A stretch of 63,996 bases of DNA, counting the filler, from Bigelowiella natans CCMP2755 (Eukaryota > Protista > Cercozoa), in NCBI GenBank assembly GCA_000320545.1. It is 5 parts of 5 records of this genome, joined end to end, with 100 filler letters (N's around TTAATTAATTAA, not from the genome) between each part and the next. Parts side by side here need not be neighbours in the genome. Positions count along the whole stretch, not along the records: positions 39,834 to 59,406 come from ADNK01002629.1; 4 more parts are not named here. One strand, given 5' to 3'. The position numbers and the translations under genes were made by a program. Shown piece by piece: positions 1-63,996 of the stretch. The notes below the pieces were generated by a model. The model worked only from the letters and a program-made list of their open reading frames with translations, searched no databases and was not told where the DNA came from. Within the stretch, counting starts at the first letter, position 1, and the number at the start of each line of letters is the position of its first letter.

Positions 1-139
1 GAATGGGATCGATGTACAATGATCAATGACCATGTTAACATAGCACAAGTTAGGAGATAGGCTTGTGAGCGACGGTGATTTGATGGCGTGTGCTGCTGAT
101 GTTATCAGCATGAAGCTCTGATATACATGTTATTTCATG

Positions 140-902
140 AAGAGAACTGTGTCAAAAGTCCCAAACAGCCTCGCTCCTATCACCATGCAATATCACCATC
201 AAGACGAAAATGATAATAAAAAATAGTAATCGTACGGGGGGGAATTTACTTGTGACAACTACTAAAGAACACTATAACCACTATTATCATCATCATCGTC
301 AGCATCATCATCATCACCACGAGGTAGATTTCTCTCTACAACGCACAAATATTTTAAACGCATTAAAAAAATAAATGCAAAGAATTTGCGAATAATCTTC
401 TTTACACACACCCTTTCCAAGCAATGGTTTGCCATAGTTGGCGTGATATAGCATTGTGTACTCTTGCTCTTTTGGAGAGAGATTGGTTACGGTGTCTTTG
501 ATCTACATCAATGCAAGCAGCATACTCAATAATAGATAAAGAAGAAGAAGAAGAAGAAGAAGAAGAAGAAGAAGAAATCTGCAATATTTAAGCAGCATCA
601 GTATATTTTATACGTATAACGGAGGCAGCTACTACTATTATCAAAACACAGCCATTGCTACAATATCATCATTATTTTTTTTAACAAATGGGAAAAACAA
701 AAAGGGAAAAAAATGTGTGATCATCAGAGAGTAGTAAGTATTGGTGGCATGCCTTGAATGAGCTTGCTGCATGTCCTAGCTCCAGCTGTGTCCACACCTG
801 AGAAGTGTAAGAAACAGCCGCTTATCATCATTATATCACAACATCCTCAAAGCAAGCGATTGTATCTTTCTCTTCTGCTTTGCCCGACTCCGTTCTTCAT
901 TA

Positions 903-939
<37 letters not shown>

Positions 940-2235
940 CATTATTGCATCATGTGCTGTCTACTACGTGCTCTACCTCAAAATTAGCCCCTTTGAACCA
1001 CACCTTATCATGACGTGTAAAACAACCAAACGATACAGGCAAAAAAGTATCACAAATTATAAATATCGTGCAATTCAAAATGTTCATAATTTATTAACAT
1101 CACTAGTTAAAATATATCACCAATAAACAAAGAAACACAGAACACTTTTAGACCTCCTTTCAGTCAGCCTTTGGTAGGAACAGTTTGTCGCAATTTTGGC
1201 ATGTTCAATCTCACTCCCCCCCCTTCCTCTCGTGTTCTACTACTTCGCCATCATACCTCATTGACTTTTCCTCGGAGAATGAGAGTTCCATCGGCCTTCA
1301 CCAGCACCTCAACTTCTGATGCTGGTATGTGAGCTACCTTTCCGTGCAAGCTACGTTCGTAAGCAGCACAGCGTCGATTTATATAGCATATCATTGGAAC
1401 ACACAGACGCGCAACCACCATAATTTACTCTAATGCATAAGATTAATCTCAGGGAAATATGCTTCAAAGATCGCTTTGGTAGCCTAATCTCTGCCATTAT
1501 TATTGTGAACACCTCATCAAACGTCCATTATCCATTCCAGGGTGTCCTAAGGAAGGGGAGAAAGATATTAATCAATTTGATGATGCGCTTTCGTTTGGCC
1601 TTTTGAATGCGCGTAGCAAGCACTGGAATGCTTGTGATTCTATGGCAGCTGCTTTTAAGAATCTGCTGCTACAGCAGTAGCATGGTTTGTGGTTTTGCTC
1701 AAGTATACCAATTATGCCTCTCTTATGGAATTGATGACATAACTTCGTACGATTAGTATAAAGCAGCTTCTAGCTTATCATTACCTGACCACTCGACGCC
1801 GCACCTCACCATCCATCCATTGAAGCTATATAGCCATCCTAGGCCATTGTTATCTTCCAGATTGATGTAGTAAGGATGCACAATGTCCTTCACCGGAGAG
1901 TCCCAACTAATGGTACCATCGATTACCAAATTATCGGCCACGACGTGCGTACGGTGCGTATGGACGAAAATTGATGATGAAGCGACTACTCGTCTGGGGG
2001 ACAATACTTCAACTACCACCCCCAAGTCAGACTTATCATGTTTCGCTGCATTCATACACAATCCATGTTGTACGCCTTCAAAATCGGTCATCAGATACAA
2101 CAGTCGTACCCAAGGGAAATATCGCCCGACACAGTTTCGACTCTCTGGATTGTCATTCCTATTCGTTCAAATCAGTATTCATCGGTCTGATGGGTTATCC
2201 TACTCTACGGTATGTATTCAATGCGCAGTTGATGC

Positions 2236-2271
<36 letters not shown>

Positions 2272-2970
2272 CCTCATTTCAAATATCGAGTATCGTACCT
2301 CGTGTGGGCACTACTTGGGCCTTGATGACGCCATTGCAGATCTCTATCAAATCGATATTATCCTGGAGTCTAAGGTGTTGAGAACAATAGAAACCATAAC
2401 ACTAAGAGATAAGCAAAACTAAACTTTCTTCCTTTATTTGCAAAACAGCTCTATTTACTAAAAGAGGCATCATCATCTCGGCTCTTTTCAATGTGCTCGG
2501 TATTAGTAGAGTAGTAGTGATGACATAGGCCGATGATACAGTATTATGTTATCGAAAGTTCTTCTTCGTAGAGAAAATGGACGAAACGGCAGCTCAACTC
2601 CTCTTTTGTCAATTCTATTTTGTGGTTTTCGGGTCATTCATGTACCCACCCCCCTTTGAGACGGCGCATTTTCACATAGCTTCCTTTTGCAAGCTGCGAC
2701 AGCTCATTCGAACTAACGCTAAAATCTTCAGCATATATTTTATTCGACGTGCTTAATAGAGTCTGAGGAAACAAGGGGGAGGGGGCGAGGGGGCAACGTA
2801 TGAGGAAACGAGGCGAGCGAGAGTTAGATGCTAGTATTCTTGCCATCATTATCACTGATTGCACTCACCTTCTGATATACTGGTGAAGAAGCAGAGCTTG
2901 GCTGAAATGGCACTTTACCCTCATTGTTGGCCAGGTGAAGGTGATTTACGATGCGGTTAAGACGCTCCAT
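140..2970 (-). CDS. DUF4432 (aldose 1-epimerase/galactose mutarotase-like) family protein, multi-exon, N-terminal PTS2; 3' end runs off the window start
   Basis: Spliced exons read [11 protein letters not shown]...KMRRLKGG|[24 protein letters not shown]|[16 protein letters not shown]|[41 protein letters not shown]|[10 protein letters not shown]|[16 protein letters not shown]...RGKVNE|VWFKGANFE|[15 protein letters not shown]|[31 protein letters not shown]. These match remembered motifs of bacterial DUF4432 proteins. Confidence 0.85.
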
Positions 2971-3154
2971 GGGGGCAGGGGTTGGTGTCGACGTGGATCT
3001 TGTGAATTGAGAAGACCTCCGATTCTTGCGAAAGAAAATGCAGAAAACCTTGTCGCTCAGCAAAAATGCATTCGGTCTGTGTGATTCAAACACCTGGACG
3101 AAGATGGTCGGTGACTCTTCTATGCAACCAAAACTCGATGGCCGGGTGCGTTAG

Positions 3155-3820
3155 AAGATTGATGAGGGACTCAAGGCACCTTTTTTTGCAGTTTGAACAC
3201 TCCAAAACTCTTGTTCAGCGCGCAGTCAGCGGAGGTCAATTGGTCCGACACAAGCGTTGTTCTTCATTTGGCAGGTGTGGTTCGTGCGCCTGAAAGTTTC
3301 GTGGTGATGCACGTGCACGTTGCACTCTTCAGCTAGCAGGTGCAGACTCACCAACTGAGTTGTGCACGCCATCGCAAACAGTTGGTACCAACTTGCACTT
3401 TCCAAAAAAAAGTTCACTCCTGTCAGTGCAATGGCGTCATTGCAGGCGCCTCTTTCCCCCCCTTTTTCTCCAACAACGCCGCGCAACGCGTTGAAAGAAA
3501 GGTTTTTGCTCTGGGGTTTTCAAACGATTGTGCGATTTTTCACGAGAGTTCACAACGGCACCAAACGTGCAAGAGTTTGTCCTGTGCCGTGTTTTGTGGG
3601 CTGACGGAGTGACTCACCAAACTAGCAAAAGTTTTGGCACCTCTGCTAGCTCTGGACCTTTGCCAGTTGGCGCGTTTGCTTTTCACGTTCGAGGTGTTTG
3701 CAATTCTGCAATTCGTTGCCTGACCAGTGTTGTCATCTGACACCACAGTGCTCCCAACGTCACAATCACTTGCAGTTTTGGGGTCACACGAACCGCCGTG
3801 AGTGACTTTGGTGCAATTGC
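3155..3820. other. TpA-depleted intergenic domain (probable degenerate repeat relic)
   Basis: Manual count gives 4 TpA in about 665 bp, 3 in CTAG and 1 in GTAC. It grades into a CTAG-rich flank at about 3860-4070. Confidence 0.8.
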
Positions 3821-4321
3821 ATTACACGCTACATGTTCAAACGAAAAGTTGCTCACTTCACGCTAGCACGTGCTGACCACGACCATTCTAGCATTGAAAA
3901 AAGCAATTGATCACTTCTAGACTTCCTCACATCTGCTATAGCTAGCTAGATCTAGACATCCGTCTCGCACGTGTGACAGAGCTAGAATGAAGCTTGCATT
4001 ATAGCATCACACCGATCAGCTAAATGTGCGCGGATGCTGCGATAGCAGACACATGCAAACCATCTCTAGTTCTGCGTGAATCATTGTTCTACTCATGAAG
4101 AAATAGTACAAAATGTTTCATATGAAAATCGGAGATGCCATGCCTTCAATCACTAAAGTGCTTATTGTAAACAACTACAACTTTTTAGGTCCCAACGGGA
4201 GATCTAGCTATGCTAAAATTCATAATCGGGAATCGGGCAACGGCATTTTGAAGAATACCTATTTCGAAAGGGATAAGTTAATTCATGATAAATATTGAAA
4301 TCAACTGCGTGTCATCATTAC

Positions 4322-4539
4322 CTAAGCCGATTGTTTCTTCTTCTTCAGTCCTGCGTAGAAGTTTTTCACCTTTTTCTTCTCACTATCTGCATAGAACTTC
4401 CAGGCAAGTGCAGGTATCATGGAGAAAACAGTAGCTTTTGCAACGGTAGGAAGGAACTGAGGCATCGGCATCGGTACCTGTGGTGGTCGATGTGTATGTA
4501 TGTATGTATGTATGTATGTACATGTTAATTATATATATG

Positions 4540-4580
<41 letters not shown>

Positions 4581-4769
4581 TATATGTGCATATAACTTTT
4601 ATGCTATTCTTGTTAATTTCTTGATGGTCGATATGCAATTGTTTGAACCCGAGCCGAGAGAACAAAAACTGTTCAAAACCGAGACAAGGTACGGTCTATT
4701 TCAGACTGTATCCTTGAAATTGTTCCTCAGAACTCAAGTTCTCTATGCCACGTATGGATACTTTGACAT
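4322..4769 (-). CDS. Small cytochrome c oxidase accessory subunit-like protein (Cox9/COX6C/plant COX5C-like), about 57 aa, 2 exons
   Basis: Exon 4477-4322 follows a cag acceptor and reads VPMPMPQFLPTVAKATVFSMIPALAWKFYADSEKKKVKNFYAGLKKKKQSA*. The hydrophobic helix plus WK..E.KK...FY..L resembles COX5C/Cox9. The first exon (MSKYPY, 4769-4752) is tentative. Confidence 0.5.
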
Positions 4770-5990
4770 AAAATGAATCCAAATCATTCATACTGGTAAA
4801 TCTAACCCCACTGAAGGTTAAGACTACACCCAGAGTTGTTGAGCTTACAACACAGCATCTAAATCTATTGTATTATTCATCCAAATCATGGAAACGATGG
4901 GGCCCTACGTCTAAATGAAGAATGAGCTAGAGTTCAGGGGGGGACAGGCTCAGTTTTGCGCAGCCCGATATTTACACTGAATTACAGGCTATTTATTCAA
5001 AATATGTATAATATCATTGGTCGTAATATGTTAACCTTACGGCGTTATCATTTCCGATAAGTTAATCTGAGTTGTTTTGAGTGTATCAGAATATGGTTAT
5101 GATAAATTATGACACGTGAAATTACAATACAATGTCAAATAATTTCTAAACAGATCTATTCAATTGTAAATAGATTCTATTCACCTTCTATAGGGAATTG
5201 TATTGTCGACATTAAATCTTGTTCTATCCCGCGATATTAATTATAAATTCATAAATTAATTATTCGTTCAAAGAAGAGACCTCTGGGAGACCATTCCGGT
5301 CTTTTTATCTTCAGCACTCATGTCGTAAGACGAAAACTTGGTAGTCTTCTCTTAAAGAGAAAGTAAGTGTAGGCTTTTAATTGATTGCAGCAAATTCCTT
5401 CTCTGTTCAGGTAAATAATACTTTAATATATGACAAAATAGCTTGCATCTATGTGACTCAAGTGCATCAGTTGAACATCCTAAATCTCAAATAGAGCACG
5501 ATCTATGTTTAAAATAGTCGACGCGTTTTATATTTTATATACGACAATAAAAAATGACTTTGATGAATTATAAATATAATACATTTATGAATTTAAACCA
5601 AACTCGTTGTAAGTCTCAAAGTCCGAAATCCCCCAGAAGGAAGTTCCCCCCTGTAATACACAGTTGTCTTGGTGGCGTTCTTGTCAGGACGAACTAGCTT
5701 CGAATAGAAAGAAGAGGAAGCGAGTCATCACCACACGGTATTGATATTGGTGTGTATCAGACTGTTTGAGCGCATACAAGCTTATCTATATCGTTCGCCA
5801 TCGACAGGCAGAATAGTATGCCAGTTTGTCGGTTCGTCGTATGGCATAATAGTTCTGTCGTCGTTTATAACTCGTTGAAAGTCCCACCTTCACACACTTT
5901 TGATCGATGGAAGCTTAATAGTTTCGTCGAAGCCACTCCCTCTCCAGAATTCCTCATCAATTAAAAATCTCGTTATTCCCTATAGGAAGG

Positions 5991-7309
5991 ATGGGAGGTC
6001 TTGAGCGAAATCAATCCCAGCCTGAACCAAAACGTAGAAAACAATGCTACTTTGTTTCTTTCTGTGTAAAAGGAGTTTCCCAATCTAGCATTCATATCTG
6101 TTCTCACACAGAAAACGTTATTCTGTAACATTGACGGCGAATAACTCTTAGATTTCGTTCGAGAGTGGCTGGACGCGAAAGATGAAGAGGGGACGTGGTA
6201 GTATTTAGAACTACACTAAAAGTCCCATTTGATGTCATACGAAGCGTAATTTCCATTCAAACATGAGAATTCTATGAACTCAGTTTGCCGAATTCAACAC
6301 CTTTTTTCAACTTTACTTTCGAATCTACCACTGCTACTTGTACGGTTTTGGCTCACCTGAGCACCACCTCGTAATGCAATAAAACAAGGATTGAAGCCCA
6401 AGTTGTAAATATCCAAGAAGGCAGGGTGCAAGTACATTTCAAAGGTAGATGCTATCTCTGTGCATCTGGCGTCTATTTCGGTGGAAGGATGTCTGTAATT
6501 ATATGTTTTGGGTTATGTGACAGGATACTCAAGCGAATGGGATGAATGGTATGAAAGTAATAGTCAAGGGCTTGCTAAGCTGCACACGCACACGAAACCG
6601 GTATCAGTCATAACAATGTCTCTATATACATCACTTTCAGATAGCTACATTCGACTGGGACATTTTATTCAACTGTATACTATCCAAACTATTTGTTGAC
6701 ACAAAGTCACGATGACAATTTTTGATACTGATAACAATTTGACGCAGATTTGTACCCGCGACACGGAATTAGGAACTGATGTGAAGATTGATCTTCCTAT
6801 AGGGTAATAGGTTTAAGTTACAGCTAGTAGCTAACTCCTACATCGAAAACACTGGAGTACCGCTGCGGAATTTCCGCCCGCGATTTTAAAATTCATCAAT
6901 TCCTTCAATTTTGCTTCCCTTCCATAGTTATTCATTCATCCATTCTTCTTCTTCTCCTTCGTCCTCTTCTTCGTCTTTGCAGGAAGGATTTAGATGTAAT
7001 GGATACAACAGATGAATGGGTACCTGCTAAGGTCGTTGCCACAGATGGGAAGGTGATTCACCAAAGTCATGAGAATATATCTCATGCAGAACGAGGGGGG
7101 GAGGGCATGGAGTTATGTACTTAGTGGTCACTTCTTTTCGTCCTAATTACCTCCCACCCATAAACGTATCAACAACAATATTAGTACGATCAAGTGAAGG
7201 TGCGTTATGATGGTTGGGAGTCCAAGTACGACGAGGTATGGATATTTTACAAGAATGCTGCCGCTGGGGTGTTGGGATAGATACAGCTTGTAAATACGGG
7301 AAAATAGTG

Positions 7310-7359
<50 letters not shown>

Positions 7360-7513
7360 CCTCTATCCTTCTCTTCATAATGTATATGCACCTACTTGCT
7401 GCGCTCAGTGGATCAGGACAGATTCCTATCGGCTAGCAGTTGCAGGTAGAAATGAAAGTAGAAACAATAGTGACATATATATATATATATATTTATTTAT
7501 TTATTTATACGTT

Positions 7514-7555
<42 letters not shown>

Positions 7556-9167
7556 GCTAGGGAGACACACGAAGAAGCAGCGTTTGAAAGCTGAAGAAGA
7601 GAAAAGGAAAAAAGAGCAGCAGCTTCAAGAACAAGAACAACGCAAACAGTTCCTCGAGGAGGGAGGGAAGAGAACAAACAATCTTAGCAGTAGTAGCAGT
7701 CGCAGTAGGAAGAGGCATGGGGAACGAGGCAGAGAGGAAGGAAACATGATGGCAGTTGAGAAATCAAATTACGACTACAAAGACAATAGTAGTTATAATA
7801 ATAGCGTCCACTCCTCCAAGGAAGAAAAGAAAGGAAGCTCCTCCTCGTCCTCTTCCCATCTCCCCAGGATACGATACAACACAAATTCTGTCGAAGGAAA
7901 GTATCGAAGTGCGTTGATGAGAATGAGAAATTTCCATGTGCAAGATGAGGATGGAGACGGGAATTGCCTTTTCCGAACAATTAGCCGACTGATCTACGGT
8001 ACACCGGAGCATCATGCCATGGTCCGTGCGAAGATCCTTGAGTATATTCAAACTGAAGCCGTATTCTTTGGGCAATATATATTCGACGAAGACTTCAACC
8101 AGTAAGACGACGACGACGAAGAAGAAGAAGAAGAAGAAGAAGGAGAAGGAGAAGATAAATCAGATTTTCCTGCTATTGTGTGGTGTTGCGATGATTATGA
8201 TGCTGGATTATAATTTCCGATAAAATGATTATGATGATGATAAAGATGATGAACACAAACCGCAGGTAGTATTTTTCACTTTGACTACTCACAATACCGC
8301 ATCTTCTAATTGTTCTTCGACTGATACTCAATGCCATCTTCTACCACGTTGGCTAGGTACCTAGAGCGTATGAAGCAGCCTGGAGAGTGGGGCGGGGAAG
8401 TAGAGATTCGTGCTGCGTGCGAGATGTACGGGCGACATGTGGAAATATATGCCTACTCATTGGAACCTAAAGGCCATTATCAGCCTCCAGCTGCAGACCT
8501 GATCATACCAACATCGGTTACCTTTAAAGGAGGCGGCGAAGCAGGGGAGGGAGCACGTCAGCAGCAGCACCACCAACAACAGTCGTCTAGGATGGCAGTC
8601 GTTTGCGAGGAAGAGGAGAAAGAGAACTTTCCACAGCACCAGCAACGGCAGGCTCCTTCCTCTTTTGCTTCTCAAAGTAAGTCGTCTTTGAAAGGAGAGA
8701 TCATCACACAACACTGAACACAAACAACGGAATATATCCATAGAAAGTATTACTATCACTACTGCTACTAATAGGGAAAGTGTACGATTGGCTTATAATT
8801 CTTTTTTGCTGAGGAGTAGCATCCCTGGATGCACGCGCTGATTTGTAACTCTATAATTCTAGCAACAGCTGACACGAAGCAGAGTGCGGTTGTTACTTCT
8901 TCTACTACACTGATGAGGACTGTGAGAGGAGTCGTCTCAGAAGGCAAAATGCCTTTGGCCACGATACAGCAGCAGCAGCTGCCACAACACACCTCCTCCT
9001 CGTCTTCCTCAACAACTTCAACAGCTTCTGAGCGAAAGCTGAAGAGGATTATGGCGGTGACAGAACATTCCACGCCTCCACGAGAGGCCAAGGGAGGTGG
9101 GGTTGAGAGGGTAGTAAGGTTGGAGTCGATGGCAACGAGTAGTACCAGCAACAGCAGTAGCAGAGGC

Positions 9168-9201
<34 letters not shown>

Positions 9202-9659
9202 GCGGTGCAGATGGTAGCGCCAGCATGCAAGTAGAACAAGTGGTAGCAGCAGGAGCAGGTGGGGTGGAAGCTTCAGGGAGAACGGACGGCGAGACCAACA
9301 ACAACGACTCCTCATCATCGTCATCATCATCCTATCCTCAGGTATATATAATTGGTTGGTAGCACGACACACACCCCATCAGCAAACACCATCACCAGAG
9401 ATATATGTAGTGTACTTTAGTCGTGATTAGTAGTAGTAGTAGTCGTGATTAGTAGTAGTAGTAGAAGTAGTAGTAGTAGTAGTAGTAGTTTAGCGATGGA
9501 AAAAAGAAATCGTTTAGTTCAGTGGTGATTATTCGCATGAATATGATGCGGATGACAGCAATGAAGCTGCGTATTTTGTCCTTTTGAGTTGTAGTATAAA
9601 AAAATGAAAAAGAAGAGGAGTAAGAGGAAGAAGAAAAAGGAATAGTGTTTCTACCACTA

Positions 9660-9696
<37 letters not shown>

Positions 9697-10661
9697 ATAT
9701 CACTAGTATTCATGCCGGTACTATCTCCTGCTCCTCCTCCTCCTCCCTCCTCCATCACAAACTTCTGCGTACTACTTCGACTAAATGATAAATTTTATCG
9801 AATAATTGGACACTATTATCATCATCATCATTATCATCTTCACAAGGTGAGACAAGTAGCCCGAGGAGAGCTACCACCTTTGAGGCTATCATTCCACTGG
9901 AACTCGCACTACAACTCCATCATAGACTGCTCAAGCAACAGTAGTTTTCCCATTGTTGCCGCACACCCCGGAGTGATAGAGGATCAGGGCATCCAAAGGG
10001 CAAAGCGGCGACAGTGCAAGCTAGATGAGATGAAGGACCTGCAGAATGCCCTGGCGGCATCGCGTCGTGCATTCGAGAACAGAGATCTAGATCAGATATT
10101 CTCAAACATGCTGATTGGAACTCAGGTTGTAGTCGGTTGGTGGTTTTGTAGTTGTTGCCACTGCTGCTGTTGCTGTCACTAGTGGTTGGAGAAGAATGCA
10201 CATGTTATATGTGAGTAGTCGCATGAAACAAACTCAATCCGTTTAATATTGCTGCATGTACACAGAAGGCGTCCGATAGAAACTCAAGCGAAAACGCGAT
10301 TCTGGAGAAAGCAATATCAGCTTCTCTCGAGGAAGAAGAAAAGAAGTTCAAAGAGGCCGTGGAGGCTTCAAGGAAAGAAGCTGAGCGCTTAGGTGACAAG
10401 AATATTGAGATTGCTAAGGAAAAATCTGTACTGGATGAAGCGAAGGCCCGCAGTCTGCTGCTAAAAGAGCAAGAGGAAATAGCACGGGTCCTTGAGGAAA
10501 GCAGAAGAATGCAGGAAAAAAGGCAACTCGAAGAGATTCTTAAGAAGTCAGTAGCAACCGAGGGGGGAGGCCACCATGCATTCATGGAGGAAGACGAAGA
10601 TCCTGATCTCCAGGCTGCTCTGGCTGCGAGTATGGAAGCCGCCTGCACGGGCAACACCTAG
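5991..10661 (+). CDS. OTU-domain deubiquitinase (OTUD5-like) with two N-terminal chromo-barrel/MBT-like repeats and C-terminal UIMs; multi-exon
   Basis: Repeat 1: WLDAKDEEGTW|IEAQVV...VQVHFKG|YSSEWDEW...LAKLHTHT. Repeat 2: LDVMDTTDEWVPAKVV|...VKVRYDGWESKYDE|WIRTDSYRLA. OTU Cys box DGDGNCLFR, middle motif GEWGGEVEI, His box LSFHWNSHYNSI. UIM-like LQNALAASRR, LEKAISASLEE, DPDLQAALAASME. Confidence 0.88.
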
Positions 10662-10984
10662 CCCTTCTGCATACATTAGTAGTGTGCTAGATAGAACATG
10701 CCATAGTTGCGAGGAATTACGTTCATTGCATTGTTTGTAAATGCGGTGAATTTACGGTGGATACTCGAACCTGCTGATGAGCTTAGCTTCAAGTACAAAG
10801 CATAATAGAATGCTACATTTGCCACATGGTTGCTCCAATGTCATATATTGCAGCTAAGGGTTCGCTGCTCGATCGACACATCCTTCTGACTATGCGCACA
10901 ACGGAACAACTACATTTTGTAGACAGCACAAATGTGAAAATAATTAACTAGAGGAAGCGAGCGCAGGCATGCTACGATTGACAC

Positions 10985-11850
10985 GTGCGTGCACATTCTA
11001 GCATTGCAGCTAGCTAGCTAGCTAGATGCTAGGATGGAAACAGTAGATGGCTAGCGTGGCAAAGACAACAGTACTTAACAACTGCACCTGTGCTAGTGTG
11101 GTTGTTTATCAAACACACCTCTCTAGAAATGTGATCGATCTCTAGATCTACATGCTGCCCAACTAGCCAACGTACATTGTTTTGTCCACTTTAGCACTCG
11201 TGACTTGGATCAACTTGACTAGCTAGCTAGCATGCAGCTAAGCGGGCTAGCTCTAGAGCTAGCTAGCGCACGAGGCACAGCAATTCTAGAATTGCAATCT
11301 AGTAATGTCTGTCAGCCTAAGAGTCTTTGGTTGTCATGCATTGCAATTGCTCTCCAACTAGCGCAGACCGCCCCTGCCCCATTTTCAACACAACACATGC
11401 ATCAATCTAGCAATGTGTGTGAGTTGAGAAGCTAGACAGGGCGTGTTCTGCGATTTCATCACATCTAAACATCTAGACATGTCTAGATCCTGAGACATCT
11501 AGATGTGTGTGTACGTGTTACCAAAATTAGTTGCCTTTGCATGATTCTGCCGTCACGTAAGCTAGCACAGCTAGCTAGCTAACACAGTCTACTAATAATC
11601 GCTTGAGCGATGGCGACTACCTAGGCTATGCTCTGTCCATGCAGTGGTGGCTATGTAGAGAGCATTACACACTACGTACAACAGTACACGCATCTGCAAC
11701 GTCAAGTAATGCTGGACTGCCCCCACTTCATCTAGTCATGTAGACTGTGGCATATGAAAGAGCATGCTAGCACATCTACATGCAATATTCTAGTGTTGAC
11801 ATACTAGCATGACTTACAGTCAGAGTAGCTAGCTAGCTAGCTAGGTAGGA
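10985..11850. repeat. CTAG-rich intergenic tract
   Basis: Many tandem CTAG/AGCT units such as agctagctagctagctag and repeated tctaga. It lies between two convergent gene ends. Confidence 0.75.
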
Positions 11851-12294
11851 AGTATTGAAGTCTTCTATCTTTCGGATCACAGCATTCGAAAGAAAGAAGA
11901 GAAGTCTCCCGGTATAATACCTGTTGTCTGTTTCCCCACATGCATGCCTTAAAATTGAATTTTATCAGGTTTAATTACAGGCTAAATTTAGTCGACAGAG
12001 ACCATGCCAATCTACCAATCCATGCTCAAGAACTTCTATTCTACATCAACATCATGCTAGCATGAGGGATCGTTAGTTCTCGGAGAACAAAACTTCCGCA
12101 AGTTCATCATGCAGAAATCCTGGGTAGACTTGCGTGTTCGCACGCACCCATGCACTCAAAAATAAAATCACTTGTTTTGATGAGCATGCGCCTTGGATTT
12201 GCAACGCGCTCGGAATGAACAACAAAGACTAGTCGATGTGCGTGATCAACGTAACGTACGAAAGCAGCGTTCTGCGGCAGGAACGTTAATTCAA

Positions 12295-13228
12295 TCATGA
12301 CAGTCCACAAGACATCCCTTCTGTGTTTTTGCCTACAACGAGACTTTCAACGATGTACCTCTCTTTATCTGTGAAATCCGGTGCACCTTTCCCCCGAAAC
12401 GAGCCTTGAAAGTCTACTTTGTTGGGCCAGTGACTTGCAGTCCCATTTCCCTCCACCACCTCCTTTCGGGCTTTGAGGACATCTTTTGTTGCCGTTGAGG
12501 TGGGTAGCATACATACATAGCAAACCAGCCGGAGAAGCTCATTGGGGTTGCCATCTGTCCCAGTGGTACTTCCAGTCGAAACGGCCTTCTTATTATCTGT
12601 TCCTTCTTCCGACAGCTTCGTCCTTGCGGAGGGTAGAGATTGGTTCGTTTTCTCATACTCACCGTTATCTTTATTGTTGTTATTTTGATGTTCTTCCGCT
12701 GGACTTGATGCTTGAGGTAATGTTACAGGAGAAGGTGTGTTACAGTGTACGACACGACTGTCCCAGAGACAAAGGTCGCCAGCCCGACAGGACACCATAA
12801 CTGCCTTCATCTTTAGAATCTGATCGTGTTTTGCAATCGGGATATAATCTGAATAATGTTGAATGTATTTGTGCCTTTTCGCAAAATCTGGCATCTCATG
12901 TTGAGAGCCTGGGATGACTGTGAGCCCTCCTGTAGAGACGTTTTGGTCATATAAAGATACGAGGCCTTGCACGCAATGAAGGCCTGGTTTGTGCACAGGA
13001 TTTTGATCGACATGATACCAACCTCCTTTTGTTCGCCATGTTTTTTTATACGACCAAGGCCGAAACACCCCGAAACCATCAAACGACACTATAAGGTCAT
13101 CCGTGTCCCAGATAGATGAGAACACTTGCTTCACTCGACCTCTGGATCTGTGCATTGCATCAAGATCTCAGCACCGCCTCATAGCATCACCATCACTACC
13201 ACCACTACTATCGTCGTTGCTATCATCG

Positions 13229-13263
<35 letters not shown>

Positions 13264-13789
13264 GAAAGCCAAACCAATTATATATGCTGAATATCTGTAA
13301 TCACCTGACAAACCAAGAAAACGGAGATTGGCCAGCTCCGTTTCTCGAAATAATACCAGTGGTAGGATCGCCCGGAAAATAGGGTTTCTCCCACGTCTTC
13401 ACATCTTCCCTTTTGGGCCAAGACTTTGCAATATCTGCACTCAACTTTAATCTTGATGGCAGCCCCTCCACATAGTCCCAAAATAGCGATCTTGCTTTAA
13501 CCACTTCCTCGGTATTAAGGACTCCCTTAGCAACCACATAACCAAACTTTTCCAGGTATTGAAGACCTTCCGCCCTCTCCTTTTCGTCTCCAAAATCAAA
13601 CCGGGGTGTTTCCGGGTATGACACTGCACCCTGAATAGCAGAACCTTGCCCTACCTGATCAGTCTGCAATTCGTCAGTTTTCTTTTTCTCCTCTTGTTGT
13701 TGTTGTTGCTGCTGCTGCTGCTGCTGATCCTGCTGCCGTGTGCCTTTTGATGGTGGCTGCTGGGCATCATCACCACCTTTCTTCGTCAT
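12295..13789 (-). CDS. Phytanoyl-CoA dioxygenase (PhyH)-like Fe(II)/2-oxoglutarate dioxygenase, 2 exons (13789-13305, 13147-12295)
   Basis: LEKFGYVVAKGVL, HVDQN (HxD), VQGLVSLYDQ...GGLTVIPGS, AGDLCLWDSRVVHCN and RLVCYVCM. A GT-AG intron joins the two ORFs in frame. Confidence 0.88.
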
Positions 13790-13898
13790 CGTCTATCCTT
13801 AAAGAAAATCTACTTGGGATAATAACGGTAATAACAGGTAATTACCGGGTGTTTGTTCAAAACATGTAAATTACAATTAGAGGCCTCTCACGCAAAAT

Positions 13899-13977
13899 TA
13901 AGTATACTGAAATTCAGTACTTACAACTGTCAGTGACGGTCACTGACAGTTGTAAGTACTGAATTTCAGTACACTTA
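13899..13977. repeat. 79-bp near-perfect palindrome (39-bp arms, 1-nt centre, 1 mismatch)
   Basis: taagtatactgaaattcagtacttacaactgtcagtgac-g-gtcactgacagttgtaagtactgaatttcagtacactta. Confidence 0.95.
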
Positions 13978-14000
13978 CTTACGCTGTTTGGAAAAAATTA

Positions 14001-15226
14001 GTGTTGGCCGATTTCCTGGAACCCTCCTCGATGCGACAGGCTTGCAGGTCACACACGAGGCCTCTGGCTTTGTTGAATGACAAGCATCCTGTGAGTGTTT
14101 CTCTGACCAAAAGTTGCAATGCTTTGAGAGACAAGTGTGTGCAGATGGTTGCTGACAAAGGGTTGGTTGCCAAGATTCCCACTTGGGTGGAGCCAGATGA
14201 TGACGCATGCGAATCAGACAGTGATGGCTGATCTTGACATGTGCATCATCATCAAAGTGTTGGAATGAGCCACAATGCAATCATGAATGAACGTTTGCAA
14301 AACATGCTCGTGCACGCAGCTGCCTGCTAGCCTGCTCCACGTGATTCATCATGATCCTGTGTGCACCCTGCTGGCGCAACCTGCCCAGCTAGCTGCAATT
14401 GCGCTCCCAATTGTTTGCGCCAAAAACAAGAAAAATTGCACACGAAATCGGAAGTGAATTGTTCCAGCAATGTTGGAGTGCTTTGCACTCAGCGCGCGAA
14501 GTGCTTGCTTGTGTTGGCCAGCTGCAACGGCAGAGAGATCTGCGGGCGTTTGCAGGCTGCGACAAGCAACATGCACGTGGTTGAGAATGCAGCCGAAGTG
14601 CAATGTGCGAGATCGTTTGTTGCTTGCTAGCTTGCGCTGGTGCGTGGTGCAGCTGCTGTCCCTGGTCCAGCCAGCTGGCCAGGTGAAAACGACGAACAAC
14701 AACACGACAGACACAGCAATGCACTGTGTGCATCACGTGTGTTGTGCATTGCATGTCCATCGATCATGAGTGTGCACTGTGCACGTTGCACACGTTGTGC
14801 ATTGCGTGTCCATCGTGAACACCAGGCTGGCGCAGGTGCTGCATGCCAGCGCAAGCGAGCGCTGTGATGCTGCAATCATTGCAACAATGAACGCAGCTGC
14901 GTGTGCAGCACGGCTTCGATCGCTTCCAGGCTTGCTGGCTTGCGCCGTGGCATGCTGTGTGTTCTTGCAAGTGTTGCACCTGCTTTTCAAGTTGCGCCAC
15001 TGTTCGAATCGCTGACTGCAATGATCAACTTGTCGCTTGCTCATTCATGATGAAGTGGCAGTTTCAAAAATTCCAACGAAAGTGAACAACGTGTGAACGA
15101 TTTGAATTGTGGAATGCACATCAACAACGACACGTGATGGATTTCAGATCAGCCATGCTCCTCTCCAGCATCTCTTGTGCTGTTGGGTCGTCAGCATTCT
15201 CATTGGCCATGGAGCGAGCCAACTTG
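14001..15226. mobile_element. Hypermutated, nearly TpA-free relic of repeat/foreign DNA with two convergent degenerate ORFs and a mutated hairpin-repeat copy
   Basis: Only 3 TpA in about 1225 bp, all in CTAG. ORF 14001-14231 has no Tyr. The domain contains a homologue of the 28332-28413 hairpin repeat. Element class not identifiable. Confidence 0.55.
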
Positions 15227-15502
15227 TACCTTTTCATCATCATCAATTCCATGTGCAAATCCTCCAACTTTCTCTTTGATTTGGACGGTTTGGTGGCACA
15301 TTTTTTTTCATCCCTGATCACAGGAGGGACCTTTGATGCTGTCTTGGTTCCATCAAATTTTTTGTCCGGGTCCATCTCAGTTAGCACTCCTTCTCTTACA
15401 TCCTTGAATTGATCAGAGCACATCACCTTGAACCAACACAATGCAGATGGTCGTCGTTTGGAGTCCTGCAAAAATTAGGGAAGTCTTCCTCCGATCCAGA
15501 TT

Positions 15503-15636
15503 CGTCGTGCATTCGAGAACAGAGATCTAGATCAGATGTTCTCAAACATGCTGATTGGAACTCAGGTTGTAGTCGGTTGGTGGTTTTGTAGTTGTTGCTG
15601 CTGCTGCTGTTGCTGTCACTAGTGGTTGAAGAAGAA
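15503..15636 (+). repeat. 134-bp duplicated fragment of the OTU gene (copy of 10063-10196) spanning an exon/intron boundary
   Basis: Direct comparison shows 4 mismatches in 134 bp. The copy includes the donor ctcag|gttgta and intron sequence. Confidence 0.93.
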
Positions 15637-16313
15637 GGTCAAACTCAAAAGTGATTCACGTTGACTCGAGCTCTTCTCCAATTATTTTGACTACCGAATC
15701 TAAACAAAAGTACAAGGCTAAAACAATAGTTTTAGCATTCCCTCCCCCTTTACTGGCCCGGATCAAGTTCGAGCCTTCCTTGCCTGAAGGCTACGAGCTC
15801 ACGGCAAAAACACAAGTTTGCGGTAGGGTTCTGAAGCTAGTTGGAGAGTTCAAAACCCCTTGGTGGCGATCTAGAGGATTTTGTGGAAAAATTGTTTCTT
15901 TTACCGAGAAGTTTATGGATGAGGCATATGACACCAGTCATGAAAAGGCTGGCGTTCTCGTTGGTTTTGTTGTTGGTGATTGTGCTCTTGAAGTAGTGAA
16001 ACTTGGAAAAGAAGAGCTGACGAAGAGATTCAATGATTTTATGGTGGAATGTTTTGGGAAAGGCGGCGAACCTTTGAAAGAGCTTCACTACCAAAATTGG
16101 TTGTCTGATGATGATGCACTTGCAGCTTACACATCTTTACCAAATTTCGGAATGTGGAAACATCATTCACAAGGGTATTTTCACTCCGCAGGGGCAATGT
16201 ATTTTGCGGGAACAGAATATTCTCGATCATGGTCTGGATTCGTGGATGGCGCCCTCGAGTCAGGGAAACAAGTTGCGAAGAGGATCTTGAAGGCCAATGA
16301 ATTCTCGAAGTAA
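15637..16313 (+). pseudogene. C-terminal half of a flavin-containing amine oxidase (MAO family), 5'-truncated
   Basis: KAKTIVLAFPP, KLVGEFKTPWWRSRG and MYFAGTEYSRSWSGFVDGALESGKQVA are present. No GxGxxG FAD-binding N-terminus is found upstream, and the fragment abuts the duplicated OTU piece. Confidence 0.7.
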
Positions 16314-16423
16314 CTTGAGTCACTTGCGCACGTTCTCTTGATGCGTCCGTCTCTAGAGATGGCATTCCGCGATCCTAGTAACACTGCATAGCTACATTCA
16401 GCTCACACATAGAGAGAGGGAGG

Positions 16424-16466
<43 letters not shown>

Positions 16467-16609
16467 CATTTGCCGCCTGCATCGTTCATTTGTGAGATCA
16501 TAGCACCTTTAAAACATGACTAAATTCTCATTTGTTAATGTCACATGCGTGCCTACATGTACACTCGCAATGCTTGTACGTTACAACCAAGCGTAGGACT
16601 GAAAAGTCT

Positions 16610-17210
16610 TAACATGCTAGTATGTGCACTCCATAGTACTAGAGTAGCTAAAATCTAGAAATGCTAGAATGACTAGATGGATACATTAGATGTAAATGTG
16701 TCTAAGACACCCACTAGCTAGCCAGTCTAGCAGTCCAGACGAAATAGCTAGCTAGCTAAGCTAGGCTAAGCCAAGACCGTTCCAGTCTATTCACTAGCAA
16801 CCTAGTCCTAGCTAGCTAGTGACCTAGTGACGCTGAGCTAGCTCAGAACCTTCTAGAGCAGACGTCCAGACCCGCACTAGCTAGCTAGCGCTGTAGCGCT
16901 ACCAGCCCTCGCTAGCCCTGGCCTGGCAGCTTGGAGCGGCTGTGGCTACTAGCTAGGTGGCACAAAAATTGATAGCTGCATACGCACATCAATAAGACAC
17001 GCTAGCTAGCACGTACAACACTAGAGCATGCACTTCTCTACTTTTAGACATGATCGAGCAGTCCGACGCTCTACAGAGCGCTGCAACAAAACTCACAGGC
17101 ATTCTAGCAATGTTTAATATGACTGTAGGGTTGCGCAATACTAGAATAGCGTGCTAGCAAGTAGCGCTAGCTAGCTCTGGAACTACAGGATCTTGCACAT
17201 GCTAGCACGG
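16610..17210. repeat. CTAG-rich intergenic tract
   Basis: Dense CTAG, e.g. atagctagctagctaagctaggctaag and cctagtcctagctagctagtgacctag. Confidence 0.8.
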
Positions 17211-17373
17211 ATTGAACATGCGGGATGAACGATTCAGCGACAATGATGAGATTTATTTCACATTGGTAACAATTGGGCAAAGGGAACACGGTATATTGCT
17301 GTAATTTGCATTTACATCGATGTTTATTTGTGTTTGGGTACATGCAGTAAGCGCACTGAAGCTGTCTATTGTA

Positions 17374-17412
<39 letters not shown>

Positions 17413-17642
17413 CATATAATATTTCATTTTCTCTCCGTATCCTTGGTTGGTGATAAAATTGACGGGGAGTTGTAGGTTTACAGGGATTAGGGTACTCCTT
17501 CTATGGACGATCTATCGTTACTGATGCTGCTGTTGTTGTTGCTGCTGCTGCGCCTTTTTCAGATTGTTAAGGAGGACCCCTTTTGTCTGATTAGATAGTG
17601 AATGTCATGCATTATAATACACAAGGAGAAAGGAAGATAAGG

Positions 17643-17681
<39 letters not shown>

Positions 17682-17735
17682 ATCGTTTGTAGAAAAAGTA
17701 TTCCATTTTCTTCTAAAATCCAGCTTTTGGTTGTT

Positions 17736-17769
<34 letters not shown>

Positions 17770-17789
17770 GATGGATGCACTATGACTCT

Positions 17790-18131
17790 ACTTGGGCTAC
17801 TTATATCCGGCACTTCTGTGTATTCTCTCATGCATTATTCGTGTATGCGATCGTTAGTTGGTTTAAACAGCAATCCACCAACCTGAACTGAGAGCTTTGA
17901 AAATCCCCACAGCACAGAGACAGCCTTTAAATCATAAAAATTATGCACGCCTTTAGAGAACCGATGTAATGAAACTAGTATCATCATCATCACCATCACC
18001 ATCCCCATCATCAATATCATTATCATTATAAAATACCTCATCATCTGTGCAGCTATGGAGTGCTCGGGCTCTACGATGTAGAGATATGATAAGACTCTGG
18101 GAGACTTAGGTACAATCTCATACATAGCAAC
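17790..18131 (-). CDS. 3' exons of an unidentified gene (possibly continuing the CLASP-like gene across the gap)
   Basis: Exon VAMYEIVPKSPRVLSYLYIVEPEHSIAAQMM is bounded by ag/gt and microsatellite-containing introns. Confidence 0.35.
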
Positions 18132-18200
18132 CTATCTGAGTACTATACTCTTCAAATCAGCTATTGGTGAACGTAGATGATACCATGAACATACACGACC

Positions 18201-18300
18201 NNNNNNNNNNNNNNNNNNNNNNNNNNNNNNNNNNNNNNNNNNNNTTAATTAATTAANNNNNNNNNNNNNNNNNNNNNNNNNNNNNNNNNNNNNNNNNNNN
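18201..18300. other. Artificial contig linker (N run containing TTAATTAATTAA)
   Basis: Stop-in-all-frames spacer, identical to the three other gaps. Confidence 0.97.
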
Positions 18301-18301
18301 C

Positions 18302-18347
<46 letters not shown>

Positions 18348-18450
18348 TGTGTGTGTGAGCGTGTGTGTATTTGTATTGTAATTTAAGTATTAAACTGAAA
18401 TAGGTGTGCGAGATGAAATGCACTGATGCCCAGGCAGCACGGCTACTCAC

Positions 18451-18721
18451 CTCGCTGAGAATGTGTGTCGAGAAGATCTGGTTGCAGATAATTTGTCCTG
18501 CGTGCATTTGGAATCTGCGAGAGTAGCATCAGAAGATTAAAAAATTACACGATTGTAAAGTCTTGAGCAAACAAGCTCTCCTCTTCATTTCGGCGATCTG
18601 AAAGACTGCTGACCTTCTCATTACGCTGTTGGACTGTGGACGCTCCAAAAGAACATCCATGATCCTCTGTTGCGAATGATAAAGATGATAGGAGTACACA
18701 AATATACACACAAACGCATCA

Positions 18722-18770
<49 letters not shown>

Positions 18771-19720
18771 CGATTTGATGAGTGCAATAAAATTTATGTT
18801 TTTCCCACTTAAATGCACATTCTATTTATCACACCTCCGAAAACTTCTTGTCCATGCATCGCCTGACTATGCTCGCCACAGCGAAAGACGCTTCCCGCAC
18901 AATTTCCGAGCGCAATGACTTGAGGGATCTTGAGATTCCTTGACCCAACTCCGATTTGTTCTCAGCAAAGGCCACGTGAAAATCTGAACACACAGCATAT
19001 CATGATGTTTGCTACGATTTCTACCGGTCTACAATTGTACATTTCCGCGGTATCTTTATAGCAATTTAGCACGGAGGAGTGGGATCAGAGTCATGGAAGT
19101 TTTGTTTGTTCTCCTAGGGCGCGGTTGCACCGCCCCCTCAATGAATACGAACGATTGGGATCATCATTTCCCTCTCCTCATCATTTATTGCTTGCAGTTG
19201 GGGTGAAATGGAAAACGGTGGCATACCTTCTCTTCTCGTAAGGTAGGATAGATTTGCCAGGCCTCTGTATCTCTCCGTCCATGCTGTAGCATTAAGAAAC
19301 AGAAGAAAACACAATTGAAGTCGGTCTGCAATAGAATCGACTCTTTCCCTTTGTTTCTCCGACGATCATACCTGTCTTTGAGTCCGTAAGTGTGGAAGCT
19401 ATATTGCTGAGACTATGTTTCAACCAAAACAGCATTATTTAGAGCGGCCTCTTCCCTCAACCCGAACATTACTAATTCACTATGTGCCTCTGTGTGGCAG
19501 AGAGGTCTCTTTCTTAACAATCAATGAAGAAGCTGACGAGCATCACACACACACACACACTCCAAGTAACCCTCTAGTATATTGAAACGAAATTCTTTCC
19601 TCCTTTGCTGTGTACCTCGTGCTGGTGCTCTTATTACTGAGCTCGTCCATGGGGAGGGGCGTCTCGGTTCGATTCTCTCGGCCAGATTCTGCTTTGATCG
19701 ATTCGTTGAAAAACCGAAAA
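18451..19720 (-). CDS. CLASP N-terminal / TOG (HEAT-repeat) domain protein, partial
   Basis: Exons LKHSLSNIASTLTDSKT|AWTERYRGLANLSYL..|DFHVAF...SLKSLRSEIVREASFAVASI|RIMDVLLERPQSNSVMRRSA. They contain the W..R and LRS.IVREA motifs of CLASP TOG domains. Confidence 0.6.
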
Positions 19721-20613
19721 AACAGCAACGCATTTATCACTTACGACATCAAAATTTCCATGACGTTCTTTTCACATTCGCGGGTATCGAACACACCTTG
19801 GATGTCGGAATCCAGCAGTTACCTCGGTTAGTTAGTTAAATAGTGTTAGTTATTCTGTTCGCGCCCTTGACTTCCCAGCTAGATCTATGTTGTTACACCG
19901 AAGTGATTTTCATAGTGGATGTTGTCTCATAACGGACATTGCGAAAGTCAAAAATTGTATGGCAAAACATAGCAAAATTTTTGACTTATAGGACTAATAA
20001 ACTTTTTTCTTTTTACTTTTAGGTTTGAGGCGTTTATTTTTTTAGGTTTGAGGCTTTTATTCTGGTATATTTAACGGTTTGGGTCAAGTCATGGCGTACG
20101 AACAAGTGTTAGAAGTACACTTGATGTAACCTGGGCAGAGATTATTCTTGTATGTAACAACAGCGGCAACACATCAAGGAGCGACACTCTGTGCTCTCTT
20201 TTTACTTTCAGTTTTCGTGTGTTTATGCAACAGGATGGCCATAATAAATGCCCTACGATTTTTCACCACCTTGCTTTGAGAAATCATTTGTCTTTTGTCC
20301 TGCCGGGTCGCTTTTTCGTGCAACAGGAAAGCCCAAAACCAATTAGTGAACCAATTTCGCGGAGCGGCCTTGAAACCTGCGAACTTCTACCGTAAAAAGG
20401 AATGTCGCAACTAATAATTACATTGCGATTTTTTATTTTAAAGCACTCGGGGCTTTCCCGGATTGGTACCCGAACACCGATCGCTTCTCCAGTATCATTA
20501 TTCAGCCATTGTTAGCAGATCTAGTGTAGCCTCGGAAGCTTCCGGGCCTGCCCCAAAGAACTCCAGAGCCAAAACCGCGTATAGTGACACCCTAGAATAG
20601 TCTCATACAGAGC

Positions 20614-21486
20614 ATGGCTGAGCGAAAGAATGGTCTCCAAAAGAGACCTCCGCCAATTCAAGTCTCCACGTCTCCCGGGTAGAGATCAATCTACAGGCAC
20701 AACGGGAAGGCTGACAGTCACGTTTTTTCCTTCTCTCAGAAATGGAACCATATCCCGTGCAGCAGGGGGAGATCCTGAGGCTCTAAGGTTTCATAAAACA
20801 TCAAGGCTGTGCGTGCTTTCATACGTATTTCGCCCCTCCATTTCGCAGCGTCTGTTCTCTGATATTGCCCACTTGAAAAACAAACCAATAAAAAGGGAGC
20901 GTCATCTCAATCCGCGCGGTGTCTATGGGTCACCACAGCGCTCTAGCGACGTCAACACAACCGACGGGTTATGATAGCGATAGTTGATAATCACACCCTC
21001 GGCTGTTGTAGAGACTATATTGACTGTGATACAGGCAACCTCCAAAGGCGCCCCTCTCCCCTCTCCAAAGGCGCCGTCGGAAGGGGTCAGAGAAGACTCC
21101 CATCCCCCCAGGAAATTCATCAGACCTTTCATTCTTCGACCAGGTAGCATCCCTTCATGATTAGCGGGGAGCGCATCACACCCCAGCTTCATCTGTATAA
21201 CGCTGTTTATAAGTGTTAACAAATTGTGGGTATGACAGGGGGTAATTCAAGGCTCAGCTGGTTATGGTCGCCTGCATGTCAATAGGTGGGGGAATCAATT
21301 ATATGAATAGTAAGAGAACGGTTGTGCTGATAACTTGAGCGACTTCAAACAGCGCTTGGAATTGACCAACATTTTACCACCACCATAGGCGCAATATGTC
21401 AACTCTGGAAATGGATGGAGAGCAGGATATTCAGAAGGTTCTACAAATAATGTGGGCATGTGTTTAATATTGTCTGTGCATGTTTT

Positions 21487-21550
<64 letters not shown>

Positions 21551-21564
21551 TAAAACGTAACTTA

Positions 21565-21599
<35 letters not shown>

Positions 21600-21914
21600 G
21601 CAAAGACACCCGCATCCAACGAACGCCCATTAAAGTTTATGATTCACTTCTCGAAACAGTTTACGATTTGTTTTCCCTTCTCAGGTGGCCGCCCAAACGT
21701 ACCGGCGAGTCATCATCACTGGTCCTCGGAAGGCGCAGCCGGAGGAGAGCGAGGTAGTAGTTTGAAGGACGAATAAGTATAAAAGCGGGCTGTAGAGTAA
21801 GCGTAGGAACGCGTAGAAATGCGATGACAGCTGCTCGCCATTGATAGTATATTCTGGGTCGGCCGATGGGGGGGATAGGATCATACTTTCATGAGAAGAT
21901 CTTCCCGTCATCGT

Positions 21915-21951
<37 letters not shown>

Positions 21952-22153
21952 TCACTCATTCTACAGGCATGTCTGCAGCTAAAGAGCGCGTTGGAAGCGC
22001 GGAGGAAGTACATGGACGACACCCCGGACGTCAACCGCATCGAGGAGAAGAGGATATCTCAAGACCGCAACTACTCCAACGCACAAGAGCCAGAGTTCAT
22101 GTCCCCGACATCTCCAACGAGCAGGAAGTTCCCGCCAAAGTCCAAGGTTGCTC

Positions 22154-22189
<36 letters not shown>

Positions 22190-22560
22190 CAGCCGTACCA
22201 GTAGATGAATGGCACGCAGCGCCTTAGCGTTGAGAGAGATATCGATCGACGGCCAATTGTGTTAATTATTCCGTCTGCGGGACCGCGGCTATTCTTCGTA
22301 GATGATCTACGACGAATTCTATTTTCCCTCATCGTAACGATCGATTATCCACACATACACATATTAATATATATATACTATACGTTTCCCTCTCGCCACG
22401 TAGCACGGATTTAAGATGGTGAAGGGGTGCTTCGAGGCTTTCGAGCTGGAAGGAGAGAAGAAGAAGTTCAGGCCATTGCCGATTGAAGGTTTCTTCGATG
22501 ACCTCCAGGTCAGCAGCGGCGGCGGCTGCTATGCAATCGCTATCCTTACCCCCCTCCCCA

Positions 22561-22598
<38 letters not shown>

Positions 22599-23003
22599 AT
22601 GCGATGGAACGGTCTGCTAGATGTGGAAGGCTCTCTCGCCCAACCTCCTTCTCTTTGCTTTAGTACCGCATGGACCCGTTGGGTGCGGTGTGAAAATTGG
22701 ATCATCATCGTTTGTCGTCGTTTTCTCATTCTGGCAGGAACTCATGGAGATCATATCGTTTGGGCCTTGCAAGACGTTCTCCTACAACCGCCTTCGGTAA
22801 CACTCACCCATTGGACAATACTTCCGCTCTCCCCTCTCCCCTCTCCCCTCCCCCCCTGTAATATCCTTTTGAGTCTTGTCGTCGTAAGGGTCCTGGAGGC
22901 GCGCTTCCAGCTCCATCTGCTACTGAACGACCACCTTGAGTTGCTGCAGCAGAAGGGCGTATCGCACCGTGATTTTTACAATGTAAGCAATCGGAATGAG
23001 AAA

Positions 23004-23036
<33 letters not shown>

Positions 23037-23429
23037 AAGTTTTAACAAGGGGGGGGGGGTTGGGGGGGGGGGGTTTACGGAAAACGGTTTGGGGGGGCCC
23101 AAAGGGTAGGGTCTCATTGGGGTTCCGGGCGGAATGGGGAAAAGGGGGGAAAAGGGTGTTTTCCTTTTTTCACAGGGGCCGCGGGGGGGGTCGGTGGGGG
23201 TTCCAAGGGAAGGGATTAACCCAAAAAATTTCCCGCGGTACGTGCTACGATGAACCATCACGGACGGACGATATGAATGGTGGTGGTGATGATTATGGCG
23301 AGGAAGATGGCGACGGTCAATGCCGGCTGCGAAAACTAAGTCGCTTGAGTTTCCAGTTATTTTCACGCATGTGCGCTGTTACAGTGTAGCGCCTTTGCTT
23401 GGTGTGTTTGTCCCCGTTATTCATTGCTG

Positions 23430-23468
<39 letters not shown>

Positions 23469-25133
23469 GATGGACGAATACTTAAATTATCATGAAAAGG
23501 TTCATCAAGAGCACCGTGAAGAAGCACCCGGACGAGGTGGTCACCAAATCGAAGGAAGGCAAGGAGAGGACGTTGGCTCAGGTCTTTAAGGATCTCCATC
23601 TAACGCCCTACGATCTCAGCATCGACAGTAAGAACATCCACCATCATTTTCCTCATTTTTCGAATCTACGCGTGTCCGCATACAAGTGGCTCTTCCTTCC
23701 CCCCCCCCTCCGATTGCCTTTCCCCTCATCGTTATCGTGAGGAGAGACTGCTGCGCTTTATTATTAAGACGCTGAGTAGTCTACTGTGCGTGCGTGTGTG
23801 CGTGTATATGGCAACAACAAACAATTCGCTCAATCAAATCCCAAGATAAAACGACCGATTGCACGGAATATGATGTTGTCGACATTAATACACGCATGCA
23901 GCATTGAACATGCGGGCGGAAAAGACCTTCCACCGATTCGACAAATTCAACACCAAGTACAACCCGATCGGCCAGCCGCTGCTCCGGGAGATATTCCTCA
24001 AGCAAAATAACCACATCAGGGGAAAGTAAGTAGTAGCAGTAGCAGTAGCTGAGTTGTAGTGTTGGTAGTCGAGGAGCTAGTGGTGGCAGCGCAGGGAGAC
24101 AACAAACGGGAAGGGGGGGGTGGGGTGGGGGGCGGAGATCTGAAGATTACACAAGAGGAAGAACACACACACACACACACACACACACACCGCTGCGTAA
24201 AGCGAATAAGAGAACACTGGACGAAACTAGCTGGTTGGACGCGCGAGCTCCGCATCACCACATATATAAAGTGTTATATCATTGAAAAAGTAGCGTTGTT
24301 TTCCCCACCATCGGAAGCTTGAGCCTTCCCATCAATGCCGATTCGAGCAATTCGTCATCGACCATTCAGCCCACTCGCCACGCTGTGCCTTCGTGGTTGA
24401 GAGTGTGTTTCGCGACCGCCGCACATCAGGTTTCTCGCGCAGCTGACGAGGCAGGTCTTCGACGATCTTGAGAACAACAAGTACCAGTTTGCGGAGTACC
24501 GCATCTCGATATATGGCCGACAGACGAACGAGTGGTACGGAAGAAACAAAACAGACGCAGTACCTATTCGTGATGTCGCTGTGCATGCGAGAAGGGCGTG
24601 ACCAACGCCCTCCCTTTTTAACCCCCTCCCCCCCTTCTTCCTCTCTTTTTCCTAAAAAGGGAAACGCTGGCGGCGTGGGTGGTGGACAATGAGCTTTGGA
24701 GCAAAAACGTGCGCTGGATGATCCAGGTGGGATTTGATGATCATGATGATGAGGAGGAGGAGGAGGAGGAGGAGGAGGAGGGGGAGGGGGGTAGATCTTG
24801 TTTAGCTTTTGCCACCATACAATAGAGATAACCCATCTCCCTCCCTCCCCCCCCTGCCCGCCCACCCTGATGCAGGTTCCGCGCTTATTCAAGCTATGGC
24901 GTAAGTTGGGGAAAGTGAAGACTTTCCAGGAGATGCTGGACAACATCTTCAGGGTAGTACTTGGTTTTGTTGTAATAGTGGGACTGTTTGCTACCCACGC
25001 TAGTAGATGTATCTTCGCACGAAGGGGGGGGGGGGAGGGGGGGAACAGGGGGGGGATAAGGCTAAAACTCCTTGCAGAATGTTTATAGCGTATTGATACC
25101 GAGTGGCGGTGTGTGAATATGCTGCACACACAA

Positions 25134-25168
<35 letters not shown>

Positions 25169-25325
25169 AATACACAAAGCCCGCTCATGATACCTCCATC
25201 CCTCCTGTGGGTTGCTGCTGTTGCCGCTGCTGTGGGTTGACTTTAGCCGCTGTTCCAAGCATCAGTAGACCCTGGTTCCTACCCGAGGCTTGCTGTTTTC
25301 TTAGAGCAGGTAGTTTCTCTCTTTC

Positions 25326-25373
<48 letters not shown>

Positions 25374-25735
25374 ATGGTGGTGAGAATCTTAATGATGTTC
25401 GGTGATTGATCCTGCTTGTATGATGATGGCTTTTCATCCCCCCCTCCCTCCCTTGATTTCGTCGCTAATTCTTGACCGTTTCCTCTCCTCTCGCCCTTGT
25501 TAGGTGATAGCCTTCGACTCTGTGGACGACGAGAGCCAACGCGAGAGAGGATACTTTGCCGGAATGCCTCTGGTAAGAAGAAAACGAACTAGCTGTTGGC
25601 TGTTGCTGCTGCTGCTTGCTGCTTGCTGCTGCTTCTACCGCCCTTCGTTGATTGAATGTCAGCAGCACAGGGTCCTCGCGTGGTTGCTGCAATAAGGGAG
25701 GGGAGGGGGTTTCGTTGAATTGTCTACCTGCTATG

Positions 25736-25767
<32 letters not shown>

Positions 25768-26367
25768 TGGGTTGGTTCTGAAGCCTTTTGCTTAGCGCTG
25801 TAGAACGAGGACAGCGATATTCTACTTCATATATGTATAGTTTTTGTAGTACATTCCAGTGTGATCCTTGCGCCGCCGCAACATCCGCAGCACAGCAATC
25901 CTTTCCCTCCATTCTCTCTCGAATTAGCGGCGTTAGCGGTCCATTGCTCGCGCACAAATGATATTACATCGTGCTCCGCATCAATCTCTCAGGCCGACGA
26001 ATGGGACGAGATTGAGAACCCTCCCTACTCGATGTGGAGCTACTACATGTACGCGAACATCGCAGTGCTGAACAAGCTCAGGTTCAGCAAGGGCATGAAT
26101 ACCTTCACCTACAGGCCTCATGCTGGAGAGGTTGTCGCCACATAACACACCATGTGCTTTCATCATATATGGGCGATTTAGCGTCTCTTTTCTTCTCCTT
26201 ACGATCGTCCTCATTCGTTGTGGTATTGTGACGATCCCTCACGCATGCTCCTCCTCTCTTTCTTTCTTTCTTTCTTTCCTTCCTTTCCCTGGTAATGCCA
26301 TTGCTGTGGTCCGCGATCTTGAGATGATCCCTCATCCCCCAACTATGTTCGGCGATACAAAAAAACA

Positions 26368-26398
<31 letters not shown>

Positions 26399-26915
26399 CA
26401 CACGCACGCACACACGCACGCACACAACATTTCTCCCCGCTTTTTGACGCCGGCTGCAGTTCAGCTGATGATTGCTTTTGATCCTCTCCTGCCATCGCCA
26501 CGCGTGCTTCTGGTGCCACTTTAAGGCCGGTGATATCGAGCATCTCGCAGCCACGTTCCTGACAGCGAACTCAATCAACCACGGTATCCTGCTGTACCAC
26601 TCCCCCGCGCTGCAATACCTCTACTACCTCGCGCAGATTGGAATCTCCATCTCCCCCCTCTCCAACAATCTACTCTTCTGCAAGTACGAGGACAACCCTT
26701 TCCCTCGGTTTTTCCGGCGGGGCTTGAATGTGACGTTGTCCACCGACGATCCTCTCATGATTCACGTCACGAAGGAGCCGCTCGTGGAGGAGTACTCCGT
26801 TGCGGCGCAGGTAGTTTGATGGACGGGGAAAGCGACAGCCTTTTTCTCGCTACCGCCGTTTTCTTCCACGCGTTTGGCTTTTGCCCCCTTCTCTTGTTCT
26901 TCCTTTTCCACTGGC

Positions 26916-26967
<52 letters not shown>

Positions 26968-27021
26968 GAGGAGTTGTATTCCTTGGCCTTCCAATTCCTC
27001 CAATTCCTCCTTGTTCCCCAC

Positions 27022-27057
<36 letters not shown>

Positions 27058-27578
27058 GCAACAACAGAAAAAATAACAACCGTTAGGTGTGGAAGCTTAC
27101 CTCCACCGACCTGTGCGAAATCGCTCGCAACTCGGTGCTCCAGAGCGGATTCCATCCCAAGTTCAAGGCGTACTGGGTTGGCCAGCACTACTGCGAGAAC
27201 GGGCCGAATAGTAATTCTTCACCCGCATTGATGACGATGTTGCCTGCAGTGGGGCCGATGCCGATAATGATGATGGATGATGATGATGATGATGATGATG
27301 ACGGTGGTAGATGACAAATGAGCGAATCTCTAGTTACGGAAGACACACACACACACACACACACACACACTGTTTTTGAGTGGCAGTGAAGGAGTTGTTG
27401 TGGTTGTGGTTGTTTGCGGCGGTAGGCAATGATGTCGCCCGGACGAATGTCCCCGACATTCGTGTCATGTACCGATGGGAGCTCTTACGGGAGGAGCTTG
27501 CGTACATCAACCATGCAAAGGAGAATCTGCAGAAGCAAATTCGCATTGATCTTGAGGGGGTACTAGTAGAGCATTATG

Positions 27579-27630
<52 letters not shown>

Positions 27631-27728
27631 ATATATTCCGCATTCAGCTCTCATTTTTCGCTTTGTGTTCGCTGTTGGTGATGCAGAAGTTTTCTCTCGC
27701 TGCAAGCCACAACGAAGAAAAGAAATAG
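20614..27728 (+). CDS. AMPD: AMP deaminase, about 19-20 exons (N-terminal exons tentative; one exon garbled by poor sequence)
   Basis: [60 protein letters not shown]|[51 protein letters not shown] and TNVPDIR. Confidence 0.96.
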
Positions 27729-28120
27729 CTGAATGGAAAGTCAACACGGCCTCGCCGCACACCTGGTCCTCAATATCCCCAAACCTGCCAGCGTATTTCG
27801 TAAAATCTCTCAGGTTGCGATTGTTATAGACGCTTCCAAAAAGGCGCACGAGTCAACTAGCGCCCACATTTGGAGAGGATAAGTGCATCACAGAGCAAAG
27901 CAAAATTTCAGTTACGAACGCCTGCTTTTTGCATGTTAATACTTCACCTGTGACGTCAAATAATTAGATTAACTATTTCCACATTAGAATTGGCCAATTA
28001 CGATGCCCGCATATCGACTCGCGCTAAATGCTACAGTGTATCTGCGGGCAGTCATCCGCGCAATGTCTATGTTATGTGTACCGTAACCACTTGCTATAAT
28101 AGAGAACGTAATATTATTTA

Positions 28121-28165
<45 letters not shown>

Positions 28166-28331
28166 TTATTACTATGTCTATAACTGCTAGGGCTGCGATG
28201 AGTAGGCGGCGGATCATAGCATTATAGTCTTTGCAGGCCGGCTGTATTTTTAGCATGTCTTGACGGGCACGTATACGCTCATATAAAACTACATTAGCCT
28301 ATCTTCGCAAAACCATTTTACATTGTGCAAA

Positions 28332-28413
28332 TGTACATAATAGACACAGCAATACACAATATATATTATATTATATATTATATATATAGTGTATTGCATG
28401 TCTATCATGTACA
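28332..28413. mobile_element. Small hairpin/MITE-like dispersed repeat (about 25-bp inverted arms, TA-rich spacer)
   Basis: tgtacataatagacacagcaatacac-[TA-rich]-gtgtattgcatgtctatcatgtaca. Related copies lie at 14702-14761, 14797-14821 and 42463-42479. Confidence 0.65.
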
Positions 28414-28880
28414 GGCAAGCTTATGGCCATTAGTATACATAAAAAGATAATATTGCGAAGCCAATGGTGATCACCATTGTGCACGCGTCACATAGCTAGA
28501 TAGCCTAGTGCTGGCTAGCTCATGTACATCGATATGTGCTAGCGCTGTTGTTGCTATTATTGCACGCGCAGAGGATTAATTATAGAATGCCAATTATTAG
28601 ACATTCGTTTTTGATATGATCTAGCACAATCGCACGATGCAACAGAGTAAAATCACCAGCTCAGCAGCTATGAGCAGCAGCGGAATACAAGATACACAGA
28701 CCTCGATTAAGCCCATGCTCGTTGCCTTCAAGAATATCGAAGCAAATGTACCTGGTGCTGCTCCGTGATACGGGTAAATGCACAGCATGCCAATTCGAAT
28801 AATTTCTTTTACAACTTTGTCATCGACATCAAAAGCCAGTGACTACAATGTTATCGGACCGGCGCAAGTCCCTCCAGCCA

Positions 28881-31059
28881 TCATTTGTGCATCGACTTGT
28901 CTAGTAGCGCTTCGCGCATCCAATCGTGTAGAATGCCTGGGCTGTCTTGGACAGCCTGCACACCGCGCACAGATAGACGCATGAGAGATACCAACGAAAT
29001 GAGCAGATCCATCAATGAAAATTGTTAAGCTTAACCATAGAAAGGTTTTAAAAGAATAAAAAAACTTCGACTCGTTCTGTTTCCAAGTCTCTCATAGGAA
29101 CTCGGACGTCGGATTGGTTGACGAACCTTCTTGAGAAATTGCTGTGTACGCCTCTCCCACCAAACTTCGGACACCTGCTCGAATCACAACCGCACCATCA
29201 CGAAAAGGGACTTAACGCGTAGGTTTTAGCAGATCAAAAGTAAACAAAGTCTCAAATACAACGAATCGAACCCAACCCCCAAAAGCGTCTCATGGGCATG
29301 ATGACAGGTTCCAGCTCCTCCCCCCCCCCCTCCCTGATTCTTTCTGTTTTTCTTTCTCTAAAAACCCAATCGTGGAGGCTGTAGGAGTTGGGGTACAGCG
29401 AGATGTTCTCTTTCCCACAGTCCTGCAGGGGAGACACAAGGACAGGAACAGCAGCCAAAATGAGAAAAACTCCGATATTCCCCTCTCTCTCTTTGTGTGT
29501 TTGTGTGTGCATGCAAAATAGGACAAAATAATTTCGCCTTTCGGAGACGACCAATGGCAAAATTCGCGTCATAGGAGCCAAGCTCGAAAAGACACAAAAA
29601 GCACACGAACCTGCAGCGGGCAGTAGATGTGCTTCAAGTACTCCACCACAAAGTCCCGGCGAGCTGCGAGGGGAGAGTTATCGTGCAATGCCCAGAGGAT
29701 GAGTCGGAAAAAGAAATAGAGAGCACAGGGAGGGCAGAATACACGGAATGAATGGAGATAATCGTAGATTCTTCAGGATGCTATCTCTCTAAACATCATC
29801 ATCATCATCATCATCATCAAGAGTCCGTCTGACTGTGTTTGTGTGCGTGCGTGCGTGTGTGTGTGTGTGTGTGCGTGTGTGCGCGTGTTAGGGTCAAACT
29901 TAAAAAGTGTTAGCGATGCAGATGGTGATATGAGCAGTTGGGCAAACGATTTGTACCTTCATCAAGATTGCTGTAAACACCCTTTTCCTCCTCCCCCACG
30001 TTCGTTTGGCGGCTGCTTACACTTCTGTTGCGCCGACTTGAAGGATCCTTGCGCCAAAGAATCGACACACGCGGTGGCTCATCGCTAATATCCTCTATAC
30101 CCATATCGACATAACAAACAAATAAAGATAAATCGATGCAAAAGGAAAAATTGTGCAATCGAATCCCTCTCTTTATAAAGTAGACACGCACCATTCCACG
30201 CGCGGAGGGCGGGCGCAAAGATGGTGTCCATAAACCAGCCTACGAACAGCAGCGGTGAACTACGGCATTCTCAACGATTCATAAGCTACATGCGCGACAC
30301 CCCCCCCCCCCCCCCCCGTAAAACGAAAGGCCTTTTTTTTTTAAATTGGTATGACGGGGCGCAGTGAAGGGGCCTATGTATTTAGATGTTTTCGAGTTGC
30401 ACGCACATATTGCGATTGCGGATGTAATGCGAGGGAACCCAGCGACGTCCACGGTCCACTCTCCATGCCGCAAGTCATGAAACTGTGTAATTGACAGAGC
30501 AGAACTTAGCATTTAATTATATTAACACACACACGCGCGACGCAGCATGTGCGTGTGTGTTTTATGCACCAAATAGTATTACGTGTACGCAAAGAAGAAG
30601 AAGAAGTGGAAGAAGAAGAAGAAGAAGAGGGCATTCCTACGACAACGATAGAGATTGTTCGTGCAATTACCAACGGAATCTCCTTATTTCGGAGCATCAT
30701 GATATCCCTGAACGCGCGGGCCGCTACGTCGTACGACGACAGGCTGACACTCTCAACGAGGTCCATTGCGCACTATTACGAACGATTGGGGAAAATAATT
30801 ATGATGCTGCTGATGCTGTTGCTGCTGCTCTTGATGATGGCGATAATGGTGAAAAGGGATTGTTTTTTTTAATGGCCACTAGAGCATCCAGATGAATGCT
30901 GGCAGTATCACGGAACATTGAAGTGTAACATAGCGGGCCTACCCTTGGGTTCTGGCTGGTGAGAATCGGAAGTAGTTGTTCCGTCGTCTCGTAATCTTCC
31001 AGCATCTGTTCAGCACCCGAACCACAGTAGGAGGCAAGATATATGTTATCGAAATCACA

Positions 31060-31096
<37 letters not shown>

Positions 31097-31777
31097 TTAT
31101 ATATATCTATATCTATTATAATATGTACGTCAACGTAAGACGCAGCAATGGCCATGCTTGCGCACGCTGCAGCATCAGTTTAGTTTCCGACCGCTGAGGT
31201 GTACAGTGCGATTCGATTGAGCGTCAAACTATCTTCTTTCCGGTACTCCTCCGGGATGGCCTTCCACACCTGCGGTAGAGCGCCAAAGCAACAAGCATGG
31301 TGAGTTTGAACGGACGACGAATCAAGCTGCGAACACGCGAATGCACCTATACACGCACAGACGATATATCATTGTGCTTGGCAGATGTAACACGGTCGCA
31401 GTTAGGGATCCCAAGATGCAAAACGAGGCAAAGCTGCTTGATATTAATCATATTTGGAACATCCGGTACCTCGTAAGCTTCAGGGAACTTGAAAGCGAAT
31501 AACTGTGCAGTCAAAATCGCCTCGTAGTCCTGCGCAGTGTAGAGATATTGTCCGGACTCAAAACGGAAGTATACTCACGGAGCATTAGAGAAATTACAAA
31601 AGGAGCTACTAACTATCAAAACAGAGGGTTTCTCCCGCCACGAGCGGTTTCGCGTTATTCCCTTGCCGCTAATTGCCGAATTTTCTTCGAAAGTTGCCCT
31701 ATTATTCTGTCCGTATTTCCAATAAATTCCTCACCCACCCTGCTAGGCACCATTCCCCTCTTTACATGTAAATATAA

Positions 31778-31816
<39 letters not shown>

Positions 31817-32025
31817 CGTAAGAGCAGGCTTGGCTATCGACAAATTTGACGAAGATGCAGCAGTAGAAGAAGAAGGCCACAGTGAGGCCGCCTGGATTCC
31901 ACCACCATCGTTTTTATTTCCTACTTTGAACGCCCAAAGAGCCATAGCGTTGAGGTGTGCTGCGCTCTCTTCAATATTTGTCTCTGCAAATACATACACA
32001 GGGAATTTAATTGCGCACAAAACAC

Positions 32026-32060
<35 letters not shown>

Positions 32061-32438
32061 GTTGACCCACCCAATCAATGTCTTGGATGTCCACTGTCTA
32101 TACGAGTAGAATGTATGGTTCTCTTGTGCGCACATCAAATTCAATAATCACCTTTGATATCCCCTTCGGTTAGATCTGGCGTCGTCTTCGTCAGATCTTT
32201 TACAATGACTCCTGAGCGAGTTGAGGATTCAGAGGTGAGTCGAAAAAGAATCATCTTGAATTCTCAAGGAGGAGGTGCGTGCATTCTTGCTGCTTCTCTC
32301 TCCCGCGACTAAAGGCGTGTGCGCTTTAAAGTTGTTTGAATCTTTTTGTGTACTATTTAGCACGTGTTTGCACTACACGGACACGCGCTATAGCACGATA
32401 GCAAATGCCTCAAAACTATGTGTCACAAGCAAACGATT

Positions 32439-32480
<42 letters not shown>

Positions 32481-33270
32481 ATATCTTTCACGCTCCATAG
32501 AAAGAAAGGGGGGGGGGGGTTGGGGGAAGGCAGGAGGGATAGCATTTATCAACCTAGTTTTTTGCAGAATGAATCCATTGCCTTCGAAAATTTACCACAA
32601 CAAAATTTACACTTTTTTAAAAACATCAACTGATCATCACTGCTATCTTACTCTCTCCCTCCCTCTCTCGCCCCCCTCCCTTTCCTCCCATTGGCACTCG
32701 GCAGAGCGGCGACAGGTTTTAGATTTAGAAAAAAGGAAAACATCGTTTTGACCTCCTCGCCTGAGCGCCAATCGAGCTGCAGCCTTCACAAAGCACATAA
32801 AGAGTAGCTCATTTATACGAACCAGCAAAAGACACCCACGCACGCACAAACCAACGACGAAAGTACATCTGCACGCGCGTATTCAACGCAATATCTACAT
32901 ATCCGAGTCTCGCTCGTATGCGTATTTCAGACCTTGATGAAATTCCTTGGCTTCGGAGCGCCTCGATGCCGTTCCGAGCCTTCTCTGCGGAAGGCCCAGA
33001 AGGAGCCCGTCGTTCCGCGCATAGCCGCCCGATCAGTAAATACAAACAACAACTTATCAATGCTTGGTCCAAATGCAACAAACGCGCACAGAAAGAAAGA
33101 AAGAAAGAAAGAAAGAGAGGACAAGAGAGGAGGGGGGGGAGGCTATCACTCTCGCACCTATTTCGTTGAAGTGGAAGATCCCTACTGCCTGCTGCGACAA
33201 GGCTGAGAGCATCCAAAAAGCTTGCATTCAGCATGTACAATTCACACTCACACACATATTATAGAAATAT

Positions 33271-33307
<37 letters not shown>

Positions 33308-35248
33308 CAAATATTATGCCCTTCTCGATCTGTTCCCGATATACACTATGACTTCTTCAACCGCTACTAGCTGTGCTCTCAAAAGCCCCGCAACATCTAC
33401 TACTCCTAATGCTACTCCTACTCCTCCTCCTGCTGCTGCTGCTGCACATACGACGACTCACCTCCACTCCCTTTGATGCTGGGCCCTCGTTTCGCATGCG
33501 AGGGAACCGGACTGAATAAGGCGTTTGGATCATTCGCGAGGATGTCACATGTCACACACTTCATGTATTCACGTGCGTGCGTGTATGTGCGTGCGGGCGG
33601 GTGCGCGCGGAGATATCATCTAGTGATTGCGCTAGGTGCTGAATGCTCGGTCGGATTTCGCGCAATGCTGACGGGGTAGTAGTACTCCCGAACGACGCAC
33701 GCACCATGTCGCCCACGTCATCATCTTCCGCTGCCGTGGGAACTTCTCTACCACCACCCGGAACACAGAGGAGCGCCTTTTGGAGCGGACGGGAAACGTC
33801 CTCATTTGGTCCATCAAGACATCGGAGCAGGAGGAAGGGGAGGAGGAGGAGGAAGGTCTCCCGGCCCGAACTAACGGCAATATGGCTAGCTGCCATATAA
33901 GCCTGTGTTCCAACGGATGGGGAGGGGGGGATTATATTTTATCGTCGGACATTAGTTGGACAGTCGTTATGTAGGATGTGGTAACACAAAACTCTCGTCA
34001 ATGTGGTCATTATCATCATCGTCGTCGCTGCTAAGGTAAAACGCGTCTCTCTCGTCGCTCCGCAGCAGCGCCACCATCACCACCGCCGTTGGCTATGTAT
34101 TGCACGCCTTCCTCCCCAAACACAAACGAAAAGACTACTCGGTGATGAGGGGCCACTCGACGTCTGGGGGCATTGCTTTCTTTGCTGGGGCTTCGGTGGT
34201 GGAACGTATTGCAGCACCTTCACCATACTTCGTCTCGGATGGGCCTGCTGCTGTGGCGTCTATCTTCAATGGAGGCCTTCCATCATCCACACCCGTCCTT
34301 GCTGCCTCCACTTGCCCTCCGGTGGAGGCCGCGGTCCGGTGCGTCTCTTCTGTTGATAAGGATTGTTCTCTTTGCAATAGATACACCCCAAAGACTCCTG
34401 GAGGAGGAGGAGGAGGAGGAAGGAGGGGAAGAAAAATGCATTGAATCCTTTAGTACTCACAGCGGAGATGATGCACGCATATATGGGCGAATGGACCCCA
34501 GGAGTGCGTAACCCCCCTGTCCCCTTCTCCCGCGCATAGACATGGTGCTCACAATGCAGTCAAAATCGAGGCTTTTAATGGATCTCTCCTCTGTTCGCGT
34601 TCCGCAAATGTTATTGCGCTGTACAAGCCGCGAGCTCTTTTTCTTACTGCATGCTCTTCGAAGCTGCCCGTCCGCGTGGCACTTGCGCATGGCCTGCGAC
34701 AATCGTTCGGGGGGGGCAGATGGAGAGGGGAGGATCGTCAGCGTTCGCATAATATGCGCATTCATTCCATACTCCAACGCCCGTTTGCATCACCCCCCCC
34801 AAAACCCATACTCCGCGCAAAAAAAAAGCAATCTCACGACAAAAATGCTTCATTCGTGCTGTGCTGCGCTGTGTGCTGGTAGACATCTATTCAATGAACA
34901 GCCTCACCAGAAGGAACGCCTCCGTTGTGAGCGGGGCCTGACGAGTAGTGGCCATGATGTCCATGCATCGAAATATGTCGCAGTCAGCGTTGATTCCACT
35001 CAACTCGCCTTGGGCATCTCCCGAAGCTTTCGCCACGGCTGCTGGCGCCATAGAAGCCAATCGCAGCGCGCAGAAGTGCGCACTGGGACGCCCCAATGAT
35101 GGCAAACAACGATGGCGTGAGAGACGAATGGGTAATGTCAATGCGAAAGTAGCAGCGGCAGTAGTAGCAGTTGTAGTAGTAGTAGTAGTAGTAGTAGTTG
35201 TTCTTGTTGTTTTGGTTGTAGTTGCTGATGTTCTGCGTCGCATATGTG

Positions 35249-35297
<49 letters not shown>

Positions 35298-35447
35298 ACC
35301 TCTTGTCTCGGATGCGGATTCCACTTTCGAAGGCGAAGTTGTATGGAATGAAAACCCATGCTCGGACCGCAGCTTGATCGGCCGCCTGAAGGCGTGTATG
35401 GACGGCTCAGTTAGTTTCACAGATTTATTTTGGGGGGAAGGGGGGGG

Positions 35448-35478
<31 letters not shown>

Positions 35479-36242
35479 TCTCCCCGAGAAACGGCAGAAA
35501 AAAAATTGGCCAGGAAACATCAGCTGTCTCTACCTTCATCAAGTTCTGGCATATCTGTGCGAACGTGCCCTCCGCGGACGCGGTGAGATGCAGGCGAAAG
35601 TGTCGAAAATCCTTCGCTACGCTGCCGAACAGCACGCGCTTCAGTTCCAAGAGTACCTGACGGCACAGAGAGCGTTATCGCTCCATGGCGCGACCCAAAG
35701 CATTGCCATTCCAACAACACCGAGAAACCCCTCGGTGCTGCTGCTGCTACTTACTGCTGCTACTTGCTACTTTCTGGCAAATCCCATATATACGCACTCC
35801 CCACCAGCAGCTCCATGAATATATCCACGCTCAACGATGGCAAACGCGCACAAGCACGACAGCTGACCTTTGGTCCGCAGGCCAGGACTAGCCGCGCCGC
35901 CTCCTCCCTCCCCCCATCTCCCTCCCTGTGCCCCGAAGCGATATTCGCAAGGGCGGCGGACGAAGTGAGGAGAAATTTTGTGCGGCAGCGAGTCAAGGTG
36001 TGGATTGCTTGGGTGATATGCGGCTTGAGTCTGTGCTTCTTTCCGCCGCTGTTATTACTACCACTGCTGCTGCCAGATTCATCAGGAGCTGGCTCGCTCG
36101 CATGGCGGAGGTGCGGGGATTGTGTCCGCCCTAGCGTCTTGACGATGCGGCAGTAGAGCGCTATCACACTCTCCACTAGCCTCGCCTGCCGATGAGCACC
36201 TGCACACGTTGGTAGTGGCTGTGTGTGTGTCTCTCTCCCCCC

Positions 36243-36308
<66 letters not shown>

Positions 36309-36579
36309 GGTATGTTGGTTGTGCATCCTGGAACGTCCTTCCAAGCCCATGCTTAGCACACACGCACAAACAAACTAGTAGCAAATTTCAGCGGCAGGAT
36401 GACGAGGGCCCATCCATCATCGGTATATATCTACCAAATATCGTGCTGAGGGCGATGAGGATCCGGGCAATATCTTCGAACATCGTAACCTGACCGCCAC
36501 CCCTTTCTATCGATGAAAGCTCATCAACTAAGCTCTCCCCATCTACACGGCAAACACGCACACACAAACATATGTTTAC

Positions 36580-36617
<38 letters not shown>

Positions 36618-36681
36618 GTGTGTGTGTGTGTGTATGTGTGTGTGTGTGTGGAGAGAGAGAAAGAGAGAGAGAGGGAGAAAC

Positions 36682-36714
<33 letters not shown>

Positions 36715-36720
36715 CATTGT

Positions 36721-36758
<38 letters not shown>

Positions 36759-37540
36759 TAAGAAGTTAGGAGTAATCTTCATCCCAATTGTTATCGTCGT
36801 TTATCACCATCATCATCATCGTTATTAAAATCATAGTTTCTCCTCCTCATCGCCATTAATGTCAGCGAGCTGCTGTATGGCTCTGCTATATACATGGGGG
36901 CAATATACACCTAGAGATTGGTAAATCTGAAGAGCTTCCTTGATGTTCTTCGTCTTCTTCGCACACTCCTCCACCACATGAACAAGTCTGAAAAGAAGAG
37001 AAGGGGGTGGAGGGGATGGGATTATGGCATGAGGGGATTATCGATGCATAATCCATTATCATCATTCTCATCATCAGTATCATCCCTCAAACTCTCTACT
37101 TGCCCCCCCCCCCCCCCTTCTTGTCTGTTGTTGGAGATCATACGTCGAGAAGTGATGCTGGATGCCATGCTGTGCAACCATCCTCCGATATATTCCCATG
37201 AGAACCTCGTCGTTGCCACGAGCCCTTTGTGAGGCCGGACGCCGCTGCTGCATCGACCGAGGCGACAAGTAAGATCCGAAAGGACCTTCTATGTTCTTGG
37301 GGTCGCGTACATTATGAATGCTGCCGCTCGCTTCGTCGTCTTGCTCGCCTTTCCCTCCCATGTACGTAACCCAGCCCTGCGATGGAGTGATGAGGGGGTG
37401 GACCAAAGCTTCAGTTGTAAATGAAAATTTAATCAACTTCGAGCAGTGGCGTCATTTCATCCCATTCTTCCCTATTCCCGTACAAGAGGCTTCTGTTTCC
37501 CTCTCCCCCCCCTCTCTCTCTATCACGCGTGCACGTGCGC

Positions 37541-37576
<36 letters not shown>

Positions 37577-38838
37577 TTGTAAGATGTGGAGTTCCGTTCT
37601 CTACCCCCTCCCCGTAGCCACCATATTGGTGATCACCTTGATGAGCATGTGATACGCCGAAATGGAGAGGAGGAGTCCCCCTTGCCGCCTTAAACCCCTC
37701 CTCCTCGGTTGAAGATCACCTACACTCTCGCCCATTTCTTCGCTGGATTCTGCGAGCGCGGCGGCGGTGACGACGACGGCCTCCGTGTGGACGTATCGTA
37801 TTATTTGTCTAGCATCCTCCAGCAGGTGCTGAGATGTGCGGGGAGGTGAAGGCGAGGAGGAAGAAGATGATGATGACGGTGATGAGGGTGTCTCGACGAT
37901 AGAGTTCATGCGGGAGAGGTATGTCTTCAGCACAAGCTCGGTAATCTGCGATCGTACAGTGGAGAGCACCGCAAGAACCTCAGCTTCTCCCCTCTCTTCT
38001 TGCCATGTCTGAAGAAGGTTGAAGCCACGTAGAGGAAGGGGGAGGGGGGGCGGGGAAGAGGCGTGAAAAGGCGGGAGTATGTCAGCGAATGAAAAGCTCA
38101 GATGCCATGGCAGCTAGCATGTTTAGCAGACCGACCGTTTGGATTTCCTGTGTTGCTTTTGTCCTTCCGATGTATCCGTAAAGGAGATCCTGTGTTGGTG
38201 CCGCACAGAGGACATCGAGCAGCTGCATCGCTGCTGATGCAGAAGGACCTTTCCGGATCAAAGGGGAAAATCAATCGTGTAAACTGCACGCCAAGATACT
38301 CCACTCACACTCACATACCGTGAATTGCTGCCATATGCTTCACAGCCTCCTCGCAGGCAAGATACAGCTGGTATTAAAAAAGAAAGTATGAGGATCGATC
38401 TTGGGATGGGGTTCAGGCTCCTAAACGTAGCCACCCGGTTCGATACGGTACCTCTTCGGCGATTCGTTTGAGAATCTGTCCTGAATTTTCGACTCGAGCC
38501 TTTGTACTTCCAACATCTGCGCTCAGGCCCTCGGTTACCAGCCTCTCCGCTTCGCGGTGATCGTTCCATGCCACCGAGTTCCGGATGATGTTGTGCAGCA
38601 TTGCAGCCACGTCTCTGTTTGCCAAGTCGCTGCGCCCCCACTCCTTCGCGTCATGAAAAGCAGGCTCGAGTGAGGAGGAGGGTGTCTCTGGACCTGACAA
38701 CTTTGAGAAGCTTCTTCGCCGTATGCTCTCCCCTAGAGGAGGCAGAACCCTTCTGCGGTGATGGATTCTGAAGGTTACCGACCTTGTTCGTCTCCATAGG
38801 CTTGCCCTCCTTGCCACTGGAGCACCAGGGCGGAGCAT
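28881..38838 (-). CDS. Long multi-exon helical-repeat (PPR-like) protein with mitochondrial presequence and C-terminal Smr-like domain
   Basis: Arg-rich N-terminus MLRPGAPVARRASLWRRTRSV...RRRSFS. PPR-like pieces: SAYHMLIK, LMGIYRRMVAQHGIQHHFSTY, EAFLLAMRKCHADGQLRRA. C-terminus WTVDVAGFPRITSAIAICWF...PPRVSILW...RRDFVVEYLKHIYCPL...SLHDW. Some middle junctions are unresolved, so it could be two genes. Confidence 0.55.
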
Positions 38839-39367
38839 GTGCTGAAGGGGCAGGCACGAGGCGGGGACAGCGCGAAATGTAGTGGATCCACAATATTTTA
38901 TGCTAATTTTACACGGGAAATTACCCAAATATTTATACCTAAAAAGAAGAATTTCCTGTAGAAAATTAGAGCCTAAAACATCTAAATTAGTACACCCATC
39001 TCCTGAGCACCTGCGCCGTCGCGTTTTCTGGCAAAATTGCGCTTTCTCGTGCATGAAACATGTGTCATCATTTCTTGAGTCCCGGGAATCTTCCCGATAA
39101 TGAATGGTACCGGTAGGATTCTGGTCCCAAACTGCAAGGAAAATGAAGAAAAGTCTTGTCGCTCATCACGAATCCGTCTGCCTTGCGAGAATCCGTACCA
39201 CTTCTCTCTGGTTCCCACGACCCCTCGCGTCGCCGCTTAAACCTCCACACCATACCCGGCTCTTTGCAAAAACAGGTTTTAGCAGGGCAGGGTTGGAAAC
39301 TTGATGGAGATAGATTGGGAACACGGGCAAGGAGGGAGGAGAGGGGAGTGTTCGTCGTGAAGGATAT

Positions 39368-39435
39368 AAGGACCGAACAGTGATACGGTACTCGTGTGAA
39401 AAAGGACCAAACAGTGACATGGTACTCGTGTGAAA
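39368..39435 (+). repeat. Tandem 34-bp duplication
   Basis: aaggaccgaacagtgatacggtactcgtgtgaaa / aaggaccaaacagtgacatggtactcgtgtgaaa. Confidence 0.85.
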
Positions 39436-39660
39436 ATCAGCTCTCCATCGCTTTTGGAAAACGAACTCGATAATGCTGTGTGGTTTTCTGACCGCCCTTG
39501 CTCTCCTCCCTGTCTCTACGCTATCATTTCGTAATCCCCGGACAACGAGTGCACCTAGAATCGAAACCTTTCTTCGTTCGATCAAGCAGCCCCTCGACCT
39601 CGTCTTGCCTTATGGTTGATTCGACGACATCATGAGAGAGAGAGAGAGAGAGAGAGAGAG

Positions 39661-39720
<60 letters not shown>

Positions 39721-39733
39721 AGTAAAGTAAAGT

Positions 39734-39833
39734 NNNNNNNNNNNNNNNNNNNNNNNNNNNNNNNNNNNNNNNNNNNNTTAATTAATTAANNNNNNNNNNN
39801 NNNNNNNNNNNNNNNNNNNNNNNNNNNNNNNNN
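39734..39833. other. Artificial contig linker
   Basis: N run containing TTAATTAATTAA. Confidence 0.97.
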
Positions 39834-41160
39834 GGGTATGTGGACGCTGCAAACCAAGCGTACCTCTCGGGATTATTGGCCCAGCGGGCATGTAAAAAGG
39901 GTGATGCAATCCGAGAGAACATCGTCAAAAGGGGCGGGGGAGGGGTGAGGGGGGGGGGGGGAGGGGTTAAGAAACATGGAGCGCTCAACCTCTGCACACA
40001 CACCGTTCTCCAGTAGAACGTTTGTATCTGAAGAATGATTATTCGCGCCACAGTCGAGGGGCCAGGGAGGCGCATCTTTGGGTAAAGGCAATGAAGGCAA
40101 GCATGGGCTGACCGAAGAGGAGGAGGTGCGTCACCACGCGTGTTAGAGCGACTGATCGATCATCGTAGTAGAGAGGCAAAGCAGGCCAGTGGGCGGCGGT
40201 GCGGATACGGGTTTTGATGTAACAATGGTTTTTCTCATAATGCGTGTAGTTTGATAGAAGAATAGACTCCAAGTTGGACAGGATTGGTGGGGCTCTTGGA
40301 AAGCTTTCGGTAGCGTGCGCCTTGAAGATCATGTGCAGAGAGTGGGAGAGAGGGGGGGAGGGGGAGAGAGACCGAGTTTGATTGTGTCTTCGCAATACAT
40401 TTAGACAAAGCATACAAGATACAAACCTATGTAAATAGTATGGGTCTTTACCATGTATGCTATCCTCTCTCCTTTCGCCTTTCGATAATAGAGTCGTTTT
40501 GCTGTGAAACGCCAATCGAAAAACGGGCGAATCACAGTCGGAAGACGGGCGAATCGCTGCGTTTGCTAGTCATCGTCTCTAATTGCCACGCGCTCCTTAT
40601 ACCTCTACTGTGCGGATTCTTTTTCCATCGTGTCTTTATCAGAGTTTGGCAGGGGACATGGGTGCAGAGCTCCAGTTTCAGGTGTTATATGTGACGGTCC
40701 TTGTAGAAGACATCGTGGTGTGCCTTAAGCACTCTTGTGCACGATGCGACGGTGATGATGATGATGATGATGATGATGACGATGAATGGCTTTTGCATCG
40801 AGCTGGAGGCAGCGTTTTTTCGATGTTTTGGGAGTCAAATGCGACGTTGCCTTTATTTGATAAGTACGGTTGCTTAAGTTGCCTCTAAAATCCAATCGTA
40901 ACCACCCTCGTCGTCGTTCAGAGCAAAGTGCTCATACCGGAGCTAGATACGAGAGTAGAGACCTCCAAGGAGAGGACTAGGGTGAGTGCATAGAGTCGTA
41001 TATCGATAGGATATATGTTATGTATGAATGGTCTTGTGTGGGGGGGGGGGGCTTGTGTGTGTGTGTATGTGTGTGCGTATGTGTGTGCGTATGCGTGTGT
41101 CAAATATTGGACTTTGTTCGAATACAGGCGTTGAATAAGAGAACTCGCAAGTTGCTTTAA
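39834..41160 (+). CDS. 3' part of a hypothetical multi-exon protein
   Basis: Putative exons GYVDAANQAYLSGLLAQRA|LERLYLKNDY..., SLAGDMGAELQFQ|SKVLIPELDTRVETSKERTR|ALNKRTRKLL*, with GT-AG boundaries. No family recognised. Confidence 0.35.
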
Positions 41161-42483
41161 GCCGGACGGCGGCTTGTTGTAGTTAATCTATACGATTGGA
41201 TCCTCCCTAATTATTGTTATGGCGAGTACCGAGTACTGCGAGGTTTTTAGTTTTTTAGAGTCAATCTCGCTCGCAAAAGGAAGGCGTCCATTTTTTATCA
41301 TCCGTCAGCTCAAAAGAATCAGTTACGATTTCTTGAATGTATAATGTATAGCAGCGATCGTTTGTACGTATGCCAACGTCACATCATAGGACCGCAGAAT
41401 CATCAGAGCGGCATCAGTCATTTTGACGATGCAATGCGTTCCGATTGCTTGTGTATTCACCTGTGACTTACGTTCCGTAGGCTGTGATTGCATAGTGTTG
41501 TGTCAATGATTGCGAGTATAACTGTTTGCATGCACATCATCCAAATTGCAAGCTCGTTAATGCACGAGATGATGTAGTTTAGGCAATCACTACGTACCAT
41601 GCATGATGACACATTTTTGGGCGATTTGTAGAATTCGCTGGCATCGCACACCTAGACATTTGCATGCCGCAGGCTCTCAAGCACCGTAGATTCCAAATCT
41701 TATCTGTTGCATGCTCAAAGCACAAGAGCTATCCAACGAATTAATTTGCGCCAAGCTATCAACAAGGACGATGGATGGTGAGTCCATTCCTTCAACGTGA
41801 CAAATGAGCAGCAAAAGAGAAACACAGGATCACTGCAACGCGCGATTATTATCGCGCAATGACTAGAACAACATGTCACATACATCAGGATTGTACAAGT
41901 CGTGTGCGTTTTGCAATGTGCATAGCAAGTTGGCAAGCTGTGTATCCATTACACATGTGTTTTCGCGTACTTCTTGCTAAATGCATTGCAAATGCATCAC
42001 AAGTTTCCAGATATAATTCTAGGATTTTTGTTTGATTGCAAGTGTCTTGCGCCTGTCACATGCGCGCTGTACTAGTGCAAAGCACGCAAACATGCTAGCA
42101 TGCTGGCATGACTAGATGGTGTGTGTGCTGTGCTATCCACAGTTCGTTAAAACATCCTAAAGGTTTGTCATGTGATTGGCAGCGCAAGAGCGCTAGAGCG
42201 CACTCATTAAGCATTTGCGCAATGTTAAACCTTGCAGAACGCGCGTTTTCTACTAACCATAGCATGCCGCAATGACAGCATGCCGCAGCTAAACGCAAAA
42301 ATAAACACTATGTGGTGCAATATGCACTACGCACTAGCGCACTGCTAGACTAGCGCACGCTAGCACGTGACACGTCTAGTACATGAAGCTGTTTCTAAAT
42401 TCTCGATCCGCTAATGCTCTGCATGCATTCTTATAGCTGCCCGCTGCATGAAATATATATCATATTGCATGTCTATCATTGAA

Positions 42484-45370
42484 TCACCAATCGGCGCCAA
42501 ACATGGTCGACATGGCTAAATGCTTCTCGAAATGGTTTGCGAGAAGATCATAGTTCTTGTCCCTCCGAGAAGCCTGCTGTTCCAACGAGGGCGCACCTCC
42601 CTCGCAACAGCCCTTCTCTGTCGTCCCAGCCTTGTTGGCTTCTCCATTAGCTGATTCATTCAAATCGGTGATGTCTTTGTTCTTATGAGCACATTTGGAC
42701 GAACTGCCTTCTCCAGTCGCGGGTCCCATTCCCGCCCTTCCATACACCCCATGTTTTGCATCTCCACAGTCGTGACGACGAGGACCACATCGCTCTCCAC
42801 CATCTGCCGCTGTCGGGGCATCGAGACTAGCAGGTGACGCAGAGCCCGTGTCTCCTGCTTTGTTGTCATCTCTCGGCGCTAGCACAGACGCGAGGAAAGC
42901 TAATCTGAAAGCAGCATCGTCAAATACCCCGTGGAGATAGGTACCCCAGATGCGCCCTCCTAGCACCGAAGCTCCATCGACCCAGGAAGCGTCAGACGAG
43001 GGCCATTTCTTGCTGCCACCTCTCGGTTGCTTCATAATCGTGGGGCACACAGATAGTTGAAACATGGGGACGGTACCTGCCCTTGGCCTCGTGTCTCCCA
43101 GGTGTATTTCGTACCCTGACACGCGCACACCGTACAGCCGCGAAAGGGGCGAGCCAGCTGCAGTATGGTTTGCCGGTGTTGAATCGGACGATAAAGGAGA
43201 GTTCTTCATCACGCAGACGCCAGCGCAACGCCGCAGAGCTTTCTCGCTTTGGGACTTCATTTCCGTGTCCACCGGGAGAAACCCAAGGCCGTCCGTCATG
43301 CCAGGTTCGCCATCGTAGCCAGCCGGGTCCGAAATTGAATGGCCCTTTTCACACACCGGAAGTAAGGAGCGAACAAGAGGAAAAACTATTTTTTGGCGGG
43401 TGACGGCATATGAATGGAGTTTTTAGAAATAGTGATGCTCTATCGTCTTGCAGCGTAGTCGTCCCTACCATCATTTGATAGCCGCCACAAACGCCCACTA
43501 GATGCGCTCGCCTTCTCCTTGTGCGGCTGATGATCATTGGCATGTTATTTGTCGTTATTGCCTTTAATACAAATAGCGGCTCAATCCCATTCAAATACGG
43601 AAATTCATGGGGCAGTCATTGGAATCAACTACAAGAACACTCCGGCAACGCATCGCCTTTTTTTTAAAACTTTTTCCTTCAAATGTGAATCTACTGCTAG
43701 GTTTCACTTGCACCGCCCGGCCTATTGCTCACTTCTCTTCTCCTACAGCTCACTTCCCTGCTACCTCTTCTGCTCCGCTTCGTTGCTGAGTTCTGATGAT
43801 ATTTTGTCCCGAAAACTATTGAGAGCATCAGCCCATCCCTCTTCACGGAGCCATCTCAAGTCAAATCTGCAGAGGCGCGACAGAACATAGTGTTTGACTC
43901 AGCGTAATTAGAGCGTAAAATGAAAATATGTCGCATGATCTCCTATCGCCAGGAAAAACTAAACTATATATTAAGACAAAGGGTACGTGTATGACATGCA
44001 TATCTTCTAGACACCGGCGCGTACACGCGCACACTCTCTCATCTTCTCTCTGTTTGCGCCAACTCGCGTTACTCGTAACATAAGAGAACGTGTAGCAATA
44101 AGTAGCGAAGAGTAGCAGACGATAGTATTTAGAGCAGAGCATGTATTAGAACAAATGGCCACCTAACGTTCTTGGATCCAGGTATTATTACTACATCGTA
44201 CTGAGAAAGGTCTTTGTTACGACGGTGTTGAAGAAAATGGAGATCTGAAAAATGCAGTGGCGCAAGCATATAAGAGTACATCGAAACACACGCTCACACA
44301 CACAAATAACACCAGAATACACTTATATACACATATATCAAAGAAGCACATATATCATATGTATAATATATATATATATATATATATATATGTGATAGTT
44401 ACGACAACGAGAGAAGAATACGACACAAAGAAAAACGGACAATGCAAGGAAAAAAAGGCGTCCACGACAGTCGCAATTATGAAGTCAATCATCAACATCG
44501 ATGCCTCGTGTGTACACACCAACGCCTTCTTCTCGAGCCAGTGGCAAAAAGTCCGTGAAGTTTGAGATATGCGGAAGATAAAGCACCTGATAAGCACACA
44601 TTCTTACCGTTAGACTAACTGCAAGATGACAAGAAGCCATATTAGTTCTCTCTATGCGACACAAAGTGATTTGGAGCTATCAGGCTACGTCCTCTGAAAA
44701 AAACGGAAACGTGCACTATCGAGGCACATCCGGCGGCTCTGCGCGCCCTCGTGATTTCGAGGAGGAGGAGGGGGGGGAAAAGATATCCGTCATTTCAAAA
44801 ATGGGAGTTTGGTGGGGATTCATGGCTTCTAAGGAAAAGCTCAAATTGCAATCAAACTCTAATATTACAGACCGCAATGGAAATTCTGTCTTGCTGCGCA
44901 GCCGATGCTTTCGCGACTGAGGACGCTTCTGTGGGAGGATCTAGCTTCGCGTGTAGAGGCAATGCATCCTCCGAGTCGATGTGAATGCTGACGAACGATG
45001 CGAATGAATTACACGCGAAAAGAGCAAAGGATTGTTGAAAATGCTATTTAATAACTCAAAGCTTCATATTGCCATAGAAAAGGCTTGATAATAATTGCCT
45101 TACCCTCGGAAGTAAGGGACGACTCCCAAAACAGGTATTTGGGTCTTCTCTTCGATGATCCTCACGCCGTCAGCAAACTATGCATAACAGCAATGAGAGG
45201 CGTAGTGCCAACAACGCATGCGCGCTGTGATTGAATTGTTTGCTATTGATCGACGATGCGTTGTAGGAGGCGACTCTGGTGCGTATTTGTAAAAGTAATA
45301 TCGATCGTATGGTAGGCTATACATTGCTCAATGTGATTGCAGACATTATCTGATTTGGGGCAATTTTACA

Positions 45371-45410
<40 letters not shown>

Positions 45411-46621
45411 CACACACACGCGTACGCGCATCCATTCAAGGAAATCCGGAAAACATAATGCGCATGGTATACCGATGTTAAGTTACCAGTGTTGGATCTC
45501 CTCGAAACTTATTGATGATGATGCCTTTGATTCTTCACGAATAATTGAAGAGGATGGGGAAGGGGAGACCGTTTGTGGTGATAAGGATTTCATTAGCCAA
45601 ATATTAAACGACAATCTATCGTATTCGATCGTCGGCCTTTACCCCCTTTCCATCTCTTTTCCTTTCTATATCTCTCCCATCACTTTGCGCGACGGATATA
45701 GATTGAAAGGGTTCTTATATCAAGAGCAAGAGACTACCTTTGCCGTTCTCGTGGAGACAAAAGCATTATCGTCCCTATTACTTGCGCAAAAACCCCGCAT
45801 CTGTATAATTTTGTAAATTTAAATTTTTATCACAAATTACGTGCGTTATAGGGTAAGATAGTGAGCGAGAAAGAATTATAATCATCACACATCCTGGTCA
45901 CAGGGAAAACAATCAAATACGGCATTGATTCATACGGATATTGACCACAAATGTTTCCAAATACACGCGCTCTTTGCAAGCTTATATATGATGGTGATAA
46001 TGCTAACAACACACCCCAGAACTACCACAAGTTCTATGACCCTACCTTTCAATATCAGCGACCAAAATAACCTCTGTATCTCCTATGTTTGCCGCCCAGA
46101 AATTCACAAGATCCCTTCAATTATCATCGATATTTCCAAGTTGTGTTGATTGCTCAGGGGTACTATGAAAAGGCGCAACTGCAGCTTTGCATTGGCCTCG
46201 ATGCATATACATTTGGGAGAATGGGAATCACCGATTCTTTAAGTTGAGTTCCGCACAGCTCCCCGCCCCTTCCATGATGACGACGTCGTAGTTGTCCTAG
46301 AATAGTTATGTTACTTCAGAAAGTCCTCTTGATGTACACACTGGACGAGTCGGTCAAATTCGTTATTTCTTGGTCTTGACATCTCGGTGAAGATGACAAG
46401 ATTCGAGGTAGCTGGATGGAGAATCATCGCGCTAACAGCTTTAATTAATACAATCGCGTGATGACCGTTGGGCAGTTACTCTATAACCTTCAATGCTCTC
46501 AGAGATCTTTTAACCGCAACACGTAAGTCGCTATTTTCCTTCTTTTTCCAAATCTAGTATCTGATTGTGTTAGACGATAAAGGTGTGGTCAGACGAAACA
46601 ACAATATGCCGTGCACACACC

Positions 46622-46653
<32 letters not shown>

Positions 46654-47749
46654 AGCATTCGAACATGCACAACTATATTGTAGAAATATAGTGCTCGGAA
46701 GTGTTTGTTTTTAGCAAAGAAAACTTCGCCGTCCATTTGGCCACAACATCAGCTGCTGTCGCATTTCCCCCTCATCTTAACAGGACTGAGCACCTCCTTG
46801 CGTCGATGTTTGACCGCGAAACCCCATCCACAACAACCTGGCAGCCCACATCCGTGCTCGGCTGCATATATACGTACAACGCGCCGATATTAGATAGAAA
46901 AAGACGCGCAGCGACAGATACCCAGTTGTTCCTGTATCTCCTAGTGTATGATAACCATAACTACAAGTGTTACAGTTTGCCATAGCACCAGTAGACATCG
47001 CGTGCCATCGTCGCATTGATAGTAACACTGGCTTGCTACCTTAAGAAGAACCGGGTTCATCGTATGCTCTGCCTCACACCTCGCTGCTTCAGCCTGTACT
47101 GCTTGTGCCCTTCGTAGAGAAAGACATGGTATCACTGTTTTCATATTTGTTTATTATGTTTCGCTTTCGAGCAGAATTCCTTGCATGTTCCGATTCATAG
47201 CAATTCATACCGAAATAATCGAGTAGCTCACCTCGAAATCTCCCGCCCTTTCAGCGTGACGAAGGAGTTATTGCTCATATTCTGCGCCTTGAAAGGCGCA
47301 ACTTTAAAGCCTCTGTTATTCAGTATTCTACATAGAGCCGTGCAGACCTTGATAGAATCGTTTTAAAGTTGATGTTAATGGAAAGTGGAGGACGGCATTA
47401 TGTACGCACGTCGTTGGCGCATACGCGACCGCATGCCCAACCGACGAAGAACATCACCAATGACTTCATGTGGTTAGTTATAAGTGCTAATTCTCGTTTC
47501 TACAGTGAATCTTTATTTGCTGTACCACACTCTTTCCTACATCGGTAGCGGTTCCAAACACAGCGATAACACGTGCTCCCCCCCCTGCGAGGTATAAAGC
47601 ACGTTTAACTCTCATCTGCACATAAAAGCAATAGATTTCTTTCGACCAACTCCCCCAGCTTTTCTCCTTTTGCCTGCACGGGCTAACAGACGGATGAGGG
47701 CTTGCAGACCGACGGCAGCGGCGACGGACGCTGCCGTCGTCGTCGCCAT
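42484..47749 (-). CDS. cobQ: Cobyric acid synthase (CobQ/CbiP), full length, about 16 exons, N-terminal hydrophobic+basic extension
   Basis: [15 protein letters not shown]|VCTALCRIL...[13 protein letters not shown]...EISR|AQAVQAEAA...MNPVLLK|PSTD; [18 protein letters not shown]; DLVNF...VILVADIER|[10 protein letters not shown]; [12 protein letters not shown]; IPVLGVVPY; DSED; [10 protein letters not shown]; IIPGSKN; GVCGGYQM; GYEIHLG; [11 protein letters not shown]. Confidence 0.95.
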
Positions 47750-47975
47750 TGCAAATGCTGGAATATTCGACGCAGGTTTTCGAAAATCCGAAAGCAACGA
47801 CGAATATCTAGGAAATTGTGGGGAAAAACACCTGTCGTTCAAAATATATCCCCTTTGTTTTAAGCATCGCCACTATCACTTTTTGAAAAATAAAAATTAC
47901 AGTTTTAGTAGGTTTCCCATGCAATATGACGATGCGACATGGCATTTGGAAAGATTTTTTTTTTTTTTTTTTACC

Positions 47976-48370
47976 TCTAGCTAGCTACTCGTAGCTAGCT
48001 AGTTGAGTCTTCCATGTACATGCGTGCCTGGGTAGCTGGGTGTCTTGATCATCACAATGATTTCTGGATGTGCTGCACACTGCTAGACTGAGCAGAGCTC
48101 GGTGCGATCACAACAGTCATTGCAATGAAAAGTAGAATGAGAAGCGAAAATCGGTGCACCGCTAGCAGATTGCCTGCATGCTAGCATGCCCACTTGCTAG
48201 CTAGCTAGCTAGCTTTGGCTAGCTAGCTTGGGGATGTGCTGATGTCTAGATGTGTCCCTTTGGGGCTGATTTGTCAAAACTCTGCCCATCGTTTGACCAC
48301 ATCCTTCGCACATGTTTTGGCTGTCTACATCTAGTTCCTAGCTAGCTAGCTAGCTGTGACTATGCTAGTA
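47976..48370. repeat. CTAG-rich, otherwise TpA-poor intergenic tract between codA and cobQ
   Basis: gctagctagctagctagctttggctagctagc and cctagctagctagctagc. It starts sharply after a poly-T run. Confidence 0.8.
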
Positions 48371-48678
48371 TGTGGGGATTTGTTTGTTCTGTGCAAGGCT
48401 GCAACGAGGAACTCGAGAACTCGAGCAACTCATTGCATCATGTCAGCTGCCAGCTATCTACAACATCAACGCCACGCCGCACGCATATTGCATGGAATTA
48501 CGAAAATTGTAGCCGCAGCACATATACGTAGACATGCCACTTTGATGATGACGGTTAACGTAACACAAGCTAGCAAGTCTTTCTAGCTTTACACCTCGTA
48601 TTACTTTTGGATATGCGTCTTGATGTTGCGTGCCAACGTATCAGCTCGTCGCACCATGCGCTTTATGCTGCGCTCTAT

Positions 48679-48821
48679 CTACTTGTTGAAGTTGCCAATG
48701 TCAATCGCCTGTGTAAATTGGTTCAGCAAGGATATGAACGACGATGCAAACGGAATATTGTTTTGCAAAACAAAACTATTTTTCAATGCGCTTTCTATAA
48801 TTTATACACACGCACACACAA

Positions 48822-48862
<41 letters not shown>

Positions 48863-49598
48863 GTAAATAGTAAATACATATATATAACATCGCCATCATT
48901 CTGGTTCCATAACGCATATATAAGTAGACTTTCTTAGCCCCCCCCCCCCCATCCCCCTCTTCTATCTCCTCCAAAACTGTCAAAATAAACCCATTTAACC
49001 TCATCGAAGACCGATGTCTTCGCAGGGTGATTCTCTGCGATCACCATTCCTTCTCGCACAACATACGCTGGAACCCGCCTTACACAAATCAGTGACATTT
49101 GTGAGTTATCAATCCAGCAATATGACAAAGACCTCCTTGCAAACGGCAAGGGAGAAAGAAGCTCTATATGCAAAACGTCATCGAAAGAAGCGATTCTGTT
49201 CTCCAAAAAACAAATTGATGGCCGTTGTTTTGTTTTATTTTTTCCGCCATTAATTCTCGGCTATTGCTGCTTCATCTTCCCTTTCAGCTCTTGTATCCTG
49301 CCCTCCCTTCCTTCTTCCCCATAGCAGATGCTCGGTGTAAATTGATAGCATCTAAGATAGTTGGCACTGACCTCAATCGAATAATGTCTATAGGGTCGTT
49401 GAGCGAGTGCACGAGGAATTCAGCGGTTTCTCCTGGAATAACGTGGTGATTGTTTAGTTTGAGCGATGGTTCTAAGGGCCTTGGCTTTCTTGTTCTCTCC
49501 TTTACCCCCTTGCCTCTCCTTCTTCCTCCCTCTCTCTCATTCTCTCCCTCTCTCTCTCTCAGTGTGTGTTTTGTGCGTGCAAAAATAGGGAAAGACTA

Positions 49599-49632
<34 letters not shown>

Positions 49633-50025
49633 ATATATAAATATATGTTCATGCTGTTGTGAGCATCCATTATTCCTCATCACATCTACTATTCTTCATT
49701 GCCTTCAGCTATTTTGGGAGCTCCCCCAAAGGGCACATGGTTGTCCGAAACCTACGCAATCAGAGCACAGATCCATCAATTCGTTGGAGCGTCGTCAAAG
49801 CCATTCAAGAACACGCAACCGATAGAAACAACTGATTTTAAGCTTTTAACGCCGAACGTACCATCATCTGAAAGACGCGCCTCATTTCTTCTTGACCCTG
49901 TACGACGAAGTTGGAGGCGATAGCAGTATTGTACAGTAGTAGTTATAGTAAGAAGGACATAACAGCGGAAGATTAGAATGACGATAAACGATGATTATTG
50001 ATTTGTACCTGGTAGTCTATAATAC

Positions 50026-50072
<47 letters not shown>

Positions 50073-51145
50073 TATTCAAGCTGTATATGTGTAGATATTA
50101 TCTTACACACAATCATTTCATTAAATTCCATCATAATCCCTACATGCAGTTGTATTATGTGACGCTAGGTGCAAGCAACCAAACTCGTCTGATTTGCATT
50201 CCTCCACTGTGCGTCACTCTTAACTAATATCATAATACTCTGCAGTAGTACGACCGATAGGTGGCAAGCATGCACGAGCATGTAAGCTGCGTCCAGTAGG
50301 TTCCCCATGCCTTTAGATGCAAATACAATGACCCATACACGTCGTCATCATGATAAATAAACCACAGTGGGTACTTCCTCGAAAGACGCAAAAAGACACC
50401 GAACCCGTGCATTGGCCGATAGTAAATACGACAGGTATTATATCGTTGATAATATCCAGTAACAAGAAAAACCACTGGGATGGCAAATGTGCTATGGCGC
50501 TCTCCCAGAGCCAACACTCTATCTAGACCGCATTTTCCCTTCAGTCTCACGCAAGAACATCGAAGCTTACATTTAAAAAAGACCCCCGTAGTATTAGTTG
50601 CAAATGGCAGCCTGAAACTACAACGATGACGCACCTAGCGGATACCATGGATCTACCACGGAGTCATGGCCAAGCCCGACTTTATTTCCAGCCTACGTGT
50701 TTACATCAAACAACCGGAATAAGTGCAGATTTGATTGAGGACAAAACTGATAAATCCGCATCATTCGGCGATTTTATAGCTAAACTACGCAAGATTCTGC
50801 GTCGTTTTAATGCAAACCACAGAAAGCACAAGGTGATACGGCACCTGAAGAAGCTCTGGAACGCGTGCAAGTCCTCTTCTTTTCGGGTAGTTGTCAAATC
50901 GGCCCTACCATCGCACAGGCATCGTTACAAGCATCTTTCTCTATTTGCGTTTCATTTCAGGTGTGCACCGATAAAAGTATAGTCGGTATTGGCTATAACA
51001 ATCATCTTATCGTCTACCCTCCCCCCCCCCCCCCCCCTTTCGTCTATTTTTTATCGTTTGTCCCTTTTACCTGGAGAACAATGCTGTCTAGCGGGTTCGT
51101 CACGACCTGTAATATTTGGCAAACATATAGCAATGCATATCTAAA

Positions 51146-51183
<38 letters not shown>

Positions 51184-52077
51184 ATATGTATTCTCTGTAT
51201 ATATGTGTTTTTATTTATGTGTGTTTGTGTGTGTGATTGTGTGTGTATTAGCCCCCCCTCTCTCTTAACGACCTGCACTTGAGCTCTATTAATAGCCGTG
51301 AGTACCTGTAAGTAGGAAAATAGATATTGACAAGTTTGAAGAAAATTGATGATGAGGAGGATATCATCTTCACGATCATTTCTTTGACTAATCTCCTTAG
51401 TATATATATATATATATATATATTATATTTATACATTACATATGATACGCAGGGATGAAAGAGAATAGTTCAGTTATTGAGTCGATGCTCTCCTCCTCCC
51501 CCCCCCCCTCCTCCTGACCTTGTTGGCAGCAGGTCCATTATACGAATGCATTGCTGTGCAATGACCCGCAATTACGTGACCTCCCATATCACTGAGATGG
51601 ATTGCATGCAGGGCAAACGAATGTGTTAAAACACACAAAACAAGCTACAAATGTGCAAATCGCAGGTCTGGTACCGATCTTGAGTGAGCTGGCAAACCTT
51701 TGACCCGCACAACACAAACACACAGCAAAAAACAGCGATTCATTACAACTATAGCAATTTATCCTTCAGCCGTGAAAAAACGGTATTGTTGGTATGAGTA
51801 GGATTTGTCCTTCTATGGGTGCATGCGTGTGCATGTGTGTGTGTGTGTTTGTGTGTGTGTTTATGTGTATGTGAGGGAAGGAGAGAGAGAGAGAGAGAGC
51901 TGACGTATCACATCATTACCGTTTCAATGTGCCTTGAGTGAGGGTCGTCAGTCTCATCACAATGAACGTCGATCATTGCCCTAAATGACGTTGAAGTATA
52001 CTATATCTATGGTATAATAAGATAATAATAATAATAATGCTATATAACAATAATAATGATATATAACTTATATATGC

Positions 52078-52115
<38 letters not shown>

Positions 52116-52420
52116 GTAAGGTGTTATTCTTGATGAAATCGCATAGCAAGGCCTGAGACCACTTCGTGCGAGAAGATGATAAGTCATCATTACTTCCATA
52201 TAGCCTAAGCGCTAAATCTACTACCCTCTCCGCTCAGCAATCTCGAAGGCCATTCTCAATGACTCCGTCGCCTCCTACCAATGAAATCGCAACCCCGGTG
52301 AGTTGTTGTTTGGCGCAACAACGTGGAGAGATGCAATGACCAAACGCGCGATGAAGAGAATAGATTCAATGTGTCCATGCATTATCATCTTGAGTATTAG
52401 GTTACATATTTACAGGATAT

Positions 52421-52470
<50 letters not shown>

Positions 52471-52739
52471 TGTCACACCTCTCTAGTCCTTTCCAAGTGC
52501 GGAATAGCGCCAATAGCATCAATATTAACTAATACGAATTACATATGGCACAGAGACGATTACATAGTAAAGGAGGGAGAGGGGGGGGAGGGGGGATGGT
52601 AGGATGACAGCCTGCATAATAGGTTGATAACGTGCAAGCTGATGGCTTACGCTTTGTGGCCCACTCGAAGTCCTTCTTGTTCTTCGTTGTGGTGAGAATT
52701 CCATCTTGGGGAAATCCGACAATCTGGAGAAAGATAGAC

Positions 52740-52795
<56 letters not shown>

Positions 52796-52836
52796 GGAGA
52801 GAGAGAGACGGAGAGAAAGTGAACGACAAAGAGTAA

Positions 52837-52867
<31 letters not shown>

Positions 52868-53056
52868 TGATATCTCTATACATTTTATATTTAGGTGTAG
52901 ATCTGTATTTAGCGACTAGGCTTTATGATGCAGCAAAACCATCGCGTCATCCCAAACTGACTTTCACAAAAACTATACACACTCCCTCCTCTTTCGTCTA
53001 CACTCGATCTTATTCATTCGAGCAGTATAGTGCAAATATTTGAGATGGGTTTTTCC

Positions 53057-53100
<44 letters not shown>

Positions 53101-53620
53101 ATATTATTGAGATTATGCATACTAATATTTATCAATATTTCTTTTTTATAATTCTGATATCAAATTTTATTTGGGGGACCTGCAAAGAGCAAAGATTCTC
53201 TTTCTTCACCGACTCTTTGAGGTCTACGAGCGCCTCCACACTGCAACGAATAAAACCAATGAACAATGGCGGAGAACATCACCAGCAGCAGCAGCGTACA
53301 TTGCGTTGTTTGTGGGGATTGATGTTCAGAATTCGCTTTGCATCTTTGCAGTACGACTAACGAGCTCACTTACACGCGTGGAGGGGCCGGCCGATCATCA
53401 TTATTACTTTTTTATTTAATTCGTTATTATCTACAATCTATAGACTGGACAAGCTATGTAATCAATGCTGCGGCATTTCAAGTTTTCAATCTTTTCTTTC
53501 GGATGTGTTCTTTCCGATGAGGAAAGAACGATTTTGATCGTCAAACCGCACCCAGCAGGGCATCCTGTATCCGCATGGGTACGGACCCTTGTAGTTCCAC
53601 ACGCGACCTTGATTTACCAT

Positions 53621-53658
<38 letters not shown>

Positions 53659-54672
53659 TGTATGCAACATATTTGTATCAATAATATTATATGTATATGT
53701 ATATATATAAAAATATGTATACGATGATCACATGCATCTTGCATTTCGTGACGCGGATACACATTATCTACTGATGCGCTGGTTTACCATCCATTTAAGA
53801 GCGAGCGTGGCACGGCGACGGACATCGTCTCCTGTTACCCCCTCCTACTCAAACAGGTGTATACTTATTGTAAGAAAATCGGAACGTAACGTGAAACAAC
53901 ACGCCCAGCAGCTGCATTTCTTCTTCGAGATCGAGCGTCTCTTTATAGCACCTTCGCCTTTGCCCAGTTTGCTATTCCTAATACACCATGTATCCAATCA
54001 AACGTCGCATATCCGAAACGCTCACAACCAGCGGCAGAGCGAGCAAGCTCGATTCACCCGCAGCAGAGAGGATAAGATGCATGTTTGAATTCTTCGATCG
54101 TGGGATATTTACACGCTACTTAGGGAATGATGATGCGGTAGCTTTGTAGCACCAACACCGAAGGTTGTTGGGAGAATCCTCGAGTGTCAATAAACTATTG
54201 AAATCAGTTATATTCTCAGTATCTAGGTCGTGTACCCTCGACTAATGTTCCTGATATATTTTGCCATTCTTTTCCGATTAGGACAGCATCCTGTTTTCGG
54301 GGTGTTTTGGAGATAACAGCGAACAAAGAGCAACGAAACAATTCATTCGAGCTGCTTCCGTGGTAATTTCGGGCAGTGTTTATTGCTACGCACTATGTGA
54401 TACTTGAGGTTGGCACACATGCCTAGAGATGTGTGAAATCGCATGGTGGACAAGGAAGCAATCATATTTGTGTGTGCGCTGCTTTTATCGGCCAGTGGCA
54501 ACCAGGTGAAGATGCGGCTCGGCGTAGGTAGGAGTCACGAGATTGCCCCCTGTAAGCAGAGGAGAGGACACTTGGTAATGAGAATATTTGAGGTGTCGGG
54601 ATATATTTCGCATCTATTACGATTCGATGAGAACAAGGTCACACAGTAATGGAACTAGTAACGTTTCTAACT

Positions 54673-54719
<47 letters not shown>

Positions 54720-55278
54720 CTCTCTTTTCCCCCTTCCTCTCTCTGTGTCGCCTATCCTTCATGTAACACACACAATGCGCAGACTTGAGTACACCTGCAT
54801 CAATCACTCTGATCCCCGGAGCGTTCTGTTGAAGATAGTTATGTTTGAAATCAGAGAGTTCCAACAAAACCGTGTCCTATAAGGCACTCAAGTTCAGTAT
54901 TGTCGCCTAGTTGGCGAGTCTACCTCTGGTGCAGGCATATCAGCTGGTGTAAGCTTCAAAATCTCTCCAGATTCACCAGAAACATGAATATTTTTCAGCT
55001 CATACTCAGCCGCATCGTCCTCCTGTGTGTTTGTTGGATTTGGGGGGAAAGTAAGACGTTCAACAAACAATTCCACTGAACCCATGCTGCTGAAATCTTC
55101 GTGAAGATAGATACAGTTGAAAACTTACCCATATCCTTGCGTTTGTAACCACGAAGTCTGACCGGACTGTGCTCAGATGGCGGAGACCCGCTGCCGCATT
55201 TAAGCTCTTCAAGCTCTTTCCCTGGCTGTTCAGCCTCTGTAGAAGCTGCACGCACGGTTTCTTAGCGCGGTTGATCAT
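48679..55278 (-). CDS. codA: Bacterial-type (amidohydrolase-fold) cytosine deaminase, about 20 exons, with putative mitochondrial presequence
   Basis: AEPHLHL|DA, NISGTLVEG|IANW, VRTHAD, IVGFPQDG, IGAIPHLERTRE, IDVHCDETDDPHSR, AGHCTAMHSYN, VTNPL, GRFDNYPKRRGLARV, GLGHDSVVDPWYPLG|MGNLLD and VVREGMVIAENHPAKT. These are colinear with E. coli CodA as remembered. Confidence 0.93.
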
Positions 55279-56047
55279 ATTTATCCAGGACGCTGGCTCC
55301 CTGGAACGTTTTGGAAATCTGACTCGCCTGTATCGTCCTCCGGATAAATTAGACTAGGGGGGGGGGGTGGAGAATAATAGAGCACCTCTTTCTCTTTGCT
55401 TTTTGAGGATCCATTTTTTGTCGCACACCTGAAAAGCATTCCATTTTTTATTGAATTTCCCTCTAAAATGGCATAGGGAAAAACTTAATCCGCAGCGAAA
55501 TGGAGACGCCGGGCAAAGTGCCGTTTGTAAGACCGTCCGGTCCTTTACCAAAATTCATTTTTTCGCAAATTTTATTACATTATCCATAGAAATGTGGAAT
55601 TTTTGGTTGGCGTAGGTAAATACCACAGGTATGGCACGTTGTTTCTGGATCAGATATAAGGTTCAAAACTGATTCAATGGAACGGTTCAACTGCAGAGTT
55701 CACACTTCATTTGACAACTCTGTGTCTTTCTCTTGGGATGATGTTGTCGCCCTAACAAAATGTCAAGAGTTCTCTTCGGTCGACAGTGTTCGTTTCTTTT
55801 CGTCCAGCCTTAACTGCTCGTACATTTATTCGTAAGTGGCGTGAAAAGTCATTATTTTTTTTATGACGACAAGGGAACTAAACATTATTATTTCAAAATA
55901 CATCGCATTTTAGTGATTTTGTCGTTTTATTGGAGACCATGGAAGCTGAATGTTCGACTAATTCTTTTGTCTTCGATCCCCCCTTGCCTCTGGCATATAC
56001 CCCCTTCCCCTCCCCACACTCTTTTGATACTAGAAGGGCAACATCCG

Positions 56048-56915
56048 ATGCAGTCATCATCGGGGACGGCGATGATAAGGCTTCTTTCCCCTACTCAGTC
56101 GTCCCCCTCCTCTCCTTCAAATGACCTTCAGCGACAGCTCGAAGAGTTGAAAGCTGAAGCGGGGAAAAAAAGGCGCTCTTGGACCTCCATTTTCGGATTC
56201 GAATGGCTACCGTCGTCGCTACTACGCCCATTGATAGACACACATTCATCTTCAACCACACAGTCGCTTCTTCCTTCCTTCTCAAAGGTCGACGCCAACG
56301 ATGGGAAGCGGGACCATGCGTTCAATAACTACTTTACAGCTGAACACGACGGATGCCACTCCTCCTCCTCCTCTCCGACCCACAACTCTGCCCCGACTTT
56401 CGTTCCGGATGTTGGCATGCTTGATCTGGACGATGGGGGGGAGATGGTTGTTCGGGAAAGGTCGTATGGATCGTTCTCGTCGCTGGTAAACAAAATAAAA
56501 ACCCTGTTACACGATGTTTCACTTTCTTCGCGTCCTGCTTATCGTCTGCTTATCTTGTCATCATCAAAAATGATGATAATAGGTATCGTCCCTAACATTA
56601 ATATCTGACCCTGTGACGCTAAAGCAATGGGTGCGCTTTGCCTTTTTGCTCGGAATAATTACGCTGGCAGCAAACGCCATACAAGGCGGACTAGCTTTCT
56701 GGCTGGGTAAATTCTTTGTTTTCCCACATTTACTTTTAAATAATTTCAAAGCGTGCTCTCTTTACTATTTATTCGATAGAAAAACGACTATTTCTCGCCA
56801 TTTCTCCGCAGATCAACAACTGAATGTGAATATAGTTGAATTCATGGACTTCTCACTTGTTTCTAGTTAAATTGATTCCAATTTCTTATCCCACGCACTG
56901 AGGCAATTACTACAC

Positions 56916-56969
<54 letters not shown>

Positions 56970-56981
56970 CAATATATATAT

Positions 56982-57017
<36 letters not shown>

Positions 57018-58888
57018 ATGTAAACTGCAGGTTGCCAAACATCCTCAATAGCCTTAATGAACTTCAGCATAGATTCTTACGTCGAGGTAGTACACTCATC
57101 AGCACACCATCGATCCAATGACAGCATGCTACATCAATCACTACATCGCCACATCATACTACGCACATGCTTGAATGCATGTTATTGTGTTTATGAGAGT
57201 GGGGAGGGGTTGAGGGGAGGGGTTGAGGGGAGGGAAATGACGAGTAAAGCGCGAAGAGACGCATATGCGAAGATTGGTTCAACCCTCCCTCCAATTTAGG
57301 TTCTTTCAGCAATTCTTACAATCATACGGTTAGCCTCCGCAAAAACAGGTCGATTATTCTTCTTTTACCTTTGTTACTCCGTGCATGTTATGCTACTGTT
57401 CTTGGCCAGTCAAGGGCTCGTACAACACGCTGTTTCTTGCACGTTTTCCCACGCAACCGACGTCTAGCCATAGCAGTGGTTGCGAGCGAAACGATGGTTC
57501 TTCTTCGATTCGTCGGTCGCGCAAAATACTGTTTCTTTTTACGATTAAACACACCTAAATACGCCTCCAATTCTCATAACTGTTTGCCGTATGCTTGGAC
57601 GCGCTAGGGCGGTGCGAGGAGGAGGAGCGATTGCTCGTTACCCCCCGGAAGTGCAGCTATGACGGTGGCGAGGAGGGCGACGATATGCACGGCAGCGCGG
57701 TTGGGACGTGTGCCGATAACTCCCTGGACGCATCATCGTCTGTCAATAGCTGTTATCAATACAAACGGCAGGGTGATACGAAGGACAACGACACGGTCGT
57801 TACGCTGGACGCTGTTCCTCCTAGCAGCTTCGAGGCGCGAGCAGCAAGCTCGAGCACTTCTATAAGGACGCTTCGCAATAGCAGCAGGCCTCCTTTCACT
57901 CAAATTACCAGTAAGGAGGAGGAGGAGGGGGAGGAGGTGGAGGAGGAGGGTGACAGAAACAATGCAATCATGATTGAGGAGATAAAAGGCGGAAAGAGGA
58001 GGAAGGAGGCTGAAAGCTATCGTGACACATCAGCGAGAAAGCTGAAGGCAAAGAGGCCAGGCAAGGGCGAGGATACTTGCTACTCTCCCAGATTGCTGTT
58101 TCCTCCTACTACTAGTAGTGCGAATGCCGGCTCACAGAGTGCTGCATCTTCCTCCGTATCACCGCCCTGCCCCCTCTCCTCCTCCTCCTTGTCCTCACAA
58201 ATTAGCAATGCAAAGAGCTCAGCTGGCAGAGTTTTCGAGATGGAAACAATGAGCATCAACGGAAAAAGACAGCCTAAAGAGGACATTAAGGAGGAGGCGG
58301 CGATCACGAGGCAGGGAGGGTATACGATTGGAGATAAAGACTTGAGAAAGCAAACGAAATTCCAACATAGCTCTCCCCCCACCAGCGGCAGTAGAGGAGA
58401 CGACTTGTCTCCAAAGAAACGAGGGATAATATACGGAGATATCAACTCTAGATTTCGAGAGGGCATTGGCCAATATAAAAGTAACCCCCCCCCACCCCCC
58501 CCACCTTTCCCCCCCCCCCCCATCGTATTGAGTAGGCGCAGAGACCGGTGATTTTTGAGATTGTCATTTCTTCGAGAAGAATGGAACTTTCATTTAACAA
58601 TATGCAAGATACGAATTGCTGTAAATCGTCGTCCTAACTAGAGAGTCAGGATTTGGATATGGGGTTTGTTTGGGGAGGTGGGGGGGGTGGGGGGGGGGTT
58701 GATTTGTGGGGTTGATTTGGGATTGTGATTCCCACTGCTACTGCTGCTGGATGTGATGCGTATGTGTAGGTACCACGAACTTCACGACGATTACTACTGA
58801 AACGTCATCAACGCGGAAAGTTGGGATAAATTATATATATATATATATATATATAATATGTGTGTGTGTGTGTGTGTGCGCATTTGTG

Positions 58889-58929
<41 letters not shown>

Positions 58930-59308
58930 ATATTCAGAGTTGATATACATAAACCATAGGAATGGAGACGGCACATGGCTGAGAAGGGCTTTTCATTAGT
59001 AAGTACAAGCAGCAGCACCATAGAAGAAGAGAAGAAGCAAAAAAACACGAAGAACCGCAATAATGAGTGTACTAAAATATGAATTAATATATATATATAT
59101 ATATATATATTCCGCGCGAGAATTTGATGGGAAAGCACCGCTACTACGAATGATATGTATTGCGTAACTCCCTGCAAGGTTATCGGTCTCCTCCTCCTGC
59201 TTCTAGCTATTGGGACATTCACGGCAGCAATATCCTCCGCATTGAGCAGATCTAGTGCTCCGGCAGCACCCGCAGAGAAAGAGGCAAAATCAAGAGCAGC
59301 CGCATATG
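56048..59308 (+). CDS. TMEM163-like / cation diffusion facilitator-related membrane protein, partial (cut by gap), with long low-complexity insert
   Basis: TM exons FLLGIITLAANAIQGGLAFWLG|CQTSSIALMNFSIDSYVE|VLSAILTIIRL, then after the insert AEKGFSL|VIGLLLLLLAIGTF. The S.AL..F..DS..E..S pattern fits this family. Confidence 0.6.
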
Positions 59309-59370
59309 GTGGGAGGCATTTCGAATTGCTTTGACCATATTACATATGTGTGCTATATATATGTTAATGC

Positions 59371-59406
<36 letters not shown>

Positions 59407-59506
59407 NNNNNNNNNNNNNNNNNNNNNNNNNNNNNNNNNNNNNNNNNNNNTTAATTAATTAANNNNNNNNNNNNNNNNNNNNNNNNNNNNNNNNNNNNNN
59501 NNNNNN
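59407..59506. other. Artificial contig linker
   Basis: N run containing TTAATTAATTAA. Confidence 0.97.
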
Positions 59507-59745
59507 ATAATACCAACCGGAGAGGAGTGGGGCGCTCCAGGTTTGCTTCTGGCGCGCGTTTTGTCGTGGTGTAGTACATCTCACACTCCTCGCGCGTGAT
59601 GCCGGCGCACCGCCTCGTGGCGTTGCAAAGCATCGTATTTGCGAGCAGTTGCGCAGCCGTGAAAAACGAGCGCATGCGCTGTGTACGCATTGTGGGTGCA
59701 GTATTTTTACAATATATATATATATACACACACACACACACGTAC

Positions 59746-59807
<62 letters not shown>

Positions 59808-59876
59808 GCATTAGCCATTAACATAATCGCAGCATTAGTTAACTCTGTCTGTATACAACTTATGTATCATATCCTC

Positions 59877-59944
<68 letters not shown>

Positions 59945-59951
59945 ATATCAC

Positions 59952-61598
59952 CCATCGGACGGTTCAATTAGATCGGTTGCTGGTGCGCCATATTGCAAGG
60001 TGTAATTGCGAAGCATTCTGATAGCAGTAGTAGTAGTAGCACAAAATACAAAAGACTTAGATTGGATAATATACATAAGATAACGGAAACGAGCACCACA
60101 GCACAACACAACACAGCAGCATATCAAATGTTAATAGTCTCATTATTTGTCGTAATGAGGCTGGACAAGTAGTAAAATCTAAATACTTCTCTTGTCGTTT
60201 CATCATAAGTTAATGATCGATAACACTACACCGCCACAAAACAAAGAAGAAAGAGAAGAAATAATAAACTAATGAAGAAAGAACTCTTCTATACATCGTC
60301 GTATCATAATTTGAACATAGGTAATGAATAAAACAATAGAGAACTAACACCGCTAACTATTACTACCACTACTACTAATAGTACCTAGAGCAATCTACTA
60401 CCATGTAATAATTACTACAACTAGTTGTATTACTAATAATACTACTACTACTACTAGTAGTAGTAGTAGTAATAATAGTAACAATAGTACCCAGAGCAAT
60501 CTACTAACATATAATAATAGTTATTATTACTACTAATAGTAGTACTAGTAGTACCCAAACCAATCTGGTTGAAAATAACCCAGCTTGAAGTTACCATATG
60601 ACTCTGATGATGATTGCATAATTTCCTACCAATCAGCATAGAGTCAGTCATTACTGCTAGCATTTGATGATGATGATGATAATGATGACGACGATGATGA
60701 TGATGATGATGATGGTGCTAATCGTTAAAGAAGAAACGATGGATGCGTGGTTAAAGAATAATTGCTTGTGTTTGTGGAGGTAGTGGGATTGCAAGTAGTA
60801 GTAGTAGTAGCAGCAGCAGCAGCTTTAGAAAAAAGGTAGTAGTAGTAGTAGTAGTTCAAGTAGTAGTATCTTGATACAACAATAACAATAATAACAACAA
60901 CCTCCTGTGTGTGTGTGTGTGTGTGTGTGCGTGTTTGCGTGTGCAATACGAAGAGAGGGAAAGAGAGGGAGACCGATGGTGATTCTTATTCCTCTAATCT
61001 CACAGTCTTTTTTATTAGAATTATTTCTCGTAAAACAAATCTCTCGTCATACAGAAAACGATGATCACATTAATGGTGATGATGACAAGAACAACAACAA
61101 CAACACAACAACAATGATGATGATGATTATGATTATTATTATTATTATTCTAATGATAATAGTGAGAATGGAAAATTATCAATACTTGATACTGTTTGTT
61201 GAGAGAAAATGGAAATTATCAATACTTGATACTGTTTGTTGAGAGAAAATGCCCACTCTGAGGTTATGTTCCGTAGCGTTTCGTTCGAGTTTAGCCATCC
61301 ATTACAAGGACTATGTTGTTGTTGTTGTTGTTGTTATTATTAGTGTTGTTGTTGTTGTCTATTTAATAGTTTGATAGCAACGAAGGATAAGTAGCAAATA
61401 TCAACTATATTATTTGTTATTTTAGGCCTATCTTGCAAAACGAAGTTGTAGTAGTAGTAGTAGTAATTTGCAGTATTAATAGTGGGATCGATCATCATCG
61501 TCGATGAAAATGAGACAGCAGCAGCAGTTGTAATGGGTGAAAGAAGAAGAAGAACATCATATTAGTCCAATATCATAGATGCGCAACTGTGATATATA

Positions 61599-61646
<48 letters not shown>

Positions 61647-61898
61647 GTAATATATCAGTATATTAATATTAATATAATATTGATTGTGAAGGTGGAAGAA
61701 GCACCTTATTCCTTCGCATGCAAGGAAATCATAGACTTCGTGATACTTTGGACCTATCGTTATCGTGTACTTAGTGTGTGTGTGTGTGTGTGTGTGTGTA
61801 GCAGCAGCATGATTATTACCAAGTGGATGTGTTTGAGCGTGCATAGTATCCCATAGAACACCTAAAATCATTATTATGAGACATATTATAAGTAAAAT

Positions 61899-61934
<36 letters not shown>

Positions 61935-62684
61935 CTTGGGTGCAATACAAAGGAGAAGGCGGTATAGTAAGTAGTTGAGCTATCATCCACGGTTACTCTT
62001 GTAATATGATATTATTATTTATGTTAGTAGCGAATTATCATCGGCTGTAACTAATTAATAGTTGAAGTAGTTGTAGGTGAGAATGAGAGTATTGAATGGA
62101 TCAGTAGTAATAGAAAGATAAATAGTAGTTGTATATGTTATGTTAATTAGTAGTACGTACGTCCATCAACAAGCCCTTGCATCACAACGAAAGACCCATT
62201 AGGCAACTAATGTTAAATAATAAATCATAAGCATAATCATAATAATGCATATAACGATAATAAATAATAATAATGATGATAATAATAATAGAGGACAGGC
62301 ATTGTGAATAAATGATAAGAAACAAAGACTCCGACGTGATGTGACAGCCATAACCATCATAACCATCATCATCACCATCATCATCATCACAATCCTCATT
62401 ATTACAATCTTGTCAAGTTCTGCTAAAGATTCTTTCACACTAGTCAGGAACTTTTCTGGGGGAGTCATGTGTGTAGTTCCTACAACAACACAAACAACAA
62501 CATGGATTATCAGTATAACAACATGGATTATCAGTATAATAGAATAAAAATGGTATAATGTGAATAATATAATGAGGATGATGAATAATACATGCTAGTA
62601 GTAGTAGTAGTTAGTACCTGGATGACCATTGCAAACATCGTTACCGATGAGAGAAAACAATACCAAAGCAGGATGATCAAGTAC
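59952..62684 (-). CDS. AOAH: Acyloxyacyl hydrolase (GDSL-type LPS deacylase), internal fragment
   Basis: VLDHPALVLFSLIGNDVCNGHP|GTTHMTPPEKF...|LPNGSFVVMQGLVDG|VLWDTMHAQTHPLG|PKYHEVYDFLACEGI|SPCNGWLNSNETLRNITSE...DLIEPSDG. This is colinear with the AOAH C-terminal half. Confidence 0.88.
61168..61251 (+). repeat. Tandem duplication of about 40 bp in an intron
   Basis: aaattatcaatacttgatactgtttgttgagagaaaatg occurs twice in tandem. Confidence 0.85.
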
Positions 62685-62752
62685 CTGGAGAAGAAAAAGA
62701 AGAAAAAGAAGAAGAAGAAGAAGAGACAGAGATTATTGTTGGTAGGACACAC

Positions 62753-62839
<87 letters not shown>

Positions 62840-62939
62840 NNNNNNNNNNNNNNNNNNNNNNNNNNNNNNNNNNNNNNNNNNNNTTAATTAATTAANNNNN
62901 NNNNNNNNNNNNNNNNNNNNNNNNNNNNNNNNNNNNNNN
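62840..62939. other. Artificial contig linker
   Basis: N run containing TTAATTAATTAA. Confidence 0.97.
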
Positions 62940-63565
62940 AGACTTGCTCGCACGTGCTATGGCTCATGAGGTCGTCTTCGCCCTCCCCCCCCCCTCCCTT
63001 AAATGTATGCGAAAAATGATCTCTGATTAGACCAGCACTCTACTGGTCTCCTCTCAGGGTGGGGGTCCCTTACTGGGGCTACGAGCCTCGGATCTTTTCT
63101 CCAAGGATTTTGGCCAGAGTGGAAGGGCGGGACATGACTGCTTTTCCCTTCCACTTTTACTCTTTGCCGGCGTTATCGTCGTCATGTATAGGTGAAGGTG
63201 TGTGTGCCTGCGTGCGTGCGTGTGTGTGTTTGTTTGTTTTTTTGTCCAACGAAGAGGGGAGAGGGGAAAGAGCGGGTGGGGGTGTGTGTGTTCTTTCCAA
63301 TCGCCGTCACTCAACATTAGAGTGATCCCCTCCCCTGCTCTGATATCATACCGGTATCGAACGCCACAGCCTTGCCCCATCCTTTCTGGGTTCCTCCTGC
63401 TGCTGCTGGTACTGGTGGGTTGGGCAAATGGGATTGATGGTGGGGTGGATGGTGGTGCTCCTGGGAATCATGGGGGCGGGGGGGGGAGTCCCTTCCGGCA
63501 GGCCAAGGCGCAGTCTCCGTGTGTGGTAGTAGTCAGTTGTTTTTCATGCTGACTGCTTACATTAC

Positions 63566-63606
<41 letters not shown>

Positions 63607-63996
63607 GTATAGCTAACTCACGGTGTGCTATTCCCTCCCCCCCCCCCCCTCCCCTTCTTCCCCCTTGTTGAGTAAATCCCGATCGATGAGATCCACGGGA
63701 TAGGAGGGCGCCGTGGGGGGGCAACAATGGCGGGGGGCGGGGGTGAGAGTGAGGTGCAATCACGCGTTCTCTCAGCGCTTTTGAACAAAAAGGATGGCAT
63801 TGAGGTAGTAGTAGTAATAGTAGTAGTAGCAGCAGCAGAAGCGAGTTGTCGTAATCAGCATAATCTCGTTATCATCGTGTGGTTTCGTATCGATCTGCAT
63901 GCAGCAGCAGCAGCAGCAGCAGCAGCTGGTATCATTATATTCAAAGCAGTAGCTGTCGCAATATATCTGCGTCCAGGCGAACACGCACACACACAT

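What the first reader, a model, noticed from the sequence alone, without database searches (positions are those of the whole stretch)
42484..47749. Intact, intron-rich cobyric acid synthase (CobQ/CbiP) in a eukaryote
Seen: the P-loop (GTATDVGKS), [16 protein letters not shown], the glutaminase Cys (GVCGGYQM) and His (GTYLHG) are all present. They are split by about 15 host-style spliceosomal introns, so this is not bacterial contamination. A roughly 35-aa hydrophobic-then-basic N-terminal extension resembles an organelle signal anchor. Known: de novo B12 synthesis is regarded as prokaryote-only. Algal remodelling involves lower-ligand enzymes (CobT/CobS/CobC), whereas CobQ amidates corrin side chains. 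Inference: a domesticated transfer used for salvage or repair of deamidated corrinoids, or part of a longer hidden pathway. One junction near 46550-46790 I could not resolve.
Basis: partly seen in the sequence, partly recalled or inferred. Interest (0 to 1): 0.8.

Follow-up and report, generated by a model that had tools for sequence, protein, structure and literature searches.

The report
Alga's intron-split cobyric acid synthase gene
This is a real nuclear gene of the alga Bigelowiella natans for a bacterial-type vitamin B12 side-chain amidating enzyme (CobQ), shared with a second chlorarachniophyte, but similar transferred genes are already reported in diatoms and this copy has a stop codon in one exon.

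Summary
A CobQ/CbiP gene lies on the minus strand at 47749-42484, in 17 exons with 16 GT-AG introns. The DNA is nuclear Bigelowiella natans (public model jgi/Bigna1/90598). A transcript from a closely related strain has ten of the introns removed cleanly and the intron 5 junction joined, so bacterial contamination is excluded.

Amorphochlora amoebiformis carries an orthologue (51-60% identity). Twelve of the 16 B. natans introns sit at the same position and phase there, and both proteins have the N-terminal hydrophobic-then-basic extension. The two form one clade among bacterial CobQ with no identifiable donor. This points to one old transfer into chlorarachniophytes.

Three corrections apply:
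- "Intact" is only partly true. With the transcript-supported splice sites, exon 6 of this allele has an in-frame TAG (46556-46554). The other strain is open there.
- The public model skips exons 6 and 7, which include EGAGS.
- Transferred CobQ/CbiP is already described in diatoms, so this is a new member of a known kind.

The function, corrinoid carboxylate amidation for salvage, is inferred and not tested. I could not search the rest of the pathway.

The parts
42484..47749 (-). Whole CobQ/CbiP gene of Bigelowiella natans from ATG to TGA. It has 17 exons, 16 introns and a 2091-nt CDS (696 codons plus stop).
   Evidence: Exon table. Identity of the organism and public model P0122 = jgi/Bigna1/90598. 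Exon GC is 0.527 against intron GC 0.417.
47647..47749 (-). Exon 1. It encodes the N-terminal extension [34 protein letters not shown]. The hydrophobic segment is encoded at 47737-47681 and a basic stretch follows.
   Evidence: A comparable extension is present in Amorphochlora P0124 and is modelled as a helix at residues 10-36.
47526..47584 (-). Exon 2, with the P-loop GTATDVGKS (47555-47529).
   Evidence: The intron after it is at the same position and phase as in Amorphochlora (66.0).
47232..47347 (-). Exon 3, with [11 protein letters not shown] (47296-47264).
   Evidence: NF001989 profile positions 17-55, E 4.6e-16..
47040..47109 (-). Exon 4 ([23 protein letters not shown]).
   Evidence: Shared intron positions 104.2 and 128.0.
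46794..46861 (-). Exon 5 ([22 protein letters not shown]), with donor GAG|gtgctc.
   Evidence: Transcript L001 bases 2-26 match 46818-46794..
46488..46560 (-). Exon 6. It is open in the transcript strain ([25 protein letters not shown]). In this window it carries an in-frame TAG at 46556-46554, inside a 17-nt patch (46560-46544) that differs from the transcript.
   Evidence: The possible in-frame alternative splices are listed.
46297..46487 (-). Intron 6 (191 nt, AAG|gttata ... ttctag|GAC). It is retained in transcript L001. Its position (175.0) is conserved in Amorphochlora.
46232..46296 (-). Exon 7, with EGAGS (46272-46258). The public JGI model omits it.
43469..46114 (-). Exons 8-16: 46114-46046, 45800-45738, 45532-45487, 45177-45104, 44987-44873, 44586-44520, 44244-44163, 43866-43765, 43526-43469. 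They carry [24 protein letters not shown] and the glutaminase Cys motif GVCGGYQM (43495-43472).
   Evidence: The transcript L001 has every one of these introns removed. Boundaries and peptides are and motifs.
42484..43344 (-). Exon 17 (286 codons plus TGA). It holds the rest of the GATase_3 domain with YEIHLG and GTYLHG (42945-42928), lineage-specific low-complexity inserts, and the conserved C-terminal [12 protein letters not shown].
   Evidence: Pfam GATase_3, E 9.7e-14.. The transcript continues to 42445, which is the 3' UTR.

Best explanation
This is the nuclear gene for cobyric acid synthase (CobQ/CbiP, EC 6.3.5.10 type) of the chlorarachniophyte alga Bigelowiella natans.

Origin. A bacterial cobQ entered the nuclear genome of an ancestor of Bigelowiella and Amorphochlora. 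It gained many spliceosomal introns and an N-terminal hydrophobic-plus-basic leader, and it has been kept in both genera.

The protein. It has the standard two halves. The first is a dethiobiotin-synthetase-like ATP-binding domain (P-loop, [16 protein letters not shown]). The second is a GATase_3 glutaminase domain (Cys in GxCGGxQ, His in YLHG).

Inferred mechanism. ATP activates a corrinoid side-chain carboxylate. Ammonia released from glutamine in the second domain converts it to the amide. This would allow the alga to complete or repair incompletely amidated corrinoids taken up from bacteria, probably as one step of a salvage route like the one proposed for polar diatoms. The leader probably tethers or targets the enzyme to a membrane or organelle.

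This allele. In the sequenced allele exon 6 carries a premature TAG. This strain may therefore make only a shortened or alternatively spliced product.

What is shown and what is inferred. Gene identity, exon structure, expression and splicing in a sister strain, conservation and bacterial ancestry are shown. Substrate, physiological role and localisation are inferred.
For: Family identity:
- The exon pieces hit the cobyric acid synthase equivalog models in colinear order.
- The public model P0122 scores 460.6 and 353.8 bits, and the Amorphochlora orthologue P0124 scores 566.7 and 441.8 bits, against cut-offs of 273 and 309.9.

Host gene:
- The same-allele cluster member is jgi/Bigna1/90598, EukProt Bigelowiella natans.
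- There are 16 GT-AG introns.
- The MMETSP transcript L001 is 98.5-100% identical in its aligned blocks and has ten introns removed.

Conservation:
- The orthologue lies in Amorphochlora genomic DNA with 26 exons.
- Twelve intron positions and phases are identical.
- All catalytic motifs are invariant across 36 sequences.
- The two algal sequences are monophyletic (SH-aLRT 100) and sister to a broad bacterial clade.

Fold:
- The model of P0124 has pLDDT 85.8. It shows a CTP-synthase-like two-domain architecture, a GatD-like C-domain and a dethiobiotin-synthetase-like N-domain.

Leader:
- The N-terminal leader is conserved in character in both genera.

Precedent:
- Transferred CobQ/CbiP with other late cobalamin genes is reported in diatoms and interpreted as scavenging and repair (10.1101/2020.01.24.918219).
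Against: - Exon 6 of this allele has an in-frame TAG with the transcript-supported splice sites.
- The only transcript that covers this part retains intron 6.
- No transcript evidence was found for exons 1-4 (one search was blank).
- The window allele carries derived amino-acid changes, one of them at an otherwise invariant alanine.
- No other cobalamin gene lies in the 19.6-kb piece or next to the Amorphochlora gene.
- I could not check whether CbiB, CobU, CobS and the other late genes exist in these algae.
- No enzyme assay exists for any eukaryotic CobQ in the literature I could search.
Confidence: 0.7

Rival explanations
1. In the sequenced strain the gene is a recently inactivated allele, a young pseudogene. 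The lineage had a working CobQ, but this copy no longer gives a full-length enzyme.
For: - There is an in-frame TAG at 46556-46554 inside a 17-nt patch that differs from the otherwise about 99% identical transcript.
- The public gene model had to skip exons 6 and 7.
- Of 7 amino-acid differences between alleles, the window allele is the odd one out at an otherwise invariant Ala and at two further sites where Amorphochlora agrees with the transcript.
- All transcript-derived proteins in the cluster carry the other allele.
Against: - There is no other stop or frameshift in 2091 nt, and all 16 introns keep GT-AG.
- Several in-frame alternative splices avoid the TAG. One uses the normal donor with the acceptor at 46530 and costs 10 codons.
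- The patch could be an assembly or sequencing error.
- The sample of differences is very small.
Confidence: 0.3
2. The enzyme is one step of a longer late cobalamin pathway in chlorarachniophytes (CobN, CobA/O, CobQ, CbiB, CobU, CobS and so on). This pathway would build cobalamin from bacterial intermediates such as cobyrinic acid a,c-diamide, and would not merely repair damaged B12.
For: - Some diatoms carry exactly such a set of transferred genes (and the supplement table).
- The CobQ product, adenosylcobyric acid, is useful only if CbiB and the nucleotide-loop enzymes follow. This rests on established pathway knowledge.
Against: - Nothing in the window or in the Amorphochlora locus shows another cob gene.
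- The genomes could not be searched with the tools at hand.
- No paper in the searchable library links Bigelowiella with cobyric acid or pseudocobalamin.
Confidence: 0.35
3. The protein has been put to a new use and amidates, or merely binds, something other than a corrinoid.
For: - The alga cannot make the corrin ring, so the canonical substrate must come from outside.
- There is a new membrane or targeting leader and there are large lineage-specific inserts.
Against: Sequence conservation is spread over the whole CobQ profile and is not confined to the ATP and glutamine sites. Scores lie far above the curated equivalog cut-offs.
Confidence: 0.08
4. The sequence is bacterial contamination or an assembly chimera.
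For: The nearest non-algal relatives are all bacterial, at 40-46% identity.
Against: - There are sixteen spliceosomal introns, and they are removed in a transcript.
- The flanks are rich in microsatellites, as in eukaryotic DNA.
- The orthologue has shared intron positions on a 964-kb contig of another alga.
Confidence: 0.01

Closest known systems
Bacterial cobyric acid synthase CobQ/CbiP (NCBIfam NF001989, TIGR00313)
   Same: It has the same two-domain architecture, and all conserved motifs are present. Scores are well above the curated equivalog cut-offs. Identity to bacterial members is 40-46%.
   Different: - It is nuclear and split by 16 introns.
- It has an N-terminal hydrophobic-basic leader of about 35-50 residues.
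- It has lineage-specific inserts after the PGSKN region, inside the glutaminase domain, and about 80 residues of low-complexity sequence before the C-terminal helix.
- There is no cob operon context.
CobQ/CbiP acquired by horizontal transfer in diatoms, e.g. Fragilariopsis cylindrus and Cyclotella cryptica (Vancaester et al., bioRxiv 10.1101/2020.01.24.918219)
   Same: A bacterial cobQ is resident in the nuclear genome of a B12-using marine alga. It is interpreted there as a scavenging and repair gene of the late cobalamin pathway.
   Different: - The host lineage differs (Rhizaria, chlorarachniophytes).
- Whether the origin is shared with the diatom genes was not tested, because no diatom sequence was at hand. 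No protein with a diatom name was among the 120 best hits.
- The companion genes are unknown here.
CTP synthase, and the MurT/GatD amidotransferase (structural analogues)
   Same: A dethiobiotin-synthetase-like ATP domain is coupled to a glutamine amidotransferase domain. These are the top Foldseek matches to the model of the orthologue, at E 3e-13 to 5e-12.
   Different: Sequence identity is 10-20% and the substrates differ. These are analogies of architecture and mechanism and do not indicate family membership.

Membership tests
Cobyric acid synthase CobQ/CbiP (NF001989 / TIGR00313) | The whole-protein score is above the curated equivalog cut-offs. | tested here: met
   P0122, the public model of this gene (which lacks exons 6-7), scores 460.6 and 353.8 bits against cut-offs of 273 and 309.9. 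The orthologue P0124 scores 566.7 and 441.8. The exons of the window, tested one by one, hit the profile colinearly.
Cobyric acid synthase CobQ/CbiP (NF001989 / TIGR00313) | An N-terminal ATP-binding synthetase domain with a P-loop (GTxxxVGKS), the [11 protein letters not shown] motif and EGAGS. | tested here: met
   The motifs lie at 47555-47529, 47296-47264 and 46272-46258. The orthologue's fold has a dethiobiotin-synthetase-like N-domain. Caveat: exon 6, which lies between these motifs, carries a TAG in this allele.
Cobyric acid synthase CobQ/CbiP (NF001989 / TIGR00313) | A C-terminal GATase_3 glutaminase domain with the catalytic Cys (GxCGGxQ) and His (YLHG). | tested here: met
   Pfam PF07685 at E 9.7e-14. 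GVCGGYQM lies at 43495-43472 and GTYLHG at 42945-42928. Both residues are invariant in 36 sequences.
Cobyric acid synthase CobQ/CbiP (NF001989 / TIGR00313) | Catalyses ATP- and glutamine-dependent amidation of adenosylcobyrinic acid a,c-diamide. | not testable with these tools
   This needs complementation or an enzyme assay.
Cobyric acid synthase CobQ/CbiP (NF001989 / TIGR00313) | An uninterrupted reading frame in the copy at hand. | tested here: not met
   With the transcript-supported splice sites there is a TAG at 46556-46554 in exon 6. In-frame alternatives exist but are unproven. The frame is open in the other strain's transcript.
Late cobalamin salvage gene set acquired by transfer, as in diatoms | Bacterial ancestry with stable nuclear residence. 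| tested here: met
   Tree. Introns and spliced transcript. Shared introns with Amorphochlora.
Late cobalamin salvage gene set acquired by transfer, as in diatoms | Co-occurrence with CobN, CobA/O, CbiZ+CbiB and CobU in the same genome. | not testable with these tools
   No tool here searches the B. natans or A. amoebiformis genome. The flanks in both species show no cob gene.
Late cobalamin salvage gene set acquired by transfer, as in diatoms | A common origin with the diatom CobQ. | not tested
   No diatom CobQ sequence was obtained. No protein with a diatom name was among the best 120 hits.
Cobyrinic acid a,c-diamide synthase CobB/CbiA (considered) | A score above the cut-offs of NF002204, TIGR00379 and NF004921. 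| tested here: not met
   Scores are 27-33 bits against cut-offs of 254-354.

The most novel reading that the evidence does not exclude
Chlorarachniophytes keep a membrane-tethered or organelle-targeted CobQ, acquired independently of the diatoms. It re-amidates deamidated or incomplete corrinoids scavenged from seawater or prey bacteria. On this reading, corrinoid side-chain repair or completion has been recruited more than once in eukaryotic algae, and 'B12 auxotrophy' hides an ability to use B12 precursors.
Probability: 0.3. Interest if true: 0.6.

Novelty: new member of a known kind. Interest (0 to 1): 0.4.

Why it matters
Algal B12 supply shapes marine productivity, and eukaryotes are usually treated as pure consumers of finished cobalamin. 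A CobQ conserved in two chlorarachniophyte genera, alongside the diatom cases, adds a second, unrelated algal lineage that has kept a corrin side-chain amidation enzyme for a long time. That suggests use of incomplete or damaged corrinoids is a recurring strategy.

Amorphochlora would be a useful organism in which to test what a eukaryotic CobQ does and where it sits in the cell.

There is also a practical point. The public B. natans model 90598 is wrong, because it lacks the exons with the YYR helix and EGAGS. In addition, the reference allele may be defective.

Tried and rejected
- An exact-pattern scan of metagenome contigs for exon 6 gave 39 chance matches. None resembled the window, and the MMETSP assemblies are evidently not in that collection, so the scan was wasted.
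- A word search with the stop-free stretch that holds exon 2, meant to find N-terminal transcript ORFs, found nothing. Exons 1-4 therefore rest on homology, shared intron positions and GT-AG sites only.
- A sequence search of the PDB found no relative.
- Rfam found nothing in the piece.
- Pfam on ten long open stretches of the flanks gave no hits.
- A tblastx comparison with the Amorphochlora locus showed only the cobQ exons and microsatellite noise, so there is no visible synteny.
- The 17-nt transcript patch is not found elsewhere in the window, so a micro-exon was rejected. The window's own patch is unique.
- The journal version of the diatom paper is not held. Its preprint supplement lists B. 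natans in the data set but gives counts for diatoms only.
- CobB/CbiA membership was rejected on score.
- Contamination was rejected.
- I did not send the joined 696-residue spliced model to any search or fold tool. I used the exons by reference, the public proteins P0122 and P0001, and the orthologue P0124. The only joins were inside scripts. In one search I joined candidate exon 5 and exon 6 pieces to test reading frames. In one search I strung the exons together only to compute GC content.
Full report
**What is there.** The piece 39834-59406 is AT-leaning eukaryotic DNA (GC about 0.36-0.55) with 31 tandem-repeat rows, mostly dinucleotide microsatellites. Tested one by one and by reference, these stretches hit the curated cobyric acid synthase models NF001989 and TIGR00313. 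The hits fall in colinear order along the profile: positions 17-55, 123-143, 143-166, 203-226, 272-299, 302-336 and 335-441. The last exon and the one before it hit Pfam GATase_3.

**Whose gene it is.** A word search with the last exon found a 526-residue protein, 98% identical, from the marine eukaryote transcriptome project (P0001). Its 90% cluster also holds P0122, which is jgi/Bigna1/90598 and EukProt Bigelowiella natans P005491. P0122 is identical to the window wherever the two alleles differ. The window is therefore nuclear DNA of B. natans, of the genome-project allele. The gene is already in public catalogues as an automatic model.

**Exon structure.** The transcript behind P0001 (L001, 1931 nt) aligns to the window in 12 blocks at 98.5-100% identity. 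Ten introns are cleanly removed and the intron 5 junction is joined across the patch described below. Combining this with tblastn of P0122, the Amorphochlora orthologue and a bacterial CobQ, I placed 17 exons:
- 47749-47647
- 47584-47526
- 47347-47232
- 47109-47040
- 46861-46794
- 46560-46488
- 46296-46232
- 46114-46046
- 45800-45738
- 45532-45487
- 45177-45104
- 44987-44873
- 44586-44520
- 44244-44163
- 43866-43765
- 43526-43469
- 43344-42484

All 16 introns are GT..AG, and every donor has G at exon position -1. The phases add up to 2091 nt, which is 696 codons plus TGA. Introns run from 62 to 309 nt with a median of 198. Their GC is 0.417 against 0.527 for the exons. Three introns contain microsatellites. 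This settles the contamination question.

The transcript joins 46794 (GAG|gtgctc) to an exon whose counterpart in the window starts at 46560 (aatcag|ATAC). In the transcript this exon reads [25 protein letters not shown]. That fits the conserved Y-[YF] motif of bacterial and Amorphochlora CobQ.

In the window, the first 17 nt of the exon (46560-46544) differ from the transcript at 10 positions. The flanks are about 99% identical. The frame reads R-Y-TAG, with the stop at 46556-46554. The transcript's version of the patch occurs nowhere else in the window, so it is not a separate micro-exon.

I enumerated all GT/AG pairs that keep the frame open:
- The normal donor with the acceptor aaaatag|CGA at 46530 loses 10 codons.
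- A weak donor, TCA|gtcctg at 46787 (A at -1, unlike all 16 real donors), with tag|ATT at 46553 keeps the length but loses the YYR motif.

Which of these, if any, is used is unknown. The public model avoids the problem by skipping exons 6 and 7. That skip happens to be in frame (138 nt) but deletes EGAGS, so the model is wrong.

**Intron 6.** Intron 6 (46487-46297) is retained in L001. This is why the transcript's ORF was called only from MEGAGS onwards. Its predicted removal (AAG|gttata ... ttctag|GAC) gives SLRALK|DNYD. That matches the Amorphochlora protein in length, and Amorphochlora has an intron at exactly this position.

**State of this allele.** Apart from the TAG there is no stop or frameshift. 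The two alleles differ at 7 residues in the part covered by the transcript. At the one column that is otherwise invariant (Ala in all others) the window has Thr. At two more columns Amorphochlora agrees with the transcript allele. The sample is small, but it points the same way as the TAG. The reference allele looks like the derived one and may be decaying. An assembly error in the patch cannot be excluded.

**A second alga has it.** The search with P0122 gave one further hit above the bacterial background. This is P0124 (591 aa, 51% identity by BLASTP, 57-60% in the alignments), a complete ORF from another transcriptome (L002). Its cluster mates are GAB5359542/3 of Amorphochlora amoebiformis.

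The Amorphochlora gene lies on a 964-kb contig and spans 19.8 kb in 26 exons. I mapped both intron sets onto P0124 coordinates. Twelve of the 16 B. natans introns have the same position and phase as Amorphochlora introns: 66.0, 104.2, 128.0, 150.2, 175.0, 196.2, 256.0, 280.2, 313.0, 335.1, 362.2 and 400.0. Two more have the same phase but lie in regions where the alignment is uncertain. Two are close but not identical. The gene was therefore already intron-rich in the common ancestor of the two genera.

No other chlorarachniophyte orthologue, and no protein with a diatom name, appeared among the 120 best hits.

**Ancestry.** In a tree of 89 sequences (IQ-TREE, quick search, LG+C20 PMSF), the two algal proteins are sisters (SH-aLRT 100). 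Together they sit beside a large, well-supported clade of CobQ from Verrucomicrobiota, Planctomycetota, Victivallales, Chlorobi, Myxococcota, Acidobacteriota and others. They lie apart from the alpha- and gamma-proteobacterial clade.

No donor can be named. The root is arbitrary, and no cyanobacterial or diatom sequences were included. No cyanobacterium was among the best 80 of 597 genome hits.

**The protein.** P0122 and P0124 exceed both curated equivalog cut-offs by a wide margin, and the CobB/CbiA models fail. In a 36-sequence alignment the P-loop, KAQNM, EGAGS, NxFRGD, SED, NFTD, PGSKN, GxCGGxQ, YEIHxG and Y-x-HG positions are invariant or nearly so.

No solved structure is related by sequence. 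An AlphaFold model of P0124 (pLDDT 85.8, pTM 0.85) shows an N-terminal helix (residues 10-36), a disordered basic linker and then the core. Foldseek matches were as follows:
- The whole chain matches CTP synthases.
- The C-terminal half matches GatD of MurT/GatD.
- The N-terminal half matches dethiobiotin synthetase.

This is the expected architecture of an ATP-dependent, glutamine-dependent amidotransferase. I did not fold or search a joined B. natans model.

**The leader.** B. natans has a hydrophobic stretch at residues 5-23 (mean Kyte-Doolittle 1.6), no acidic residues, and a net charge of +6 between it and the P-loop strand. Amorphochlora has a hydrophobic stretch at residues 13-31 and a net charge of +7 after it.

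The sequences are not alignable, but the design is the same. It fits a signal anchor that leaves the enzyme on the cytosolic face of a membrane. It also fits a signal peptide with a short basic transit-like part, or a mitochondrial presequence. I could not discriminate between these.

If intron 1 were retained, an ATG inside it would give [16 protein letters not shown]..., a form without the leader. This is only a possibility.

**Function.** From established knowledge of the family, CobQ/CbiP amidates the b, d, e and g carboxylates of adenosylcobyrinic acid a,c-diamide. These algae are not known to make the corrin ring, so the substrate must be taken up. Long-term retention of every catalytic motif in two genera argues that the chemistry is kept. 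Whether the enzyme completes bacterial intermediates, which would need CbiB, CobU and CobS downstream, or repairs deamidated cobalamins is open. I could not search the genomes for the other genes. The flanks in both species show none.

**What is already known.** A study of transfer events in diatoms reports CobQ/CbiP of bacterial origin, together with CobN, CobA/O, CbiZ+CbiB, CobU and BluB. [quoted passage not shown] B. natans was in that data set but is not discussed.

No paper in the searchable library combines Bigelowiella with cobyric acid or pseudocobalamin. B12-dependent ribonucleotide reductase is reported in chlorarachniophytes (PMC11439496), and B. natans is cultured with added B12 (PMC7883536).

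**Verdict.** It is a new member of a known kind: CobQ acquired by transfer in algae. The new details are conservation across two chlorarachniophyte genera with shared introns, and a conserved N-terminal leader. The claim of intactness fails for this allele at exon 6.

Noticed in passing
window 46232-46560 (exons 6 and 7): The public gene model jgi/Bigna1/90598 (P0122, 650 aa) joins exon 5 directly to exon 8. It therefore lacks 46 residues, including EGAGS. The skip is in frame, which probably hid the error.
   Followed up: yes
window 47585-47646 (intron 1): Intron 1 (62 nt) contains an ATG in frame with exon 2 ([16 protein letters not shown]...). If it were retained, the product would be a leaderless form of the enzyme. 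There is no transcript evidence either way.
   Followed up: no
window 39834-59406: The density of dinucleotide microsatellites (AT, TG/CA, GA/TC) is very high, with 31 tandem-repeat rows in 19.6 kb. Arrays lie inside introns 5, 10 and 13 of cobQ.
   Followed up: partly
window 57580-58548 (+) and 55814-56605 (+): There are long open stretches of 323 and 264 residues, Ser/Glu/Pro-rich, with no Pfam match. They are presumably exons of unannotated neighbouring genes. No other recognisable gene lies in the flanks.
   Followed up: partly
L003 10001-29754 (Amorphochlora amoebiformis): The two NCBI isoform models differ from the transcript-derived protein. P0231 carries a 22-residue insert in the glutaminase domain, and P0232 has a different C-terminus that lacks the conserved YxxLAxHF helix. 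These are probably alternative or mis-predicted splicing.
   Followed up: no
L001 1-1931 and cluster members P0121, P0123: All transcript-derived proteins in the cluster carry the non-reference allele. One (P0123) starts in retained intron 16 and L001 retains intron 6, so intron retention is frequent for this gene.
   Followed up: partly
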